64,000 nucleotides of DNA from an uncultured bacterium (GTDB lineage: Bacteria > Actinomycetota > Acidimicrobiia > Spongiisociales > ZC4RG35): NCBI GenBank assembly GCA_963825585.1, contig CAWGTX010000006.1:963905-1027904 (forward strand), written 5' to 3'. Positions 1 through 64,000 of this stretch are shown in pieces; the first letter of the stretch is position 1; every line of letters starts with the position of its first letter. The notes beneath the pieces were generated by a model that saw only the letters and a program-made list of their open reading frames with translations, was not told where the DNA came from and did no database searches. A program made the position numbers and the translations under genes.

Positions 1-741
1 CCACTCGACGTGACCGCGGACATCGCCGCGGGTTCGGTCACGCTGGCGGGGTCGGTGCCGGACGACGCCACGAAGACAAACGTGGTGGATGCCGCCATCG
101 CCGGATTCGGTGCCGGCAACGTCAGCGACCAGCTGAACGTTGCCGGCATCGAGCCCACCGCCGAGCTGACTTCAGCAGCCACCGACCTGGCCGCCCTGTT
201 GGGCGGTGCCGCTCCGGCTCTGTCCGAGGGCGCCGTCAACCTCCAGGAAACGGTCCTCACCGTTACCGGGACAGCCACCACCGTCGAGGGCGTCGGCACC
301 ATCAACGACGCACTGGCCGGGTTCACGAACGTGACGGTGACGTCCACGGTGGGGGCCGATCCCGGGCAGGCGGTCGACGCGCTCGGCGAGCTGCTGACGC
401 TGGAACCGATCACCTTCGAGTCCGGCTCCGACGTAATCACCAGCGAATCGGAAGAGACGCTGCTGACTGCCGTCGAGTATCTGACGGCGGCATTCGCCGC
501 CAACCCGGATCTGGCCGTCGAAATCGGGGGTCACACCGATGACCAGGGTGACGAAGGCTTCAACCAGGAACTCAGCCAGGCGCGGGCGAGCGCCGTGCTG
601 CAGTACCTGACCGACAGCGGCGTTCCCGCCGCCGGGCTGACCGCCACGGGGTACGGAGAGTCCGAGCCAGTGGCAGACAACGCAACATCCGAGGGGCGGG
701 CACAGAACCGTCGTATCGAGTTCACGATCGTGGAGGGCTGA
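1..741 (+). CDS. OmpA/MotB-family peptidoglycan-binding protein with N-terminal BON-like Ala/Gly/Thr-rich repeats; 5' end truncated by window
   Basis: C-terminal OmpA signature GGHTDDQGDEGFNQELSQARASAVLQYL...GYGESEPVADNATSEGRAQNRRIEF. Reading frame is open from nt 1 to stop at 741. Confidence 0.8.
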   Translation, partial: PLDVTADIAAGSVTLAGSVPDDATKTNVVDAAIAGFGAGNVSDQLNVAGIEPTAELTSAATDLAALLGGAAPALSEGAVNLQETVLTVTGTATTVEGVGTINDALAGFTNVTVTSTVGADPGQAVDALGELLTLEPITFESGSDVITSESEETLLTAVEYLTAAFAANPDLAVEIGGHTDDQGDEGFNQELSQARASAVLQYLTDSGVPAAGLTATGYGESEPVADNATSEGRAQNRRIEFTIVEG

Positions 742-745
742 GACG

Positions 746-1327
746 ATGAGGTACGTGTTCAACGAGATCTTCTGGTGGATCCTGGGAGCCCTCGTCGTGG
801 GGTTCCTGTTGGGCTGGTTGTTCTGGAAGTGTCGCGGGTGGCTGTCGGGTCGCGCCGGCGATGACAAGAACGTCGCCGAGATCACCGCACTCGCCGACAG
901 CAGAGCTGCCGAACTGGGAGACCTGCGGGTGCAGCTCGATGAGCGGTCCGCTTCGCTCGCCGAGCTGACCGCCCGAGCACAGACGACCGACTCCGAGATC
1001 CTCACGCTTCGGGCACGGGTAGCCGACCTGGAGCCGGCCCAGACCCGGGTCCGGAGGCTCGAAGCCGACGTGGCGGAACTCGGCGCTCTGAGGACGCGGG
1101 TCACAGACCTCGAGGCCGATCTACTGCGCCTACCCCAGTTGCACGATGAGGTCGGGACTCTCCAGGCCGCCAACTCCGAGATCCCCCGCCTTCGCGCCCG
1201 CATCGCCGAACTCGAAGCGGATGCTGCCGCAACGGGCACGGACCAGAGCGTGGCTCCGGGTGCCGCCATCGGGTTGGCAGGGCTCGGCTGGTGTCTCGCT
1301 CGACGGCGACGAAGAGCGGGCGGATGA
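746..1327 (+). CDS. N-terminally membrane-anchored coiled-coil protein (heptad-rich ELxxLRxRV repeats). May be fused by frameshift to the downstream HhH-repeat ORF.
   Basis: ATG 5 nt after the previous stop. Predicted TM helix IFWWILGALVVGFLLGWLFW, then a long coiled coil. Confidence 0.5.
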   Translation: MRYVFNEIFWWILGALVVGFLLGWLFWKCRGWLSGRAGDDKNVAEITALADSRAAELGDLRVQLDERSASLAELTARAQTTDSEILTLRARVADLEPAQTRVRRLEADVAELGALRTRVTDLEADLLRLPQLHDEVGTLQAANSEIPRLRARIAELEADAAATGTDQSVAPGAAIGLAGLGWCLARRRRRAGG

Positions 1328-1355
1328 GATCGAGGTTGTCGAAGTGGAACTGGAC

Positions 1356-2006
1356 ATGGAAACCGCTGCCGCGGTCCTCGGCCGGCGGATTGGACGCGAT
1401 GACCTGACCGTGGTCGAGGGCATCGGACCGAAGATCGCCGAGATCATCGAAGCCGACGGCATCGGCACCTGGCGTGCGCTGTCACGGGTCGAATCGTCAC
1501 ACATCAAGGGCCTGCTCGATGCGGCCGGACCCCGCTTCCAGATGCATGACCCGGGTACCTGGCCCGAGCAGGCCGGGCTGCTGGCCGACGGCCGGTGGGA
1601 CGAGTTCAAGGCACTGTCCGAGGTCCTCGACGGCGGTGTACGCGTCAATGGCCCTGGCGCCGAAGGTGTGGTCGGATTCGCCGGACTCGCCGCCGCGGCC
1701 GAGGTGGCTCCCGATCTCGACGCCGCCGTGGGCGTGCTGGGGTTCCGGCCCACACTCGACGATCTCAAGGTCATCGAAGGCATCGGTCCGGCCATCGAGA
1801 AGCTGATGAACGAAGCCGGAATCGGCACCTGGCGACGGATGTCGGACACAGACCCTGCGGTGCTGTCGGACATCCTCAACGAGGCCGGACCCCGCTTCCG
1901 GATCCACGATCCGGGCACCTGGCCGCGTCAGGCGGGTCTCCTCGCCGACGGGATGTGGGACGACTTCCGGCAGCTCACCGTGGACCTCAAGGGTGGCCGG
2001 GGGTAG
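1356..2006 (+). CDS. Protein with two tandem helix-hairpin-helix (DUF4332-like) motifs. Start uncertain; the ORF is open from 1146 in a different frame from 746..1327.
   Basis: Duplicated block DDLTVVEGIGPKIAEIIEADGIGTWRALS / DDLKVIEGIGPAIEKLMNEAGIGTWRRMS, each followed by GPRFxxHDPGTWPxQAGLLADGxWDxF. Confidence 0.5.
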   Translation: METAAAVLGRRIGRDDLTVVEGIGPKIAEIIEADGIGTWRALSRVESSHIKGLLDAAGPRFQMHDPGTWPEQAGLLADGRWDEFKALSEVLDGGVRVNGPGAEGVVGFAGLAAAAEVAPDLDAAVGVLGFRPTLDDLKVIEGIGPAIEKLMNEAGIGTWRRMSDTDPAVLSDILNEAGPRFRIHDPGTWPRQAGLLADGMWDDFRQLTVDLKGGRG

Positions 2007-2039
2007 CACTCCCGGCCACCGCCAACCCGCCAGCCGGTG

Positions 2040-2888
2040 TCACAGGCCTTTGGGATGCCACACGGTCTTGATCTCGGTGAAGGCTGCGATCAGATAGGGG
2101 CTCTGGGCATCCGCCTGGGGCCCCTTGACGATCCGCTTCATGTTCTCGGCGGCCGCCGTTTCGGCCTCCACCACCAACTCAGCCGGCGCTCCGGTCAGAT
2201 CGAGCACGTTGACGTCCATGTGACCGGCCATCCATGGGACCAGTTCGGCCGGCGAGCCGGTGAGCAGGTTGACCACTCCTCCGGGGACGTCGGAAACAGC
2301 CAGCGCCTCCGCCAATGCCACCGCCGGGATCGGCCTTCGCTCGGACGCCACCACCACCACGCTGTTGCCGGTCACGAGCGCCGGAGCCAACCGGGACACC
2401 AGCCCCAGCAACGGCAGTTCTGGTGGGGCGATCGTGCACACCACGCCGCTCGGCTCCGGCGTGGAGATGTTGAAGAACGGTCCCGAGACCGGGTTCAGGT
2501 TGCCGAACACCTGGGCGAACTTGTCGCACCACCCGGCGTACCAGACGAGCCGGTCGACCGTGGCGGCCACCTCGGTCTCGGAGTGACGACGCGATGAACC
2601 GGTCTCGCGCAGCTGATCCACGAACACCGCCGAACGTTCGTCGATCATCTCCGCCAGGCGGTACAGGATCTGACCGCGGTTGTAGCCGGTGCGCCCCGCC
2701 CACCCCGATTGGGCCGAACGGGCCGCCCGCACCGCGTCCCGCAGATCTTTGCGGGAGGCGAGCGCAACCCTGGCGATCACCTTGCCGTCGGAGTCGAGTG
2801 CCGGATAGGTCCGACCCGACTCGGAACGGGGGAACTGGCCTCCGATGTACAGCTTGTGGGTCTTTTTGACCCCGAGACGACCCGACAT
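2040..2888 (-). CDS. Aldehyde dehydrogenase-family paralogue lacking the catalytic domain (N-terminal NAD-binding half plus C-terminal oligomerisation tail only), 282 aa
   Basis: Starts MSGRLGVKKTHKLYIGGQF (ALDH N-terminal motif). Continues through the Rossmann region (WYAGWCDKF, TGNSVVVVAS) to NMKRIV, then straight to an ALDH-like tail AFTEIKTVW. No ELGGK or catalytic Cys block. Start ATG overlaps the upstream TGA (TGATG). Confidence 0.7.
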   Translation of the reverse strand: MSGRLGVKKTHKLYIGGQFPRSESGRTYPALDSDGKVIARVALASRKDLRDAVRAARSAQSGWAGRTGYNRGQILYRLAEMIDERSAVFVDQLRETGSSRRHSETEVAATVDRLVWYAGWCDKFAQVFGNLNPVSGPFFNISTPEPSGVVCTIAPPELPLLGLVSRLAPALVTGNSVVVVASERRPIPAVALAEALAVSDVPGGVVNLLTGSPAELVPWMAGHMDVNVLDLTGAPAELVVEAETAAAENMKRIVKGPQADAQSPYLIAAFTEIKTVWHPKGL

Positions 2889-4408
2889 CACATCCCCTCC
2901 ACATCGAGGTACGCCAACAGTCCGTGACGGCCGCCTTCGCGACCGAATCCGGACTCCTTGTATCCGCCGAAGGGGGAAGCGGGGTCGAACTTGTTGTAGG
3001 TGTTGGCCCACACCACGCCGCTCTGCAGGCGGTCGGCCATCCACAGGATGCGGCTTCCCTTCGTGGTCCACACCCCGGCGGCGAGACCGTAGGGGGTGTT
3101 GTTGGCCTTCTCCACCGCCTCCTCGGGGGTGCGAAAACTGAGGATCGACAGCACCGGCCCGAAGATCTCCTCCTGGGCGATCCGGTGACTCATCGACACT
3201 CCCGTGAACAGGGTGGGACGGAAGAAGAACCCGCGATCGGGGATGGCGCACTCGGGCTGGAACATCTCGGCGCCCTGCTCGGCCCCGGCGGCGACCAGCT
3301 CGTCGATCTTGGCGAGTTGCGCCGCCGAGTTGATGGCGCCCACGTCGGTGTTCTTGTCGAGTGGGTCGCCCACCCGGAGGGTGGCGAGACGGTTGCGCAA
3401 CTTCTCGACGAACAGGTCGTGGATCGACTCCTGGACGAAGAGCCTGGAACCGGCACAACACACGTGGCCCTGGTTGAAGAATATACCGTTGACCACGCCC
3501 TCGACCGCCTGGTCGATGGGGGCGTCGTCGAAGACGATGTGTGCACCCTTGCCTCCCAGCTCCAGCGTGAGCCGCTTGCCGGTGCCGGCGAGCTGGCGGC
3601 GGATCATCTTGCCGACTTCGGTCGACCCGGTGAAGGCGACCTTGTCGACGTCGGGGTGCGCCACCACCGCCGCCCCGGTGGCTCCGGCACCGGGTATCAC
3701 GTTGAGCACACCTGGTGGCAGTCCGGCTTCGGCGGCGATCTGGGCGAAGTGCAGTGCCGACAACGGTGTGGTCTCGGCCGGCTTCAGCACCACCGTGTTG
3801 CCGGTGGCGAGGGCCGGCGCAACCTTCCAGGCCAGCATGAGCAACGGGAAGTTCCACGGAATCACCTGACCGGCCACACCGAGCGGCTTCGGCATCGGGC
3901 CGGGAAAGGCGTACTCCAACTTGTCGGCCCATCCGGCGTAGTAGAAGAAATGGGCGGCCACCAGCGGAAGGTCGACGTCGCGGGACTCCCTGATCGGTTT
4001 ACCGCCGTCGAGCGTCTCGAGCACCGCCAGCTCCCGGGAGCGCTCTTGGACCATGCGGGCTATGCGGTAGAGGTACTTGGCACGCTCGGCGGGCACCAGC
4101 TTCGCCCAGGGCCCTGACGCCTTTCGTGCCGCCTGCACGGCCCGGTCGACATCGCGCTCGCCCGCCAGCGGAGCCTCGGCGAGGACTTCCTCTGTGGCGG
4201 GGTTGATGGTCTCGAACCACTTCTTGGAGAGTGGCGGACGGAAGTCGCCGTCGACGAAAACGCCGTAGCGATCACCGATCGAGACCATCGCGGTCGCTTC
4301 CCGGCTGGTCGCATAGGTCCAGTCGAGTGGTTCCGACGAGGGCACCGCTACGGACCCCGGGGAGTTCGCCGGGGAGCTGGCCGGGGCATTGTCGGTGGGT
4401 TCGCTCAT
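2888..4408 (-). CDS. NAD(P)+-dependent aldehyde dehydrogenase (full length, catalytic)
   Basis: ELGGKGAHIVFDDAPID and catalytic FFNQGHVCCAGSRLFV. PWNFPLLMLAWKVAPALATGNTVVLKPAE. Alternative internal start at about 4288 (MVSIGDRYGVFVDGDF). Confidence 0.9.
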   Translation of the reverse strand: MSEPTDNAPASSPANSPGSVAVPSSEPLDWTYATSREATAMVSIGDRYGVFVDGDFRPPLSKKWFETINPATEEVLAEAPLAGERDVDRAVQAARKASGPWAKLVPAERAKYLYRIARMVQERSRELAVLETLDGGKPIRESRDVDLPLVAAHFFYYAGWADKLEYAFPGPMPKPLGVAGQVIPWNFPLLMLAWKVAPALATGNTVVLKPAETTPLSALHFAQIAAEAGLPPGVLNVIPGAGATGAAVVAHPDVDKVAFTGSTEVGKMIRRQLAGTGKRLTLELGGKGAHIVFDDAPIDQAVEGVVNGIFFNQGHVCCAGSRLFVQESIHDLFVEKLRNRLATLRVGDPLDKNTDVGAINSAAQLAKIDELVAAGAEQGAEMFQPECAIPDRGFFFRPTLFTGVSMSHRIAQEEIFGPVLSILSFRTPEEAVEKANNTPYGLAAGVWTTKGSRILWMADRLQSGVVWANTYNKFDPASPFGGYKESGFGREGGRHGLLAYLDVEGM

Positions 4409-4412
4409 CGGG

Positions 4413-5369
4413 TCAGTCCTTCGTGAAGTAGTCGGGCGACTGGTAGCGGCCGGTCCGCAGATACGTCACCTGCATGAGGAGGTCGTTGAGCAGCGAGGAG
4501 GCGCCGAAGCGGAACCAGTCGGGTGACATCCAATCACGGCCGAGCGTCTCGTTCAGCACCACCAGGAAACGGATTGCCTCCTTGGAGGTTCTGATCCCGC
4601 CAGCGGGTTTCATGCCCACCTGCACTCCGGTGAGATGCCGGTAATCACGAATCGCCTCCAACATCACAAGTGTCACCGGGAGGGTGGCGGCTGGATTGAT
4701 CTTGCCGGTCGATGTCTTGATGAAGTCGGCGCCGGCTGCCATCGCAAGCATCGAGGCACGCCGCACGTCATCGAGGGTGCCCAGCTCACCGGTTTCGAGG
4801 ATCACCTTGAGATGCGCTTCGCCACACGCAGCCTTGACCGCCCTGATCTCGTCGTAGACCTCGAGGAAGCGACCCGACAGGAACGCCCCCCGGTCGATCA
4901 CCATGTCGACCTCGTCGGCGCCCATCTCGACCACTCGCCGAACCTCGTCCACCTTGATGTCGAGCGGTGCCTGCCCCGATGGGAAGTAGGTGGCGACCGA
5001 CGCCACCTTCACTCCGCTGTCGCCCAGTGCCTGGCGGGCGATCGGCACCATGTTCGGGTAGACGCAGATGGCGGCTACCGATGGGATCGACGGGTCGCTC
5101 GGATCGGGGCGGATCCCCTTGGCGGACAGTTGACGGACCTTGCCGGGCGTGTCCTTGCCTTCGAGCGTCGTGAGGTCACACATTCGGATGGCGAGCTCGA
5201 GAGCCGCCATCTTCGATTCCTTCTTGATCGACCTGGTCGACAGCGTCGCCACCCGTTCGGTGGCGGCCACCTCGTCGACCGAGGTCACACCACGCACGAA
5301 CGCATCGATCGAGGCACACGTGGCGCGTTCGCCGAGATCGCCGGGGATGGAGACGGCTGGCACGGTCAT
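4413..5369 (-). CDS. deoC: Deoxyribose-phosphate aldolase, long (about 318 aa) form
   Basis: DERA motifs VAAICVYP, GADEVDMVI, FIKTSTG, MKPAGGIRT. Sits 4 nt upstream of the ALDH gene, the classic deoC-plus-acetaldehyde-DH pairing. Confidence 0.9.
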   Translation of the reverse strand: MTVPAVSIPGDLGERATCASIDAFVRGVTSVDEVAATERVATLSTRSIKKESKMAALELAIRMCDLTTLEGKDTPGKVRQLSAKGIRPDPSDPSIPSVAAICVYPNMVPIARQALGDSGVKVASVATYFPSGQAPLDIKVDEVRRVVEMGADEVDMVIDRGAFLSGRFLEVYDEIRAVKAACGEAHLKVILETGELGTLDDVRRASMLAMAAGADFIKTSTGKINPAATLPVTLVMLEAIRDYRHLTGVQVGMKPAGGIRTSKEAIRFLVVLNETLGRDWMSPDWFRFGASSLLNDLLMQVTYLRTGRYQSPDYFTKD

Positions 5370-5430
5370 ACGGTCTGATCCTAGGTCGCCCCTCGGATCG
5401 AATGATTCCGTGACCTCATCGAACCGGACG

Positions 5431-5916
5431 TCACGACGACGTGAAGTATCGGCTGCGGAAGTAGCCGAGTGCCGCTGCCTCCGTGTCGCCCACGGAGAGT
5501 CGTTCCACCAACCCGAGGAAGATCAGGTGGTCGCCGCCCTCATACGTGGCGTGCGAACTGCACTCGAACGTCGCCAGCGCCCCCGGCAGGACCGGGAGTC
5601 CGGCGTGGCCAGGGGCCCAGTCGATACCGTCGAACCGGTCGACACCCTTGGCGGCGAAACGGATGGACAGATCCTCCTGCTCGGCTCCCAGCACGTGGAC
5701 GACGAAGCCGTTGTCGGCGGTGAACGCATCGAGGTTGGCGGAACTCCTGCCGAGCGAGAACTGAACCAGCGGCGGGTCGAGCGACACCGAGACGAAGGAG
5801 TTGGCGGTCAACCCCGAGGGAACGCCGTCGGCGTCGAGGGTGGTGACGATCGTCACCCCGGTCATGAACTGGCCGGCGGCGTTTCGGAACTCGCGCGGTT
5901 CGATCTCGTGTTCCAC
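5431..5916 (-). CDS. Flavin reductase-like (FMN-binding split-barrel) NAD(P)H:flavin oxidoreductase
   Basis: FRNAAGQFMTGVTIVTT...SFVSVSLDPPLVQFSL, typical of the HpaC/flavin reductase domain. Confidence 0.85.
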   Translation of the reverse strand: MEHEIEPREFRNAAGQFMTGVTIVTTLDADGVPSGLTANSFVSVSLDPPLVQFSLGRSSANLDAFTADNGFVVHVLGAEQEDLSIRFAAKGVDRFDGIDWAPGHAGLPVLPGALATFECSSHATYEGGDHLIFLGLVERLSVGDTEAAALGYFRSRYFTSS

Positions 5917-5987
5917 TCCCGCTCCTGCCCTCGCCGTCGACTACCAAACAACATTCTGACATGGCGACGACGCGATGCCAGGACTTC

Positions 5988-6067
5988 GAGCAACGAGCAA
6001 CGAGCAACGAGCAACGAGCAACGAGCAACGAGCAACGAGCAACGAGCAACGAGCAACGAGCAACGAG
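5988..6067. repeat. 7-bp microsatellite (GAGCAAC)n, about 11.4 tandem copies, intergenic
   Basis: Perfect tandem caacgag/gagcaac units, read directly. Produces the SLLVARC/SNEQRAT periodic artefact ORFs in both strands. Confidence 0.95.
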
Positions 6068-6111
6068 CATGTATCCACCTTCCGCGCGATGAGGTCGCCC
6101 GGATAGGGAGT

Positions 6112-6336
6112 AACTTTGTCCCCCTCGAGCTTGCGAGAGGGGGAAGGGGCCCCCACGAGGAACGAGTGGGGTAGGGGGGGCCTATCCCTCGCGAGCATGA
6201 TGACGCGTTCCTGTGCCTCGCGTCGCCTGAGGACGCGCTCCCGATCGCGTGCGAGTTCATCTCGCGGGCTTTCGACCCCCCTACCCCGTTCGTTCCTCAC
6301 GGGGACCCCTTCCCCCACTCCGTGGGGGACAAACTT
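6112..6336. repeat. MITE/REP-like GC-rich element: two about 65-bp inverted arms (6112..6180 and 6276..6336) around a 95-bp core. A solo arm copy lies at 37017..37075.
   Basis: Left arm aactttgtccccctcgag...gggggaaggggcccccacgaggaacgagtggggtaggggggg. Right arm is its near reverse complement, cccccctaccccgttcgttcctcacggggaccccttcccccactccgtgggggacaaactt. Internal G/C hairpins (ccccctc/gaggggg, ggggcccc). Confidence 0.8.
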
Positions 6337-6349
6337 GTGCGCTCTCGGA

Positions 6350-7006
6350 TCAGCCCTCAGCGCCGAGGAGAGGCAGACATGACTCGACGCCTTCGATCGT
6401 CACATCGGTCCGCCGGCCGGCTTCCCATTCGTTGCGCTCGAGCACGTAGCGTCGGATGACCGCTGCGGTTCCCCGTGGAACCTCGATGTCGAACCCGTTG
6501 TCGCGATAGCCGAGGGACCGCGTGACGCCGGTCGATGCCGGGTTGTCTTCGAACGCCTCGGTGAACGCCGTGGTCGCACCCAGGCCTTCGAATCCGAGCG
6601 TGAGAACCGCTGCCCGCATCTCCTTGCCGAGCCCCTGGCCATGGTGTCGACGCGACAGCCAGCTGCCAGTGTTGATCGCCTTTCGGGTTGCGAACGAGCG
6701 GGCGCCGATACCCTGGATGCCGATGGGACGGCCTTCCAGGTAGACGGCGAACTCGAGCCACCACTCCTCCGGCTTCCAGTTCGCCCGCCGGTTCCAGTGG
6801 TACTGGAGCGACGAGCGCCGTATCTCGTCGGGCTCGGCGTCGGTCCATGCGAACGTGAACGGCATGACCGCCGGATCATGGATGCCGTCGACGGCGACCT
6901 GCGCCAGCTCCACCAGATCCTGGTCCAACGGCAGTGCCAGCTCGAGGCGCGGCGTCGTCAGTCGGATCCCGAAGAACGGCCAGATCGCGGCGAGTTGATC
7001 CCTCAT
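6350..7006 (-). CDS. GNAT-family N-acetyltransferase (RimJ/RimL-like)
   Basis: Start MRDQLAAIWPFFGIRLTTPRLELALPLDQD; ...GQGLGKEMRAAVLTLGFEGLG. ATG 7004-7006 overlaps the upstream stop (ATGA). The 311-aa track ORF over-extends its N-terminus. Confidence 0.75.
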   Translation of the reverse strand: MRDQLAAIWPFFGIRLTTPRLELALPLDQDLVELAQVAVDGIHDPAVMPFTFAWTDAEPDEIRRSSLQYHWNRRANWKPEEWWLEFAVYLEGRPIGIQGIGARSFATRKAINTGSWLSRRHHGQGLGKEMRAAVLTLGFEGLGATTAFTEAFEDNPASTGVTRSLGYRDNGFDIEVPRGTAAVIRRYVLERNEWEAGRRTDVTIEGVESCLPLLGAEG

Positions 7007-8319
7007 CGGGGCCCGTCTGGTTCGGGACCGAGCGGCGGGGCCGGCGAATTCCGGAGCGTGCCCGCCCAGGCGGCCACTGCGGCCACATACCGATCCACGT
7101 CGCCATCGGTGATCTCCAGGGAGAGCGCGATGAACCCGCGCCTCGCGACGTAGAAGCCGGCGGCGAGGCTGGCGAAGAACCACAAGTGCCGGAGGCGTTC
7201 GTCGCCACCGACCAGGTCGTCGACCGACCGCACCGGCCCGGCGACCGGATGAACCGTGAGGATCGAGCCGACGCCAGTGGCGCACATCCCCACGGGGGCG
7301 AGCACCTCTTCGAGTCTCGCCCTGAGGTGGTCACCCCGGGCGTTGAGGGCGACCAGACGCTCGTCGTCGAGCACCTCCCCGATGGCGGCCACGCCGGCCG
7401 CCATCGAGACCACGTTGTTGTTGAAGGTCCCGGCGTGGGCCAACGATCCTCCGGTTGCCGGGTCGTACGCCGCCATGATGGAGCGTCGCCCGCCAAAGGC
7501 ACCGAAGGTCATTCCACCGGCGAGATACTTGCCGAGGGTGGTCATGTCGGGGAGCACCCCGGTGAGCTGCTGGCATCCACCCGGTGAGAGGCGGCTCGTC
7601 ATCACCTCGTCGAACACCAGGATGGCACCGTGCCGGTCACACAGCTCGCGAAGCCCCTCCAGAAAACCCGGCCCAGCCGGGATACACCCCGACGACCCTT
7701 GCATCGGCTCCACCACCACGCACCCGATGTCATTGCCGGACTCCGACATCAGCTGATCGCACGACTCCAGGTCGTTGAACCGGGCGATCGACCACCGGTG
7801 CGGCACGTTCACCTCGCGCCCATTCGACCCGAACGTCAGAACGCCACCGTGATAGCCGCCATCGAAGACGAGCACACCGCTGCGGCCGGTGTGATGGAGG
7901 GCGGTGGCGATGGCCATCAGGTTGGCCTCGGTGCCGGAGTTGGTGAAGCGCACCTGCTCGATCGATGGGAAACGACCCACGATCAGCTCGGCGAGACGAA
8001 CCTCGTCCTCGTGGACGGCGCCGTAGGCGATGCCCCGATCGACGGCCTTGTGAATGGCGCCGGTGATGTCGACCGGTGAGTGCCCGAACAGCCCGGCGGT
8101 GTAGTTGCCCAGCAGATCGATGTAGGTGTGGCCCTCGGCATCGTGGAGGTGTTTCCCCTCTGCCTGCGTGACCCGGATGGGGAACGGATCGACGTGCAGC
8201 ACCGTGCGCGTGTTGCCGCCGGGCATGACCGCCGAGGCCCGCTCCCACCAGCTCCGGCACACGGGATGAGCCGCCACGTACCGCTCATTTGCGGCGCCGA
8301 CCAGCCGATCGAGGTCCAT
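7003..8319 (-). CDS. Class-III (PLP) aminotransferase, glutamate-1-semialdehyde aminomutase-like
   Basis: GGNTRTV...AEGxHLHDAEGHTYIDLLGNY...FTNSGTEANL...VFDEVMTSR, a class III aminotransferase pattern. Confidence 0.85.
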   Translation of the reverse strand: MDLDRLVGAANERYVAAHPVCRSWWERASAVMPGGNTRTVLHVDPFPIRVTQAEGKHLHDAEGHTYIDLLGNYTAGLFGHSPVDITGAIHKAVDRGIAYGAVHEDEVRLAELIVGRFPSIEQVRFTNSGTEANLMAIATALHHTGRSGVLVFDGGYHGGVLTFGSNGREVNVPHRWSIARFNDLESCDQLMSESGNDIGCVVVEPMQGSSGCIPAGPGFLEGLRELCDRHGAILVFDEVMTSRLSPGGCQQLTGVLPDMTTLGKYLAGGMTFGAFGGRRSIMAAYDPATGGSLAHAGTFNNNVVSMAAGVAAIGEVLDDERLVALNARGDHLRARLEEVLAPVGMCATGVGSILTVHPVAGPVRSVDDLVGGDERLRHLWFFASLAAGFYVARRGFIALSLEITDGDVDRYVAAVAAWAGTLRNSPAPPLGPEPDGPR

Positions 8320-8389
8320 ACCGCGACTCTATCCTGCCGTCACGGGCGCCAACGCCGGAAGGCTTGGGGCGAACCACTACATTGCAGCC

Positions 8390-9283
8390 GTGAGCAAGCA
8401 CCCATGGACGTGGATCTGGCTGGCTGCGCTCGGGTTCGCCATCGGCTTCCCACTCATGAAGGTGATGTTCGAGTCCGGAATGGACGTGTGGCAGATCCTC
8501 GTCCCCCGATATCTGATCGGCACCGCCGTGATCGCCCTCATCGCCCGGTCGCGTTCGTTCGACTGGCGGGCTCCCGGAGCCATCCGCCGGGGTGCGGTAC
8601 TCGGGATCGTCAACGTCGCCGCGCCCACCATTCTCATGAGCCTCGGTACCGACCTGCTCCCCTCATCGGTGGCCGGGGTGCTGACCGCATTCATCCCGAT
8701 GGCCACGGTGGCCGCCGCTCACGTCGCCGTGCCGGGCGAACGCTTCTCGGTGCGGAGAGTCCCCGGTCTCATGCTGGCAACGGCCGGCGTGGTGCTGCTG
8801 GTGGTAGCCGGGCGGGGCGACGACGGCGCTCGGATCTCTCTGCTCGGGGTGATCCTGTTTCTGATCGGCGTGTCCCTGGCAGGCGTCGGTGGCGCCCTCA
8901 ACCGACGCTTTGCGATGGGAACTCCGGCGACCTCTCTCGTGCTGCCGCAGTTCGTGGGCGCCATGGCGGTGGTCACCTTCATCGGGTTGCCACTCGGCGG
9001 TAGCCGGCTGTCCGGTCTCTCCGGCGTCCAGTGGAGCCAGGTGGTGGTGTTCGGACTCGTGTGCACCGCCCTGCCGTTCTTCGCACTCCTCAAGGCCTCC
9101 GAGCTGGCTTCGGCCGCCAGGGCGTCGCTCATCGGCTACATCGTCCCGCTGCTGGCCGCCGTGATGGCGGTCTTCTTCCTGGGTGACCCCGCCTCGAACG
9201 CCCTGATGTTCGGTGGTGGCCTGATAGTGGCCGGCGTCTACGCGGCCGACCGGGCGGAGCGCCGCCTGGTACTCGCAGGCTGA
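8390..9283 (+). CDS. EamA/DMT-family transporter (10 TM)
   Basis: Two EamA-like halves, hydrophobic throughout. GTG start. Confidence 0.8.
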   Translation: MSKHPWTWIWLAALGFAIGFPLMKVMFESGMDVWQILVPRYLIGTAVIALIARSRSFDWRAPGAIRRGAVLGIVNVAAPTILMSLGTDLLPSSVAGVLTAFIPMATVAAAHVAVPGERFSVRRVPGLMLATAGVVLLVVAGRGDDGARISLLGVILFLIGVSLAGVGGALNRRFAMGTPATSLVLPQFVGAMAVVTFIGLPLGGSRLSGLSGVQWSQVVVFGLVCTALPFFALLKASELASAARASLIGYIVPLLAAVMAVFFLGDPASNALMFGGGLIVAGVYAADRAERRLVLAG

Positions 9284-9390
9284 CCGGTCCCGGCCCGAGC
9301 CCACTTCACACGGATCCACGCCGATCCGATAGAACCCGAGAGGAACGACCCACGACCTACACAATCGCCCCGCCATCAGAATCCCGCTCC

Positions 9391-10281
9391 GTGCCGTCGG
9401 TGTGGCTGCTCGTGATCGGCACCGCCGTGCTGTGGGGCGCGGGCGGCCTCGTCTCGAAAGCGCTGATCGAGAGCGATCTCGACGCCTTCACCGTCACCGC
9501 TGCCCCATTCGGCGCCGGGGCGATCGTGGCATGGCTCGTCGCCAGAAAGCTCCCGAGCCTGCCCGTCTTCGTATCGGGGTTGCTGCTCGGCACGGTCAGC
9601 ACCGCCGGGCCGGCCCTGTTCTTCAACCTCGCCTACGAGACCCTTCCCGCCGGTGTGGTGACGCTGCTGATCGCCATCGGCCCCATCATCACCGCCGTCG
9701 CCGCCCACTTCTGGTTCCCGGACGAACGCTTCACGCTCGGGAAGGGGGTCGGGCTGGCGATCTCACTGTGCGGGGTTGCGGTCCTCTCGCTCGGCCAGGG
9801 TGGCGAGAGCGGCGGGACCCCGGTCGGGGTGGTGATGGTGATCTGCGGTGCGCTTCTGGCCGGCACCACTGCCGTGTGGGGTCGGTCGGCGGCCATGCGC
9901 CACGGCGCCAAGAACCTGGTGCCCACCCAACTCACCGGCGCCGCCCTCATGCCGGTTGTCATGTCGTTCGTGCTCGATCGCGACCTGGTTCCGACGGGCG
10001 GATTCCGGGCCTGGCAGGTGCTGGGTCTGGTGGCGATCGGATCGTTTGCCAGCTTCCTCGGCTTCCGGCTCATCATGAAGGCCAACGAGGTGGGTACGAC
10101 CGGACAGGTTTCCCTGGTGGGCTATCTGCTGCCGGTGGTTGGTGTCGGCGGCGGCGCGATCTTCTTCGAAGAGCCTGTCACAGCCCCGGTGGTCATCGGA
10201 GGCGCCCTCATCCTGATGGGTGTGCTCATCACCGGTCGCTCCGGCGGCAAACCCGCCCGGGTTCTCCGCTCGGCCGGGTAG
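9391..10281 (+). CDS. EamA/DMT-family transporter (paralogue)
   Basis: Hydrophobic 296-aa protein with EamA-type repeats. GTG start. Confidence 0.8.
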   Translation: MPSVWLLVIGTAVLWGAGGLVSKALIESDLDAFTVTAAPFGAGAIVAWLVARKLPSLPVFVSGLLLGTVSTAGPALFFNLAYETLPAGVVTLLIAIGPIITAVAAHFWFPDERFTLGKGVGLAISLCGVAVLSLGQGGESGGTPVGVVMVICGALLAGTTAVWGRSAAMRHGAKNLVPTQLTGAALMPVVMSFVLDRDLVPTGGFRAWQVLGLVAIGSFASFLGFRLIMKANEVGTTGQVSLVGYLLPVVGVGGGAIFFEEPVTAPVVIGGALILMGVLITGRSGGKPARVLRSAG

Positions 10282-10291
10282 CCTCCCGTCC

Positions 10292-11974
10292 ATGTCCAAC
10301 CCGCGTCACATTCTGGTGGCGGTGGCATGGCCTTACGCCTCCGGCTCGAGACACCTCGGGCACCTGGCCGGTGCCTACCTACCCGCCGACATCTTCGCCC
10401 GGTACCACCGACAGGTCGGAAACCGCGTGCTCATGGTGTCCGGATCCGACGTGCACGGCACTCCGATCACGGTTCGGGCAGATCAGGAGGGGGTGACGCC
10501 TCAGGAGATCGTCGACCGCTACCACGCCGAGTTCGTGGAGAACTGGCAGAAGGTCGGCATCCAGTGGGAGCTCTACACCACCACGGGAACCCCAAACCAC
10601 CATGCGGTCACCCAGGACGTGTTCCTCCGCCTCGCCGAGAACGGCTACATCGCCGCCAAAGCGTCCGAGCAGCTCTTCGACCCCGAGGCGGGCCGATTCC
10701 TACCTGACCGGTACGTGGAGGGGACCTGCCCGCACTGCGGCTACGGCTCGGCCCGAGGGGACCAGTGCGACAACTGCGGGCGGCAGTTGGACCCCACCGA
10801 CCTGATCGATCCCACGTCCAAGTTCACCGGCGCAACCCCTGAACTCAGGGAGACCGAGCACTACTACCTCCTGCTGTCGAAGTTCCAGGACCGCCTGCTC
10901 GAGTGGCTTCGATCACGCCAGGGATGGCGCAAGCACGTGCAGAACATGGCGATCGGGTTCACAGAAGAAGGCCTGCAGGACCGGGCCATCACCCGGGATC
11001 TCGACTGGGGTGTCGCCATCCCCGAGCCGTACGACACGATCGGCGCCGGCAAGAAGATCTACGTGTGGTTCGACGCCGTGATCGGCTACCTGTCGGCGGC
11101 AAAGGAGTGGGCCGAGCTCAACGGTACTCCCGATGCCTGGAAGGATTGGTGGGAGCACCCTGACGCCGAGAGCTACTACTTCATCGGCAAGGACAACGTG
11201 GTGTTCCACGCCGTCATCTGGCCCTGTCAGCTGATGGGCTATGGCGGGCTCAACCTGCCAAGCGACATACCCGCCAACCAGTACGTCACGTTCAAGGGCG
11301 ACAAGGCGTCGGCCAGTCGCGGCATCGGTCGCTCCATCGGGTGGTACGCCGACCGACTCGAGCCCGACTCGCTTCGTTATGCCCTCACTTCGGTGCTTCC
11401 CGAGCAGAACGACACCGATCTCTCCGACGATCAGATCATCGAGCGGGTCAACTCAGAACTGGTGGCCACCTGGGGCAACCTCGTGAACCGGGTGCTCTCG
11501 ATGACATCGAAGAACTTCGATGGCGCCGTCCCGACACCCGGGGAACTGTCGGACACCGACCGGACGTTGCTCGAAGGGACCGACGCCGCACTCGGGGATG
11601 TCGGTCGGCTCATCGAGGGCGTGGAACTCCGGAGTGGGCTACGTCGGGCGATGGAGGCCGCCGGCGAGGTGAACGCCTATCTCAACGCCGAAGAGCCGTG
11701 GAAGGTGGTCAAGGTCGACCGTGACCGGGCCGGCACGGTGCTTTGGACGGCGGTTCAGGCCATTGCCGGGCTGCGGGTCGCGTTCAGCCCGTACCTGCCG
11801 TTCACGTCAGCCAGGATCGGCAGCCTGCTCGGAGTGGGCGCGGCCATCATCGACTGGGCTCGCGTCGAGGTGCCGGCCGGCAGCACCTTCGGGGAGATCA
11901 CCCCGCTGTTCACGAAGCTCGAGCCCGAGGTGTTCGACGAGCGAGTCGATGGAGCAACTGGCGACGACGCCTGA
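10292..11974 (+). CDS. metG: Methionine--tRNA ligase
   Basis: Class I HIGH motif (ASGSRHLGHL), zinc knuckle CPHCGYGSARGDQCDNCG, KDNVVFHAVIWP. ATG at 10292 follows the upstream TAG. Confidence 0.9.
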   Translation: MSNPRHILVAVAWPYASGSRHLGHLAGAYLPADIFARYHRQVGNRVLMVSGSDVHGTPITVRADQEGVTPQEIVDRYHAEFVENWQKVGIQWELYTTTGTPNHHAVTQDVFLRLAENGYIAAKASEQLFDPEAGRFLPDRYVEGTCPHCGYGSARGDQCDNCGRQLDPTDLIDPTSKFTGATPELRETEHYYLLLSKFQDRLLEWLRSRQGWRKHVQNMAIGFTEEGLQDRAITRDLDWGVAIPEPYDTIGAGKKIYVWFDAVIGYLSAAKEWAELNGTPDAWKDWWEHPDAESYYFIGKDNVVFHAVIWPCQLMGYGGLNLPSDIPANQYVTFKGDKASASRGIGRSIGWYADRLEPDSLRYALTSVLPEQNDTDLSDDQIIERVNSELVATWGNLVNRVLSMTSKNFDGAVPTPGELSDTDRTLLEGTDAALGDVGRLIEGVELRSGLRRAMEAAGEVNAYLNAEEPWKVVKVDRDRAGTVLWTAVQAIAGLRVAFSPYLPFTSARIGSLLGVGAAIIDWARVEVPAGSTFGEITPLFTKLEPEVFDERVDGATGDDA

Positions 11975-12022
11975 CACGCCCGACGAGGCCCTTTCGATAG
12001 GGTGCGACCTGTGGCATTGTTC

Positions 12023-12286
12023 ATGGAGATGAAACGTCCCGACGCCATCGCCCTCAAGTTGATCCGCATGACGATCGGATCATGTCTGCTCGTGCTCGGC
12101 CTCGCCGGATTGTTCATGCCGGTGGTGCCGGGATTGTTGTTGATCATCCCCGGTCTGGCGCTGCTCGCCAAGGACTTCGCCTGGGCGGAGCGACTCCACC
12201 TGTCGGTCAAGCAACGGTTCGACCGAGCGGTCGGGGCGTTCGAACAACGCCGGCTGGACCAGGACGCCGAACGCGACGCAGCCTGA
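12023..12286 (+). CDS. PGPGW-family small transmembrane protein
   Basis: GLFMPVVPGLLLIIPGLALL motif. The track ORF starts at an upstream GTG (12002). Confidence 0.6.
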   Translation: MEMKRPDAIALKLIRMTIGSCLLVLGLAGLFMPVVPGLLLIIPGLALLAKDFAWAERLHLSVKQRFDRAVGAFEQRRLDQDAERDAA

Positions 12287-12330
12287 ATCTCGCCGCTGGG
12301 GTGTTGTGCGATCCCGGCCACCCCAAACGT

Positions 12331-12361
12331 CGAAGGACCGGGCGTCGAGCCCGGTCCTTCG
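12331..12361. terminator. Bidirectional intrinsic-terminator-like hairpin between convergent PGPGW gene and sodN
   Basis: Perfect 12-bp stem cgaaggaccggg / cccggtccttcg with a 7-nt loop. A second hairpin ggggtg...cacccc lies just upstream. Confidence 0.6.
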
Positions 12362-12379
12362 TGCTGAGCGTGGTGTCCC

Positions 12380-12796
12380 CTAGGCGGGTGGGTACACACC
12401 CATCCCCTTCGCCTTCTCGGTCTGCCAGAAGATGTCGGCGATGTCGTCGATGAGCGCCAGCAGGTTCTGTGCCACGGCGGCGTCGAGGCTCTTCTTGGCG
12501 TCGCCGGCCCCCTTGATGGCCTTCCAGAACAGGTCGTCCAACTGCGGAAACTCGGCACGGTGCTCGGCGGTGAAGAAGTCGGCCCACAACACCATCAGAT
12601 GATGCTTGACCTCTTCGGCCCGCTGCTCCTTGATGATGATGGCCCGCGCCTTGAAGTGCTCATCGTCGCTGCCGTGGTACTTCTCGATGGTCTTGAGCAC
12701 CGAGAGCGCCTCGATCTTCGCCTGGGCGGGGTCGTAGACACCACAGAACAGGTCGCAATGGGCGTAAACCGGGGTGGCTGCACTGAACAGACCCAT
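12380..12796 (-). CDS. sodN: Nickel superoxide dismutase precursor
   Basis: Leader MGLFSAATPVYA, then the Ni-hook HCDLFCGVYDPAQA (His-Cys-x-x-x-Cys). GGAGG SD 6 nt upstream of ATG 12794-12796. The track ORF over-extends the N-terminus. Confidence 0.9.
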   Translation of the reverse strand: MGLFSAATPVYAHCDLFCGVYDPAQAKIEALSVLKTIEKYHGSDDEHFKARAIIIKEQRAEEVKHHLMVLWADFFTAEHRAEFPQLDDLFWKAIKGAGDAKKSLDAAVAQNLLALIDDIADIFWQTEKAKGMGVYPPA

Positions 12797-12866
12797 GGAT
12801 GAACCTCCGTCTCGTCTCGTCTGACCGACCATACTCCGCCTTGGGCGGCAGCAGAAAGACGGAACG

Positions 12867-13280
12867 GTGGACAGATTCGTTGTGCGCGAGATGTCGATGA
12901 GCCCCACGCTGCTCCCCGGCGATCACCTCGTGGCTGTCGATCGGGTGCCTCGGGTCGGTCAGATCGCCGTGTTCGCACATCCATCCGATCCCGGAATGAG
13001 GCTGGTCAAGCGGGTGGTGGCAGGACCCGGTTGGGACGTGCGGCTGGTCGACACCAGGCTCGAGCTGACCGGGCCGGCTGGGGCCGGATCGGTGATTCGA
13101 ATCCCGGCCGAACACCGCCTCAGGGTGTGGTCCCTGTCCAACGACGAGGTGTTCGCTCTGAGCGATGCAGCCGACGTCACCAGGGCCGACTCGCGAGTGT
13201 TCGGACCCGTTCCCGTCGAGACGGCGATGACCGTGGTACTCCGATATCGACCTGTGCGGCGGCTGCAGAGATTCGGCTGA
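12867..13280 (+). CDS. sodX: S26-family signal peptidase, Ni-SOD maturation protease
   Basis: SPTLLPGDHLV...LVKRVVAGPGWDV...SDNE..SxDSRVFGPV. Divergent from sodN. GTG start; alternative ATG at 12891. Confidence 0.75.
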   Translation: MDRFVVREMSMSPTLLPGDHLVAVDRVPRVGQIAVFAHPSDPGMRLVKRVVAGPGWDVRLVDTRLELTGPAGAGSVIRIPAEHRLRVWSLSNDEVFALSDAADVTRADSRVFGPVPVETAMTVVLRYRPVRRLQRFG

Positions 13281-13505
13281 TTGCGTATCCTGCCGGACCG
13301 AGAAGGCTCTGTACGTCGGTAGGAGGGATGACGGTGCCGTACGACCGGATCCGGCTGGGCTGAACGCGCTTCGACAGCGTTCCGTATCGTGGAATTGTTC
13401 CGCATGACGGTATGCGATTGGCTATCGTCGCCGTAGCAACCTGTCGCCGGACCGACCAGATCATCAACGTCCGCGACGCGATCGTGGCGAGGAGGCCTCT
13501 CACCC

Positions 13506-15269
13506 ATGTCCGCAGCCGTACCGAGCGACATCGACATCGCTCGCGCCGCCACCTTGCAGCCGATCAGTGCCATCGCCGAACGCATCGGGCTCGAGCCCGA
13601 CGAGCTCATCCCCTACGGAACGACCAAGGCAAAGGTCAATCTCGACGCACTCAAGCGGATCGCCGGCCGCCCCCGCGGCAAGTATGTGGACGTCACCGCC
13701 ATCACGCCCACGCCCCTCGGCGAGGGCAAGACCACCACCACGATCGGCCTCACCCAGGGCCTCGGCCGGTTGGGCCATGAGGCGATCGCCTGCATCCGCC
13801 AGCCTTCGATGGGCCCCACCTTCGGGATCAAGGGCGGCGCCGCCGGCGGCGGCTACAGCCAGGTGGTGCCGATGGACGAGTTCAACCTCCACCTGACCGG
13901 CGACATCCACGCCATCACCGCCGCCCACAACCTGGTGGCTGCCGCCATCGATGCCCGCTGGTACCACGAGAGTCGCATGTCCGACGAGGCACTCGAGAAG
14001 GTGGGACTGAGCCGCCTCGGCATCGACGTGTTCAACCTGCAGTGGAACCGGGTGATGGACATCAACGACCGGGCGCTCCGCAACGTGATCGTCGGCCTCG
14101 GCGGCTCGCTGGAAGGCCGCCCCCGCGAGACCGGGTTCGACATCACCGTGGCCTCCGAACTGATGGCGATCCTCGCCCTGGTCGACGGCGACAACTACGC
14201 CAGCGCCCTCCGCAACCTCCGCGAACGCGTTTCCCGGGTGGTGATCGGCAACTCGAAGACGGGCACTCCGATCACTCTGGAGGACCTGGGTGTGGCCGGA
14301 GCCGTGACGGTTCTCATGAAGGACACTCTTCACCCCACGATCATGCAGACCATCGAGGGCCAGGCCGCCTTCGTCCACGCCGGTCCGTTCGCCAACATCG
14401 CCCACGGCAACTCCTCGATCCTGGCGGATCGCCTCGCCCTCCACCTCGGCGACTACGTGATCACCGAGTCCGGATTCGGTGCGGACATGGGCATGGAGAA
14501 GTTCATGGACATCAAGTGCCGCACCTCGGGTCTGCGGCCCGACTGTGTGGTGCTGGTCGCCACCGTGCGGGCGCTCAAGACCCACGGCGGAGGCCCCAAG
14601 GTGGTGCTCGGTCGGCCGCTCGACAAGGCGTACACCGAGGAGAACCTGGCACTGCTGCAGGCAGGCATGCCCAACCTGGCCGCCCACATCAAGAACGCCA
14701 AGCGATTCGGCGTCCCGGTGGTGGTGGCCATCAACAGCTTCCCCACCGACACCTGGGCAGAGATCAACGCCATCCGTGAGGCAGCACTGGAAGCCGGCGC
14801 GTCGGACGCGGTGCTCGCCGAACACTGGGGCAAGGGCGGCGAGGGCGCCACCGACCTGGCTGCTGCCGTGGTGAAGGCGTGTGAGGAGCCGAACGAGTTC
14901 GCCTACCTGTATCCGCTGAACATGTCGATCAAGCAGAAGATCGAGATCATCGCCAAGGACATCTACGGCGCCGCCGACGTCGAGTACTCCCCCGCCGCCG
15001 AAGCCCAGATCGCCGGATTCGAGAAGGCAGGATTCGGCTACCTGCCGATCTGCATGGCCAAGACCCATCTGTCCATCAGCCACGACGCCAACCTCAAAGG
15101 CGCCCCCACCGGCTTCACGGTGCCGGTACGCGAAGTACGGGCGTCGGTCGGCGCCGGGTTCATCTACCCCCTGTTGGGTGAGATGCGCACCATGCCCGGC
15201 CTCGGGTCGACCCCGGCCTACATGAAGGTCGACATCGACGACGACGGCAACGTCGTCGGTCTCTTCTAG
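13506..15269 (+). CDS. fhs: Formate--tetrahydrofolate ligase
   Basis: PTPLGEGKTTTTIGL, EFNLHLTGDIHAITAA, FANIAHGNSS. GAGGAGG SD upstream. Confidence 0.95.
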   Translation: MSAAVPSDIDIARAATLQPISAIAERIGLEPDELIPYGTTKAKVNLDALKRIAGRPRGKYVDVTAITPTPLGEGKTTTTIGLTQGLGRLGHEAIACIRQPSMGPTFGIKGGAAGGGYSQVVPMDEFNLHLTGDIHAITAAHNLVAAAIDARWYHESRMSDEALEKVGLSRLGIDVFNLQWNRVMDINDRALRNVIVGLGGSLEGRPRETGFDITVASELMAILALVDGDNYASALRNLRERVSRVVIGNSKTGTPITLEDLGVAGAVTVLMKDTLHPTIMQTIEGQAAFVHAGPFANIAHGNSSILADRLALHLGDYVITESGFGADMGMEKFMDIKCRTSGLRPDCVVLVATVRALKTHGGGPKVVLGRPLDKAYTEENLALLQAGMPNLAAHIKNAKRFGVPVVVAINSFPTDTWAEINAIREAALEAGASDAVLAEHWGKGGEGATDLAAAVVKACEEPNEFAYLYPLNMSIKQKIEIIAKDIYGAADVEYSPAAEAQIAGFEKAGFGYLPICMAKTHLSISHDANLKGAPTGFTVPVREVRASVGAGFIYPLLGEMRTMPGLGSTPAYMKVDIDDDGNVVGLF

Positions 15270-15274
15270 ACGCC

Positions 15275-15394
15275 ATGCTGGCCGGCGTGACGGTGGACGT
15301 GAGCGACCTGGACCGCTCGAGAGCGTTCTATGCGACCGTCTTCGGCGTGCACGCCCTCCGCCGTGGCCCGTCACCGGAACTGGTGGTCAATTGA
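15275..15394 (+). pseudogene. Remnant (39 codons) of a glyoxalase/VOC-family gene
   Basis: MLAGVTVDVSDLDRSRAFYATVFGVHALRRG..., a typical VOC N-terminal beta-alpha-beta start, then stop after 39 aa. Overlaps the end of the convergent gene. Confidence 0.4.
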
Positions 15395-15791
15395 TGGCGA
15401 GCGCGGTCGTGAACACTGCGCCGATGGTGGCCATCGCCCCCACCTGCGACAGTATGAATGTCCGGGTCTGCGCTCTGAGCTCGCTGCCGAACGACTCGGA
15501 CTGCGCCCGCAAGGCCTCGAACACCATGTCCAGTCGCATTTCGACCCGCTCCATCCGCACCTCGAGCGCATCCATCCGCGCCTCGAGCGCATCCATCCGC
15601 ACTCCGAGGGCTGCGACCCTCGTCTCGAGCCCGTCGATACGGGTGCCCAGTGCGTCGGTGTCCGACCGGGTGGCCAGGTCGATCCCCTCCGGGGCGGGGA
15701 GAGCGCGCATGAGCGTCTCGGCATGCCGTTCGCCGAGAACCTCGGCCAGCTTCTGGCGCAACGCCTGTCGCGGATCAGCCATCGTTGTCAT
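15387..15791 (-). CDS. Small coiled-coil protein with C-terminal TM anchor; contains three 21-bp coding tandem repeats
   Basis: Start MTTMADPRQALRQKLAEVL with GGAGG SD. RMDALEARMDALEVRMERVEMRLD repeats; C-terminal hydrophobic segment. Confidence 0.5.
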   Translation of the reverse strand: MTTMADPRQALRQKLAEVLGERHAETLMRALPAPEGIDLATRSDTDALGTRIDGLETRVAALGVRMDALEARMDALEVRMERVEMRLDMVFEALRAQSESFGSELRAQTRTFILSQVGAMATIGAVFTTALAIN

Positions 15792-16182
15792 GGATCGTAC
15801 CTCCGGCCCTCCCGAAGCGAACGTACGAAACGGATGTGACAGAATCGGAGCAGCGAGGAGCGCGGGGCGAGGAGCGAGGAGCCGGAAGTCTGGACCGGCA
15901 GCCGAGGCGGACCAGCAGATACGCCGCCAGGCGGATCTGCAACCCGGCGCTTGCGCCGGGCGGCGTCTGTTCGGCGGGCGTCGACGAGGTGAACCCGTCA
16001 CCGTGCGGGCCGAAGTCGGCGCATAAGAAGTGAAGAGTTCGACGACAATGAAGACACGAGGGCGGCAGCCCGGGCGGACCAGCGTCTGTTCCGCCCGGCG
16101 TCAACCCACATCGGCAACATGATCCGGCAAGACGACGGCGCGGGGCGGAAGTCCGCCCGCAATAGAAAGGAGGTGATCAGAG

Positions 16183-18081
16183 ATGTCACGACGTCCACGT
16201 TTGGCGACACCATTGGTGCGTGAGGATGGGGTGCTTCGCCCGGCGAGCTGGGAGGAGGCGATCCGGCGCGCAGCCGACGGCTTCCAGGCCGTGCGGAGCG
16301 AGCACGGTCCGATGGCGTTGGGGATGTTCAGTTGTTCGAAGGCGACCAACGAGACCAACTACCTGGCGCAGAAGTTCGCACGGACCGCATTGGGCACGAA
16401 CAACATCGATTCCTGTAACCGCACTTGACACGCTCCCAGCGTCACCGGTCTGGTGGCGGTTCTCGGAGTTGGTGGCGGTACGAGTTCCTATGAGGAGATC
16501 GAGAACACCGATCTGATCATCCTCTGGGGTTCGAACGCGCGCAATGCCCATCCGATCTTTTTTCACCATCTCCTGAAGGGGGTGCACAACGGCGCACGTT
16601 TGTACACCGTCGATCCCCGCCGGAGCGAGTCGGCGCAGTGGGCCGACGTGTGGCTCGGCATCGACGTGGGTTCTGACATCGCCCTGGCCAACGCCATGGC
16701 GAAGGTGATCATCGATGAGGGTCTGGCGCACATGCCGTTCATCGAGAAGGCCACCACCGGTTTCGACGAGTACCGGGCGAACCTCGAGTCGTTCACGCTG
16801 GATCGGGCGGCCGGGATCACGGGGATCCCTGCCGAGGTGATCCGGGAGATGGCGATTGCATATGCGACGGCCGAGACGGCGCAGATCTGTTGGACGTTGG
16901 GGATCACCGAGCATCACAACGCCACCGACAACGTGCTGGCGCTGATCAGCCTGGCGTTGTTGACGGGGCACGTGGGCCGGTACGGGTCGGGGCTGGTCCC
17001 GATCCGTGGTCAGAACAACGTTCAGGGCGGCGGCGACATGGGTGCGCTGCCGAACAAGCTCCCTGGTTTCCGGGATGTGGAGAGCGATGCCGACCGGGCC
17101 GATTTCGAGGCGGTGTGGGGCCGTCCGATTCCTCCCAAGCGTGGCTGGCATCTGACGCAGATGTTCGAGGCCATGGAGGCGGGCAAGCTGCGGGCGCTGT
17201 ATGTGCTGGGCGAGAACCCGGCACAGTCGGAGGCGGATTCGCATCACACGAAGCGACGGCTGGAGGCACTGGATTTCATGGTGGTGCAGGACATCTTCCT
17301 GACGAAGACGGCCGAGATGGCCGACGTGGTGTTCCCGGCTGCCGCCGATTGGTGCGAGGGCGAGGGAACGGTCACGTCGTCGGAGCGTCGGGTGCAGCGG
17401 GTTCGTGCTGCGCTGACTCCGCCGGGTGAGGCCAGAACCGACATCGAGATCCTGTCGATGATGGCCGAAGCGCTCGATGCCGGGTGGGGCCGCCCGTCCG
17501 CCGAGGAGGTGTGGGACGAGCTGCGGAGCCTGTCTCCACCGCATCGGGGCATGAGTTATGCCCGGTTGGAGGAGTTGGGCGGCATCCAGTGGCCGTGTCC
17601 CGACGAGTCGCATCCGGGCAGCCAGTTCCTCCACGCCCGCCTGTGGGAGGATCACGTGGTGAATCCGGCGCCGTTCTTCCCCGTCGAGTGGGCTCCCCCG
17701 GTCGACCAGCTGAGCGACGAGTTCCCGCTTCGGATGACGACGGGGCGGCATCTCGACGGCTACAACACCGGTGTTCAGTCGGGTGGTTTCGATTCGCCGA
17801 TCCGGATCGGTTGCACCATCGACGTGTCTCCCGAGGACGCGGAACGTCTGGATCTGACTCCGGGTGAGATCGTGTCGGTGTGGTCGCGCCGGGGCGACAT
17901 CGAAGCTCCGGTTCGGATCGATCCGGGTCTGCGGCCCGGGCTGACGTTCATGGCGTTGCACTATCCCGACGACATCGACATCAACGAACTGACCATCGAG
18001 GCCTGGGATCCGAAGTCGGGAACCGCCGAGTTCAAGGCGACGGCCATCCGGATCGAGAAGCTGTCGGTGCCGGTGCGATGA
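16183..18081 (+). CDS. Formate dehydrogenase alpha subunit, catalytic Mo-bisPGD (MopB) part only. Contains in-frame UGA (16426..16428), a candidate selenocysteine. Lacks the N-terminal Fe-S domains.
   Basis: TNETNYLAQKFARTALGTNNIDSCNRT-[TGA]-HAPSVTGL...NTDLIILWGSNARNAHP aligns with FdhF/FdsA around Sec140. Strong SD aaaggaggtgatcagagATG. Confidence 0.8.
16441..16457 (+). promoter_or_regulatory. Candidate bacterial SECIS hairpin downstream of the in-frame UGA
   Basis: 12 nt after UGA: gucacc-GGUCU-gguggc (6-bp stem incl. one G.U, GGUCU apical loop), resembling the E. coli fdhF SECIS apex. Confidence 0.5.
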
Positions 18082-18169
18082 TCACCAGCACCACGGCCAC
18101 CAACCCGCGCTCTGGGGACGAAATCGACCGTCTGACGGTCGTTTCTGTCCCCAGTTGGGAGGAGAGGGC

Positions 18170-19900
18170 GTGGATCTGAAGCTGATCGGTGCCGAGGCGA
18201 CGCCCGAGGAGGTTGCGGCCATCGCCGCTGCCGTCCCGGCGGCCGAAACCGTGGACCTGGCTGGTCGGGTGGTCCGTACCGAATGGACGTCGCTGCGACA
18301 CCACCTGCTGCCGGCGCTCGATGCCGTCCAGTCCAGCATCGGATACGTCAGCACGGGGGCGGTCGACGAGATCGCTCGCCGTTTGCACGTGCCGCCGGCC
18401 GAGGTGTTCTCGGTGGCGTCGTTCTACGCCCTGATCGCCTTGGAGGAGTCCCCGCCGACGGTGGCTCACATCTGCGACGACACCGCCTGCCGCCTGGCCG
18501 GCGGAGCCTCGTTGCTGGCGTCGCTCGACGGCCGTGACGACGTCCACCCCACCCCCTGCATCGGTCAGTGCGACCGGGGCCCTGCCGCCTTCATCCAGCG
18601 GGCGGGCGAAGACGACCTGGTGGTCACGGCGGCGACCCGGGACGATCTGCTGGCGGTACTCGCCGGGGCCGAGAGCGAGCCGCCGCTCCCCTACATCGTC
18701 GGCGACCGGCTCCTTCAGCACGTCAACACGACCGACCCCGAGGATCTGGACTCCTACTGCTCCCGTGACGGGTACACGGCTCTGGCGCATGCCGTGGAGC
18801 TCGGTCCCGACGGTGTGATCGCCGAGATGAAAGCCTCGAATCTGCGGGGCCGCGGCGGCGCCGCCTTCCCCACCGGTGTGAAGTGGGAGGCGGTGCGAAA
18901 CCAGCCGGCCCAGCCGAAGTACGTGGCCTGCAACGCCGACGAGTCCGAGCCCGGAACGTTCAAGGACCGGGTGATCATGGAGGGCGACCCGTTCGCCCTC
19001 ATCGAGGCGATGACCATCGCCGCCTTCACCGTCGGGGCCGAGCATGGGTTCATCTACATCCGGGGCGAGTACCCGGTGGCGACCCGCCGGCTTCGCAACG
19101 CCATCGCCCAGGCCGAGGCCGCCGGTCTGCTGGGCGACGACGTGATGGGCACCGGCTTGGCGTTCCATCTGGAGGTACGGCGGGGTCAGGGCGCATACAT
19201 CTGCGGCGAGGAAACGGCGCTGTTCAACTCGATCGAGGGCTTTCGCGGTGAGCCGCGCCAGAAGCCGCCGTTCCCGGTGGAGTCCGGCCTGTTCGGAAAG
19301 CCCACGCTGCTGAACTCGGTGGAGACCTTCGCCAACGTCGCCTGGATCCTCAGCAACGGTGGCGCCGCCTTCGCCGCCATGGGCACGCCGGAGTCCACCG
19401 GTACCCGCCTCATGTGCCTGTCGGGCGACGTCGCCCGTCCCGGCGTCTACGAGGAGCCGTTCGGCACCACCCTGCGTTCGGTGTTGGGGCAGGCGGGCGG
19501 AGTGGTGGGCGAGCTGCGGGCGATCCTGCTGGGCGGCGCCGCCGGTACCTTCGTTGGGCCGGACATGCTCGACGTGCCACTGTCGTTCGAGTCGGCTCGC
19601 GCCAACGGCTTCTCGCTCGGTTCGGGGGTGGTGATGCCGTTCAACACCACCCGCGACATGGGCGACATCGTGGCCCGGATCGCCCGGTTCTTCCGTGACG
19701 AGAGCTGCGGGCAATGTGTCCCCTGCCGGGTGGGCACCGTGCGGATCGAGGAGGCGGTGGGTCGGGCCCGGGCCGGGAAGGGTGTCGACATCCCGCTGAT
19801 CGTGGAGATGGACCGGGCCATGAAGGACTCGTCGATCTGCGGGTTGGGCCACACGGCCTCGTCGGCGGTGCTGAGCGCCATGAGGATGGGGTTGGTATGA
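18170..19900 (+). CDS. Fused FdsG-FdsB (NuoE-like 2Fe-2S + NuoF-like FMN/NADH-binding 4Fe-4S) subunit of NAD-dependent formate dehydrogenase
   Basis: NuoE-type CxxxxC...CxxxC (CDDTACRLAGG...CIGQCDRGPA), then NuoF GRGGAAFPTGVKWE, ESEPGTFKDR, CGQCVPCRVGT. GTG start with GGGAGGAGAGG SD. Confidence 0.85.
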   Translation: MDLKLIGAEATPEEVAAIAAAVPAAETVDLAGRVVRTEWTSLRHHLLPALDAVQSSIGYVSTGAVDEIARRLHVPPAEVFSVASFYALIALEESPPTVAHICDDTACRLAGGASLLASLDGRDDVHPTPCIGQCDRGPAAFIQRAGEDDLVVTAATRDDLLAVLAGAESEPPLPYIVGDRLLQHVNTTDPEDLDSYCSRDGYTALAHAVELGPDGVIAEMKASNLRGRGGAAFPTGVKWEAVRNQPAQPKYVACNADESEPGTFKDRVIMEGDPFALIEAMTIAAFTVGAEHGFIYIRGEYPVATRRLRNAIAQAEAAGLLGDDVMGTGLAFHLEVRRGQGAYICGEETALFNSIEGFRGEPRQKPPFPVESGLFGKPTLLNSVETFANVAWILSNGGAAFAAMGTPESTGTRLMCLSGDVARPGVYEEPFGTTLRSVLGQAGGVVGELRAILLGGAAGTFVGPDMLDVPLSFESARANGFSLGSGVVMPFNTTRDMGDIVARIARFFRDESCGQCVPCRVGTVRIEEAVGRARAGKGVDIPLIVEMDRAMKDSSICGLGHTASSAVLSAMRMGLV

Positions 19901-20853
19901 CCGACATGGTCACCATCACCGTCGATGGCTCGCCGGTGTCGGTCCGCGCCGGTGCCACCCTGCTGGAGGCGTGTCGTTCGATCGGAAGCGACCAGCCGAC
20001 GCTGTGCTACCTCGAGACCCTGACCCCGGTGAACGTGTGCCGGGTGTGTGTGGTCGAGGTGGAGGGCAGCCGCACCCTGGTGCCTTCCTGCTCCCGGCCC
20101 GCCGAGGAGGGAATGGTGGTGCAGACCGACTCGGAACGGGTGAGACTGAGCCGCAAGGTGGTCTTCGAGTTCCTGGCGTCGTCGGTGGACATGTCGCTGG
20201 TGAACGCCGAGACCAAGGGTTGGATGTCGGAGTACGGATGTGATCCCGACCGTTTCGGACCGCCCGCTCCCCCGGTCACCGACCGCGACCGCCGCCGGAG
20301 TGGACACCACCACCCCGCCGACGGCATGGTCGTCGAGACGGTCCACCAGCCGGTCAAGGTGGACAACCAGCTCTATGTCCGCGACTACAGCCGCTGCATC
20401 CTCTGTTACAAGTGCGTGGAGGCGTGCGGCGAGGACGCCCAGAACACCTTTGCCATCGCCGTGGCGGGGCGCGGGTTCGATGCCCGCATCTCGACCGAGT
20501 TCGACACCGGTCTCACCGACTCGGCCTGCGTGTTCTGCGGCAACTGCGTGGGAGTCTGTCCCACCGGGGCGCTCATGTTCCGTTCCGAGCATGAACTCCG
20601 GAACGCCGAGATGTGGCATCCGGAGGACCAGACCGTCACCCGCACCGTCTGCTCGTACTGCGGTGTGGGGTGCAACCTGGAGTTGCACGTCCAGGACAAC
20701 CGGATCGTGAAGGTGACCTCCCCGCAGGACCATTCGGTCACCGAGGGCCACCTGTGTATCAAGGGCCGCTTCGGATACGAGTACGTCCAAGAACTGGGCG
20801 ATCTCGCCATGACCCCAATCGACGAGGTACTGGCGCGGGCGCGCCAGTCTTGA
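19897..20853 (+). CDS. Formate dehydrogenase alpha subunit, N-terminal Fe-S part (2Fe-2S, His/Cys 4Fe-4S, two ferredoxin-type 4Fe-4S, and the MopB N-terminal 4Fe-4S domain), 318 aa
   Basis: 2Fe-2S Cys pattern; CILCYKCVEAC, CVFCGNCVGVCP, CSYCGVGCNLELH...GHLCIKGRFGYEYVQ. ATG overlaps the upstream stop (ATGA). Confidence 0.85.
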   Translation: MTDMVTITVDGSPVSVRAGATLLEACRSIGSDQPTLCYLETLTPVNVCRVCVVEVEGSRTLVPSCSRPAEEGMVVQTDSERVRLSRKVVFEFLASSVDMSLVNAETKGWMSEYGCDPDRFGPPAPPVTDRDRRRSGHHHPADGMVVETVHQPVKVDNQLYVRDYSRCILCYKCVEACGEDAQNTFAIAVAGRGFDARISTEFDTGLTDSACVFCGNCVGVCPTGALMFRSEHELRNAEMWHPEDQTVTRTVCSYCGVGCNLELHVQDNRIVKVTSPQDHSVTEGHLCIKGRFGYEYVQELGDLAMTPIDEVLARARQS

Positions 20854-20885
20854 TCGCCTCCCGCAGGCCGCCATGCCAGAACCAC

Positions 20886-20932
20886 AACTGGGGACGGAAT
20901 CGACACCTGATGGGTCGACTTCGTCCCCAGTT
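20886..20932 (+). terminator. Hairpin after the FDH Fe-S gene
   Basis: Perfect 11-bp stem aactggggacg / cgtccccagtt with a 25-nt loop containing an inner gtcgac stem. No U-tract. Confidence 0.45.
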
Positions 20933-21132
20933 CGGGTTTGGAGGTCTCCTCGGAGGTTCAGACGGCGAGCGGGAGACGCTCTGTGGATGCGCGATGAACG
21001 CTCGTTCTGGAGTCTCCCTGCGCACTGGCCTCGCGGCCGCAGGCACACAGGAACGAGGTGATGTCACCATCGTGGCGACGTTCGACGCCTCTCACCTGAT
21101 AATCGGCGATCAGGACTTCGTGACTGTACGTA

Positions 21133-21315
21133 TCACACCAGACTCGGAACACGCTCCACCACCTCTTCCGGCGCCGGGGAAGCCTCGTTGGCCGCGGCAC
21201 GGCGGGCACGGCGCTGCCTCACGGCATCGGCGACGTCGCGAGCGCGATCCGCCAAGCGATGGGCTTCTTCGATCTGGGTCACTGCCAGGTAGTACAACAT
21301 CTGCGGGTGCGACAC
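21133..21315 (-). CDS. Small hypothetical protein (60 aa)
   Basis: GTG start with AAGGA SD; high GC3. Could equally be non-coding. Confidence 0.25.
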   Translation of the reverse strand: MSHPQMLYYLAVTQIEEAHRLADRARDVADAVRQRRARRAAANEASPAPEEVVERVPSLV

Positions 21316-21438
21316 GTTCGTTCCTTTTCATCGAGTTACTCTCCGGATCCTGTCGGCAGATCGCCGCCATGATTCAGAGCAGTAATGGCTCTTAACCTCT
21401 ATACCCCTTACTATACCTGAGCTAGAGTAATACCTCAA
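21316..21438. promoter_or_regulatory. Unusually AT-rich divergent promoter region with short direct repeats (ctatacc x2)
   Basis: taatggctcttaacctctataccccttactatacctgagctagagtaatacctcaag; GC content far below genome average. Confidence 0.4.
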
Positions 21439-21996
21439 GTGGACTTTTCTCATTACAGCAGCGCCCCGTTGGGACTGGTGGTCGAGCTCGTCAACACCGA
21501 CGGCAAGCTCGTAGACCGGCGCGACTCCCTCATGTTCCTGCCGGATCTCGAGTCGTTCCTCGACCGCCATCTCGACATCTGGATGGAGGACTCCCGGCCT
21601 CCGACCGAGAGCGATGTCGAGCCGGTTCGGGCACTGCGGCGTGCCCTTCGGACGGTGTTCGAGGCCACCGATCCCGACCAGGCGGCCGCCATCATCAACC
21701 AGATCCTCGCCGAGAACGGCGCTGCTCCCCGGGTCTCGACGCACGGCGGTGCGCCCCATCTCCACTTCGAGACGCCGGGTACCAGCTTCTCGCGATGGTT
21801 GGCCGTCGTTGCCGCCATGGGGCTGGCCACCGTTGTCGTCGACCAGGGCATCGGACGGCTGGGAGTCTGCGCCTCGGCTGACTGCCACGACGTGTTCCTC
21901 GACACCTCACGTAATCGATCCCGACGCCACTGCTCCTCGACCTGCTCGACCCGCGAGAACGTGGCTGCCTACCGCAAGCGACACAGAACGGCATGA
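21439..21996 (+). CDS. ABATE-domain / CGNR zinc-finger protein (putative stress-responsive regulator)
   Basis: C-terminal CASADCHDVFLDTSRNRSRRHCSSTCSTRENVAAYRKRH, the CGNR zinc-finger motif. GTG start. Confidence 0.75.
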   Translation: MDFSHYSSAPLGLVVELVNTDGKLVDRRDSLMFLPDLESFLDRHLDIWMEDSRPPTESDVEPVRALRRALRTVFEATDPDQAAAIINQILAENGAAPRVSTHGGAPHLHFETPGTSFSRWLAVVAAMGLATVVVDQGIGRLGVCASADCHDVFLDTSRNRSRRHCSSTCSTRENVAAYRKRHRTA

Positions 21997-23765
21997 CCTC
22001 GCCGGGAGTCGGCGCCCGCTTCGATGACCTGCGGCCCCGCCGACGCAGATCATTCCAACTCGACGGCCTGGTCGAGGTGTTCGAGGCAACCTCGCTCGAC
22101 GAGGTCGGTGACGTGATCGCCCGAGCAGACCGCGCCGTTCGTGCCGGCCGGTGGGTGGCCGGGTGGGTCGCCTACGAGGCAGCACCGGCCTTCGACCCGG
22201 CAATGACGGTGCGAGACACCGACCGCACCACTCTCGGCGAACTCCCGCTTGCCTGGTTCGGAGCGTTCGAATCGCGCGGTCCCACCGACCGCACCCCACC
22301 CGGCACCTACCGGCTCGGGCCGTGGGAGCCAACGGTGTCGGCGGACCAGCACGCAGCAGGTGTCGACGCCATTCGCCGCCACATCCGCAACGGCGAGACG
22401 TACCAGGTCAACTACACATTCAGGCTGCAGTCCGAGTTCGACGGTGACGCCATGGCGCTGTATCGCGAGCTCTCACAGTCACAGAACACGGCCTATGGCG
22501 CTTTCATCGACACGGGACGCTGGGTGGTTGCCTCAGCCTCCCCCGAGCTCTTCCTCGAGTGGCGCCACGGGCGCATCTCATCCAAACCGATGAAGGGCAC
22601 TACTGGGAGGGGTCTCGACATCGCCGACGACGAGGCGAGACGCTCGTGGCTGGAGCACTCGGAGAAGAACCGCGCCGAGAACCTCATGATCGTGGACATG
22701 GTCCGCAACGACCTCGGGCGGGTCGCCCGCACAGGCAGCGTCAAGGTCCCGGCGCTCTTCACCACCGAGAAGTACGACACCGTCTGGCAGCTGACGTCCA
22801 CCGTGGTCGCCGACCCCCGCCCCGGGACGGATCTGCTCGCCGTCTTCGCCGCGCTGTTCCCGTGCGCTTCGATCACAGGAGCTCCGAAGGTGGCCACCAT
22901 GCGTATCATCGCCGACCTCGAGTCCGACCCGCGCGGCGTGTACTGCGGTGCCATCGGGTTCGGGGGCCCTGGCACCGACGGCGAGCCGCAGTGGGCTTTC
23001 AACGTCGGCATCCGAACCGTCCTGGCCGATCGCCACACGGGTCGTGCCTGGTACGGGACCGGCGGCGGTGTCACCTACGACTCGACCCCCGAGGACGAGT
23101 ACCAGGAGGCGCTCCTCAAAGCTCAGGTGCTGGCCCGGCGCTCGGCGGACTTCTCGCTCCTCGAGACCATGCGGTGGGATCCGGTGGGCGGGTTCCGTCA
23201 CCTGAACCGGCACCTCCACCGACTGTCCGACTCCGCCTGGTACTTCGATGTTCCGCTCGACCCCGCCGAGGTGCGAACGGCGCTCGAACGGGCCACCCGC
23301 GGTCACGAAGCGGCGCTGCGGGTTCGACTGCTGGTCGACCGCACTGGCTGGGTGGCGGTGGAATCCGAGCCCGCCCCTCCCCGGCCGTCCCGGCCCATCA
23401 GGCTGGCGATCGACACAGTGCCGGTCGACCCCGAGGACCCGTTCCTACGACACAAGACAACCAACCGCCGTACCTACGACGAGGCACTCCGGCGACACCC
23501 CGACGCCGACGACGTCGTGCTGTGCAACACGAAGGGCGAGGCCACCGAGACCGCCATCGCCAACCTTGCGGCCCTCATAGACGGTCAGTGGCGCACACCG
23601 CCACTGGCATCCGGTTGCCTCGCCGGGGTGGAACGGGCCGTTGCGCTCGACCAGGGACGGCTGGTGGAACAACCGGTCCTCGTCACCGAACTGGTAGGCG
23701 CTGATGCGGTCGTACGCCTGAATGCCCTCCGGGGTTGGGAGCCCGCCGTGCTCATCGGCGCGTGA
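21993..23765 (+). CDS. pabB: Aminodeoxychorismate synthase component I fused to aminodeoxychorismate lyase (class-IV fold)
   Basis: Chorismate-binding signatures (PELFLEW, SSKPMKGT, IVDMVRNDL, FPCASITGAPK, YCGAIGF); C-terminal fold-IV lyase domain. ATGA overlap with the upstream gene. Confidence 0.85.
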   Translation: MTSPGVGARFDDLRPRRRRSFQLDGLVEVFEATSLDEVGDVIARADRAVRAGRWVAGWVAYEAAPAFDPAMTVRDTDRTTLGELPLAWFGAFESRGPTDRTPPGTYRLGPWEPTVSADQHAAGVDAIRRHIRNGETYQVNYTFRLQSEFDGDAMALYRELSQSQNTAYGAFIDTGRWVVASASPELFLEWRHGRISSKPMKGTTGRGLDIADDEARRSWLEHSEKNRAENLMIVDMVRNDLGRVARTGSVKVPALFTTEKYDTVWQLTSTVVADPRPGTDLLAVFAALFPCASITGAPKVATMRIIADLESDPRGVYCGAIGFGGPGTDGEPQWAFNVGIRTVLADRHTGRAWYGTGGGVTYDSTPEDEYQEALLKAQVLARRSADFSLLETMRWDPVGGFRHLNRHLHRLSDSAWYFDVPLDPAEVRTALERATRGHEAALRVRLLVDRTGWVAVESEPAPPRPSRPIRLAIDTVPVDPEDPFLRHKTTNRRTYDEALRRHPDADDVVLCNTKGEATETAIANLAALIDGQWRTPPLASGCLAGVERAVALDQGRLVEQPVLVTELVGADAVVRLNALRGWEPAVLIGA

Positions 23766-23768
23766 GCA

Positions 23769-24860
23769 TCAGCCGGGGAACGAGACCACGTTACGGAGAG
23801 CTCCACCGGATCGGACCTCCGCCACCGCCTCGGCGATCTCGACGAGCGGAACGCTACGCGTCACGAGGTTCTGGAGATCCAGTCGTCCCTCGGAGTGCAA
23901 CGACACCAACCACGGGATGTCCACACCGGGGACGGCCGAACCCATCTTCGATCCGATGATCCGCTGGCCCGCTGCCGCCAGGTATCCCAACTCGAGTTCG
24001 GTGGCGACTCCGTTGGCGGGCATCCCCACGACGCAGAGGCTGCCCCCGCGCCTCGTCATCGCCAGCCCCGAGTCGATGGCGCGGCCGCTCCCGGCTGCAA
24101 CGAACACAACGTCGGCTCCGCGGCCTCCGGTGAGCTCGCGTACCCGGTCCACCGCCACGTCGGCCTCGACGGCGGCGGTGGCCCCGAACGAGACCGCCGA
24201 CTCGAGCTTGGCGGGTGCGAGGTCGACGGCGATGATCTGCGAGGCGCCGGCGATGCGAGCGCCTTGGACAACGTTCAGTCCCACGCCGCCCACACCGATG
24301 ACGGCGACGATCGCCCCCGGCTCCACCCGGGCGGTACGAGCGACCGCACCCACACCGGTGAGCACACCGCACGCCAGCAACGAGGCCAGTTCGGGCGGCA
24401 GTTCCGGCGGGACGAGGATCACCTGGGATGAGTGGGCCACCACCTCACCGGCGAAGCCACCCACTTTCAGACCTTGTCCCACGGGCGTGCCGTCGGAGCG
24501 GTGCAGCCGGGTCTCCTCGTCGAGCGGGAATCGGGCCAAGCAGAAGGTGGGCTCGCCCGCCTGGCAGAAGAAACACTCCCCGCAGTAGCGGACCAAGGTC
24601 ACGATCACCGTGTCACCGGGTACGACGGCGGAGACCCCGGCCCCGACGGCCGAAACCACTCCCGCCGTCTCATGTCCGAACACGGCCGGCTCGAACGCTC
24701 CCCACGAACCGTCGAAGAAGGAGATGTCGCTGTGACAGATGGCAGTGGCGGTGACCCTCACCTGCACCTCGCCTGGGCCGGGCGGGTCGAGACACACTTC
24801 CTCGATCTCGAGAGGGCGATCGGGTGAGTACGAAACGGCGGCGAGTGTGGTGGTGGTCAC
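23769..24860 (-). CDS. Zinc-dependent alcohol dehydrogenase (MDR family)
   Basis: GHETAGVV, Zn Cys cluster CGECFFCQAGEPTFC, Rossmann VIGVGGVGL. GTG start overlapping the upstream TGA (GTGA). Confidence 0.85.
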   Translation of the reverse strand: MTTTTLAAVSYSPDRPLEIEEVCLDPPGPGEVQVRVTATAICHSDISFFDGSWGAFEPAVFGHETAGVVSAVGAGVSAVVPGDTVIVTLVRYCGECFFCQAGEPTFCLARFPLDEETRLHRSDGTPVGQGLKVGGFAGEVVAHSSQVILVPPELPPELASLLACGVLTGVGAVARTARVEPGAIVAVIGVGGVGLNVVQGARIAGASQIIAVDLAPAKLESAVSFGATAAVEADVAVDRVRELTGGRGADVVFVAAGSGRAIDSGLAMTRRGGSLCVVGMPANGVATELELGYLAAAGQRIIGSKMGSAVPGVDIPWLVSLHSEGRLDLQNLVTRSVPLVEIAEAVAEVRSGGALRNVVSFPG

Positions 24861-25768
24861 GTCAGCACCTCGGGGAACCCCGGCGCCCGCAGGTCGGTGC
24901 CGAGCGCGTCCTCGAGCAGCTTGACCACCTGGCTCGACCAGGCGCCGCCGCCGTACTGAGATCGGGCCCGGATGAAGATCTGTTCGACCAGGCCGGCCAG
25001 TTCGAGGGGCACTCCGAACTCGCGTCCCAGATGGTGGGCGAAGCCGAGGTCCTTGCAGGCCAGGTCCATCGTGAATCCGATGTTGTAGCTGCCGTTCAGG
25101 ATCACCTGGCTCTCGGTCTCGTGCACGAAGCTGTTGCCAGAGCTGTTGAGGATCACCTCGAAGGACTTGGCCAGGTCCAGACCGCCCCTCCTGGCCAGCA
25201 TCAGCGCCTCGCCGGCGGCGACGAGGTGGATGAAGGCGAGCATGTTGGTGATCACCTTGATGATGGCCGCACTCCCCAGCGGCCCCATGTGGATCACCGG
25301 GTCGCCCATCATCTCGAGCAGCGGCTTGACCCGCTCGAAGACCTGCTCGTCTCCTCCGGCGATCACGGTGATCTCGCCGGCCGCCGCCTTGTGCACGCCA
25401 CCGGTGACCGGTGCCTCGATACAGGAGACACCAGCCGCCGCGGCGAGTGTTGCCAGCCGCCGTGTCTCGTCGAAGTCGTTGGTGCTCATGTCCACCCACA
25501 CCATGCCGTCGCCTGCGCCCGACAGGACGCCGCCGGCGCCCGCGACCACCGCATCCACCGCCTTCGAGGACGGCAGGCACGTGAAGACGACGTCGACCCC
25601 GGCTGCCAACTCCGAGGGCGACGAAGCCCACCCGGCTCCGGCAGCGAGGAGCGGCTGTGCCGTCTCCCGGTGGAGGTCGTGAACAGTCACCTCGGCGCCG
25701 CCCCGCAGGAGGCTCGAGGCAAGGTGCAGCCCGAGGTTGCCCAGGCCGATGAATCCGCAACGTGTCAT
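24857..25768 (-). CDS. NAD-binding 3-hydroxyisobutyrate / 6-phosphogluconate dehydrogenase-like oxidoreductase (HIBADH family)
   Basis: MTRCGFIGLGNLGLHLASSLL Rossmann start; HIBADH-like body. Confidence 0.85.
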   Translation of the reverse strand: MTRCGFIGLGNLGLHLASSLLRGGAEVTVHDLHRETAQPLLAAGAGWASSPSELAAGVDVVFTCLPSSKAVDAVVAGAGGVLSGAGDGMVWVDMSTNDFDETRRLATLAAAAGVSCIEAPVTGGVHKAAAGEITVIAGGDEQVFERVKPLLEMMGDPVIHMGPLGSAAIIKVITNMLAFIHLVAAGEALMLARRGGLDLAKSFEVILNSSGNSFVHETESQVILNGSYNIGFTMDLACKDLGFAHHLGREFGVPLELAGLVEQIFIRARSQYGGGAWSSQVVKLLEDALGTDLRAPGFPEVLT

Positions 25769-25775
25769 GTCTCCC

Positions 25776-26973
25776 TCAGATCGGTCGATCCGCCATCTCG
25801 AGGTGGAGCAGATCCCCGTCGTAGGGGTTGGCCCGTGCCACCTCCTCGTCCAGTTCGATTCCCAGGCCCGGCGCCTCGGGCGGCACGATGAAGCCGTCCT
25901 CCCAGCGGATCGGCGACTTCACCACGTCGGAGTGGAACCCACCCCAGGTGCCGATGCTCTCCTGGATGAGGAAGTTGGGCGAGCAGGTGCTGAGCTGGAT
26001 GTCGGCCGCCGCCGCGATCGGGCCGCAGTAGAGGTGCGGGGCGATCTGGACATAGTGCGCCTCGGCCATCCCGGCGATCTTCTTCGCCTCCAGCAGGCCG
26101 CCCACCCGACCCAGCGCCATCTGGAGGATGGCGGCCGATCGGTGCTCGAGCACCCGGGCGAACTCGTACTTGGTGGTGAGCCGCTCGCCGGTGGCGATGG
26201 GGATCGTCGTCTGGCGGGCGACCAGGGCCATCTCCTCGGGCATCTCAGCCGGTACCGGCTCCTCCAGCCACAGCGGGTCGTACTGTTCGAGCCGCCGGGC
26301 CAGACGGATCGCTCCCGCCGGTGTCATCTGGCCATGGGTCCCGAACAGCAGGTCGCATCGTGGCCCGACCGCCTCCCGGATCGTCCGCACGAAGCGCTCC
26401 GAGAGTTCGAGAGCCTCGAGCGACAACTGCCGGGGGTCGAAGGCGCTGTAGGGGCCGGCCGGGTCGAACTTGACCGCCGTGAAGCCCTGCTCGACGTACT
26501 GAACCGCTCGTTCGGCCGCCAGGTCCGAATCGACGTAGACGTCGGCCCGGTCGCCGTCCTGGGGGTACAGGTAGGTGTAGGACCGCAGTCGGTCGTGCAC
26601 CCGGCCACCCAGCAACCTGTACACCGGTTGACCGAGCTCCTTGCCGATGATGTCCCAACAGGCCATCTCGATGCCACTGAGAACCCCCAGCAGCGAAATG
26701 TCGGGGCGCTGCCCATATCCGCTCGAATAGACGGTGCGCCACAGGCGCTCGATGTCGAACGGGTCTGTTCCCAGCACTCTCCGTTCGCACACGTCTTCGA
26801 TCATCCGCGCCACCACGGATGGATGAAAGGGAACCGAGTACACCTCGCCGTATCCGACGATGCCCGAGTCGGTGACGAGTTTGAGAAACACCCAGTACCG
26901 ACCACCGAAGTGCGGGGGCGGAACGCCGACCACGAATGTCTCGACCTGGGCGATCCGCATGGGCGCTGCCATG
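25776..26973 (-). CDS. Enolase-superfamily enzyme (mandelate racemase/muconate lactonising, dehydratase-like)
   Basis: MAAPMRIAQVETFVV...VKFDP...LWLEEP...ATGER. The track ORF over-extends about 229 codons upstream into non-coding sequence. Confidence 0.85.
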
Positions 26974-27268
26974 TTAGCCGGGGAGAAACACCGGCCCCGT
27001 ACTGGTGTCGAATACCGGACGTGACATGCCGGCGACTCTCCGACAGGCAACTCGGCGCTGGGATCAGCGACTCGCGTCCCCCACTTCGGACAGCTCGATC
27101 TGCTCCCAGCAGATGAACACGGCGTCGCACGGGATCGCCGACAGACGGTCCATCTGACGCATCGAACCCGCACTGGGTGGCGTGTTCTTGCTGGTGGTCG
27201 TGCACCTTCAGACCGTGGCTGGGTACACCGCAACCGAAGGGACGAAAACCGACGGCGAAGGCTGACGA

Positions 27269-29107
<1,839 letters not shown>

Positions 29108-29134
29108 CTCAGTGTACCGGATCGGGAGGCCGGC

Positions 29135-29680
29135 TCAGCCGAGGAGATCTGAGGGGCGGAACCCGACCCGGAATGGTTCGGCGACCTCGAACACGTCGGT
29201 GCCCGACACCCGCCGGCGCTCCACCAGCGTCCCGCCTGCCAACCCGTACTCGATCACCGTCACCGGGTCGTCGGGATCGATCACCCAGTAATGGCCGAGA
29301 CCGGCGGCGCCATACTCGGCCGGCTTGTCCACCAGGTCCACTCCACGATGCCCCGGGGAGAGGATCTCGACCGCGAGGAGCGGAGCAACGCTCAGGTAGG
29401 CGCCCGATGTCTCCCGCGGGACGACCACGACATCCGGTCGCCGAACCTCGAGCTCCGGATGGTGGCCGAGATGCCAATCGATGTCTCCCCGAACCTTCAA
29501 CCGGTGGTCGGCGAGGGCATGGCGGAAGATCGCTACAAGCTCGAACAGCACGTCCTGATGCCGCATCGTCGGTGATGGGCTCACGACGAGCTCACCCCGG
29601 ACCACCTCGAAGCGGTCTTCGGTGCCCATCCCCAGCCATTCGGGGAGGGTGACCCGGGTAGGGAGCACTCGTTCTGACAT
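29135..29680 (-). CDS. Uma2-family (DUF820) endonuclease
   Basis: Start MSERVLPTRVTLPEW...RFEVVRGELVVSP...PDVVVV. Confidence 0.8.
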   Translation of the reverse strand: MSERVLPTRVTLPEWLGMGTEDRFEVVRGELVVSPSPTMRHQDVLFELVAIFRHALADHRLKVRGDIDWHLGHHPELEVRRPDVVVVPRETSGAYLSVAPLLAVEILSPGHRGVDLVDKPAEYGAAGLGHYWVIDPDDPVTVIEYGLAGGTLVERRRVSGTDVFEVAEPFRVGFRPSDLLG

Positions 29681-29804
29681 CGCATACACAGGGTACCTCT
29701 CGTTGTCCTGCAGGGGTCGACGCCACCACCTGCGGACAAGGTACGGACCCGGTGTGACATTTCCGCCGCTACGGACGATCCAGCGCAACCCACACGAGCG
29801 AGCG

Positions 29805-30485
29805 TCAGTCGAGACACTCCGTTGCTCCCGACACCTCCCATTCGCCGGTTTGGGGTCCTCCGCCGCTGACCACGCTCACGAGCTCGCCGCGGTCGATGAT
29901 CAGATAGTTCGTGAAAGAACCGGGCGACAGCACCAGTAGCTGACCATCGTCGAGGCCCTGGAAGGATGCAACCACATCCCAACTGTCGGGGCCGGAGGGA
30001 GCTTCTGGGGAGCCCTCGTAGTCCCCCGTTGGAGAGAACTCTCCGCATGCGGGCGCCGTCCAGTCGAACGGGTCGACCTCGAACCCCTGGCAAACGTCGA
30101 GTTCAGTCACCTTCCAGCCGTCAGAGCTGCGCTTCAGGTGCGCAACGACGACCGCGACCCCGTCGACCGAGACGCTGGCTTGAGCGGCGTCCATGTCCAA
30201 ACCTCCGGATCCTGGTGACCGCGTCTCCACCGCGCCGGCGAACTCGACCACCCAGGCGGCTACCGCACTGTGCCCCACCGATCGCCAGTTGTCCGGATCG
30301 CGCACACCACGGACGCGTGGCTCCGGCAGTGCCGTCATCGGCGAACCCTCCGGGCAATCGCTCGATCGCAGCACCCCGCTGGACCCCGACGGACTTGTCA
30401 CGCAGGCCGTCATCAGTGCCAACACGACCACGGTCGAGCCGAGCACGAGCCACGCCGAAGCCTTCGTTTGCGGAGCGCCATCCAT
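29805..30485 (-). CDS. Hypothetical lipoprotein
   Basis: Signal peptide plus lipobox LALMTAC. No recognisable domain. Confidence 0.55.
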   Translation of the reverse strand: MDGAPQTKASAWLVLGSTVVVLALMTACVTSPSGSSGVLRSSDCPEGSPMTALPEPRVRGVRDPDNWRSVGHSAVAAWVVEFAGAVETRSPGSGGLDMDAAQASVSVDGVAVVVAHLKRSSDGWKVTELDVCQGFEVDPFDWTAPACGEFSPTGDYEGSPEAPSGPDSWDVVASFQGLDDGQLLVLSPGSFTNYLIIDRGELVSVVSGGGPQTGEWEVSGATECLD

Positions 30486-30702
30486 GACGGACCTCTTTCA
30501 ACATTCGCTTCCGCATCTCGTCAACCAGACGATACAGAGCTGACCGCCGAGGAACCTACGCCTGCGCAGCCTGACATGGGCCGGGGCCGCCCGCACCAAC
30601 AGCCTTGCCGTGCCAATGCGAGCCTCGATGGTCTAGTGGACGCATTCATCATCGGTGAATGCGAGTCCTTCAGGCGACGAGCCGGCAGCCGACTGGGATC
30701 AC

Positions 30703-30900
30703 ATGGACGCAGCATCCGTTGCCCAAGTGAACGCCTTCGTCGAGGCCGCCATGGCGCCTGCCCAGACGGCACAAGCGGTGAACGTCGCTGTGATGGGCCA
30801 GGCGATCGACGCCGCCAAGATCCAGAGCTCGGCGATGCTGCAGATGATGCGCGACTCGCTCAACCCTGAGGTCGGCAGCACCATCGACATCACCGGCTGA
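30703..30900 (+). CDS. YjfB-like small 'putative motility' family protein
   Basis: AAMAPAQTAQAVNVAVMGQAIDAAKIQSSAMLQMMRDSL, a pattern shared with PF14070-type proteins. Confidence 0.4.
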   Translation: MDAASVAQVNAFVEAAMAPAQTAQAVNVAVMGQAIDAAKIQSSAMLQMMRDSLNPEVGSTIDITG

Positions 30901-32427
30901 TCAGCCGACTCCACCTTCCGCGGTTCTCCTGCCGATGAAGTCGTGGAGCTCTGCGGCAGTGGCGTCGTCGAGCGGTGGCGGTTCGAAGTCGGCCAGGACC
31001 TGCTTGTAGACCCGGTGGGCGCGCTGGTCGGCCGTGAGACCGCCCGCTAGCTGCCAGTTCTCGAAGTTCTGCCAGTCCGACACGATGGGCGCGTAGAAGG
31101 CGGTTTCGTAGCGCTCGAGGGTGTGTGCCGACCCGAAGAAATGGCCGCCCGGCCCGACGTCGCCGATGGCGTCGACCGCCAGTTCCGCGGTGTCGATCTT
31201 GAGCGGCTGCATGACCTCGGCCATCATCTGGAGGAGTTCCACATCGATGACGAACTTCTCGAAGCTGGCCACCAGCCCGCCTTCCATCCACCCTGCACCA
31301 TGCATGACCAGGTTGGCGTGGCCCATGACCGCTCCCCACAGCGACATCTCGGACTCGTAGGCGGCCTGGGCATCGACTGCGTTGGAGGCGTTGGCATTCG
31401 ACGAGCGGTACGGGATCCCGTACCGCCGCGCCAGCTGGCCACCTGCCAGGGCCGCCCTCGTGTACTCGGGGGTACCGAACGCCGGGGCGCCCGATCTCAT
31501 GTCGACATTGGATGTGAATCCGCCGTAGACCACCGGAGCGCCCGGGTTGACCATCTGGGTGAACGCCAGACCGGCCAGAGCTTCGGCATTCTGCTGGGCC
31601 AGGGCCCCGGCGATGGAGGCGGGCGCCATCGCTCCTGACAGCGTGAACGGTGTGATCACCACAACCTGGTTCATGCGGGCCATCTCGATGAGCCCTTCGA
31701 TCATGGGCCCGTCGAGACGCAGCGGCGACGACGTGTTGATGATGGTGAAGAGGGACGGCTCGGCCGATAGCTGCTCTCTGGTGATTCCGCGCCCGATCCT
31801 CACGATCTCGAGCGCGTCGATGATCCGCCCTCGTCCCAGCGAGTAGGCGTGGAACACCTTGTCGGTGAGCGTGATGAACGAACCGAGCCCCGCCAGATGC
31901 CTGGTGGCGGGTGGGAGGTCGATTGGTTCCACCGGATACCCGCCAAACAGGTGGACGATGTTGAACGCCTGTCCGAGCCGCAGGAAGTCCTGGAAGTGGG
32001 CGAAGGTGCCGGGTCGGCGGCCGCCATCGAGCGACGACGAGTTCGGGGCGCTCGCCACCGAACAGAAATTGACGTTCGTGCCTCCGACGGCGAGATTGTG
32101 AGCAGGGTTGCGGGCGTGCATCGTGAACCCGGCGGGAGCCTTGGAGACGAGGTCGAGGACCAACTCACGATCGAATCGGACCCGCTCGGTTCCCGCCTCG
32201 ACGTCGGCGCCGTTGGCGGCGAGGATCTCCAGCGCCTCCGGATGGAGGAAGTCCATGCCGATCCGCTCCAGAATCTGGAGCGAGGCGTCGTGGATGGCCT
32301 CGATCTGGTCGTCCGCGAGAACGTCCATCGGCCGGAAGGGATTGGTCAGATTCCGCCACGGCAGCTGATGGAGACCGGCGCCCCGGCTGGCCCGTCGACC
32401 GGCCCGGGTGGAGCTTTCACGTGGCAT
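30901..32427 (-). CDS. Trimethylamine methyltransferase (MttB) family, non-pyrrolysine type (quaternary-amine:corrinoid methyltransferase-like)
   Basis: Full-length MttB fold with no in-frame amber. No corrinoid protein or MtxA partner in the window. Confidence 0.9.
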   Translation of the reverse strand: MPRESSTRAGRRASRGAGLHQLPWRNLTNPFRPMDVLADDQIEAIHDASLQILERIGMDFLHPEALEILAANGADVEAGTERVRFDRELVLDLVSKAPAGFTMHARNPAHNLAVGGTNVNFCSVASAPNSSSLDGGRRPGTFAHFQDFLRLGQAFNIVHLFGGYPVEPIDLPPATRHLAGLGSFITLTDKVFHAYSLGRGRIIDALEIVRIGRGITREQLSAEPSLFTIINTSSPLRLDGPMIEGLIEMARMNQVVVITPFTLSGAMAPASIAGALAQQNAEALAGLAFTQMVNPGAPVVYGGFTSNVDMRSGAPAFGTPEYTRAALAGGQLARRYGIPYRSSNANASNAVDAQAAYESEMSLWGAVMGHANLVMHGAGWMEGGLVASFEKFVIDVELLQMMAEVMQPLKIDTAELAVDAIGDVGPGGHFFGSAHTLERYETAFYAPIVSDWQNFENWQLAGGLTADQRAHRVYKQVLADFEPPPLDDATAAELHDFIGRRTAEGGVG

Positions 32428-32528
32428 GACGGCAGGTTACCCCGCCTTCCCGTCATGTGGAACGGTTCCACGAAGTGGACCAGGAGCGGCGTGTGGTCAG
32501 GGCGATGTCGACGCCGCTGGATGAAGGG

Positions 32529-32559
32529 GTCGACAAGTCAACAGGTCAACAGGTCAACC
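32529..32559. repeat. Array of four 8-bp-period GTYRACAR units (locus A of a dispersed family)
   Basis: gtcgacaa gtcaacag gtcaacag gtcaacc, in the divergent intergenic region. Confidence 0.9.
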
Positions 32560-32630
32560 AGGCGGTCCTTGCCCCCCAGGTCGATGTGCAAACACCGGAA
32601 CCGTTCAGCGGCGGATAGCGTCTCATCGCC

Positions 32631-33044
32631 ATGCACACTTCGTCTCGGGCACGCCTGGCAATCGCCGTCTTGGCCATCGGGCTCGCAGCGTGTCAAGGTG
32701 CCTCCAACGGTGACATCGCGATCTGGAACATCGAGTCGGCCGAGTCGATCACGCCCGAAGCGACGTCGTTCACCGCCCTCGTCGAGCGACTGGGGTGCGC
32801 CAACGGCGAGACGGGTCGCGTGCTCGATCCCGTCATCAACGCCGGTGAGGACGAGATCGTCATCACGTTCTCCGTCGAAGCACTCCCCGCCGGCGACTAC
32901 AACTGTCCGGGTAACGACCGTGTTTCCTATCTCATCGAGCTGGAAGAGCCGGTCGGCCAACGCAGAATCGTCGACGGTGCTTGCCGGCACGGCGACGCCG
33001 CGGAAACCTCACACTGCACCACCGAGGTCCGCTGGGAACGGTGA
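32631..33044 (+). CDS. Hypothetical lipoprotein
   Basis: Signal peptide with lipobox LAAC. Confidence 0.5.
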   Translation: MHTSSRARLAIAVLAIGLAACQGASNGDIAIWNIESAESITPEATSFTALVERLGCANGETGRVLDPVINAGEDEIVITFSVEALPAGDYNCPGNDRVSYLIELEEPVGQRRIVDGACRHGDAAETSHCTTEVRWER

Positions 33045-33047
33045 CGA

Positions 33048-33830
33048 TCAGCGACCCGTCCACACCGGCGGTCGCTTCTCGGTGAACGACCGAGGCCCTT
33101 CCTGGGCGTCATCCGACGTCAGCATCCGTTCGTAGAGTTCCATCTCACCCGTGCGCATGGCGGCGTAGCCGTCGACGATCGACATACCGTCGGTCGCCTC
33201 GATCAGCTCGAGGATGGCCCCGACCGCCAGTGGGGCTGACGCCACCACCTCCTCGGCGAGCTCACGGGCTGCGTCCATCAGTTCGGCGGCGGGGACCACC
33301 CGGTTGACGATCCCGTACCGCATCGCCTCCTCCGCCGACAGCCGCCGTCCAGCGAAGAGGACCTCGTTGGCGAGTTGCCGCGGCAGGATCTTCGGGAGCC
33401 GGATGGTGCCGGCGTCGGGGATGATGCCGATACGGGTCTCGGGGAGGAAGAACTGGGCGTGATCGGCGGCGACCACGAGGTGTGCCGCCATCGTCATCTC
33501 GAATCCGCCGCCGACGGCCATGCCATTCACGGCGAGGATCACGGGTTTGGTGAGACCGGGTAGCTCGGGGAACCCTCCGAACCCGCCGGCGCCGTAGTCG
33601 GACTCGAACTCCTCGCCCCCGGCGGCGGCGTTGAGGTCCCAACCGGCGGTGAAGAAGCGATCCCCCGCCCCGGTCAGGATCGCCACCCGGTAGGCCGGGT
33701 CGTCGCGGAACTCCTCGAACAGCGCCGACATGCGCCGTGAGGTGACGGCGTCGATGGCGTTGGCCTTGCCACGGGCGATGGTGATGACCATCACCGGTGC
33801 GTTGCGTTCGACGATCAGATCCTCGTCCAT
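33048..33830 (-). CDS. Enoyl-CoA hydratase/isomerase (crotonase), CaiD-like
   Basis: Start MDEDLIVERNAPVMVITIARGKANAID; crotonase body. GGAGG SD. The track ORF over-extends. Confidence 0.9.
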   Translation of the reverse strand: MDEDLIVERNAPVMVITIARGKANAIDAVTSRRMSALFEEFRDDPAYRVAILTGAGDRFFTAGWDLNAAAGGEEFESDYGAGGFGGFPELPGLTKPVILAVNGMAVGGGFEMTMAAHLVVAADHAQFFLPETRIGIIPDAGTIRLPKILPRQLANEVLFAGRRLSAEEAMRYGIVNRVVPAAELMDAARELAEEVVASAPLAVGAILELIEATDGMSIVDGYAAMRTGEMELYERMLTSDDAQEGPRSFTEKRPPVWTGR

Positions 33831-33843
33831 CGGAGCCTCCTGT

Positions 33844-35856
33844 TCACTGTTCCGACACGCCGAGGGCGTCGACCGCCACGGCGCCGTGCTGCATGACGAG
33901 CAGCGGGTTGACCTCGAACTCGACGAATCCCTCCCCGACCACCAACGAGGCGATGCGGACGATGGCGTCGACCGCCGCCTCGACGTCGCCACCCGGTCGG
34001 GAGCGATGCCCAGCAAGGAGCGGCCACACCCGCAGCTCCTGCAGTGCGGCCTGCACGTCGTCGTGGCCGACGGGGGCGAGCAGCGTGACTGCGTCGGCGA
34101 GCAGCTCCACCAGGACCCCGCCAGAACCGACGGTGACCGTCCATCCCACTGGCGGCTCCCGCCTGACGCCCACGACCAACTCGGCGACGGCGCCGGCGAC
34201 GAACGACTCCACCATGAACTCCGAACCGAGGGCCGCCATCGACTCTGCCGCCCGGGCGAGGTCGTCGGGACCGCCGATGCCCACGACAACGCCCCCGGCC
34301 TCGGTCTTGTGCTCCAAACCGATCGCCTTCAGCACCACCGGGTATCCGATCGCCTGGGCGGCGGCGGCGAGCCCGGAGCGCGAGACGATACGGGCCCGCG
34401 GCACGACCACACCGGCCTCCGCCAGGAACGCCTTCGCCTGGTGCTCGCCGAGCGTTGCCGGCCGACCGACCTCCTCAGGGCACGGCGCGGGCACGCTCGG
34501 TGCGGCGGGGGCAGGCCGTGCCGCCGCCTCCAACGAGTGGAGGGCGTCGTCGATACCGGGGATGGCGGGGATCGACCTGTCGGCGAGCCAGGTGGCCACA
34601 CGGGCGGGGAGGTTCTCGGGCAGCGTCGCCGTGACCACGGCCGGGGTGCCACTTCTGATGCGGGCGGCCACGAACGCCTCGAGGGTCGGCCACCACCAGG
34701 TGTCGTCTGCGCCCGGGACCGGGAAGTCGATGACCAGGATCCCGGCATCCACACCGCCCGACAACGTCTCGGTGAAGCACGCCGTCATCTTGGCGAGGTC
34801 GCCCCAGATGAACGTGTGGTAGTCGAGCGGGTTGGTGATCGGCACCCGGTTGTCGAGCGTGTCGGCGATGCGAGATGCAGCGGCGGCATCGAACGCCGGG
34901 AAGGCAACGTCGAGGCCGGCAGCGCGGTCGGCGATCAGCCCCGCCTCGCCGCCCGAGCACGACAGCGACGTGAGCCGGTTGCCTCCGAGGCGCCCGTGGG
35001 TGCCGAGCACCGCCAGCGCCCCCAGCAGCACCGGCAGCGAATCCACCTGCACCACCCCCACCCGATCGAACAGCGCCTGGTAGGCGGCCGCCGATCCGGC
35101 GAGCGAGGCGGTGTGGGTACGGGCGATGGCGGCGCCGGCGTCGGTGAGCCCGGTCTTCAGCGCCACGATCGGCTTGCCCAGCCCATGCGCCCGAACCGCC
35201 GCCTCGGCGAACCGGCCCGGGTCCGACAGTGCCTCGAGGTGGAGACCGATGGCGGTGATGCGCTCGTCGGCCACCAGCGCCTCCACGCAGTCCTCGATGC
35301 CGATCCCGGCCTGGTTGCCGAGGGTGATCACCTGGGCCAGGGGAAGGCCGCGCTGCTGCATGGTGATGTTGATGGCGAGGTTGCCGGACTGGGTCACGAT
35401 CGCCACCCCCCGCTCGATGCGACGACAACCCTGGACGTCGGGCCACAGCACCGCACCGGACAGGGCGTTGACGTAACCGTGGCAGTTGGGGCCGATCATC
35501 GGCATGTCGCCGGCGGCCTCCACCAGGCGGACCTGCAGATCCACACCCTCGGCGCCCGACTCGGCGTAGCCGGAGGCGTAACACACCACCCCGCCGCAGC
35601 CGAGCTCACGCAGCGCAGCGACCACCTCGATCGAGCGGACCCGGTCGACCGCCACGAAGGCGGCATCGGGTGCTGTCGGCAGGTCGGCCACGGCGGGGAA
35701 CGTGGCCACGCCCGCCAGGTCGGGGCGGGTCGGATTGACGGCGAATACCGTACCTTCGTACCTGAGCAGCCGCGACTGCTCGATGGCGAAGGCGGCCCGC
35801 TCGCCGCCGATGAAGGCGATCGAGGCCGGGTCGAGCAGGCGGGTGAGGTCAGCCAC
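33844..35856 (-). CDS. NDP-forming acyl-CoA synthetase (CoA-binding + succinyl-CoA-synthetase-like + ATP-grasp, fused alpha/beta)
   Basis: N-terminal LLDPASIAFIGG CoA-binding motif; ATP-grasp C-terminus. GTG start overlaps the ACAD stop by 8 nt. Confidence 0.85.
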   Translation of the reverse strand: MADLTRLLDPASIAFIGGERAAFAIEQSRLLRYEGTVFAVNPTRPDLAGVATFPAVADLPTAPDAAFVAVDRVRSIEVVAALRELGCGGVVCYASGYAESGAEGVDLQVRLVEAAGDMPMIGPNCHGYVNALSGAVLWPDVQGCRRIERGVAIVTQSGNLAINITMQQRGLPLAQVITLGNQAGIGIEDCVEALVADERITAIGLHLEALSDPGRFAEAAVRAHGLGKPIVALKTGLTDAGAAIARTHTASLAGSAAAYQALFDRVGVVQVDSLPVLLGALAVLGTHGRLGGNRLTSLSCSGGEAGLIADRAAGLDVAFPAFDAAAASRIADTLDNRVPITNPLDYHTFIWGDLAKMTACFTETLSGGVDAGILVIDFPVPGADDTWWWPTLEAFVAARIRSGTPAVVTATLPENLPARVATWLADRSIPAIPGIDDALHSLEAAARPAPAAPSVPAPCPEEVGRPATLGEHQAKAFLAEAGVVVPRARIVSRSGLAAAAQAIGYPVVLKAIGLEHKTEAGGVVVGIGGPDDLARAAESMAALGSEFMVESFVAGAVAELVVGVRREPPVGWTVTVGSGGVLVELLADAVTLLAPVGHDDVQAALQELRVWPLLAGHRSRPGGDVEAAVDAIVRIASLVVGEGFVEFEVNPLLVMQHGAVAVDALGVSEQ

Positions 35857-37009
35857 CGTGTTCGCGCAGCATCGCCCGGCTGATGATGTGGCGTTGGATC
35901 TCCGAGGTGCCGTCCCAGATCCGCTCGACCCTGGAATCACGCCAGAACCGTTCGAGCGGGAGCTCGTCCATCAAACCCATGCCACCAAGGATCTGGATGG
36001 CCTCGTCGGTGACGAAGGCGAGCATCTCGGTGGACACCAGCTTGGCCATGGCGGCGTCACTGTCGGTCATGGTCCCCTGGTCGGCCTTCCACGCCGCCCG
36101 GTAGGTGAGCAACTCGGCGGCTGCGAGCTGGGCGGCCATGTCGGCGAGCTTGAACGAGACGCCCTGGAACTTGCCGATCTGCTGGCCGAATTGGCGGCGG
36201 TTGGCGGCCCACTCTGTGGCGATGGAGATGGCCCGGTCGGCCCGGCCGAGCGAGGTGGCCGCCACCTGCAGGCGGGTGGCGCCGAGCCAGGTGTTGGCGA
36301 CGTCGAAGCCGCGGTGCTCCTCGCCGAGGATCTGGCTCACCGGGACCCGGCATCCGTCGAAGGTGAGGATCGAGTTGTGATAGCCGCGGTGGCTCACCGA
36401 GTTGTACCCCTTCTGCACCTCGAAGCCGGGGGTTCCAATGTCGACGAGGAAACTGGTGATCAGCTTGCGCGGGCCCCGCGGGGTGTCCTCCTCCCCACTG
36501 GCGGCGAACAGGATCACGTAGTCGGCCAGATCGGCGTGGCTGATGAAGTGTTTGGTCCCGGTGATCACGTACTCATCGCCGTCCCGCACCGCCCGGCACT
36601 TCATCCCGCGCACGTCGGACCCGGCATCGGGCTCGGACATCGCCAGGCATTCGACCCGCTCGCCGCGGATGGTCGGCAGCAGGTAGCTGTCGATCTGGTC
36701 GCCGACGCAGGCCCGCAGGATGTTCGATGGCCGGGCCACCACGTACTGCAGCCCGTACGACGTCTTGCCGAACTCCCGCTCGATGAGGGCGATCGTCAGG
36801 TTGTCGAGCCCTCCCCCACCCAGCTCCTCGGGCATGTTGGCGGCGTAGATCCCCGCCTCGAGCGATTTCCGCTTGATCTGCTCGACCAGCTCGGGCCGGA
36901 CGTCCCCGGTCTTCTCGACCTCGTCCTCGTACGGCATCAGTTCCTTCTCCACGAAGGCCCTGACCACGTCCACGATCATCTTCTGTTCGTCAGTGATCGA
37001 GAAGTTCAT
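35849..37009 (-). CDS. Acyl-CoA dehydrogenase
   Basis: ACAD N/M/C domain signatures. Start MNFSITDEQKM with GAGG SD. Confidence 0.9.
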   Translation of the reverse strand: MNFSITDEQKMIVDVVRAFVEKELMPYEDEVEKTGDVRPELVEQIKRKSLEAGIYAANMPEELGGGGLDNLTIALIEREFGKTSYGLQYVVARPSNILRACVGDQIDSYLLPTIRGERVECLAMSEPDAGSDVRGMKCRAVRDGDEYVITGTKHFISHADLADYVILFAASGEEDTPRGPRKLITSFLVDIGTPGFEVQKGYNSVSHRGYHNSILTFDGCRVPVSQILGEEHRGFDVANTWLGATRLQVAATSLGRADRAISIATEWAANRRQFGQQIGKFQGVSFKLADMAAQLAAAELLTYRAAWKADQGTMTDSDAAMAKLVSTEMLAFVTDEAIQILGGMGLMDELPLERFWRDSRVERIWDGTSEIQRHIISRAMLREHGG

Positions 37010-37016
37010 TCCGTAC

Positions 37017-37075
37017 CTCTTGTCCCCCACGAAGTGGGGGAAGGGGCCCCCACGAAGTGGGGTAGGGGGGTGGAG
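37017..37075. repeat. Solo copy of the GC-rich hairpin element seen at 6112..6336
   Basis: tgtcccccacgaagtgggggaaggggcccccacgaagtggggtaggggggtgg; two cccccac-gaa-gtggggg hairpins. Confidence 0.8.
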
Positions 37076-37091
37076 AACCCGTCCGAAAGCG

Positions 37092-38558
37092 TCATACGCG
37101 AGAAACCTCCATCACGGCCTTCGCCGGCCGCTCCATCTGGGAATGGACCTTCCAGATCTCGTCGAGGACCGCCTTCGGTCCGTCCAGCGTGTTCGCCGAC
37201 CGTCCCGCCTCCATGTCGACGTGCACCAGCACCTGCTCGTTGGTGCAGAGCAGATCGCCGGTGTCGCCGTGGTACATGGCGTGGAAGATGTGGAGCCGCT
37301 TGTGGTCGTGGCCGAGCAGCTGGGTGGTGAACCGCAGCGGCTCACCGGTCGAGCACTCCTTGGTGTAGACGAGATGGCTCTCGACGGTGTAGAACGAGTG
37401 CTTGGCGGCCCGGTAGTCCTCGTCGATACCGATGTACCGGAAGAAGGCGTCCGACGCCCATCCGAACGCCAGCAGGTACGCCGACTCGGTCATGTGGTCG
37501 TTGTAGTCCACCCAGTCGGGCGCCACCCGGCACTGGTAGAGGGGCAGCGGCGTGTCGATCGCCATCCCCGGCGTCCAGCGGGTGGGTGCGGCCCGGTCGA
37601 CGGTGCGGCCTTCGCGCCGGGCGATGATCGCCCCCGCCCCGAGCTTGGACTCACGAAGCGAGTACATCACCGAGATCAGGGAGTCGTCACGCAGCCGCTC
37701 CAGCTCGGCGATCGAGCGTCCCGCCGCCTGTGCCTGGGTGCCCTCGACCATTCGGTCGATGAGGGTGTCGGTGAGCGGGGGCGCCACCAGCTTGGTCCAC
37801 GGCCACTCGAGGGCCGGTCCGAACTGTTCGAGCATGTGCCGCATCCCCGCCTCGCCGCCGGCCAGGTGGTAGATCAGGTTGGTCCCCATCGCCGCCCAGC
37901 GGATGCCGGGGCCGTACACGATCGAGTCGTCGAGCTCACCGGTGGTGGCGACGTTCTCGGAGATCATGTGGAGGATCTCCCGCCACAAGGCCTCCTGCAG
38001 CCGGTCGGCCAGGAAGCCGTCCACCTCGGTGCGGACGTGGAGGGCGTACATGTCGAGGTCGTCGTACACGATGAGCGCCCGCTCGACGACGTCCGGCGAT
38101 GTCTTCGCACCGCCGAGCACTTCCACCAGCGGCAGTAGATAGACGGGGTTGAACGGGTGTCCCACCACCATCCGCTCCGGATGGCGCATCCCGTCCTGCA
38201 GCTCGCTGGGCAACAGCCCTGAGGTGGACGATCCGATGATCACCTCGGGCCCGGCGGTGGCGTCGATGGCCCGCAGCACCCGTTGTTTCAACCCGACGTT
38301 CTCGGGCGCCGACTCCTGCACGAAGTCGGCCTGCTCACCCACCTCCTCGGGCGAAGCGACGAACGTGACCCGGCCGGGATCGGCACCCGGATACAGCCCG
38401 ATCTTGCGAACCGACGGCCAGGCACGCTCGATCGAGGCGTGGAGCCGGTCCTCCGCTCCGGGGGCCGGGTCGCTGGCGACCACGTCCCAGCCTCGCGAGA
38501 GGGCGCGGACCGCCCAGCCGGCGCCGATCACGCCGGTCCCCACCACGCCGAATCGCAT
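37092..38558 (-). CDS. lcdH: L-carnitine dehydrogenase-like (3-hydroxyacyl-CoA-dehydrogenase NAD domain fused to C-terminal hotdog thioesterase-like domain)
   Basis: MRFGVVGTGVIGAGWA Rossmann start; 3HCDH body; C-terminal about 150-aa 4HBT-like region. Confidence 0.7.
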   Translation of the reverse strand: MRFGVVGTGVIGAGWAVRALSRGWDVVASDPAPGAEDRLHASIERAWPSVRKIGLYPGADPGRVTFVASPEEVGEQADFVQESAPENVGLKQRVLRAIDATAGPEVIIGSSTSGLLPSELQDGMRHPERMVVGHPFNPVYLLPLVEVLGGAKTSPDVVERALIVYDDLDMYALHVRTEVDGFLADRLQEALWREILHMISENVATTGELDDSIVYGPGIRWAAMGTNLIYHLAGGEAGMRHMLEQFGPALEWPWTKLVAPPLTDTLIDRMVEGTQAQAAGRSIAELERLRDDSLISVMYSLRESKLGAGAIIARREGRTVDRAAPTRWTPGMAIDTPLPLYQCRVAPDWVDYNDHMTESAYLLAFGWASDAFFRYIGIDEDYRAAKHSFYTVESHLVYTKECSTGEPLRFTTQLLGHDHKRLHIFHAMYHGDTGDLLCTNEQVLVHVDMEAGRSANTLDGPKAVLDEIWKVHSQMERPAKAVMEVSRV

Positions 38559-39496
38559 CAGAAGTTGACCTGGTCGATGCCCTTGAGACCGAGGACCTCA
38601 CGGGTCTCGTCGGCGGTCATCGGCTCACGCGAGAGCTCGTCGAGGATGCGGACGATCTTCTCGACCTGGTCGGCGTTCGACTCGGCCAGCTTGCCCTTGC
38701 GCAGGTAGATCGAGTCCTCCAGACCCACCCGAACGTTGCCGCCCAGGGTGGCGCCGGCCGTGATCAGGTCGAACTGGGCGCGACCGCCACCGAGGATGCC
38801 CCATTCGGCATCGTTGCCGAACAGCCGGGTGGCGGCCTCCTTCATGTGGAACACGTTCTCGACATCGGCGCCGATCCCACCGAGGGTGCCGATCACGAAC
38901 TGCATGAAGATGGGTGTCGGCACCAGCCCCTGATCGGCGAAGAACGCCAGCGTGTAGAGGTGGCCGATGTCGTAGGCCTCGAACTCGAAACGGCAGCCCG
39001 TCTCGGCGGCCAACACGGTGAGCATGTATTCGATGTCGGAGAACCGGCTGACGAACGGCTCGTCCTTGGTGGAGGCGAGGTAGGGCTCCTCCCAGTCGTA
39101 CTTCCAGCGACCCTCGTACCTGGGGATCATCTGGAACAGGCCGTAGTTCATGGTGCCCAGGTTGCAGGTGGCGAGCTCGGGCTTGAGATCCCGCACCACC
39201 TGGAGCCGTTCCTCCACGCTCTGGCCGGTGGCGCCACCGGTGGTGATCGAGATCACCGCGTCGGAGCGTTCCTTGATGCCGGCGCAGTACTCCCTGAAGA
39301 CTCCCGGGTCCGACACGGGCCGCCCATCCCGGGGGTCACGGGCGTGGAGGTGGATGACACCGGCACCCGCTTCGGCAGCGGCCACGGACTGTTCGACGTG
39401 ATCCTCGATGGTCATCGGGATGTCGTTGTTCATGGTGGGCGTGTGCGCCGATCCCGTCACCGCACACGTCACGATCACCTTGCCGGCCGGCCGCAT
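38558..39496 (-). CDS. BKACE-family (3-keto-5-aminohexanoate cleavage enzyme, DUF849) protein; candidate 3-dehydrocarnitine cleavage enzyme
   Basis: Start MRPAGKVIVTCAVTGS...HLHARD... TIM-barrel BKACE signatures. Stop overlaps the lcdH start (TGATG). Confidence 0.85.
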   Translation of the reverse strand: MRPAGKVIVTCAVTGSAHTPTMNNDIPMTIEDHVEQSVAAAEAGAGVIHLHARDPRDGRPVSDPGVFREYCAGIKERSDAVISITTGGATGQSVEERLQVVRDLKPELATCNLGTMNYGLFQMIPRYEGRWKYDWEEPYLASTKDEPFVSRFSDIEYMLTVLAAETGCRFEFEAYDIGHLYTLAFFADQGLVPTPIFMQFVIGTLGGIGADVENVFHMKEAATRLFGNDAEWGILGGGRAQFDLITAGATLGGNVRVGLEDSIYLRKGKLAESNADQVEKIVRILDELSREPMTADETREVLGLKGIDQVNF

Positions 39497-39532
39497 GATG
39501 TCTCCCTCGCCCGAGCTACATGTCCCGACAGT

Positions 39533-39551
39533 CGTTCCGCGATTCGGAACG
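39533..39551. promoter_or_regulatory. Palindromic candidate operator (7-N5-7) in the divergent IclR / BKACE-lcdH promoter region
   Basis: cgttccg-cgatt-cggaacg. Confidence 0.5.
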
Positions 39552-39596
39552 TTCTGTATAGTGGACCACGATATCGCACGGGGAGACGGCGCGTCA

Positions 39597-40343
39597 ATGG
39601 CCGACAACGTTCAATCGGTGCTCCGAGCCTTCGACATCCTCCGGGTCCTGGCCGCTCACTCCGAGGTCCAGCTCCGCCACCTGGCCGCTGAGACCGGGCT
39701 ACCCAAATCGACCCTGTCCCGACTGCTGGCCACGATGGAGTCGATCGGGATGGTGGCTCGTGGTGTTTCGGAAGGCAGCTACACCTCGGGACCGGGGCTC
39801 CCCGCCATCACCGGTTCGGCCCAGCGCCCATCGCAGTTGCTCGGGGTGGCCCACGCCTACCTGGCAGAGCTGACGGACCGCTACGGCGAGGATTCAGCCC
39901 TCGCCGTCGCCGACGGCGAGGCGGTCATCTACACCGTGCAGGTGCGGAGCGACAACCCAATCCAGGTCCCCAACTGGACCCGCCAACGGTTCCGGCCGCA
40001 CACCGTCGCCGCCGGGTTCGTGCTGATGGCGTGGTGGCCGGCGGAGCGCCTCGACGCCTACCTCGAGACACCACTCGACGCCCCCACTCCGAAGACGATG
40101 ACCGCTCCAAGCGCCATCCGGCGCCGCTCGGCCGACATCCGCCGTCGCGGTTACGGCTGGGCCTTCGACGAGTGGCTCGAGGGCATCAGCGCCGTCGCAG
40201 CCCCCGTTCTCGACGGCTCCGACAACCTGGTGGCGATGGTCAGCACCTTCGGTCCCAGCTACCGCTTCCCGGGCGACCGCGACCCCGACCAGATCGGCCG
40301 AGACCTGGCCGAGACCGGACGGTTGCTGTCACGACACCTCTGA
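39597..40343 (+). CDS. IclR-family transcriptional regulator
   Basis: N-terminal wHTH (VLRAFDILRVLAAHSEVQLRHLAAETGLPKSTLSRLL) plus IclR effector domain. GGGAGA SD. Confidence 0.85.
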   Translation: MADNVQSVLRAFDILRVLAAHSEVQLRHLAAETGLPKSTLSRLLATMESIGMVARGVSEGSYTSGPGLPAITGSAQRPSQLLGVAHAYLAELTDRYGEDSALAVADGEAVIYTVQVRSDNPIQVPNWTRQRFRPHTVAAGFVLMAWWPAERLDAYLETPLDAPTPKTMTAPSAIRRRSADIRRRGYGWAFDEWLEGISAVAAPVLDGSDNLVAMVSTFGPSYRFPGDRDPDQIGRDLAETGRLLSRHL

Positions 40344-40411
40344 AGACCTGAGAGCCGTAGACATCGAGGTCGCGATAGGGGATCTTACGGTGGGATCCTC
40401 TCGGCGGAGCG

Positions 40412-40497
40412 ATCAACAGGTCAATCGGTCAACCGGTCAACGGGACCGGAATCGCGGGTTTGACCTGTTGACTTGTCGACCTGTTGACTTGTTGACC
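40412..40497. repeat. Inverted pair of 8-bp-period GTYRACAR arrays (locus B; 4 units, 15-bp spacer, about 5 units in opposite orientation)
   Basis: atcaacaggtcaatcggtcaaccggtcaacgg ... tttgacctgttgacttgtcgacctgttgacttgttgacc. Confidence 0.9.
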
Positions 40498-40694
40498 ATC
40501 CCTGCACAGGTCCGCTCAGCCGTCCCAGTCTGCTCAACCTCATTTTGCTGATTATCTCGTAGACATTTTGTGGAGCAGCCGAGCGCCGAGACGGTATGAG
40601 TGCGCGGTCCCGGATGAACCTCGGGATCGGAATTTGCCGGGCGCCTGATCTGGAATTGCCGGCCGTCGATGGGGTGGCCGACGGCGAACCGAAC

Positions 40695-42065
40695 TCAGGG
40701 GAGGTAGACCTCTTCGACAGCCACGATCTCTCCACCCTGCACCGTGACCCAGTAGGGCAACGCTCCGGCGCCGTACCACTCGAAATCGATGACACTGCTG
40801 TCGCCCTCGATCAGCAGCAACCACTGGGCGAGCGTCACCGGCTCGAGGCCGATTCCGGCTTGGAGGACGTTGCCCTGGATGCGGATGTCGGGGTCGTCCG
40901 CCAACGGAATCGGGGTCGTGTCCTCGGTGGTGTTGCGGATGAAGAAGTCGTTGGGCGGGGGTGACTCCTCCCCCGCCGCTTCGGCTGCGGCGGCGGCGTC
41001 CTCCCCGGTGAGGAAATCGGCTTCGTCGAACTCGATGGAGCCGGCACCGGCCGACCGGACCCATCCGAAGAACCGACCGTCGATGATCTGCTCGACGCCT
41101 GGACCCGTGTAGGCACGCGTCGAGCGGTCGAAGCTGAATCGCACGCCGACCGGGCCGACGAACGCCGTCCCGGAGGTGAGATCGAGCAGGAACGACTGGT
41201 CGCCGACCATGCCCGCCACCCACTCGCCGTCGGTGTCGAGGCGGGTGATGGGCCCTTCCACCGGGAGCGGGATGGCCGCCGCCGGTCCCTGACTGCCTAC
41301 CGGCAACGTGTAGACGTCGCTGTCGTCGGCGTCGGTGGAGAAGACCAGGGTCGAACCGTCGGGGGTGAGGACCACCGATAGGGGAGCCCCGTCGGTGAGC
41401 AGGTCGAGGGTGGAGGTCGATCCGTCGGATCCGACCTCGGTGACGAGCGACTCACCGCCGGCACCGCGCACCACCACCATTCTGCCCGACCCGTAGGACG
41501 CTCCGGTCACCTCGCCGGAACCCTGGTAGAGCAGCGTCGCCGAGCCGGTGGCGAGATCGACGGCCTGCACCCGGCCCCCGTCGAAGGTGATGGCCACAGG
41601 GAAGGCGCCGGCGACGGCCACGTCGGCGAGTTCCCCCAGGCCCGAGGCCGCCACCCCGTCGCCGAGCACCACGGTTCCGGCTGCCCCGTGCACCAGCCCG
41701 GCGGGGGTCACAACCGCCAGGGGCGGTTCGTCGAATGGCCCGTCGGCGTAGGTCGTCAATGGGCCGGCCACCCACACGCCGTCGGTGCGCTGCCACGTGC
41801 GGAACCCCGTCCCCACCGAGGCGGTGACCGCCGGGGCGTCGACGAGCGATTCGAGGAAGTCACCGGTCGGGTCGACGAGCGTGGTGGTGGTCGTCTCCGG
41901 CTCGCTGGAAGCAGTCGTCGAAGCGACTGACGTCGTGGCCGTCGTGTCGGCCGGGATCGTCTCGACGACGGGCGGGATGGCATCACCGGTGGGAGTCACG
42001 GGGGTGCACGCAACGAGCACGACCGAGATGACGATCGCAATCGTCTTTGGAGCGCGCGGTCTCAT
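40695..42065 (-). CDS. Secreted lipoprotein, Thr-rich linker plus probable beta-propeller-like domain (hypothetical)
   Basis: Start MRPRAPKTIAIVISVVLVACTP (lipobox). Start codon uncertain; the ORF is open to 42149. Confidence 0.55.
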   Translation of the reverse strand: MRPRAPKTIAIVISVVLVACTPVTPTGDAIPPVVETIPADTTATTSVASTTASSEPETTTTTLVDPTGDFLESLVDAPAVTASVGTGFRTWQRTDGVWVAGPLTTYADGPFDEPPLAVVTPAGLVHGAAGTVVLGDGVAASGLGELADVAVAGAFPVAITFDGGRVQAVDLATGSATLLYQGSGEVTGASYGSGRMVVVRGAGGESLVTEVGSDGSTSTLDLLTDGAPLSVVLTPDGSTLVFSTDADDSDVYTLPVGSQGPAAAIPLPVEGPITRLDTDGEWVAGMVGDQSFLLDLTSGTAFVGPVGVRFSFDRSTRAYTGPGVEQIIDGRFFGWVRSAGAGSIEFDEADFLTGEDAAAAAEAAGEESPPPNDFFIRNTTEDTTPIPLADDPDIRIQGNVLQAGIGLEPVTLAQWLLLIEGDSSVIDFEWYGAGALPYWVTVQGGEIVAVEEVYLP

Positions 42066-42120
42066 ATGCTTCCAACGTAGCGCAACCCGGTGCCGGTTCC
42101 GGGGCCGCGGCCGTACACTC

Positions 42121-42810
42121 ATGTCCATGGAGCGGCTCCGTATGGTCACCTATCTGGGCTCCAACACCCTCCCCATCGCCGGCGAGCTCGCCGCCACGCT
42201 CGGGATGGACCTGATCTCGACCGATGTGCTCGAACCCATCGAACGGGGCGCAGGCGACCTCTACTGGATGTGCGGTCTGCTCACGGTCGAGTTGCTCGAC
42301 TCCGGACGTCTCGACGCCGAGATCGTGGCCGCACCCGTGTTCCGCGGACAGAGCGGCCCGGTGTACCACTCCGTGGTCATCGCCACCTCGCCCGCCGCCG
42401 ACGTCACCGACCTCCCCGGGCGACGCCTCGTGATCAACGAGGTGGGGTCGTGGTCGGGCAACCATGCCCTTCGGGTCCATCTGGCGGACTCTCCGATCTC
42501 GTTCGGCTCGGTCCTCGAATCGGGCGCACACACCCGTTCGATCGACATGCTCCTGGCCGGTGAGGCCGAAGTCGCCGCCATCGATCACACCATCTGGGAG
42601 CATCGCCTGGCGACGGACCCGGCTGTGCACTCGCTGGTCGTGGTCGACCGCACCCGGGACTGGCCCGCTCCCCCGTTCAGCATGAGCCGACGACTCGCTG
42701 ACACCGATGCGCTGCGCCGCGCCCTCACCGCCGCGGCACCCGCCGGCCTGGACCGCATCGTGGAGGCGACCTCGACCGACTACGACCCCATTCGGGTTGC
42801 CATGCGCTGA
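42121..42810 (+). CDS. PhnD/SsuA-like periplasmic-binding-protein-fold domain protein without signal peptide
   Basis: LRMVTYLGSNTLPIAGELAATLGMDLIST... resembles phosphonate/ABC substrate-binding fold. No N-terminal signal. Confidence 0.5.
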   Translation: MSMERLRMVTYLGSNTLPIAGELAATLGMDLISTDVLEPIERGAGDLYWMCGLLTVELLDSGRLDAEIVAAPVFRGQSGPVYHSVVIATSPAADVTDLPGRRLVINEVGSWSGNHALRVHLADSPISFGSVLESGAHTRSIDMLLAGEAEVAAIDHTIWEHRLATDPAVHSLVVVDRTRDWPAPPFSMSRRLADTDALRRALTAAAPAGLDRIVEATSTDYDPIRVAMR

Positions 42811-42818
42811 CGACTCCA

Positions 42819-42854
42819 GGTGACCTGTTGACTTGTTGACCTGTCGACCTGTCC
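42819..42854. repeat. Array of four 8-bp-period GTYRACAR units (locus C, minus orientation), abutting the DMGDH stop codon
   Basis: ggtgacctgttgacttgttgacctgtcgacctgtcc. Confidence 0.9.
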
Positions 42855-45323
42855 TTACGCCTTCATCCGCCCCATCTTGGGATCGAACAGGGGGTCGGGC
42901 GCCACCGTCGCACCGATCCGCCGACCGAAGTACTCGATCTCGAGACGGGTGCCCTCGGTGGCGAGCCGGGCGGGCAGGTAGCCGTAGACGATGTACCCAC
43001 CGACCGAGTAGCCGTAGTTGCCGCTGGTGACGTACCCGACACAGTCCTCGCCCTCGAGGATGGGCTCGTACCCGAAAGCAGCCCCACCCTCGTCGAGCAC
43101 GAGACAGGAAAGCGTGCGCTCGGGTGGCGTGGCCGCCAACCGTTCGGAGGCCTCCCTGCCCACGAAGGCGGGCTTGTCGAGCCGGACCGTCCATCCGAGG
43201 CCGGCCTCGTAGGCGGTGTACTCGGTGTGGACGTCGCTCCCCCATCCCCGGTATCCCTTTTCGAGTCGGAGCGAGTCGAACGCCCCCATCCCGGCGGGGA
43301 TGATGCCGTGTCCGGAGCCGGCCGCCCACAGGGCGTCCCACACCGTGAGGGCGGCGTCGACCGGCATGTGCAATTCCCAGCCGAGCTCGCCGGCATAGGA
43401 GACACGCAGCGCCAGCACGCGGGCCATGCCGACGTCGATCCAGCGGGCGGCGAAATAGGGGAACGCCTCGTTGCTGACGTCGGCGGAGGTGACCTGGGAG
43501 AGCACCTCCCGGGCGTTCGGGCCCCACAGGCCGACCGCCGACCAGGCGTCGGAGATGTCGGTGATGGCGACGTCGGTGAAGCCGCCCTCATCCGCGACCA
43601 CTTCCATCCACCGAAGGTCCTGTGGTCTGGTGCCCTCGCCCACGAAGAACCAGAAGGTGTCGTCGGCGAGTCGGGCCACCGCCAGGTCGCGCTTGACCCC
43701 GCCTCTGGGGGTGAGCCAGGTGGTGTAGACGAGCGTCCCCGCCTTCCGGTCGACGTTGTTCGAACACAGGTGCTGGGCGTAGGCGGCAGCGCTCGCACCC
43801 TTGGCCTCGATGATCGACAGCCCGTGCAGGTCGAACAACGCCACGTCGTCACGGGTGGCGAGATGCTCCGCCCCCTGGATGGGAGACCAGAACTCGGCCT
43901 CCCAGCCGGTGCGCTCCGGGATGCGATCGGCGCAGCGGCCGACGAGGGTGCTGTTGGACTCGAACCAGTTGGGGAGTTCGATCCCGGCGAAGGCGGTGAA
44001 CACCGCCCCGTTGTCGAGGTGACGCTGGTGGAACGGTGACAACCGCACGTTGCGGGGCGAGGTGATCGGCTGACGCGGGTGGATGATCTCGTAGACCTCG
44101 GCGTAGTTCTTGTCGCACACCGCCGCCATGTACGCCGGAGTGGCCTGGAACCCGTGGAAGCGGTGAAGGCTCACCTGGCGGGGATCCCACTCCGAGTCGC
44201 CGTCCACCATCATCTCGGCGGTCATCTTCCCGACGCCGGCCCCGTGTGTGAGCCAGGCCGCCGTCGACACCCACAGCCCCTTGGTTCGGGCCTCGCCGAT
44301 GATGGGCATGCCGTCGACAGAGAAGGCGAACATGCCGTTGAACTTGGTGGGGAACGTGGCGGGGTCGAGTCCCCGGAAGAACGGCAGCACCCGCTGGGCG
44401 GTGTCCCAGGCTTGACCGAGGAAGTCGTCAAGGGTGAAGGGGTTCATGGCGGTGGTGCCCAACGTGTGCGAGCTCACCCTGATCGGGCGATGGCGGTAGC
44501 TCCCGATCCCGTAGGCGTTCCAATGCTGTCGGTAGTACATGAAGGTGTCGAGCTCCCGCATGGTCGGGAACGTCACCTCGTGGTCCTGGTCGGTCGGGTC
44601 GAAGTGGGCGAGCTCGGGAAGAGGCGGGGAGATCAGGTACTGGTGGTCGTAGGCGTGGAGCGGGATCGGAACGCCAACCTTGTCGCCGAGCACCGGACCC
44701 CAGATGTTCGTGGAGATCACCACCTGCTCGGTCTCGATGCGCCGGTGGTCGGCATTGGCGGTGAGAACGGCGGTGACGTGGCCATCCGCCACCTCGACGT
44801 CGGTGACCTCGGTGTCGGCCAGCCAGGTGACCGTCGGCCCGCACGCCGCCTGGAGGGCGGCGTTGAGGTGGGCGGCAGCCACGAGCTGTCCCCGCTCCAT
44901 GAACAACGAACCCACCAGGGCATCGGGGTTGAGGTGCGGCATGACCTCGAGGGTCTCGTCGACGGTGAGTATCCGGGACGATGCGTGATAACTCTTCGCC
45001 TCGCCGTTCAACCGACGGAGGTCTGTGAGCCGGCGTTCGGAGATGGCCAGCTCGAGCCCACCGAAGGAATTCACGGTTCGCCGACCCGGGTCGAACTGCG
45101 GCAGCGACTGGTACAGGTCCGCCCCGTAGTGACCCATCTGGGTGAGCAGCTTCGAATGCCCCAACGCCACCACACCTCCGGGGGCATGCGAGGTCGACCC
45201 GTGGTTGTGGGCGATCGGGCCCTTGTCCACCACGACGATCCCGTCCCATCCAAGTTTCACCAGGTGGTAGGCGATCGAGGATCCGACGATCCCCGACCCC
45301 ACGATGACGACCCGAGCCTGCAT
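42855..45323 (-). CDS. Dimethylglycine/sarcosine dehydrogenase family (FAD oxidoreductase + GcvT-like folate-binding aminomethyltransferase domains)
   Basis: Start MQARVVIVGSGIVGSSIAYHL (FAD GxGxxG). C-terminal GcvT-fold (SYAGELGWELH). Confidence 0.9.
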   Translation of the reverse strand: MQARVVIVGSGIVGSSIAYHLVKLGWDGIVVVDKGPIAHNHGSTSHAPGGVVALGHSKLLTQMGHYGADLYQSLPQFDPGRRTVNSFGGLELAISERRLTDLRRLNGEAKSYHASSRILTVDETLEVMPHLNPDALVGSLFMERGQLVAAAHLNAALQAACGPTVTWLADTEVTDVEVADGHVTAVLTANADHRRIETEQVVISTNIWGPVLGDKVGVPIPLHAYDHQYLISPPLPELAHFDPTDQDHEVTFPTMRELDTFMYYRQHWNAYGIGSYRHRPIRVSSHTLGTTAMNPFTLDDFLGQAWDTAQRVLPFFRGLDPATFPTKFNGMFAFSVDGMPIIGEARTKGLWVSTAAWLTHGAGVGKMTAEMMVDGDSEWDPRQVSLHRFHGFQATPAYMAAVCDKNYAEVYEIIHPRQPITSPRNVRLSPFHQRHLDNGAVFTAFAGIELPNWFESNSTLVGRCADRIPERTGWEAEFWSPIQGAEHLATRDDVALFDLHGLSIIEAKGASAAAYAQHLCSNNVDRKAGTLVYTTWLTPRGGVKRDLAVARLADDTFWFFVGEGTRPQDLRWMEVVADEGGFTDVAITDISDAWSAVGLWGPNAREVLSQVTSADVSNEAFPYFAARWIDVGMARVLALRVSYAGELGWELHMPVDAALTVWDALWAAGSGHGIIPAGMGAFDSLRLEKGYRGWGSDVHTEYTAYEAGLGWTVRLDKPAFVGREASERLAATPPERTLSCLVLDEGGAAFGYEPILEGEDCVGYVTSGNYGYSVGGYIVYGYLPARLATEGTRLEIEYFGRRIGATVAPDPLFDPKMGRMKA

Positions 45324-45481
45324 GAAGACCTCATTTCCAATGCTCTGGACAGTTCTGTACATGCTAAAACGTGAACGACGCGAATCCACATGCCGATCCC
45401 GCCATATGTCGAGTTGGCGACGTTTCTCAAGCCCGACGAATCGATACCGATACCGAACACAGAACGGAGGTCACACGGTCC

Positions 45482-46162
45482 ATGACGGTGAAACTGCTCA
45501 GCCCCGGCCAATCGGTGAAGGGGAGGCCGTTCACATCACCCACGCTGTACGAACGGGATCTTCAGATCCTGGGCTACATGCTCGAGGATGTGCGGGGTCT
45601 GATGGGCGAACTGTACGAAGGCGCCATCTCGATCCGGCCGTACGAACCCCTCTACTGGCGCGTTCACGGACTGGGACGCCGCACCGTATTGTGCGATCCG
45701 ATGCGACTGGGGGAACGTCGGGACATCTGCGTGGTCGGGTTCTTCGGTGAGCGGCTCTTCGGACCAGATGCCACCGCCCTCGAGAAGGCCGACGCCGCCG
45801 TGGTGCTCGAGTTCCAGCACTATCCCGGCATTCTGATCTACAGCTCGATGGAGCTGTCGGACGGCAACTGGGGCAATCTGGTGCTGCACACCGCCCCGGA
45901 GGACCGAGAAGCGTGGAGGGGCGGAGACACCCATGCCAGAGCCGTGGCAGAGCTGGTCCCAATCCACTTCCGGACCGTTCGAATCCACAACGGAACATTG
46001 TCCGGCGGTCTAGCGGGCGGGAAGGCGATCCGGGTCGAGCGCACCAAGTACTGGGACTACCGGAGCCCCCGGGTGTGGCAGGCCGTGCGGGAGCTGTCAG
46101 CTCAACCGGCGGCGGGTTCGGCGACCGGCGGCGGTTCCGACAATGTCGCCACATCGAGGTGA
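45482..46162 (+). CDS. Hypothetical protein (226 aa)
   Basis: GGAGGT SD before ATG 45482. No recognisable motifs. 3' end overlaps the convergent ABC ATPase by 60 nt. Confidence 0.45.
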   Translation: MTVKLLSPGQSVKGRPFTSPTLYERDLQILGYMLEDVRGLMGELYEGAISIRPYEPLYWRVHGLGRRTVLCDPMRLGERRDICVVGFFGERLFGPDATALEKADAAVVLEFQHYPGILIYSSMELSDGNWGNLVLHTAPEDREAWRGGDTHARAVAELVPIHFRTVRIHNGTLSGGLAGGKAIRVERTKYWDYRSPRVWQAVRELSAQPAAGSATGGGSDNVATSR

Positions 46163-47130
46163 CAGCGGGACAGATGCCCCGGGGCCAACTCGATCGGCTC
46201 GGGCTCGGTGACATCACACAGCCCCATCACAACGCGGTGACACCGGGTGTGGAACACACAACCCGCCGGAGGGTTGGCCGGGCTGGGTACCTCACCGGTC
46301 AGTGGGATGCGCGTACGGACTTCGCCGTCGACGCTGGGAACGGCCGACAACAACGCCTCGGTGTAGGGATGGTTCGGACCGTCCTCGAACACCTGATTGG
46401 TGGTGCCGATCTCCATGATCCGACCGAGGTACATCACGGCGATTCGATCGGCGAGGTACCGCACGACACCCATGTCGTGGGTGATGAAGACGTAGCTGGT
46501 CCGATTCTCGTACTGGAGTGAGGCCAACAGGTTGAGGATCGCCGCCTGCACCGACACGTCGAGGGCGCTGGTGGGTTCGTCACACACCACGATCCGGGGG
46601 TCGCCGGCGAAGGCTCGAGCGATGGCCACCCGTTGTTTCAGCCCTCCCGACAGCTGACGGGGTTTCAGATCGAGATGGCGGGGCGTGAGCCTCAGGTGGG
46701 CCGCCAATGCCTCCACCTTGCGATTGGCCTCCTCGCCGGCCACTCCGGTCAGCTTCTGCATGCTCCGCAGCAGGATCCGCCGCACCGACCAACTCCGGTT
46801 GAGCGCCGAGTCGGGATTCTGGAAGACCATCTGCATCGCCCGCTTGGATTCTGTCGATCGATCGTCCGTGCCCGCGGCGAGGCCGGAGCCGTCGAGCGAC
46901 ACGAGTCCACCTTCGTCGGCTGATTCGATCCCGAGGATGGTCTTCGCCAGGGTCGACTTGCCCGACCCCGACTCACCCACGATTCCGAGAGTGTCTCCCG
47001 CCGCCAGAACCAGGTCGACGTCGACGAGTGCCGGCACGTCGTGACCCCGCTGACGGAAGGTCTTCGAAACCGAGTTCAGCTCGAGGACCTCCGGCCGGTC
47101 GGCCGATGGCGAAAGGACGCTGATCTGCAC
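46102..47130 (-). CDS. ABC transporter ATP-binding protein (OppF/DppF-like NBD). Possibly the second half of a fused two-NBD protein.
   Basis: Walker A GESGSGKST, signature LSGGLKQRV, C-terminal peptide-ABC extension. Proposed GTG start at 47130. Confidence 0.7.
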   Translation of the reverse strand: MQISVLSPSADRPEVLELNSVSKTFRQRGHDVPALVDVDLVLAAGDTLGIVGESGSGKSTLAKTILGIESADEGGLVSLDGSGLAAGTDDRSTESKRAMQMVFQNPDSALNRSWSVRRILLRSMQKLTGVAGEEANRKVEALAAHLRLTPRHLDLKPRQLSGGLKQRVAIARAFAGDPRIVVCDEPTSALDVSVQAAILNLLASLQYENRTSYVFITHDMGVVRYLADRIAVMYLGRIMEIGTTNQVFEDGPNHPYTEALLSAVPSVDGEVRTRIPLTGEVPSPANPPAGCVFHTRCHRVVMGLCDVTEPEPIELAPGHLSRCHLDVATLSEPPPVAEPAAG

Positions 47131-48164
47131 GGCGTCCAGTTCCGCCTCGATCTCGCCGATTCGGTCCGTGTGATGACACCGAGCGAATCCCCCCCGTCCT
47201 CGATCGGAACCTCGGGCGGGACCTGGGTGCGACACAACTGGTCGGCGATCGCACAGCGATCGACGTACACGCATGTCGGCAGAGCCGTCCCGATCTGGGG
47301 GAGGATTCCTGGGATCGTGGCGAGAGCCGCTCGTGTCTTGTGGGCGCCGTGGCGGGGCAGGGATCGCAGCAGACCCACCGTGTAGGGATGCTTGGGGTTG
47401 TCGAACACGTCGCCGCTCGGGCCTTCCTCGACCACTTTGCCGGCGTACATGACACCCACCCGGTCGCACAGCGAACGGATGATGCCGAGGTTGTGAGCGA
47501 TCATGACGACCGCGGCGTCGCTCTCCTGTCGGAGCACCCTCACCAGGTCGAGGACCTCGGCTTCGACGGTTGCGTCGAGACCGGTGGTGGGCTCGTCGAG
47601 CACCAGCAGCTTCGGGTTGCAGGCGAGCGCCATGGCGATGACGACACGCTGCTGCATGCCCCCCGACAACTGGAACGGGTATCTGTCCATCACCCGGGCG
47701 GGGTCGGCGATCCGGACCTTCCGGAGCGCGTCCATGGCCGAGGACCGCGCCTGATCCTTGCTTTCGCCGAGCAGCGTGAAACTCTCGATCACCTGCGTCC
47801 CGATCCGAAGGGTGGGGTTGAGCGCCTGTGCCGGATCCTGGTACACCATCGACGCCTCACGAGCGCGGAACTCCTGCAGCTCCCGGTTCGACATCGCTGT
47901 GACATCGCGCCCTCCCACGCGAACGTGCCCGCTGACGATTCGACCGTTGCGCGGCAGGTAGCGGACGGCGGCGAAGGCCGTTGTCGACTTTCCGCAGCCA
48001 GACTCCCCCACCAGACCGAACGCCTCGCCCGGGGCGACGGTGAACGAAACCCCCCGCAACACCTCGCGGTCTACTCCGCGGACCGTGTACACGACCCTCA
48101 GATCGTCGACCTCGAGCGCGGCCTGCGGCGTGGCGGCGGATCGGTCGATCATCGGGTCGGTCAT
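47076..48164 (-). CDS. ABC transporter ATP-binding protein (OppD/DppD-like NBD)
   Basis: Walker A GESGCGKST, LSGGMQQRV, CxxxxRC C-terminal motif. ATG overlaps the permease stop (ATGA). Confidence 0.8.
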   Translation of the reverse strand: MTDPMIDRSAATPQAALEVDDLRVVYTVRGVDREVLRGVSFTVAPGEAFGLVGESGCGKSTTAFAAVRYLPRNGRIVSGHVRVGGRDVTAMSNRELQEFRAREASMVYQDPAQALNPTLRIGTQVIESFTLLGESKDQARSSAMDALRKVRIADPARVMDRYPFQLSGGMQQRVVIAMALACNPKLLVLDEPTTGLDATVEAEVLDLVRVLRQESDAAVVMIAHNLGIIRSLCDRVGVMYAGKVVEEGPSGDVFDNPKHPYTVGLLRSLPRHGAHKTRAALATIPGILPQIGTALPTCVYVDRCAIADQLCRTQVPPEVPIEDGGDSLGVITRTESARSRRNWTPCRSASFRHRPTGRRSSS

Positions 48165-49069
48165 GAGTCCCCCAATACCGATTGGATGGAGTCGGCGATG
48201 AGGTTCACCGCAACCACCAAACTGGCGATGGCACCCGCCGGGAAGAACGTCGACCACCAGAACCCGGCCACGATCGAGTTGTAGTTGTCGCTGACCTGCG
48301 AGCCCCAGTCGGGTGACGGCGGGGGGGGCCCCGCCCCGAGGAAGGACAGGGTGGCGACGGTGAACACGGCGTAGCCGATCCGGATCGTGAGCTCCACCAC
48401 GATCGGTCCCGTCACGTTGGGGAGGATCTCACGGAACATGATGAACGAACCCGACTCGCCGCGCAGGCGCGCCGAGGTCACATAGTCGAGGTCCCGCTCG
48501 GCGAGAACCGCGGCCCGCACCGTACGGGCCACGATCGGAGTGAACAACGTCGCTACGACACCGATCACCACCCAGTTCGAGTTGCCGAGTGTGGTCACCG
48601 CCAGAAGACCGAGGAGCACGACGGGCAGCGAGATGAAGGCCTCCACTACCCGGCTGGCCAAGACGTCGAAGCGGCCGCGGAGATACCCCATCAGCATCCC
48701 CAGGATGACACCGCCGATGACCCCCAGCAGAGCGGCGAGTGGGGCGATCCTGAGCACGTCGCGTGCGCCTGCGATCACCCTGGAGAACACGTCGCGCCCG
48801 CCCTTGTCGGTACCGAAGAGGTGATCCCATGATGGGGGCTGGTTGAGACCGGCACGGAAGTTCAGCGGGTCGTAGGGGGCGAGGATGTTCGGGAACAGGG
48901 CACAGACCACCCAAACCGTGACGATCACCACCCCGATGATGAACGAAGGCCGGCGTCTGATCTGGCGCCAGCTCTCCTTGCGGGCGAGCTTGCGTTCGCT
49001 CACGCCGATGGCAACGGCCAACGTCTGGGCGTCGTCCTCTCCGGTTCCGGGCAGCGTCGTCTCGCTCAT
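48161..49069 (-). CDS. ABC transporter permease (OppC/DppC-like)
   Basis: Six TM helices; EAA-like loop. Confidence 0.85.
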   Translation of the reverse strand: MSETTLPGTGEDDAQTLAVAIGVSERKLARKESWRQIRRRPSFIIGVVIVTVWVVCALFPNILAPYDPLNFRAGLNQPPSWDHLFGTDKGGRDVFSRVIAGARDVLRIAPLAALLGVIGGVILGMLMGYLRGRFDVLASRVVEAFISLPVVLLGLLAVTTLGNSNWVVIGVVATLFTPIVARTVRAAVLAERDLDYVTSARLRGESGSFIMFREILPNVTGPIVVELTIRIGYAVFTVATLSFLGAGPPPPSPDWGSQVSDNYNSIVAGFWWSTFFPAGAIASLVVAVNLIADSIQSVLGDS

Positions 49070-50049
49070 CGGTCACCGTCCAGTCGGATTCGGGGATTGA
49101 GGTAGGCGATCATCAGGTCGGCCAGCAGTGTGGACAGCATGTAGATCATCCCCACCATCAGAACCGAGGCCTGAAGCACGGGGATGTCCTTCTTGCCCAC
49201 CGCGTTGAGCATCATGGTGCCAAGCCCCGGGTAGTTGAACACCTTCTCGACGCCGACGATGCCGCCGAAGAGGTATCCGATCTGAACGCTGATCACCGTG
49301 ATGGTGGGGGCGAGGGCGTTGCGAAGGACGTGGCGTCGCATCACCTGCCCCGAATCCATGCCCTTCATGGTCGCCGTCCGGGTGTAGTCGGCATGGAGGG
49401 CACCGATCACACCAGCCCTCGTCATCCGGGCGATGTACCCGAAATACGACACCACCATCGCCATCGCCGGAAGCAACAGGAACTCGAGCTGCCCGATCAG
49501 GCTCGTGCCTTCGGGCACATTGGCGTACACACTGCCCACCTGGAGCTGCACGGCGAACACCGCCAGCAACACCGATGCCGTGACGAACTCCGGGACCGAG
49601 GTCGATGCCAGGCCGATGTTCACCATGACACGATCGGCGAGGCGATCCTGGCGCCGCGCCGCGTAGATGCCCGCCGCAAGCGAGATGGGAATGGTGATGA
49701 CGAAGGCCAGGATGGCCAGCTTCGCCGATCGGCCCAACGCCGGGAGCAACAGGTCCACCGCCGGCCCCCCGGTCTGGAACGACTCGCCGAAGTCGAGCGT
49801 GAACACACGTCGCAACGACTCCACGTACTGCTCCGGCAACGGGCGATCGGTACCCAAGCGGGTGTTGAACGCCGCCACGTCTTCAGCGTTCGCCGTCGGC
49901 CCGAGCACCCGCCGCCCCACGTCCCCGGGCAACACGTTGACCAGCACGAAGACGATCGTGGCCAACAGCCACAACGTGATGAGGATCGACCCGACTCGTC
50001 TCAGGAGGAAACGGGGCACGGCCTCAGACCGCCACGTGCCGTACGCCAT
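49066..50049 (-). CDS. ABC transporter permease (OppB/DppB-like)
   Basis: BPD_transp_1 fold. ATGA coupling with the next gene. Confidence 0.85.
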   Translation of the reverse strand: MAYGTWRSEAVPRFLLRRVGSILITLWLLATIVFVLVNVLPGDVGRRVLGPTANAEDVAAFNTRLGTDRPLPEQYVESLRRVFTLDFGESFQTGGPAVDLLLPALGRSAKLAILAFVITIPISLAAGIYAARRQDRLADRVMVNIGLASTSVPEFVTASVLLAVFAVQLQVGSVYANVPEGTSLIGQLEFLLLPAMAMVVSYFGYIARMTRAGVIGALHADYTRTATMKGMDSGQVMRRHVLRNALAPTITVISVQIGYLFGGIVGVEKVFNYPGLGTMMLNAVGKKDIPVLQASVLMVGMIYMLSTLLADLMIAYLNPRIRLDGDR

Positions 50050-50103
50050 GGTCCGACCATGTCATACGACCTGTCGCAGGTGGCCGGAGGCCGTGCCGAC
50101 GCT

Positions 50104-51753
50104 TCATGCCGTGAAGCCCGCCGAGCCGAGGTAGTAGTGCCCCAGCCCAGTGTGAACGACTCCCACCACGTTGTTGGCGTACGCCGTGAGCGTGTTGTAG
50201 AAGTAGGGGATCACGTACGGGATGTCGCGGTGGGCGATCTCCTGAACCGGCTTGATCGCTTCCTTCCGCTCGTCGAGCGTCACCGACGCCTGGTACGCAG
50301 CCACGGCGGCATTGAACTCCTCGGAGTTGTAGTGAGCCGAGTTCCACTCCCCGGTGGCGTAGGCCTTCACCAGGTACACGTCGGGAGTGGCGCGGTTGCC
50401 GTAGTCGACGATGCCGAACTCCTCGCCGCCGTCGCATCCGGCCGGTTCGTTGGTGGAGTCGTACACCGCACACCACCGGTCGTAGAACGTGGATGTGCTC
50501 TCGACGTTGAGTGTGATGTTCATCCCGATCTCGGCGAGTTGGGACTGCACCACCTCCGCCAGCAGGGCGATCTCCTGCAGCTCAGGCGCGTGGAGGGTCA
50601 GTGAGATCCCGGCCGCTCCGGCCTCCTCGAGCAGCGCCATCGCCCGTTCGATGTCACGTTGGCGCTGCGGCTGGCTCGCATCGAAGAACTCGTAGGCCGG
50701 TGAGATCGGATGGTCGTTTCCGATGTCGCCTCGTCCCTGCAGCACCGTGTCCACCAGGGCCTGACGGTCGATCCCGAGGGCGACCGCTTCCCGGATCTTG
50801 GCGCCGTTCTCTCCTGCGAACGTCCCTTCACGGACGTTGAACCAGATCTGGCGGTGACCGGCACCCGAGATCGAGTCGACGGTGACGTCGGGATTGGCGA
50901 AGATCGCCTCCGAGTCGCTGACTCCGAACTGGATGACGGCGTCGGCCTGGCCGCCGAGGAGACCGTTGATCTGGGTGGCGTTGTCGTCCGAGAAGATCAA
51001 CTCGACGCCTTCGAACGCCACCTGGCCGCCCCACCACTCGTCGAACCGCACGTATTTGGCCCCGGTGGCCAGGTCATAGGACTCGAGCTTGAAGGCGCTG
51101 GTGCCGTCGGGCGCCTGATCGAAGAACGTGCCCAGAGCGAAGCTCGCCGGGGTGATGCACGACTGCGGGTTGTACGGTGACACTTGGTAGGGGAACTGAC
51201 CGTCGGGGGCGTTGAGCGTGACCTCGACGGTGTAGTCGTCGACCGCCACGGCGGAACCCGGGGCGATGTAGGCCGCGAGATTCGTTGGCGCCAGCCGATC
51301 GAGGGTGGCGACGACATCGGCAGCCGTGAAGTCGTTGCCGCTGTGCCATTTCACGCCCTGCCGAAGCGTGAACGTCCACACGCTCCCATCGTCGTTCGGT
51401 GCCCACTCCTCGGCCAGCATCGGAGCGAGAGCGAAACCCTCACCGGGTCCGCACAGGTATTCCATCGACATCACTACCGGCGTGTACGACCCGATGTTGT
51501 CCATGGCGACCGGATCGAGCGGGCTGCCAGGCCGCTGGGCTGCGATCCGCAGCACACCGCCAGGGATGATCCCACCGGCTGCTCCTGGTGCGGTGGTGGC
51601 CGAGGACCCGTCGGCGGTGGTGTCCGAACCACCGGTTGACCCAGCGGTCGTATCCGACGAACCGTCACCACCGCAAGCGGCGATGACCGAGCCCAGGAAC
51701 GGGACCGAGAGGCCCACCACGGTGCCGCGGCGCAGGAACTCGCGCCGGCTCAT
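50104..51753 (-). CDS. ABC transporter substrate-binding protein, family 5 (Dpp/Opp/Nik-like), Tat-type signal plus lipobox
   Basis: MSRREFLRRGTVVGL...IAACGG; SBP_bac_5 body. AAGGGGAA SD. Confidence 0.85.
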   Translation of the reverse strand: MSRREFLRRGTVVGLSVPFLGSVIAACGGDGSSDTTAGSTGGSDTTADGSSATTAPGAAGGIIPGGVLRIAAQRPGSPLDPVAMDNIGSYTPVVMSMEYLCGPGEGFALAPMLAEEWAPNDDGSVWTFTLRQGVKWHSGNDFTAADVVATLDRLAPTNLAAYIAPGSAVAVDDYTVEVTLNAPDGQFPYQVSPYNPQSCITPASFALGTFFDQAPDGTSAFKLESYDLATGAKYVRFDEWWGGQVAFEGVELIFSDDNATQINGLLGGQADAVIQFGVSDSEAIFANPDVTVDSISGAGHRQIWFNVREGTFAGENGAKIREAVALGIDRQALVDTVLQGRGDIGNDHPISPAYEFFDASQPQRQRDIERAMALLEEAGAAGISLTLHAPELQEIALLAEVVQSQLAEIGMNITLNVESTSTFYDRWCAVYDSTNEPAGCDGGEEFGIVDYGNRATPDVYLVKAYATGEWNSAHYNSEEFNAAVAAYQASVTLDERKEAIKPVQEIAHRDIPYVIPYFYNTLTAYANNVVGVVHTGLGHYYLGSAGFTA

Positions 51754-51920
51754 GTTCCCCTTGGTATACGACTCGACGACGTCCATTTGGACTTGCGATT
51801 CGATCTGCCGACCCTTGTTCAAGCGTTTGAAGTCCATTGAATGGTCCTTTCACGGTTCGTTCGACCCAGCCCAGCGGCGAGAACAGTACAACTCCGCCGT
51901 TCGCCGCGCACGGTGGTTCC

Positions 51921-51955
51921 ACGATGTGGCACGCACGCTCTTACGATGTGGCACG
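51921..51955. promoter_or_regulatory. Two 13-bp direct repeats (acgatgtggcacg) 22 bp apart in the promoter region of the SBP operon, downstream of the TetR gene
   Basis: Read directly: acgatgtggcacg-cacgctctt-acgatgtggcacg. Confidence 0.45.
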
Positions 51956-51967
51956 GAGTCGAGCCAA

Positions 51968-52579
51968 TCACGGTGTCCGACGCTCGACGTACGCTGAGAC
52001 CGCCGCCTGGTCCGGGGTCGACCCCGTATACGCGGCGACGTAGTCACCTGCGTAGGACAGCCTCGACTCCAGCGACTCCCCCAAATCCAACGCGTAGTAT
52101 CCGATCTGGCTGAAGTACAACACTCTGGCCCGCACGAAGGCATCACGGCTCTCGAACCCGTGCCGTTCGAACATCGATGTGATGGCCGCAAGCCTGGAAT
52201 CGTCAGCCGACCGCACTGCCTCCTGGATCTCTCGTGAACGTCGAGCCCACTCCCGGATCGCGAAGTCCAATCTGGCGTCGAACAGCGAGACGTCCGTCCA
52301 GCACTCGAACACCGCCAACACCGCCCCGGTGATGTCGTCGGTCCGCCGGGCAGCGTGCTCGACCACCGTGCGGGTGTTGGTGTTCTGCCAGTGCTCCAGA
52401 AGCACCTCGAGCAACTGGTCGCGGTTGGTGAAGTACCAATAGAAGCTCGACCGCGCCACCTCGAGGCGTTCGGCGAGCGGCAGGATCTTCACTGCCTCCA
52501 CACCGTGCTCGACGAGCACATCCAGGGCGGCGGCGATCCAGTCGTCCCGGGTGGCCTTGATCTGAGGAACGCCCACCAT
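51968..52579 (-). CDS. TetR-family transcriptional regulator
   Basis: HTH LAERLEVARSSFYWYFTNRDQLL. Confidence 0.85.
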   Translation of the reverse strand: MVGVPQIKATRDDWIAAALDVLVEHGVEAVKILPLAERLEVARSSFYWYFTNRDQLLEVLLEHWQNTNTRTVVEHAARRTDDITGAVLAVFECWTDVSLFDARLDFAIREWARRSREIQEAVRSADDSRLAAITSMFERHGFESRDAFVRARVLYFSQIGYYALDLGESLESRLSYAGDYVAAYTGSTPDQAAVSAYVERRTP

Positions 52580-52690
52580 CCCGGTCGATCTTGGCCGAGG
52601 ACACCACCAATGTCCAGCGAAGCGCCAACCGTTGTCCTCTCTGGATCGACTCTGGCAGGCACGCTACCCGCCGACCATGATTCGAACACG

Positions 52691-53845
52691 ATGGCCACAA
52701 CGATCGCCCGCATCACCGCAACGCCCGTGAACGTTCCCATGGTCGCCCCCTACCGGTTTGCGTTCGGGTGGATGACGAACTTCACGACCACGATCATCGA
52801 GGTGGAGGATGCCGACGGCGCCGTCGGCATCGGCGAGTCTCCGCACGGAGATCTCTCAGGGTCGGTGGAGAGACTCGCCGAACACCTCCTCGGCCGACCG
52901 GTCGACGACGCCAACGGAAACGAGAGGGTCAGCCTGCCCGCGCATGGGTTCAGCGTGTGGCAGGACGGGGCCGCCGATCGTCGCGCCTTCGGAGGGATCG
53001 AGATCGCGCTGTTCGATCTTCGCGCACGGCGCCAGAATCGCCCGCTGGTGGACCTCCTCGGAGGGCGGGTCCGCGACCAGGTGGCCTTCACCGAGTACTT
53101 CGCCCTTCGGGAGGGCGCCGAGGAGACGCCTGCTCAGCTCATCGACTACTGCGTTCGAATGGCGAACGAGCACGGATCGCCCTGGTTCGAGGGCAAACTC
53201 GGCGTCCTCGACGTCGAGACGGAGATGAGCATGGTCGCCGGCCTGGTCTCGGCGCTCGGTCCTGGCGTGGTGACCCGCCTCGACGCCAACGGGGCCTACA
53301 CCGTACCCACCGCCCGTCAGGTGATCCCCCGTCTGGCCGACCAGGGGATCGGTTGGCTCGAGGACCCGTGCCGCAGCCTCGACGAGATGGCCGCTCTCCG
53401 GGCCGACGGCGTGCCGATCAGCTTCTCCACCCACGAGGCCGACTTCACCGGTGCCGCCCGCCGAGGCGTCCCCGACGGGTTCTGCCTCGACATCGCAGAG
53501 CTCGGCGGCATCCGCCGAACCCAGGACTTCCTGCGGGCCTGTGCGCTCATCGGCACCGACTTCTGGTGTTACTCGGGCGACGCCGGGATCATGACCGCCG
53601 CCTATCTCCACCTCACGGCGTCCGAGCCGTCGATGATCCGACCGCACCAGTCGCTGTTTCGATTCACCGGGGATGTGGCTATCGAGCAGGGCCACTACTC
53701 GCCAACGGCGGGACTGCTCGAACTCCCCGACGGACCCGGCCTCGGCGTGACGATCGATCGCTCGGCACTGGCACGGATGCACCACCGGTACCTTTCCGAG
53801 GGGTCGATGGGGTCGGGCTACGGCGAGGGCTACCGACGCTGGTGA
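52691..53845 (+). CDS. Enolase-superfamily (mandelate racemase/muconate lactonising enzyme family) protein
   Basis: Start MATTIARITATPVNVPMV; MR/MLE N- and C-domain pattern. Divergent from the TetR gene. Upstream alternative ATG at 52610. Confidence 0.8.
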   Translation: MATTIARITATPVNVPMVAPYRFAFGWMTNFTTTIIEVEDADGAVGIGESPHGDLSGSVERLAEHLLGRPVDDANGNERVSLPAHGFSVWQDGAADRRAFGGIEIALFDLRARRQNRPLVDLLGGRVRDQVAFTEYFALREGAEETPAQLIDYCVRMANEHGSPWFEGKLGVLDVETEMSMVAGLVSALGPGVVTRLDANGAYTVPTARQVIPRLADQGIGWLEDPCRSLDEMAALRADGVPISFSTHEADFTGAARRGVPDGFCLDIAELGGIRRTQDFLRACALIGTDFWCYSGDAGIMTAAYLHLTASEPSMIRPHQSLFRFTGDVAIEQGHYSPTAGLLELPDGPGLGVTIDRSALARMHHRYLSEGSMGSGYGEGYRRW

Positions 53846-53950
53846 CTTCACAGGTCAACGAGGTCAAGCGACGAGTCGACGAGCGACGAGCGACGAGCGA
53901 CGAGCGACGAGCGACGAGCGACGAAGCAATCCTCCGCCCTCCTCCGCCCT
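53841..53950. repeat. Composite repeat: degenerate GTCAAC-type units (locus D), then 7-bp microsatellite (CGACGAG) about 8 copies (53869..53925), then 10-bp direct duplicate cctccgccct x2
   Basis: ggtgacttcacaggtcaacgaggtcaagcg acgagt cgacgag x6 cgacgaa gc aat cctccgccct cctccgccct. Confidence 0.9.
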
Positions 53951-54133
53951 CCTATGGTGATGCCCAGGGGGGACGACCCCCCTTCAACCCCCCGCCGGTG
54001 CTGGTCTGCGGCCTCCGCCTTGCGGGCCGGTGGTGGCTGAGGTATCGGGGGCAGCGGTTGCCACGTTCCGGATTCCGGGCCTCCGGCCTCTGGCCGCCTG
54101 CTTCGAGCATACTTCTGATGCCCTCCTCCGCCT

Positions 54134-54841
54134 TTACCCCACCCGGAGCCACGCCCTGCGGGCGGCGAGGTAGGTGACTGCCGAGAACCCGAGGTGAGCC
54201 AGCCACGGTGCGATCAGGCTCCCCGACCTGGCTCTCAGCCGGTCGAACAGGAGACCGGCGACGGTGGTGATGGCGACACCGGCCACCGTTGCCGCCGTCC
54301 GCTCACCGACCAGGGTCTCGCTCCTGCCTCCGGCCATGTCGGGATACAGGCGGGCGGTGGGGAGGATGTGCCACGCTCCGAACGCCACGGCCGTCACCGT
54401 CCGAGCGGTTCGCTCACCTGATCGCCGGGTCCAGAGGGCGTTGAGCACCCCCCGAAAGGCCACCTCCTCGTACAGGGCGGTACCGAGCGGGAACCTGATC
54501 AGGAGCTGCCGAGCGGCGTCGGCCCGACCGTGCCCGCGGGCCCGACCATCGAGCAGCAGCCGGGAAAGCCGTGGAGACGCCTCCGCCACCGAGGTTGCCA
54601 GGGCCGTGGCCGCCACCGTGCCGGCACCCATCAGCAGTCCCCGACCGAGATCTCCCCGGGTCAACCCCAGCTCGGCGCAGGACACACCCGACCGGCGGGC
54701 GTACGCCACCAGGCCGGCAGTGACGGCCAGGTTGGCGGGAACGTACCAACGCTCCGCGACCACCAGGTTCTGGACGGCGTTGTAGGTGCCCACCGCCGCC
54801 AGCGCAACCGAGGCCGGGTCCGGGGTCACAGACCGGGTCAT
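54134..54841 (-). CDS. CPBP-family (CAAX) intramembrane metalloprotease
   Basis: EEVAFRGVL...FGAWH motifs. ATG overlaps the upstream stop (ATGA). Confidence 0.75.
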   Translation of the reverse strand: MTRSVTPDPASVALAAVGTYNAVQNLVVAERWYVPANLAVTAGLVAYARRSGVSCAELGLTRGDLGRGLLMGAGTVAATALATSVAEASPRLSRLLLDGRARGHGRADAARQLLIRFPLGTALYEEVAFRGVLNALWTRRSGERTARTVTAVAFGAWHILPTARLYPDMAGGRSETLVGERTAATVAGVAITTVAGLLFDRLRARSGSLIAPWLAHLGFSAVTYLAARRAWLRVG

Positions 54842-55920
54842 CGGTACCTGGGCGACCCTCGCTCGGCCAGCAGGCGATCGACCCGCCGCTGGGCGGCGAC
54901 CAGCGGCGGCACGTCGTGGGCATCGGCATCGACGAGGATCTCGGCGACGCGGGGCCCGATTCTGCCCACCTCCCGCATCAGCACCTCGATGTCGCGCACA
55001 CCCTGGCTCATGCGGGTCACGGCGAACGCGCCCCCGGCGTTGATGATGTAGTCGGGGACCACCACGATCCCGGTGTCGTGCGCCCGATTGGCGTCGTCGG
55101 GCGTTGCGAACTGGTTGTTGGCCGACCCGGCCACGATGGAACACCGCAACCGGCTGATGACGTCGGCACAGAGCGTTCCCCCCAACGCGCACGGGGCGTA
55201 GACGTCGCACTCGGTGTCATAGATGTGGTCGACGTCGACCGGGGTGGCGTTCCATCTGGCTTTCGCCGCCGCGGTCCGCTGCGGGTCGATGTCGGAAACG
55301 AGCAGGTCGGCGCCACGCCGGACGAGTTCGTCGACCAGTGGACCTCCCACGTCACCCAGGCCCTGGACCAGGATCGATACGCCCGCCAGCCCGCGCCCCT
55401 GGACAACGTCGACGGCTGCCTCGATCCCGGCGGCCACGCCATGGGCGGTGAAGATCCCCGGATCAGGAGCATCGCCGTCGACTGCTCCCACCACCCACCG
55501 GGTGTGCCGGGCGACCATCGCCATCCGATCGGGACCCATTCCGACGTCGGGGCCGGTTGCGAATGCCCCGCGGAGCGACTCGAGGAGTCGACCGTAGCGT
55601 GCGAAGAGTTCCGGCAGCTCGGAGTCGAGAGGTGGTCGTTCGAGGGCGATCACCGCCTTTCCGCCCCCCTGGTCCATTCCCACACCGGCCCATTTGTAGG
55701 TCATGCCCTCAGCCAGGCGCATGGCGTCCGCCAGCCCCTCACCGGGAGATGCGTACACCTTCATCCGTGTGCCGCCGGCGGCGGGGCCCAGCGTGGTGTC
55801 GTGGATCGCTACGAACATCCAAGAGCCGGTCTCGGTGTCGTACCGGGTGACGACCGAATCCCCGTTCCAGGCTGCGATGAGGCCGGCGATGGAGTCACTC
55901 ACCCGCCGAACGATAGACAC
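54838..55920 (-). CDS. Glu/Leu/Phe/Val dehydrogenase family (leucine dehydrogenase-like)
   Basis: AIHDTTLGPAAGGTRM...GGGK..., Rossmann GLGDVGG. GTG start with AGGA SD. Confidence 0.8.
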   Translation of the reverse strand: MSIVRRVSDSIAGLIAAWNGDSVVTRYDTETGSWMFVAIHDTTLGPAAGGTRMKVYASPGEGLADAMRLAEGMTYKWAGVGMDQGGGKAVIALERPPLDSELPELFARYGRLLESLRGAFATGPDVGMGPDRMAMVARHTRWVVGAVDGDAPDPGIFTAHGVAAGIEAAVDVVQGRGLAGVSILVQGLGDVGGPLVDELVRRGADLLVSDIDPQRTAAAKARWNATPVDVDHIYDTECDVYAPCALGGTLCADVISRLRCSIVAGSANNQFATPDDANRAHDTGIVVVPDYIINAGGAFAVTRMSQGVRDIEVLMREVGRIGPRVAEILVDADAHDVPPLVAAQRRVDRLLAERGSPRYR

Positions 55921-56038
55921 GCTGTCCTGGACCGCACCCGTGCTCCGGCGACGGCAGCGTTGCATGGATGGGAACGGTGGAGCACGGTCCCCCGTCCGCT
56001 GTACACACGTGTCGAGATCTGCGATATTCTCGCCTCCG

Positions 56039-58222
56039 ATGCGGCTGGTCCTCAACGACAACCCGATCGAGTGCGTCGAGGGTGACGACCTGCTGACCGC
56101 CGCCGTGCGCAACCGTGTGATCCCACCCGGGTCGCTGTGCGGCACCGGCGACTGCCCGAACTGTCTCGCCGTGGTCGACGGCGTCGCCTACACACGTATG
56201 TGTCGCACGCCCGCTCGGCCCGGCATGGTGGCCGCCACCCAACAGGTCAAGGACTATCCCACCCTGCCTGAGTCGCCACTGGGCATGCAGGTCGGTTCGC
56301 GCCTCGTCACCACCGACGTCGCCATCGTCGGTGGTGGAGAGTCCGGCCTGGCGGAAGCCGATCGGCTCCGCGCCGAGGGCCGGATGGTCACGATCTTCGA
56401 CGACGGCCGCGGCGAGCACGTCGCCGGGGTGTACGAAGGCCCCGAACTGCTGATCCGCACCCCGGACGGAATGCTTCGGTGCGAGGCGAACGAGGTGGTG
56501 ATCGCCACCGGCGCCATGGAGATCCACCCGGTGTGCCCGGGAAGCGGCCTGGCGGGCATCTTCACCGCCCGGGCGGCGGCGTGGCTGCTCGAAGCGGGGG
56601 TGGACCTGGGCACGATGGTGGCGGTCGGCACTCCGCCGGACGGCTTCACCGGCATCGTGGCCCGTGGCGACCTGATGGGGTTCGAGGGAGAGACGAGCGT
56701 CACAGCCGTGGTCGTGCGTACCCCCGAGGGCGGCGAATCGCGGGTCGAGTGTGACTCGGTGTCCGTCGGCCTGGGGCTGATGCCGCGCGACCTGCTGGCC
56801 CGCATGGGCGCCGGCCTCCCGGTACGCATCGTCGGTGACGCCGCCCAGCCCGGTGTGCTGCCCGCCTGCCCAACCGCCGGCATCGTGTGCCCCTGCTCGG
56901 AGGTCTCCGTCGACGCCCTTTCTTCGGTGTGGGAGCGTGGGTTCCACGAGCTCGAACTGGTGAAGCGCTCCACCCTGGTCGGGACCGGCACATGCCAGGG
57001 GGCGGTGTGCATGCCCCACGTTCGGGCGTTCATGGCCGAGCGGGGCGCGCCCACGACGACATCGTTCACCGCTCGGCCGCTGGCCCGCCAGCTCACCATG
57101 GCCGAAGCGGCCGCCGGATGGGCGCCGCCGGCGTTCCGGCGCACCGGACTGCACGACGAGCACCTCACCCTGGGTGGACGGATGGACCGCTTCGGAGGCT
57201 GGTGGCGGCCGTGGCGCTACGGCGCCCCCGCCCAGGAGTACTGGGCGGTCCGCCAGGGTGTGTCGCTGGGCGACGTGGGGACCCTCGGGAAGTTCATCGT
57301 GTCCGGGCCCGACGTGGTCGAGTTCCTCGAACGGATCTACCCGACCCGGATCGCCGACATCAAGCCGGGACGTTCCCGCTACGTGCTCAACCTGGCCGAG
57401 TCGGGTGGCGTGATCGACGACGGCATGGTGTGTCGGGTCGACGACACCAGGTTCATCCTCACCTTCACCTCGGGTGGCGCCAGTTTCGCCGAGGCATGGA
57501 TGCGGGACTGGGCATCCACCTTCGGAACCAAGGTTCACATCCTCGACCGCACCCACGCCTGGGGCGCCATCAACGTCACCGGCCCTCTCGCCTCCGAGCT
57601 GCTCGCCCGGGCCGGGTTCGACCAACCACCTTCGTTCATGGGTCACACCACCGCCGAGATCGCCGGGGTGCCGTGCCGGGTGTTCCGACTCAGCTTCACG
57701 GGCGAGGCGTCCTTCGAGCTCCATCACCCCTCCGACCGCTCGGGCGAGCTGTGGGGGGCACTCATGCGCCTCGGGCGCCCGCTCGGCGTCAAACCCCACG
57801 GCATCGACGTGCTGTTCACCCTGCGGCTCGAGAAAGGCCACATCATCGTGGGCATGGACACCGAGTCCGACTCGACCCCCCGCCGGCTCGGGATGGACTG
57901 GGCGGTGAAGATGGACAAACCGAACTTCATCGGGCGGCCGGCGCTGGAGCGCACCGCCCGATTCCCCCTCGACAAACGGTCGATGGGGCTGACCATGGAC
58001 GGGCCACCTCCCGAGGAGGGTTCGATCATCCGGTCCGGGTCCGACTATGCCGGCTACGTGACGTCGGCCCGCTTCTCCCCCATGCTCGGCCACACCGTCA
58101 TGCTCGGCTGGGTACGCCTGGAAGAGGGCGAAGCGGTGGGCGATCTCACCGTCGACGGCCGGCCGGCAGTCGTCGCCCCAACTCCCTTCTACGACCCGGA
58201 TGGCGCCCGTGCCCGAGCCTGA
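56039..58222 (+). CDS. soxA: Sarcosine oxidase alpha subunit family (short, 727 aa)
   Basis: N-terminal Cys-rich region, FAD/NAD-binding VAIVGGGESGL, C-terminal GcvT-like folate-binding fold. Confidence 0.8.
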   Translation: MRLVLNDNPIECVEGDDLLTAAVRNRVIPPGSLCGTGDCPNCLAVVDGVAYTRMCRTPARPGMVAATQQVKDYPTLPESPLGMQVGSRLVTTDVAIVGGGESGLAEADRLRAEGRMVTIFDDGRGEHVAGVYEGPELLIRTPDGMLRCEANEVVIATGAMEIHPVCPGSGLAGIFTARAAAWLLEAGVDLGTMVAVGTPPDGFTGIVARGDLMGFEGETSVTAVVVRTPEGGESRVECDSVSVGLGLMPRDLLARMGAGLPVRIVGDAAQPGVLPACPTAGIVCPCSEVSVDALSSVWERGFHELELVKRSTLVGTGTCQGAVCMPHVRAFMAERGAPTTTSFTARPLARQLTMAEAAAGWAPPAFRRTGLHDEHLTLGGRMDRFGGWWRPWRYGAPAQEYWAVRQGVSLGDVGTLGKFIVSGPDVVEFLERIYPTRIADIKPGRSRYVLNLAESGGVIDDGMVCRVDDTRFILTFTSGGASFAEAWMRDWASTFGTKVHILDRTHAWGAINVTGPLASELLARAGFDQPPSFMGHTTAEIAGVPCRVFRLSFTGEASFELHHPSDRSGELWGALMRLGRPLGVKPHGIDVLFTLRLEKGHIIVGMDTESDSTPRRLGMDWAVKMDKPNFIGRPALERTARFPLDKRSMGLTMDGPPPEEGSIIRSGSDYAGYVTSARFSPMLGHTVMLGWVRLEEGEAVGDLTVDGRPAVVAPTPFYDPDGARARA

Positions 58223-58586
58223 GATCCTCACCGGACGCCGCATCGTGGCCGACCCCGCCGCCATCGACGCCATCGCCTGGCCTGCGGGAGTGCGGGTGGT
58301 GCGCATCGCCCCCGACGACGTGTTCGCCATCGGCGCCGGCGGGCCCGTGGCGATCGCAGACCCCCATGCCATCGACGAGCCTGAGACCATGTTCTCAGGT
58401 GTGTGGCTCACCACTGCCGCCGTCGAGGAGTGGGTGGCGACCAACGCCGACTGGCACCTCCCCCATCGTGACGGCCTGGCCCAGGGCATGGTGGCCGCCC
58501 TGCCGGTCAAGATCCTGGTGGAGGGAGCGCAGTCACTGGTCATGGTGCCGGTGTCGTTCGCAGCCGAGTTGGAGGAGCGCCTGTGA
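58200..58586 (+). CDS. soxG: Sarcosine oxidase gamma subunit-like
   Basis: Small 128-aa protein between soxA and soxB. Weak family resemblance; overlaps soxA by 23 nt. Confidence 0.55.
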   Translation: MAPVPEPEILTGRRIVADPAAIDAIAWPAGVRVVRIAPDDVFAIGAGGPVAIADPHAIDEPETMFSGVWLTTAAVEEWVATNADWHLPHRDGLAQGMVAALPVKILVEGAQSLVMVPVSFAAELEERL

Positions 58587-59791
58587 ACGAGTTCGTCGAA
58601 GCCAAGGTGGCACTCACCTGGGCCGAACAGAAACCCTCCTACGACGTCGTCATCATCGGTGGCGGTGGCCACGGGTTGGCCACCGCCTACTACCTGGCCA
58701 GCCGCCACGGCATCACCAACGTGGCCGTCATCGAACGCGGTTACATCGGATCCGGCAACTCGGGCCGCAACACCACCATCATCCGGGCCAACTACGGCAT
58801 CCCCGCCTCGGTGGAGTTCTATCAGCATTCGCTCGAGCTCTATCAGACACTCGAAGCCGAAACCGACCGGTGGGTCATGCACCAGGAGAAGGGCCTGCTG
58901 TGGATGCATCACACCGAGATGGGCATCCGCACCGAACGGGCGCGAGCGCACATGAACAAGGCGTTCGGGGCCGAAACCACCTTCATCGGCCCCGAGGAGA
59001 TCAAGCGGATCGTCCCCGAAGTCGACCTGACCGGCGGCGGCCGGTATCCGGTGCTCGGTGGCTCGTATCACGTGGCCGGGGCCACCGCCCGGCACGATCG
59101 GGTGGTGTGGGCCTACGCCGAAGGTGCCATGAACCGCGGGGTGGACGTGCTCCAACGCACCACCGCCACCGGGATCCGAACTTCGAACGGACGGGTGACG
59201 GGCGTGGAGACCGACCGCGGGTTCATCGCCACCGGCACGGTTCTGTCGGCCACCGCCGGGCAGACGACCACCATCACCGACATGGTGGGCTTGCGCATGC
59301 CGATCCGCACCCATCCCCTCCAGGCGCTGGTCACCAACCACTACCGGCAGACCTTCGAGCCGATCGTGGCCTCGGCCGAACTCGCCTTCTACGTGTCACA
59401 GACGCCACGCGGCGAGATGCTGATGGGGGCCGAATGGGAACGCCAGCCCAGCTACTCGTACCGGTCGGGGTCGGAGTTCCTGCGTTCGTGCACCGCCAAG
59501 GCGATCATGCTGCTGCCCTTCCTGGCGGATCTACGGGTCCTGCGCCAGTGGACGGGCGTGTGTGACATCTCCCCCGACTCGTCGCCGATCATGGGCACCA
59601 CCCCGGTCGACGGCTTCCTGGTGTCCACCGGTTGGGGAACATGGGGGTTCAAGGCGATCCCCGCCGGCGGCGAGCAGCTGGCCTTGCTCATCGCCACCGG
59701 CCGAGTGCCGGATCTGATCGCCCCATTCAGCCTCGACCGGTTCGCCGAAGACCGCATCCTGGCCGACGCCGGATCGGCAGGTACCCAGTGA
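58583..59791 (+). CDS. soxB: Sarcosine oxidase beta subunit (FAD-dependent)
   Basis: DVVIIGGGGHGLATAYYLA; SoxB-like body. GTG start overlapping the soxG stop (GTGA). Confidence 0.9.
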   Translation: MNEFVEAKVALTWAEQKPSYDVVIIGGGGHGLATAYYLASRHGITNVAVIERGYIGSGNSGRNTTIIRANYGIPASVEFYQHSLELYQTLEAETDRWVMHQEKGLLWMHHTEMGIRTERARAHMNKAFGAETTFIGPEEIKRIVPEVDLTGGGRYPVLGGSYHVAGATARHDRVVWAYAEGAMNRGVDVLQRTTATGIRTSNGRVTGVETDRGFIATGTVLSATAGQTTTITDMVGLRMPIRTHPLQALVTNHYRQTFEPIVASAELAFYVSQTPRGEMLMGAEWERQPSYSYRSGSEFLRSCTAKAIMLLPFLADLRVLRQWTGVCDISPDSSPIMGTTPVDGFLVSTGWGTWGFKAIPAGGEQLALLIATGRVPDLIAPFSLDRFAEDRILADAGSAGTQ

Positions 59792-60003
59792 AGTTGACGT
59801 GCCCCACCTGCGGAAACCGATCGGTGGAGGAGTTCCGCTACGGCGAGATCCCCCGGGTGCCGGATTCGATCACCGACCCCGCCGCCCGCGACGTCGACCG
59901 CATCTTCATGAAGGCCAACCCCCACGGAACCACCCGGGAAGCCTGGTTCCACGACTTCGGCTGCCGCCGCTGGTTCGTCGTCGACCGCGACACGAGGACC
60001 TGA
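59788..60003 (+). CDS. soxD: Sarcosine oxidase delta subunit
   Basis: VKLTCPTCGNRSVEEFRYGE, a Zn-ribbon-like SoxD start. GTGA overlap with soxB. Confidence 0.75.
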   Translation: MKLTCPTCGNRSVEEFRYGEIPRVPDSITDPAARDVDRIFMKANPHGTTREAWFHDFGCRRWFVVDRDTRT

Positions 60004-60063
60004 GGAGCAAACCCAGGGTTGTAGACCACACCACGTGTAGTCGTGAGCCCACGGTTCGACCCG

Positions 60064-61809
60064 TCAGTCCACGTAGCGGCGAACGCGGACCCGTCTGCCC
60101 CGCAGGCTCGCCTGTGCCATGCGGCGGACGACGAAGTCGACGGCATCCTCGGGCACACCGACGACCGAGTAGTGGTCGCTGATACGGATGGGGCCGATCT
60201 GGCTACCGGGGATCTCGGCCGAGTTGGCGATGGCGCCGACGAGATCGCCGGGGCGGACGCCGGCGTTGCGGCCGAGGCTGAAGTACAACAGACCGGTGCC
60301 CGGCGATGGCCCGGGACCGGCTTCACGGCCGCGCTGTGGCCTGTCACGCTCCGCTCTGTCCCGCGGCGGCCGCTGACGGTCGAATGCGTCTGGGATCTCG
60401 ACCTCGTCGAGGATCGCACCGTCGGCCTCGTGCACCAGCTTGATGGCGGCCAGAGCGATGCGACGCACGCGGTCCTCGCCGACCCCTTCGACCAGCGCGG
60501 CGTCGTCGAGCACCGTCGCATAGGTCTCGAGGTCGTCGGCCGCCAGCGCGTCACGGATCGCCTCGACCGTCAACTCGAGCTGGCGGGCCCGCAGGTCGCC
60601 AACGGTGGGGACCTTCTTGACGGCGATGTTCTGTTTGGTGAGCCGTTCGATGTTGTCGAGCAGACGCCGCTGGCGCGGCTCGGCGAGGGTGATGGCGGTG
60701 CCTTCGCGACCCGCCCTCCCAACCCGGCCGATCCGATGGACGTAGGTGGCGGGGGCTGCCGGCACCTCGAAGTTGATGACGTGCGTCAAACGGTCGACGT
60801 CGAGGCCCCGGGCCGCCACGTCGGTGGCGATGAGCAGCTCGGCGGTGCCGTCGCGGAGCCGGCCCATCACCCGGTCACGCTGAGCCTGGTTGAGCCCCCC
60901 GTGCAGGGCTTCGGCCCGGTAACCACGCCCGTTCATCGTCTCGGTCAACTCGTCCACCTCGGTTCGTGTCCGGCAGAAGACCAGCGCCGCCACCGGCGCC
61001 TCGATGTCGAGGACCCGGGCCAGGGCAGATGGCTTGTGCTGGCGGTGCACGAAGTAGACCGACTGGGCGATGGTGCCAGACCCCAGATCGTCGTCCCCGC
61101 GACCCAGTTCGACCCGGGCCGGGTTCCGCTGATGCCGCTTGGCGATGGCGTTGATGCGGGGAGGCATCGTGGCAGAGAACAGCACCGTCTGGCGATCGGC
61201 CGGGGTCTGCTCCAGGATGGTCTCGATGTCCTCGGCGAACCCCATGTCGAGCATCTCGTCGGCCTCGTCGAGAACCACCGTGCGGATCGTGTCGAGTCTG
61301 AGCGAACCCCGGTTGATGTGATCGATCGCCCGGCCGGGTGTCGCCACCACCACATGGACACCACGATCGAGCATCTGCAGCTGGCGCCCGATCAGCTGCC
61401 CCCCGTAGATGGGTGCCACCCTGATCCGCTGTTCACTGCCGTACTTGAACATCGCCTCGCTGACCTGCATGGCCAGCTCCCTGGTCGGTACCAGGACCAG
61501 CACCGTGGGCACGATCGGGTCGTCGGGGTCGATGCGATTGATCGCCGGGAGGGCGAACGCCGCAGTCTTCCCCGTTCCGGTCGCCGCCTGGCCCAGGAGG
61601 TCACCACCCGAGAGGAGCAGGGGAATCGTCTCCCGCTGGATCGGCGTCGGCTCCTCGTATCCGAGCTTCGTCAACGCTCTCAGGATCTCCGGTCGGAGTC
61701 CGAGAGCGGCGAAGCCGTCGAGCGGCTCGGGGTCGCCGGTCGATCGGTCGGCTTGGGTCTCGGAGCCGTCGGTGTCGTTCATCGGATACTCGTTCGTGGG
61801 GGAAGCCAT
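60064..61809 (-). CDS. DEAD-box ATP-dependent RNA helicase with C-terminal DbpA-type RNA-binding domain
   Basis: Q-motif, AQTGTGKT (ATGTGKT), PTRELA, DEAD (VLDEAD), SAT, HRIGRxGR. Start codon choice uncertain (61809 vs 61782). Confidence 0.9.
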   Translation of the reverse strand: MASPTNEYPMNDTDGSETQADRSTGDPEPLDGFAALGLRPEILRALTKLGYEEPTPIQRETIPLLLSGGDLLGQAATGTGKTAAFALPAINRIDPDDPIVPTVLVLVPTRELAMQVSEAMFKYGSEQRIRVAPIYGGQLIGRQLQMLDRGVHVVVATPGRAIDHINRGSLRLDTIRTVVLDEADEMLDMGFAEDIETILEQTPADRQTVLFSATMPPRINAIAKRHQRNPARVELGRGDDDLGSGTIAQSVYFVHRQHKPSALARVLDIEAPVAALVFCRTRTEVDELTETMNGRGYRAEALHGGLNQAQRDRVMGRLRDGTAELLIATDVAARGLDVDRLTHVINFEVPAAPATYVHRIGRVGRAGREGTAITLAEPRQRRLLDNIERLTKQNIAVKKVPTVGDLRARQLELTVEAIRDALAADDLETYATVLDDAALVEGVGEDRVRRIALAAIKLVHEADGAILDEVEIPDAFDRQRPPRDRAERDRPQRGREAGPGPSPGTGLLYFSLGRNAGVRPGDLVGAIANSAEIPGSQIGPIRISDHYSVVGVPEDAVDFVVRRMAQASLRGRRVRVRRYVD

Positions 61810-61914
61810 GCACACTAGGCCGATCAACAGTGGCCCAGAATCGCGGCAGTGGTCGACCATTGCCCAGCCGGGTCAGGTCGACAGTGACCAGTCGGCTGAC
61901 CTCGATCAGCAGGT

Positions 61915-62517
61915 TCAGGCAAACACCGCTTCGGCGAAGGCGACGCTGAACGCCCTGCAGTAGATGAGGACGCTTTCGACCTGCGCCAGATCCACGTCGG
62001 CGGGGATGTCGTAGTTCTGGTCGCCGACGTTTCCGGTCAACACACCCAGATCCACCATCGAACCGTCGGAGAGCACCAGGTTCACCCGCAGGTCGGGCCC
62101 GTTGGTGACCTCGAAGTCCTCGAACCGGAGCACCGTCGACCCGTCGACGTCGTACACCATGGCACTTCCGGTGCCGTCGTAGCGGGGAGAACTGCTGGCG
62201 AACGATCCCGTCAAGAGTGCAGCCGGAGCGGCCGGAGCGTCGGTCGCCTCGGCGGTCGGCTCGCCGGCCGTCACATCCACCGGCTCGGAGGGGACCGTCT
62301 CTTCCCCGATGGTTGGAGCGGACACCTCTTCGGCGGGGGCGGCGGCAGCGGGTGCGGGGAACGCCTCGTCGACCGTCCGGTCGAGGAAGAGCGGCGAGCC
62401 CAACCACCAGGCGATCACGAGGGCGGGGATGGCGCCGATCAACACGGTGCGACGAAACCAGGTCCGCTTCCAGATCGGAGCAGCCGTGTCGCGTCGGGAA
62501 TCCTCGGTGATGGTCAT
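61915..62517 (-). CDS. Membrane-anchored DM13-domain protein
   Basis: TM anchor, then GSAMVYDVDGSTVLRFEDFEVTNGPDLRVNL. AAAGAGGA SD. Confidence 0.7.
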   Translation of the reverse strand: MTITEDSRRDTAAPIWKRTWFRRTVLIGAIPALVIAWWLGSPLFLDRTVDEAFPAPAAAAPAEEVSAPTIGEETVPSEPVDVTAGEPTAEATDAPAAPAALLTGSFASSSPRYDGTGSAMVYDVDGSTVLRFEDFEVTNGPDLRVNLVLSDGSMVDLGVLTGNVGDQNYDIPADVDLAQVESVLIYCRAFSVAFAEAVFA

Positions 62518-62672
62518 GATGTCCTCTTTCACAAACTCGGTGACACCACGACCAACCGTCTCCCGACGAGCCCCCTTCCCCCAGAGCGGTGAACAATCCA
62601 GAAACGAGGAGAGGGGCCACCGGACGGCGACCCCTCTCCTGTCACGAATGATTCACGAACGATCCGCGACGC

Positions 62673-63686
62673 TCACGGCAGCCAGGCGCTCCACACGGCC
62701 TCGTTGGCGGCGATCCACTCGGCTGCCACCTCATCGACGGGACGCTGGTCGATCTCCGCCCCAGGCAGCATCGACAGCTGGTCCTCACTCGTCAGCTGGA
62801 AGTTCTGCAGGAACGTCCACACGTCGGGTGCCTTCGCCTCGAGCGCCGACGATGCCAGCTTCTGCAGCACGTCCTCGGGGTACTCGCAGTCGACCCCTCC
62901 GTCGCCGGCGGCGGCGCTGGCGCCGCACTCCTCGGTGTAGGCGGGCAGTTCCACTTTCACCAGGTCGTACTTGGCGACGGCCGCCGTCGGCGTCCACCAG
63001 TACATCAGGATCGGCTCGCCGGCGGCCACCCGGGCGTCCAGTTCGGCCACGGTGGTCGCCTCCGAACCCGAGTACTCAACCTGGAACGGCAGTTCGAGGT
63101 TGGCGATGATCTGCTCGTCGAAGGTCGAGTACGAGGGATCGGTGCCGAGGAACCGTCCCAGCTCACCGCTCGACGCCGTGGCGAACAGGGCGGCGGCATC
63201 GGCCGACGCGTAGCCTTCCCACGACGCCAGGTCCGGGTTCTCGTCGATCACATACGAGGGAACGAACCAGCCGATCTCACCGACCGCGCCGAGCTCACCG
63301 ATGTTGGTGACCGATCCGTCGTCGATGAAGGCCTGCTCATCCTCGGTGATCCCCGACGGCCACACTTCGAGCACTGCGTCGAGGCTGCCATCGGCGAGCC
63401 CGGTGAACATGATGTTCTCGTCGATCGTCACCTCTTCCACCTCGTAGCCGAGTTCGCTCTCGATCAGCTGGGCGGCAACGGCGGTGTTCAGCGCCGAGGC
63501 AGTCCAGGCGTTCACCACCAGGTTGATCGTGGGCTTGTCGCCATCGGTGGACGGCTCGGCGGCTGCAGTGGTCGCGCTCGCCCCCTCGGCACCGGTGTCG
63601 TCTGCTGCATCGGTTCCGCCACCACAGGCAGCGACGACGAGAGCGAGGGCTCCCATCAGCAGCATCCAGGTTTTCTTGGTCCTCAT
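62673..63686 (-). CDS. proX: Glycine betaine/proline betaine ABC transporter substrate-binding lipoprotein
   Basis: Signal plus lipobox LVVAACGG; OpuAC-like fold. AGGAG SD. Confidence 0.85.
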   Translation of the reverse strand: MRTKKTWMLLMGALALVVAACGGGTDAADDTGAEGASATTAAAEPSTDGDKPTINLVVNAWTASALNTAVAAQLIESELGYEVEEVTIDENIMFTGLADGSLDAVLEVWPSGITEDEQAFIDDGSVTNIGELGAVGEIGWFVPSYVIDENPDLASWEGYASADAAALFATASSGELGRFLGTDPSYSTFDEQIIANLELPFQVEYSGSEATTVAELDARVAAGEPILMYWWTPTAAVAKYDLVKVELPAYTEECGASAAAGDGGVDCEYPEDVLQKLASSALEAKAPDVWTFLQNFQLTSEDQLSMLPGAEIDQRPVDEVAAEWIAANEAVWSAWLP

Positions 63687-63705
63687 GTGTACTCCTGATC
63701 GATGG

Positions 63706-63726
63706 CCGTTCAGCGGTCGCGAACGG
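63706..63726. promoter_or_regulatory. Palindrome ccgttc-N9-gaacgg in the divergent proX/proV promoter region
   Basis: ccgttcagcggtcgcgaacgg. Confidence 0.35.
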
Positions 63727-63751
63727 TTCCGGCTCGGTACATTACCGAGAC

Positions 63752-64000
63752 ATGCCTGTACAGACCGGCCCAACACCGAATGAGGTTTCCCTGTCTGTCG
63801 AGGGCGTCTGGAAGATCTTCGGACCCAAGCCCGACCGAGCGCTCGAACTGGCGAGCACCGGCTCCCGGCGTTCCGAGATCCTCGACGCCACCGGGTGCAC
63901 GATCGGCGTCCGTGACGTCTCGTTCTCGGTGGACCGGGGCGAGACATTCGTGGTCATGGGGCTGTCGGGCTCAGGGAAGTCGACCCTCGTACGGTGTGCG
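63752..64000 (+). CDS. proV: Glycine betaine/proline ABC transporter ATP-binding protein, N-terminal part (3' truncated by window)
   Basis: ...GETFVVMGLSGSGKSTLVRC, Walker A in the ProV/OpuAA context. Confidence 0.85.
   Translation, partial: MPVQTGPTPNEVSLSVEGVWKIFGPKPDRALELASTGSRRSEILDATGCTIGVRDVSFSVDRGETFVVMGLSGSGKSTLVRCA

Follow-up and report, generated by a model that had tools for sequence, protein, structure and literature searches.

A dispersed, probably slippage-driven octanucleotide repeat between the genes of an uncultured Acidimicrobiia-like bacterium

Two short tandem arrays of an 8-bp unit face each other at positions 40412-40497 of the 64-kb stretch of DNA analysed here (the window), in the gap between two converging genes. 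The locus raises the question of whether such arrays are regulatory sites, structured gene ends or repeats that have simply accumulated. A reading from the sequence alone had counted four loci of this kind and had proposed either a novel REP or terminator family, or clustered binding sites of a protein that co-regulates a catabolic island. Our answer comes close to the first of these, although the family is of a kind already described. The locus is probably one copy of a lineage-specific, dispersed and non-coding family of octanucleotide tandem repeats, YYGTYGAC, which is driven by slippage and takes up REP-like positions, rather than an operator system.

Octamer arrays and their gene context

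Reading of the sequence places the octamer YYGTYGAC, which is GTCRACRR on the other strand, in tandem at 32529-32560 (array A), 40412-40497 (locus B) and 42817-42854 (array C). Locus B is indeed the inverted double array first described. Its left arm (40412-40443, + strand) holds four units in the GTCRAC-NN sense, aTCAACAG GTCAATCG GTCAACCG GTCAACGG, and its right arm (40457-40497, − strand) holds five units of the opposite sense, ggTTTGAC CTGTTGAC TTGTCGAC CTGTTGAC TTGTTGAC, followed by a single c. The spacer between them, gaccggaatcgcg (40444-40456), forms the loop region of the predicted hairpin and measures 13-15 bp (40444-40456/8), depending on how the degenerate first unit of the right arm is counted. 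Array A (32529-32560, + strand) consists of the four units GTCGACAA GTCAACAG GTCAACAG GTCAACCA, and array C (42817-42854, − strand) of about 4.5 units, caGGTGAC CTGTTGAC TTGTTGAC CTGTCGAC CTGTCC; both were found by sequence reading, pattern search and Tandem Repeats Finder. The latter program reports a period of 8 with 3.6-4.8 copies at A, at C and at both arms of B (3.6 copies at 40413-40441 and 4.8 copies at 40460-40497).

To the three-unit pattern GTYRACNNGTYRACNNGTYRAC, with at most one mismatch, the window yields eight matches, against 0.02 expected from shuffles. All eight are confined to the three loci, which have one unit in common. The corresponding two-unit pattern matches ten times, with 0.11 expected from shuffles of the window. 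Three of the four loci originally proposed are therefore firm. The fourth, which had been placed at 53841-53870, is weak: array D (53854-53882, + strand) is degenerate by sequence reading, with GTCAACGA at 53854, an off-phase GTCAAG and GTCGACGA at 53875, and it matches neither the two-unit nor the three-unit pattern in the window search. Array D is contiguous with the heptamer array (GCGACGA)x8 (53867-53924, + strand), found by Tandem Repeats Finder and by reading, and the heptamer GCGACGA equals GTCGACGA less one T. The heptamer array is itself akin to (CGAGCAA)x12 at 5987-6069, which makes a second related array pair in the window. In all, Tandem Repeats Finder returns seven arrays of 7-8 bp period in the window, every one of them intergenic, so that the genome appears generally prone to such repeats.

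Taken together, 33 units of the window and its relatives have the consensus YYGTYGAC, in which G3, T4, G6, A7 and C8 are nearly invariant, while positions 1, 2 and 5 vary and are mostly C or T. The core of G, T, G, A and C is intact in 30 of the 33 units, with variation only at the three pyrimidine positions, a count that is partly circular because the core served to recognise the units. It had been suggested that GTYRAC might be a restriction or methylation target in this organism. With 103 copies of GTCGAC in the window where 99 are expected, and with 22 of GTCAAC and 21 of GTTGAC where 24 and 20 are expected, the hexamer shows no avoidance, which removes this idea; most of the sites are found outside the arrays.

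Pfam scans bore out the gene identities and the placements given in the sequence-only reading, with three convergent loci and one divergent. Array A lies upstream of both its neighbours, between the divergent MttB gene (30901-32427, − strand), whose start is 101 bp away, and a small ORF (32631-33044, + strand), which carries a lipoprotein signal peptide and starts 70 bp away. Locus B separates the converging genes of an IclR regulator (39408-40343, + strand) and a 456-residue lipoprotein (40695-42065, − strand). Array C takes up 38 bp of the 44-bp gap that separates the stop codon of a PhnD-like binding protein gene (to 42810, + strand) from that of the converging dimethylglycine-dehydrogenase-like gene (42855-45389, − strand). 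Locus D lies between the converging genes of an enolase-superfamily protein (to 53845, + strand) and a CPBP/Rce1-like protein (from 54134, − strand). Loci B, C and D, three of the four, thus sit between converging stop codons, extragenic and at gene 3′ ends in the manner of REP and BIME elements. According to Pfam, the IclR gene is divergent from a cluster of BKACE, 3-hydroxyacyl-CoA dehydrogenase, acyl-CoA dehydrogenase, CoA-ligase and enoyl-CoA hydratase genes, and the window also holds an Opp-type transporter, a TetR regulator and sarcosine-oxidase-like genes. The nearest named protein homologues belong to Acidimicrobiia metagenome bins.

Gain, loss and wider occurrence of the arrays

The arrays are intergenic, mostly directly behind stop codons, and they are gained and lost with small insertions and segment replacements. 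The site of array C is the one that is conserved in position. It is occupied in six lineages, the window and five further ones, in which the binding protein is 76-84% identical to that of the window and the local gene order is the same; the orientation of the array is also the same in all six. Copy number varies across these relatives by whole 8-bp units, from 1.5 to 8: the orthologous spacer holds 8 units in L124, 3+4 in L123, about 4.5 in the window, 2-3 in L598/L599, 2.5 in L120-122 and 1.5 in L597. In L123 the end of a gene has given way to the array, which now provides that gene's stop codon. Within a lineage the spacer length is constant (44 bp, three samples each).

Locus B has a different history. 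Comparison with syntenic relatives by blastn and MAFFT shows that the double array lies inside a lineage-specific insertion of 176 bp (40365-40540), flanked by a 3-bp direct repeat, CAT/CAT. A 23-bp repeat comes after the IclR stop codon in every relative compared, and the insertion interrupts the first copy of it. The insertion is absent from L120/L121/L122, L123 and L597, which keep the same IclR gene, and its sequence outside the arrays occurs nowhere else in the window or among the fetched loci. Array A lies inside a 620-bp segment (32428-33047), which holds the lipoprotein ORF together with the array and takes the place of the 4HBT_2 thioesterase gene of L399-L402. In these relatives, whose MttB is 78% identical, hydratase, 4HBT_2 thioesterase and MttB genes form one operon, and the gap of 36 bp between thioesterase and MttB has no array. 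The more distant relatives, which carry MttB or the whole carnitine cluster, are free of arrays: approximately 50 kb of distinct sequence from L398-L402 (some of it overlapping) contains none, and no tandem repeats of 5-11 bp units either.

The window and its relatives thus document the dynamics of these repeats in one lineage, with one site long kept at 1.5-8 units and two sites recently gained. Conservation in related genomes had been named as a check on the sequence-only reading, and its outcome is that arrays A and B are missing from relatives and that array C is variable. Copy-number change, together with gain and loss among relatives, argues that the arrays are fast-evolving repeats of a repeat-prone lineage and not gene-tied regulatory sites. 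The site of array C is nevertheless kept across lineages whose synonymous sites should be saturated, and its long persistence could reflect selection.

Outside the lineage, 8-bp-period arrays of GTCGAC or GTCAAC occur, among the matches listed, in Actinomycetes, Acidimicrobiia, Chloroflexota, Burkholderia, Streptomyces, Nocardia and others. Several arrays share a contig in some of the matches listed, and inverted double arrays comparable to locus B recur among the unrelated contigs listed, as at L221 8739-8841 and L128 4026-4164. A much larger family with the units (R)AGTTGAC and YTGTTGAC appears, again among the matches listed, in Bacteroidales and Chitinophagaceae. For 73 listed arrays on high-GC contigs of other taxa, crude GC3-based gene calls place 7 within genes; for 41 the closest gene boundary is a stop codon, and for 24 it is a start codon. 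By the same calls, 16 of the 41 stop-nearest arrays lie at most 18 bp from the stop codon, and the flanking genes of the listed high-GC arrays are convergent in 14 cases, tandem in 21 and divergent in 4. Read in the TTGAC sense, three units give TGA in all three frames (CTG TTG ACC TGT TGA ...), and the opposite sense is open. An array therefore cannot lie within a gene in the TTGAC sense, and the stops in every frame partly explain why arrays end up at gene ends.

As a universal motif, the GTTGAC octamer was rejected. In viral contigs the three-unit pattern of GTYGAC gives 74 stretches, and four control hexamers of the same composition, which are about as frequent, give 45, 34, 74 and more than 120, so that nothing sets the motif apart globally.

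The proposal that the arrays are binding clusters of a co-regulator is not supported by these comparisons. Three of the four loci separate the 3′ ends of genes, a place in which a promoter would not be expected; relatives that have the same genes lack A and B; the conserved array C spans 1.5-8 units; and like arrays flank unrelated positions in many taxa. We do not take the family to be a set of operators for the catabolic island.

Folding and competing explanations

The hexamer core is near-palindromic, GTCGAC being a perfect palindrome and GUUGAC pairing with itself through G-U, and every array is self-complementary because of this core. A folded direct array consists of 6-bp helices with 2x2 internal loops between them. 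At locus B, the two arms are predicted to pair into a long interrupted hairpin, an imperfect palindrome of the kind seen in REP and BIME stem-loops, with RNA folding energies of -48.7 kcal/mol (z -5.05) for the + strand and -45.8 kcal/mol (z -4.5) for the − strand. Direct arrays of 7-8 units also fold significantly better than shuffled sequence: those of L124 reach -26.3 kcal/mol (z -4.5) and -30.0 kcal/mol (z -3.7), and that of L123 reaches -20.6 kcal/mol (z -3.1). The inverted double array of L221 reaches -73.7 kcal/mol (z -8.2). The 4-unit direct arrays of the window fold no better than shuffled sequence (z -1.0 to +1.2). Hairpin potential rises with copy number, and the absence of a fold signal in the 4-unit arrays makes a hairpin role credible only for locus B and the longer arrays. 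No U-tract follows the arrays in the window, and a simple terminator scan finds no terminator at any of them. Rfam at the gathering threshold returns no match in the window or in nine array-bearing loci.

Under the slippage reading that we favour, arrays would lengthen and shorten through replication slippage and would persist wherever they are harmless, and short direct arrays would be close to neutral. The double array at locus B would then most likely act as a REP-type 3′ stem-loop for the converging IclR and lipoprotein genes, whether as a transcript end, a stabiliser or a bidirectional terminator that dispenses with a U-tract. Against this reading, slippage alone leaves unexplained both the one unit common to three or four loci within 21 kb and the core that is intact in 30 of 33 units. 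The intact core, the common unit and the long-kept site of array C keep rival explanations alive.

Could the arrays instead be cooperative sites of a sequence-specific protein, with one dimer on each near-palindromic GTYGAC box at a centre-to-centre distance of 8 bp? Such sites would serve as operators, roadblocks, insulators or nucleoid-organising sites, and precedents exist in MetJ on tandem met boxes and in omega/ParG-type ribbon-helix-helix proteins on 7-8 bp repeats. We regard this as unlikely, even though it would suit the strict 8-bp period, the near-palindromic hexamer core, and the way in which this core stays intact as the 2-bp spacer and the central Y vary. The positional conservation of array C in six lineages and the position of array A in a divergent promoter region also agree with it, but 3′ ends flank three of the four loci, relatives with the same genes are without loci A and B, and cooperative arrays would need more than the 1.5-2.5 units seen at the conserved site in some lineages. 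One catabolic region holds all four loci within 21 kb; this clustering is weak, however, as by our own estimate the probability of all four lying in the island, which takes up 45% of the window, is about 0.04. Nor do the scanned window proteins include a ribbon-helix-helix or other unassigned DNA-binding gene, and the only regulators found among them, IclR and TetR, are of kinds that bind palindromic operators. On the other hand, the authors of the Geobacter genome proposed that their own paired octamers are protein sites (PMC2700814). A narrower version, to which we give little credence, has a dedicated MetJ/omega-like or nucleoid protein that polymerises on GTYGAC boxes and thereby acts as a bidirectional transcription roadblock or insulator between tightly converging genes. 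If true, it would explain why array C has held its place and orientation, with its core intact, in six diverged lineages, and why look-alike octamer arrays have evolved in unrelated phyla.

A further possibility, which we also hold to be quite doubtful, is that the arrays are traces left by a mobile or enzyme-propagated element, either MITE-like or REP-like and spread by a dedicated transposase, with slippage as a secondary process. The discrete 176-bp insertion at locus B with its 3-bp CAT duplication points in this direction, but a few percent of indels will show a 3-bp match of their flanks by chance, and the arrays lie centrally in the insertion rather than at its termini. The 47-bp and 43-bp non-array flanks are single-copy in the window, the relatives and the fetched loci, and the best candidate for a terminal inverted repeat, AGGTYG with 5/6 positions, is not convincing. 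A mobile origin would account for the presence of one unit at dispersed sites and for the recurrence of inverted double arrays in other taxa, and in Geobacter the distance between insertion sequences and paired octamer sites is fixed (PMC2700814); yet none of the approximately 40 window proteins scanned has a transposase or Y1-transposase (RAYT) domain. It seems least probable, and indeed very improbable, that the arrays act at the RNA level via a factor, as was proposed for the TAACTGA heptamer repeats of Beggiatoaceae, a precedent hypothesis found in PMC4679880. All arrays are likely transcribed, as 3′ trailers or as the MttB leader, and the sole common variation of the core is T or C at the third position of the hexamer, where either base can still pair with G on one strand (G-U or G-C). 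Against such a factor stand the inconsistent orientation to flanking genes among the four loci, a position relative to start codons that is not conserved, the highly variable copy number and the lack of an Rfam match. We therefore retain the slippage-driven repeat family as our working explanation.

Relation to described repeats and elements

Several established classes were considered for the arrays and set aside. REP-RAYT systems have a conserved GTAG/CTAC head and an associated RAYT (Y1 transposase) gene; the unit has no such head, and no RAYT or transposase occurs among the roughly 40 window proteins scanned. A MITE would fit the CAT/CAT flank; a clear terminal inverted repeat is lacking, however, and the non-array parts are single-copy in the window and the fetched loci. 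An intrinsic (Rho-independent) terminator would fit the hairpin at B, but a T-run is missing there and the scan finds no terminator. The met boxes of MetJ are tandem palindromic 8-bp sequences, AGACGTCT, in 2-5 copies, which overlap promoters belonging to a single regulon and depend on a cognate ribbon-helix-helix repressor. The arrays resemble them in the 8-bp period of a palindromic box in tandem, but three of the four loci lie at 3′ ends, and no ribbon-helix-helix gene is present among the scanned window proteins. CRISPR repeats measure about 24-48 bp and alternate with unique spacers, and iterons measure about 20 bp and lie next to a rep gene; the units described here are 8 bp long and contiguous, without spacers, and neither a cas nor a rep gene was found among the scanned window proteins. 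A plasmid origin was dismissed, as positions 38000-46000 gave no megablast match; so was a role of TTGAC as a -35 box, as the promoter scan finds nothing at the arrays, and a known structured RNA, given the negative Rfam search. In literature text the array strings were not found, and the same holds for STRR.

REP and BIME elements share several features with the arrays: both are extragenic, lie at gene 3′ ends or between converging genes, form stem-loops, often occur as inverted pairs and vary between strains. They differ in the stem, which is made of iterated octamers here and of one imperfect palindrome in REP and BIME elements. The earlier proposal of a novel REP or terminator family accordingly survives in part, for the arrays are intergenic, behind stop codons and self-complementary, with a strong hairpin at locus B; its claim to novelty does not, as repeats of this kind have already been described. 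Families of hepta- and octanucleotides have been noted for decades in cyanobacteria, Beggiatoaceae, Geobacter, Burkholderia and actinobacteria, and the present one adds an example from an uncultured Acidimicrobiia-like lineage. The cyanobacterial STRR heptamer repeats were reportedly described by Mazel et al. in 1990, and one of them, STRR3 with the unit CAACAGT, is a cyclic form of GTCAACA. The structural point added here is that a palindromic core renders even direct arrays self-complementary. A hairpin or roadblock role, if true, would bear on how transcription ends between tightly converging genes in high-GC bacteria. We regard the result as a useful annotation and as a warning against reading such arrays as operators, rather than as a discovery.

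The class of repeats termed LSSR5-11 (Mrazek 2007, in the summary given in PMC4679880) has units of 5-11 bp and is abundant in some genomes, including those of Actinobacteria. The arrays share with it head-to-tail units of 7-8 bp, a non-coding position and length variation by whole units. As with LSSR5-11 and STRR-like repeats, at least three head-to-tail copies, several loci and whole-unit changes are seen in the window and its relatives. In the same summary (PMC4679880), LSSR5-11 repeats are read as a product of the tendency of repeats to expand and not as carriers of a specific function. The difference is that LSSR5-11 is defined array by array, whereas here one octamer occurs at three or four loci and at an orthologous site in six lineages.

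Dispersed heptamer families are another close class. TAACTGA repeats are found in Beggiatoaceae, Cyanobacteria and Bacteroidetes (PMC4679880), and dispersed heptamer families are also described in bioRxiv 10.1101/2022.06.06.494920. Like the arrays of the window, these families consist of a short unit repeated from 2 to approximately 10 times at many dispersed intergenic sites, with whole-unit indels between strains, stops in all frames in one orientation, and neighbouring genes without a functional theme. Unlike them, the family described here has an 8-bp unit with a near-palindromic core, self-complementary arrays and a high-GC, Acidimicrobiia-like host. Whereas its arrays lie mostly behind stop codons, the heptamer families lie just upstream of start codons.

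A counterpart in sequence is found in Geobacter metallireducens, which has multicopy tandem octanucleotides paired on opposite strands, one of them with the consensus TWGTTGAY (PMC2700814). This consensus matches the TTGTTGAC of the window, and the pairing on opposite strands with a variable spacer is as at locus B. Some of the Geobacter paired octamers have insertion sequences at a fixed distance. Judged by their description, they hold a fairly fixed number of 2-5 units and came to light in BLAST searches as conserved sequences in multiple copies (PMC2700814), which sets them apart from the arrays of the window. By these likenesses, the YYGTYGAC family fits an already described kind of hepta- and octamer repeat, from which it differs in its host, its 8-bp unit with a palindromic core and its preference for gene 3′ ends.

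The region between IclR and the PhnD-like gene

In all lineages compared, the stop codon of IclR is immediately followed by a 23-bp tandem repeat, TAGACATTTTGnGGnTTATCnCG, with a copy number of 2 to 3.5. Within the window this repeat occupies positions 40345-40364 and 40541-40590, its first copy being interrupted by the 176-bp insertion that carries the inverted double array. Among the related lineages sharing this region, the repeat was located at 1593-1672 in L123, at about 5222-5262 in L120 and at about 1275-1335 in L597. We propose this repeat as a candidate operator or promoter element, which may act on the variable downstream genes. In the relatives, the cargo between IclR and the next conserved gene is variable and includes an ECF sigma factor, an AAA_14/DUF4143 protein and an HNH protein, all of which are missing at this position in the window.

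The conserved gene itself encodes a predicted lipoprotein of 456 amino acids without a Pfam domain (window 40695-42065, minus strand) and is divergent from the PhnD-like binding-protein gene. Its counterparts in L120, L123 and L597 measure 447-454 amino acids and have kept their position. At the other end of the PhnD-like gene, the first sub-array of L123 (6171-6192) overlaps the 3' end of the coding sequence. This gene copy lacks the usual C-terminal codons and stop, and its frame is closed by a TGA within a TTGAC unit.

Further repeats and a replaced segment

The intergenic regions of the window hold several other tandem repeats, namely (CGAGCAA)x12 at 5987-6069, (GAGGAGC)x5 at 15848-15882, (GCGACGA)x8 at 53867-53924 and (TCCTCCGCCC)x2.4 at 53930-53953. 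The units of (CGAGCAA)x12 and (GCGACGA)x8 differ at a single base, and the two arrays make up a second dispersed repeat family. The former lies outside the catabolic island, flanked by flavin reductase and aminotransferase genes. In addition, two copies of a 23-bp unit (CCCCCACGAAGTGGGGGAAGGGG) separate the acyl-CoA dehydrogenase and 3-hydroxyacyl-CoA dehydrogenase genes (37024-37069), and a G6-ACGA-C6 hairpin is located in the intergenic DNA downstream of array D (53968-53984). This clade seems to be characterised by repeat-rich spacers, since the intergenic regions of L120 hold further tandem repeats, 22 bp x3.7 at 8431-8512 and 15 bp x2.7 at 9795-9834.

In the more distant relatives L399-L402, a 4HBT_2 thioesterase gene separates MttB from the enoyl-CoA hydratase gene. 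Unrelated DNA takes its place in the window (32428-33047), including an opposite-strand ORF of 137 amino acids with a lipoprotein signal peptide (…LAIGLAAC…), for which no Pfam match was found.

Octamer arrays in other taxa

Among the viral contigs (L403-L482), the high number of listed matches to GGTYAC, used as a control hexamer at 8-bp phase, is explained by numerous phage contigs, each about 45 kb long, from a single metagenome (3300045988). Each of these contigs has one match, which probably represents a conserved site of one phage family.

Arrays of (A/G)AGTTGAC or YTGTTGAC are very abundant in Bacteroidales, Prevotella and Niastella contigs (L001-L119 and L125-L244; for example L023, L067, L072, L029, L062, L079, L011 and L085). 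They run from three to more than 10 units, and at least 191 arrays were counted in 145 loci, about 90% of them outside long ORFs among the matches listed. No description of this family was found in the searchable literature. Some of these arrays follow an A-run immediately 5' of an ATG, and others are inverted doubles with a conserved centre that recur within a single contig (L079).

Inverted double arrays also occur in unrelated high-GC metagenome contigs, at L221 8739-8841 and L128 4026-4164, with GAGTCGAC / TCGTCGAC units and centres of 50-80 bp. The L221 contig carries additional single arrays, and its double array has a predicted fold of -73.7 kcal/mol (z -8.2).
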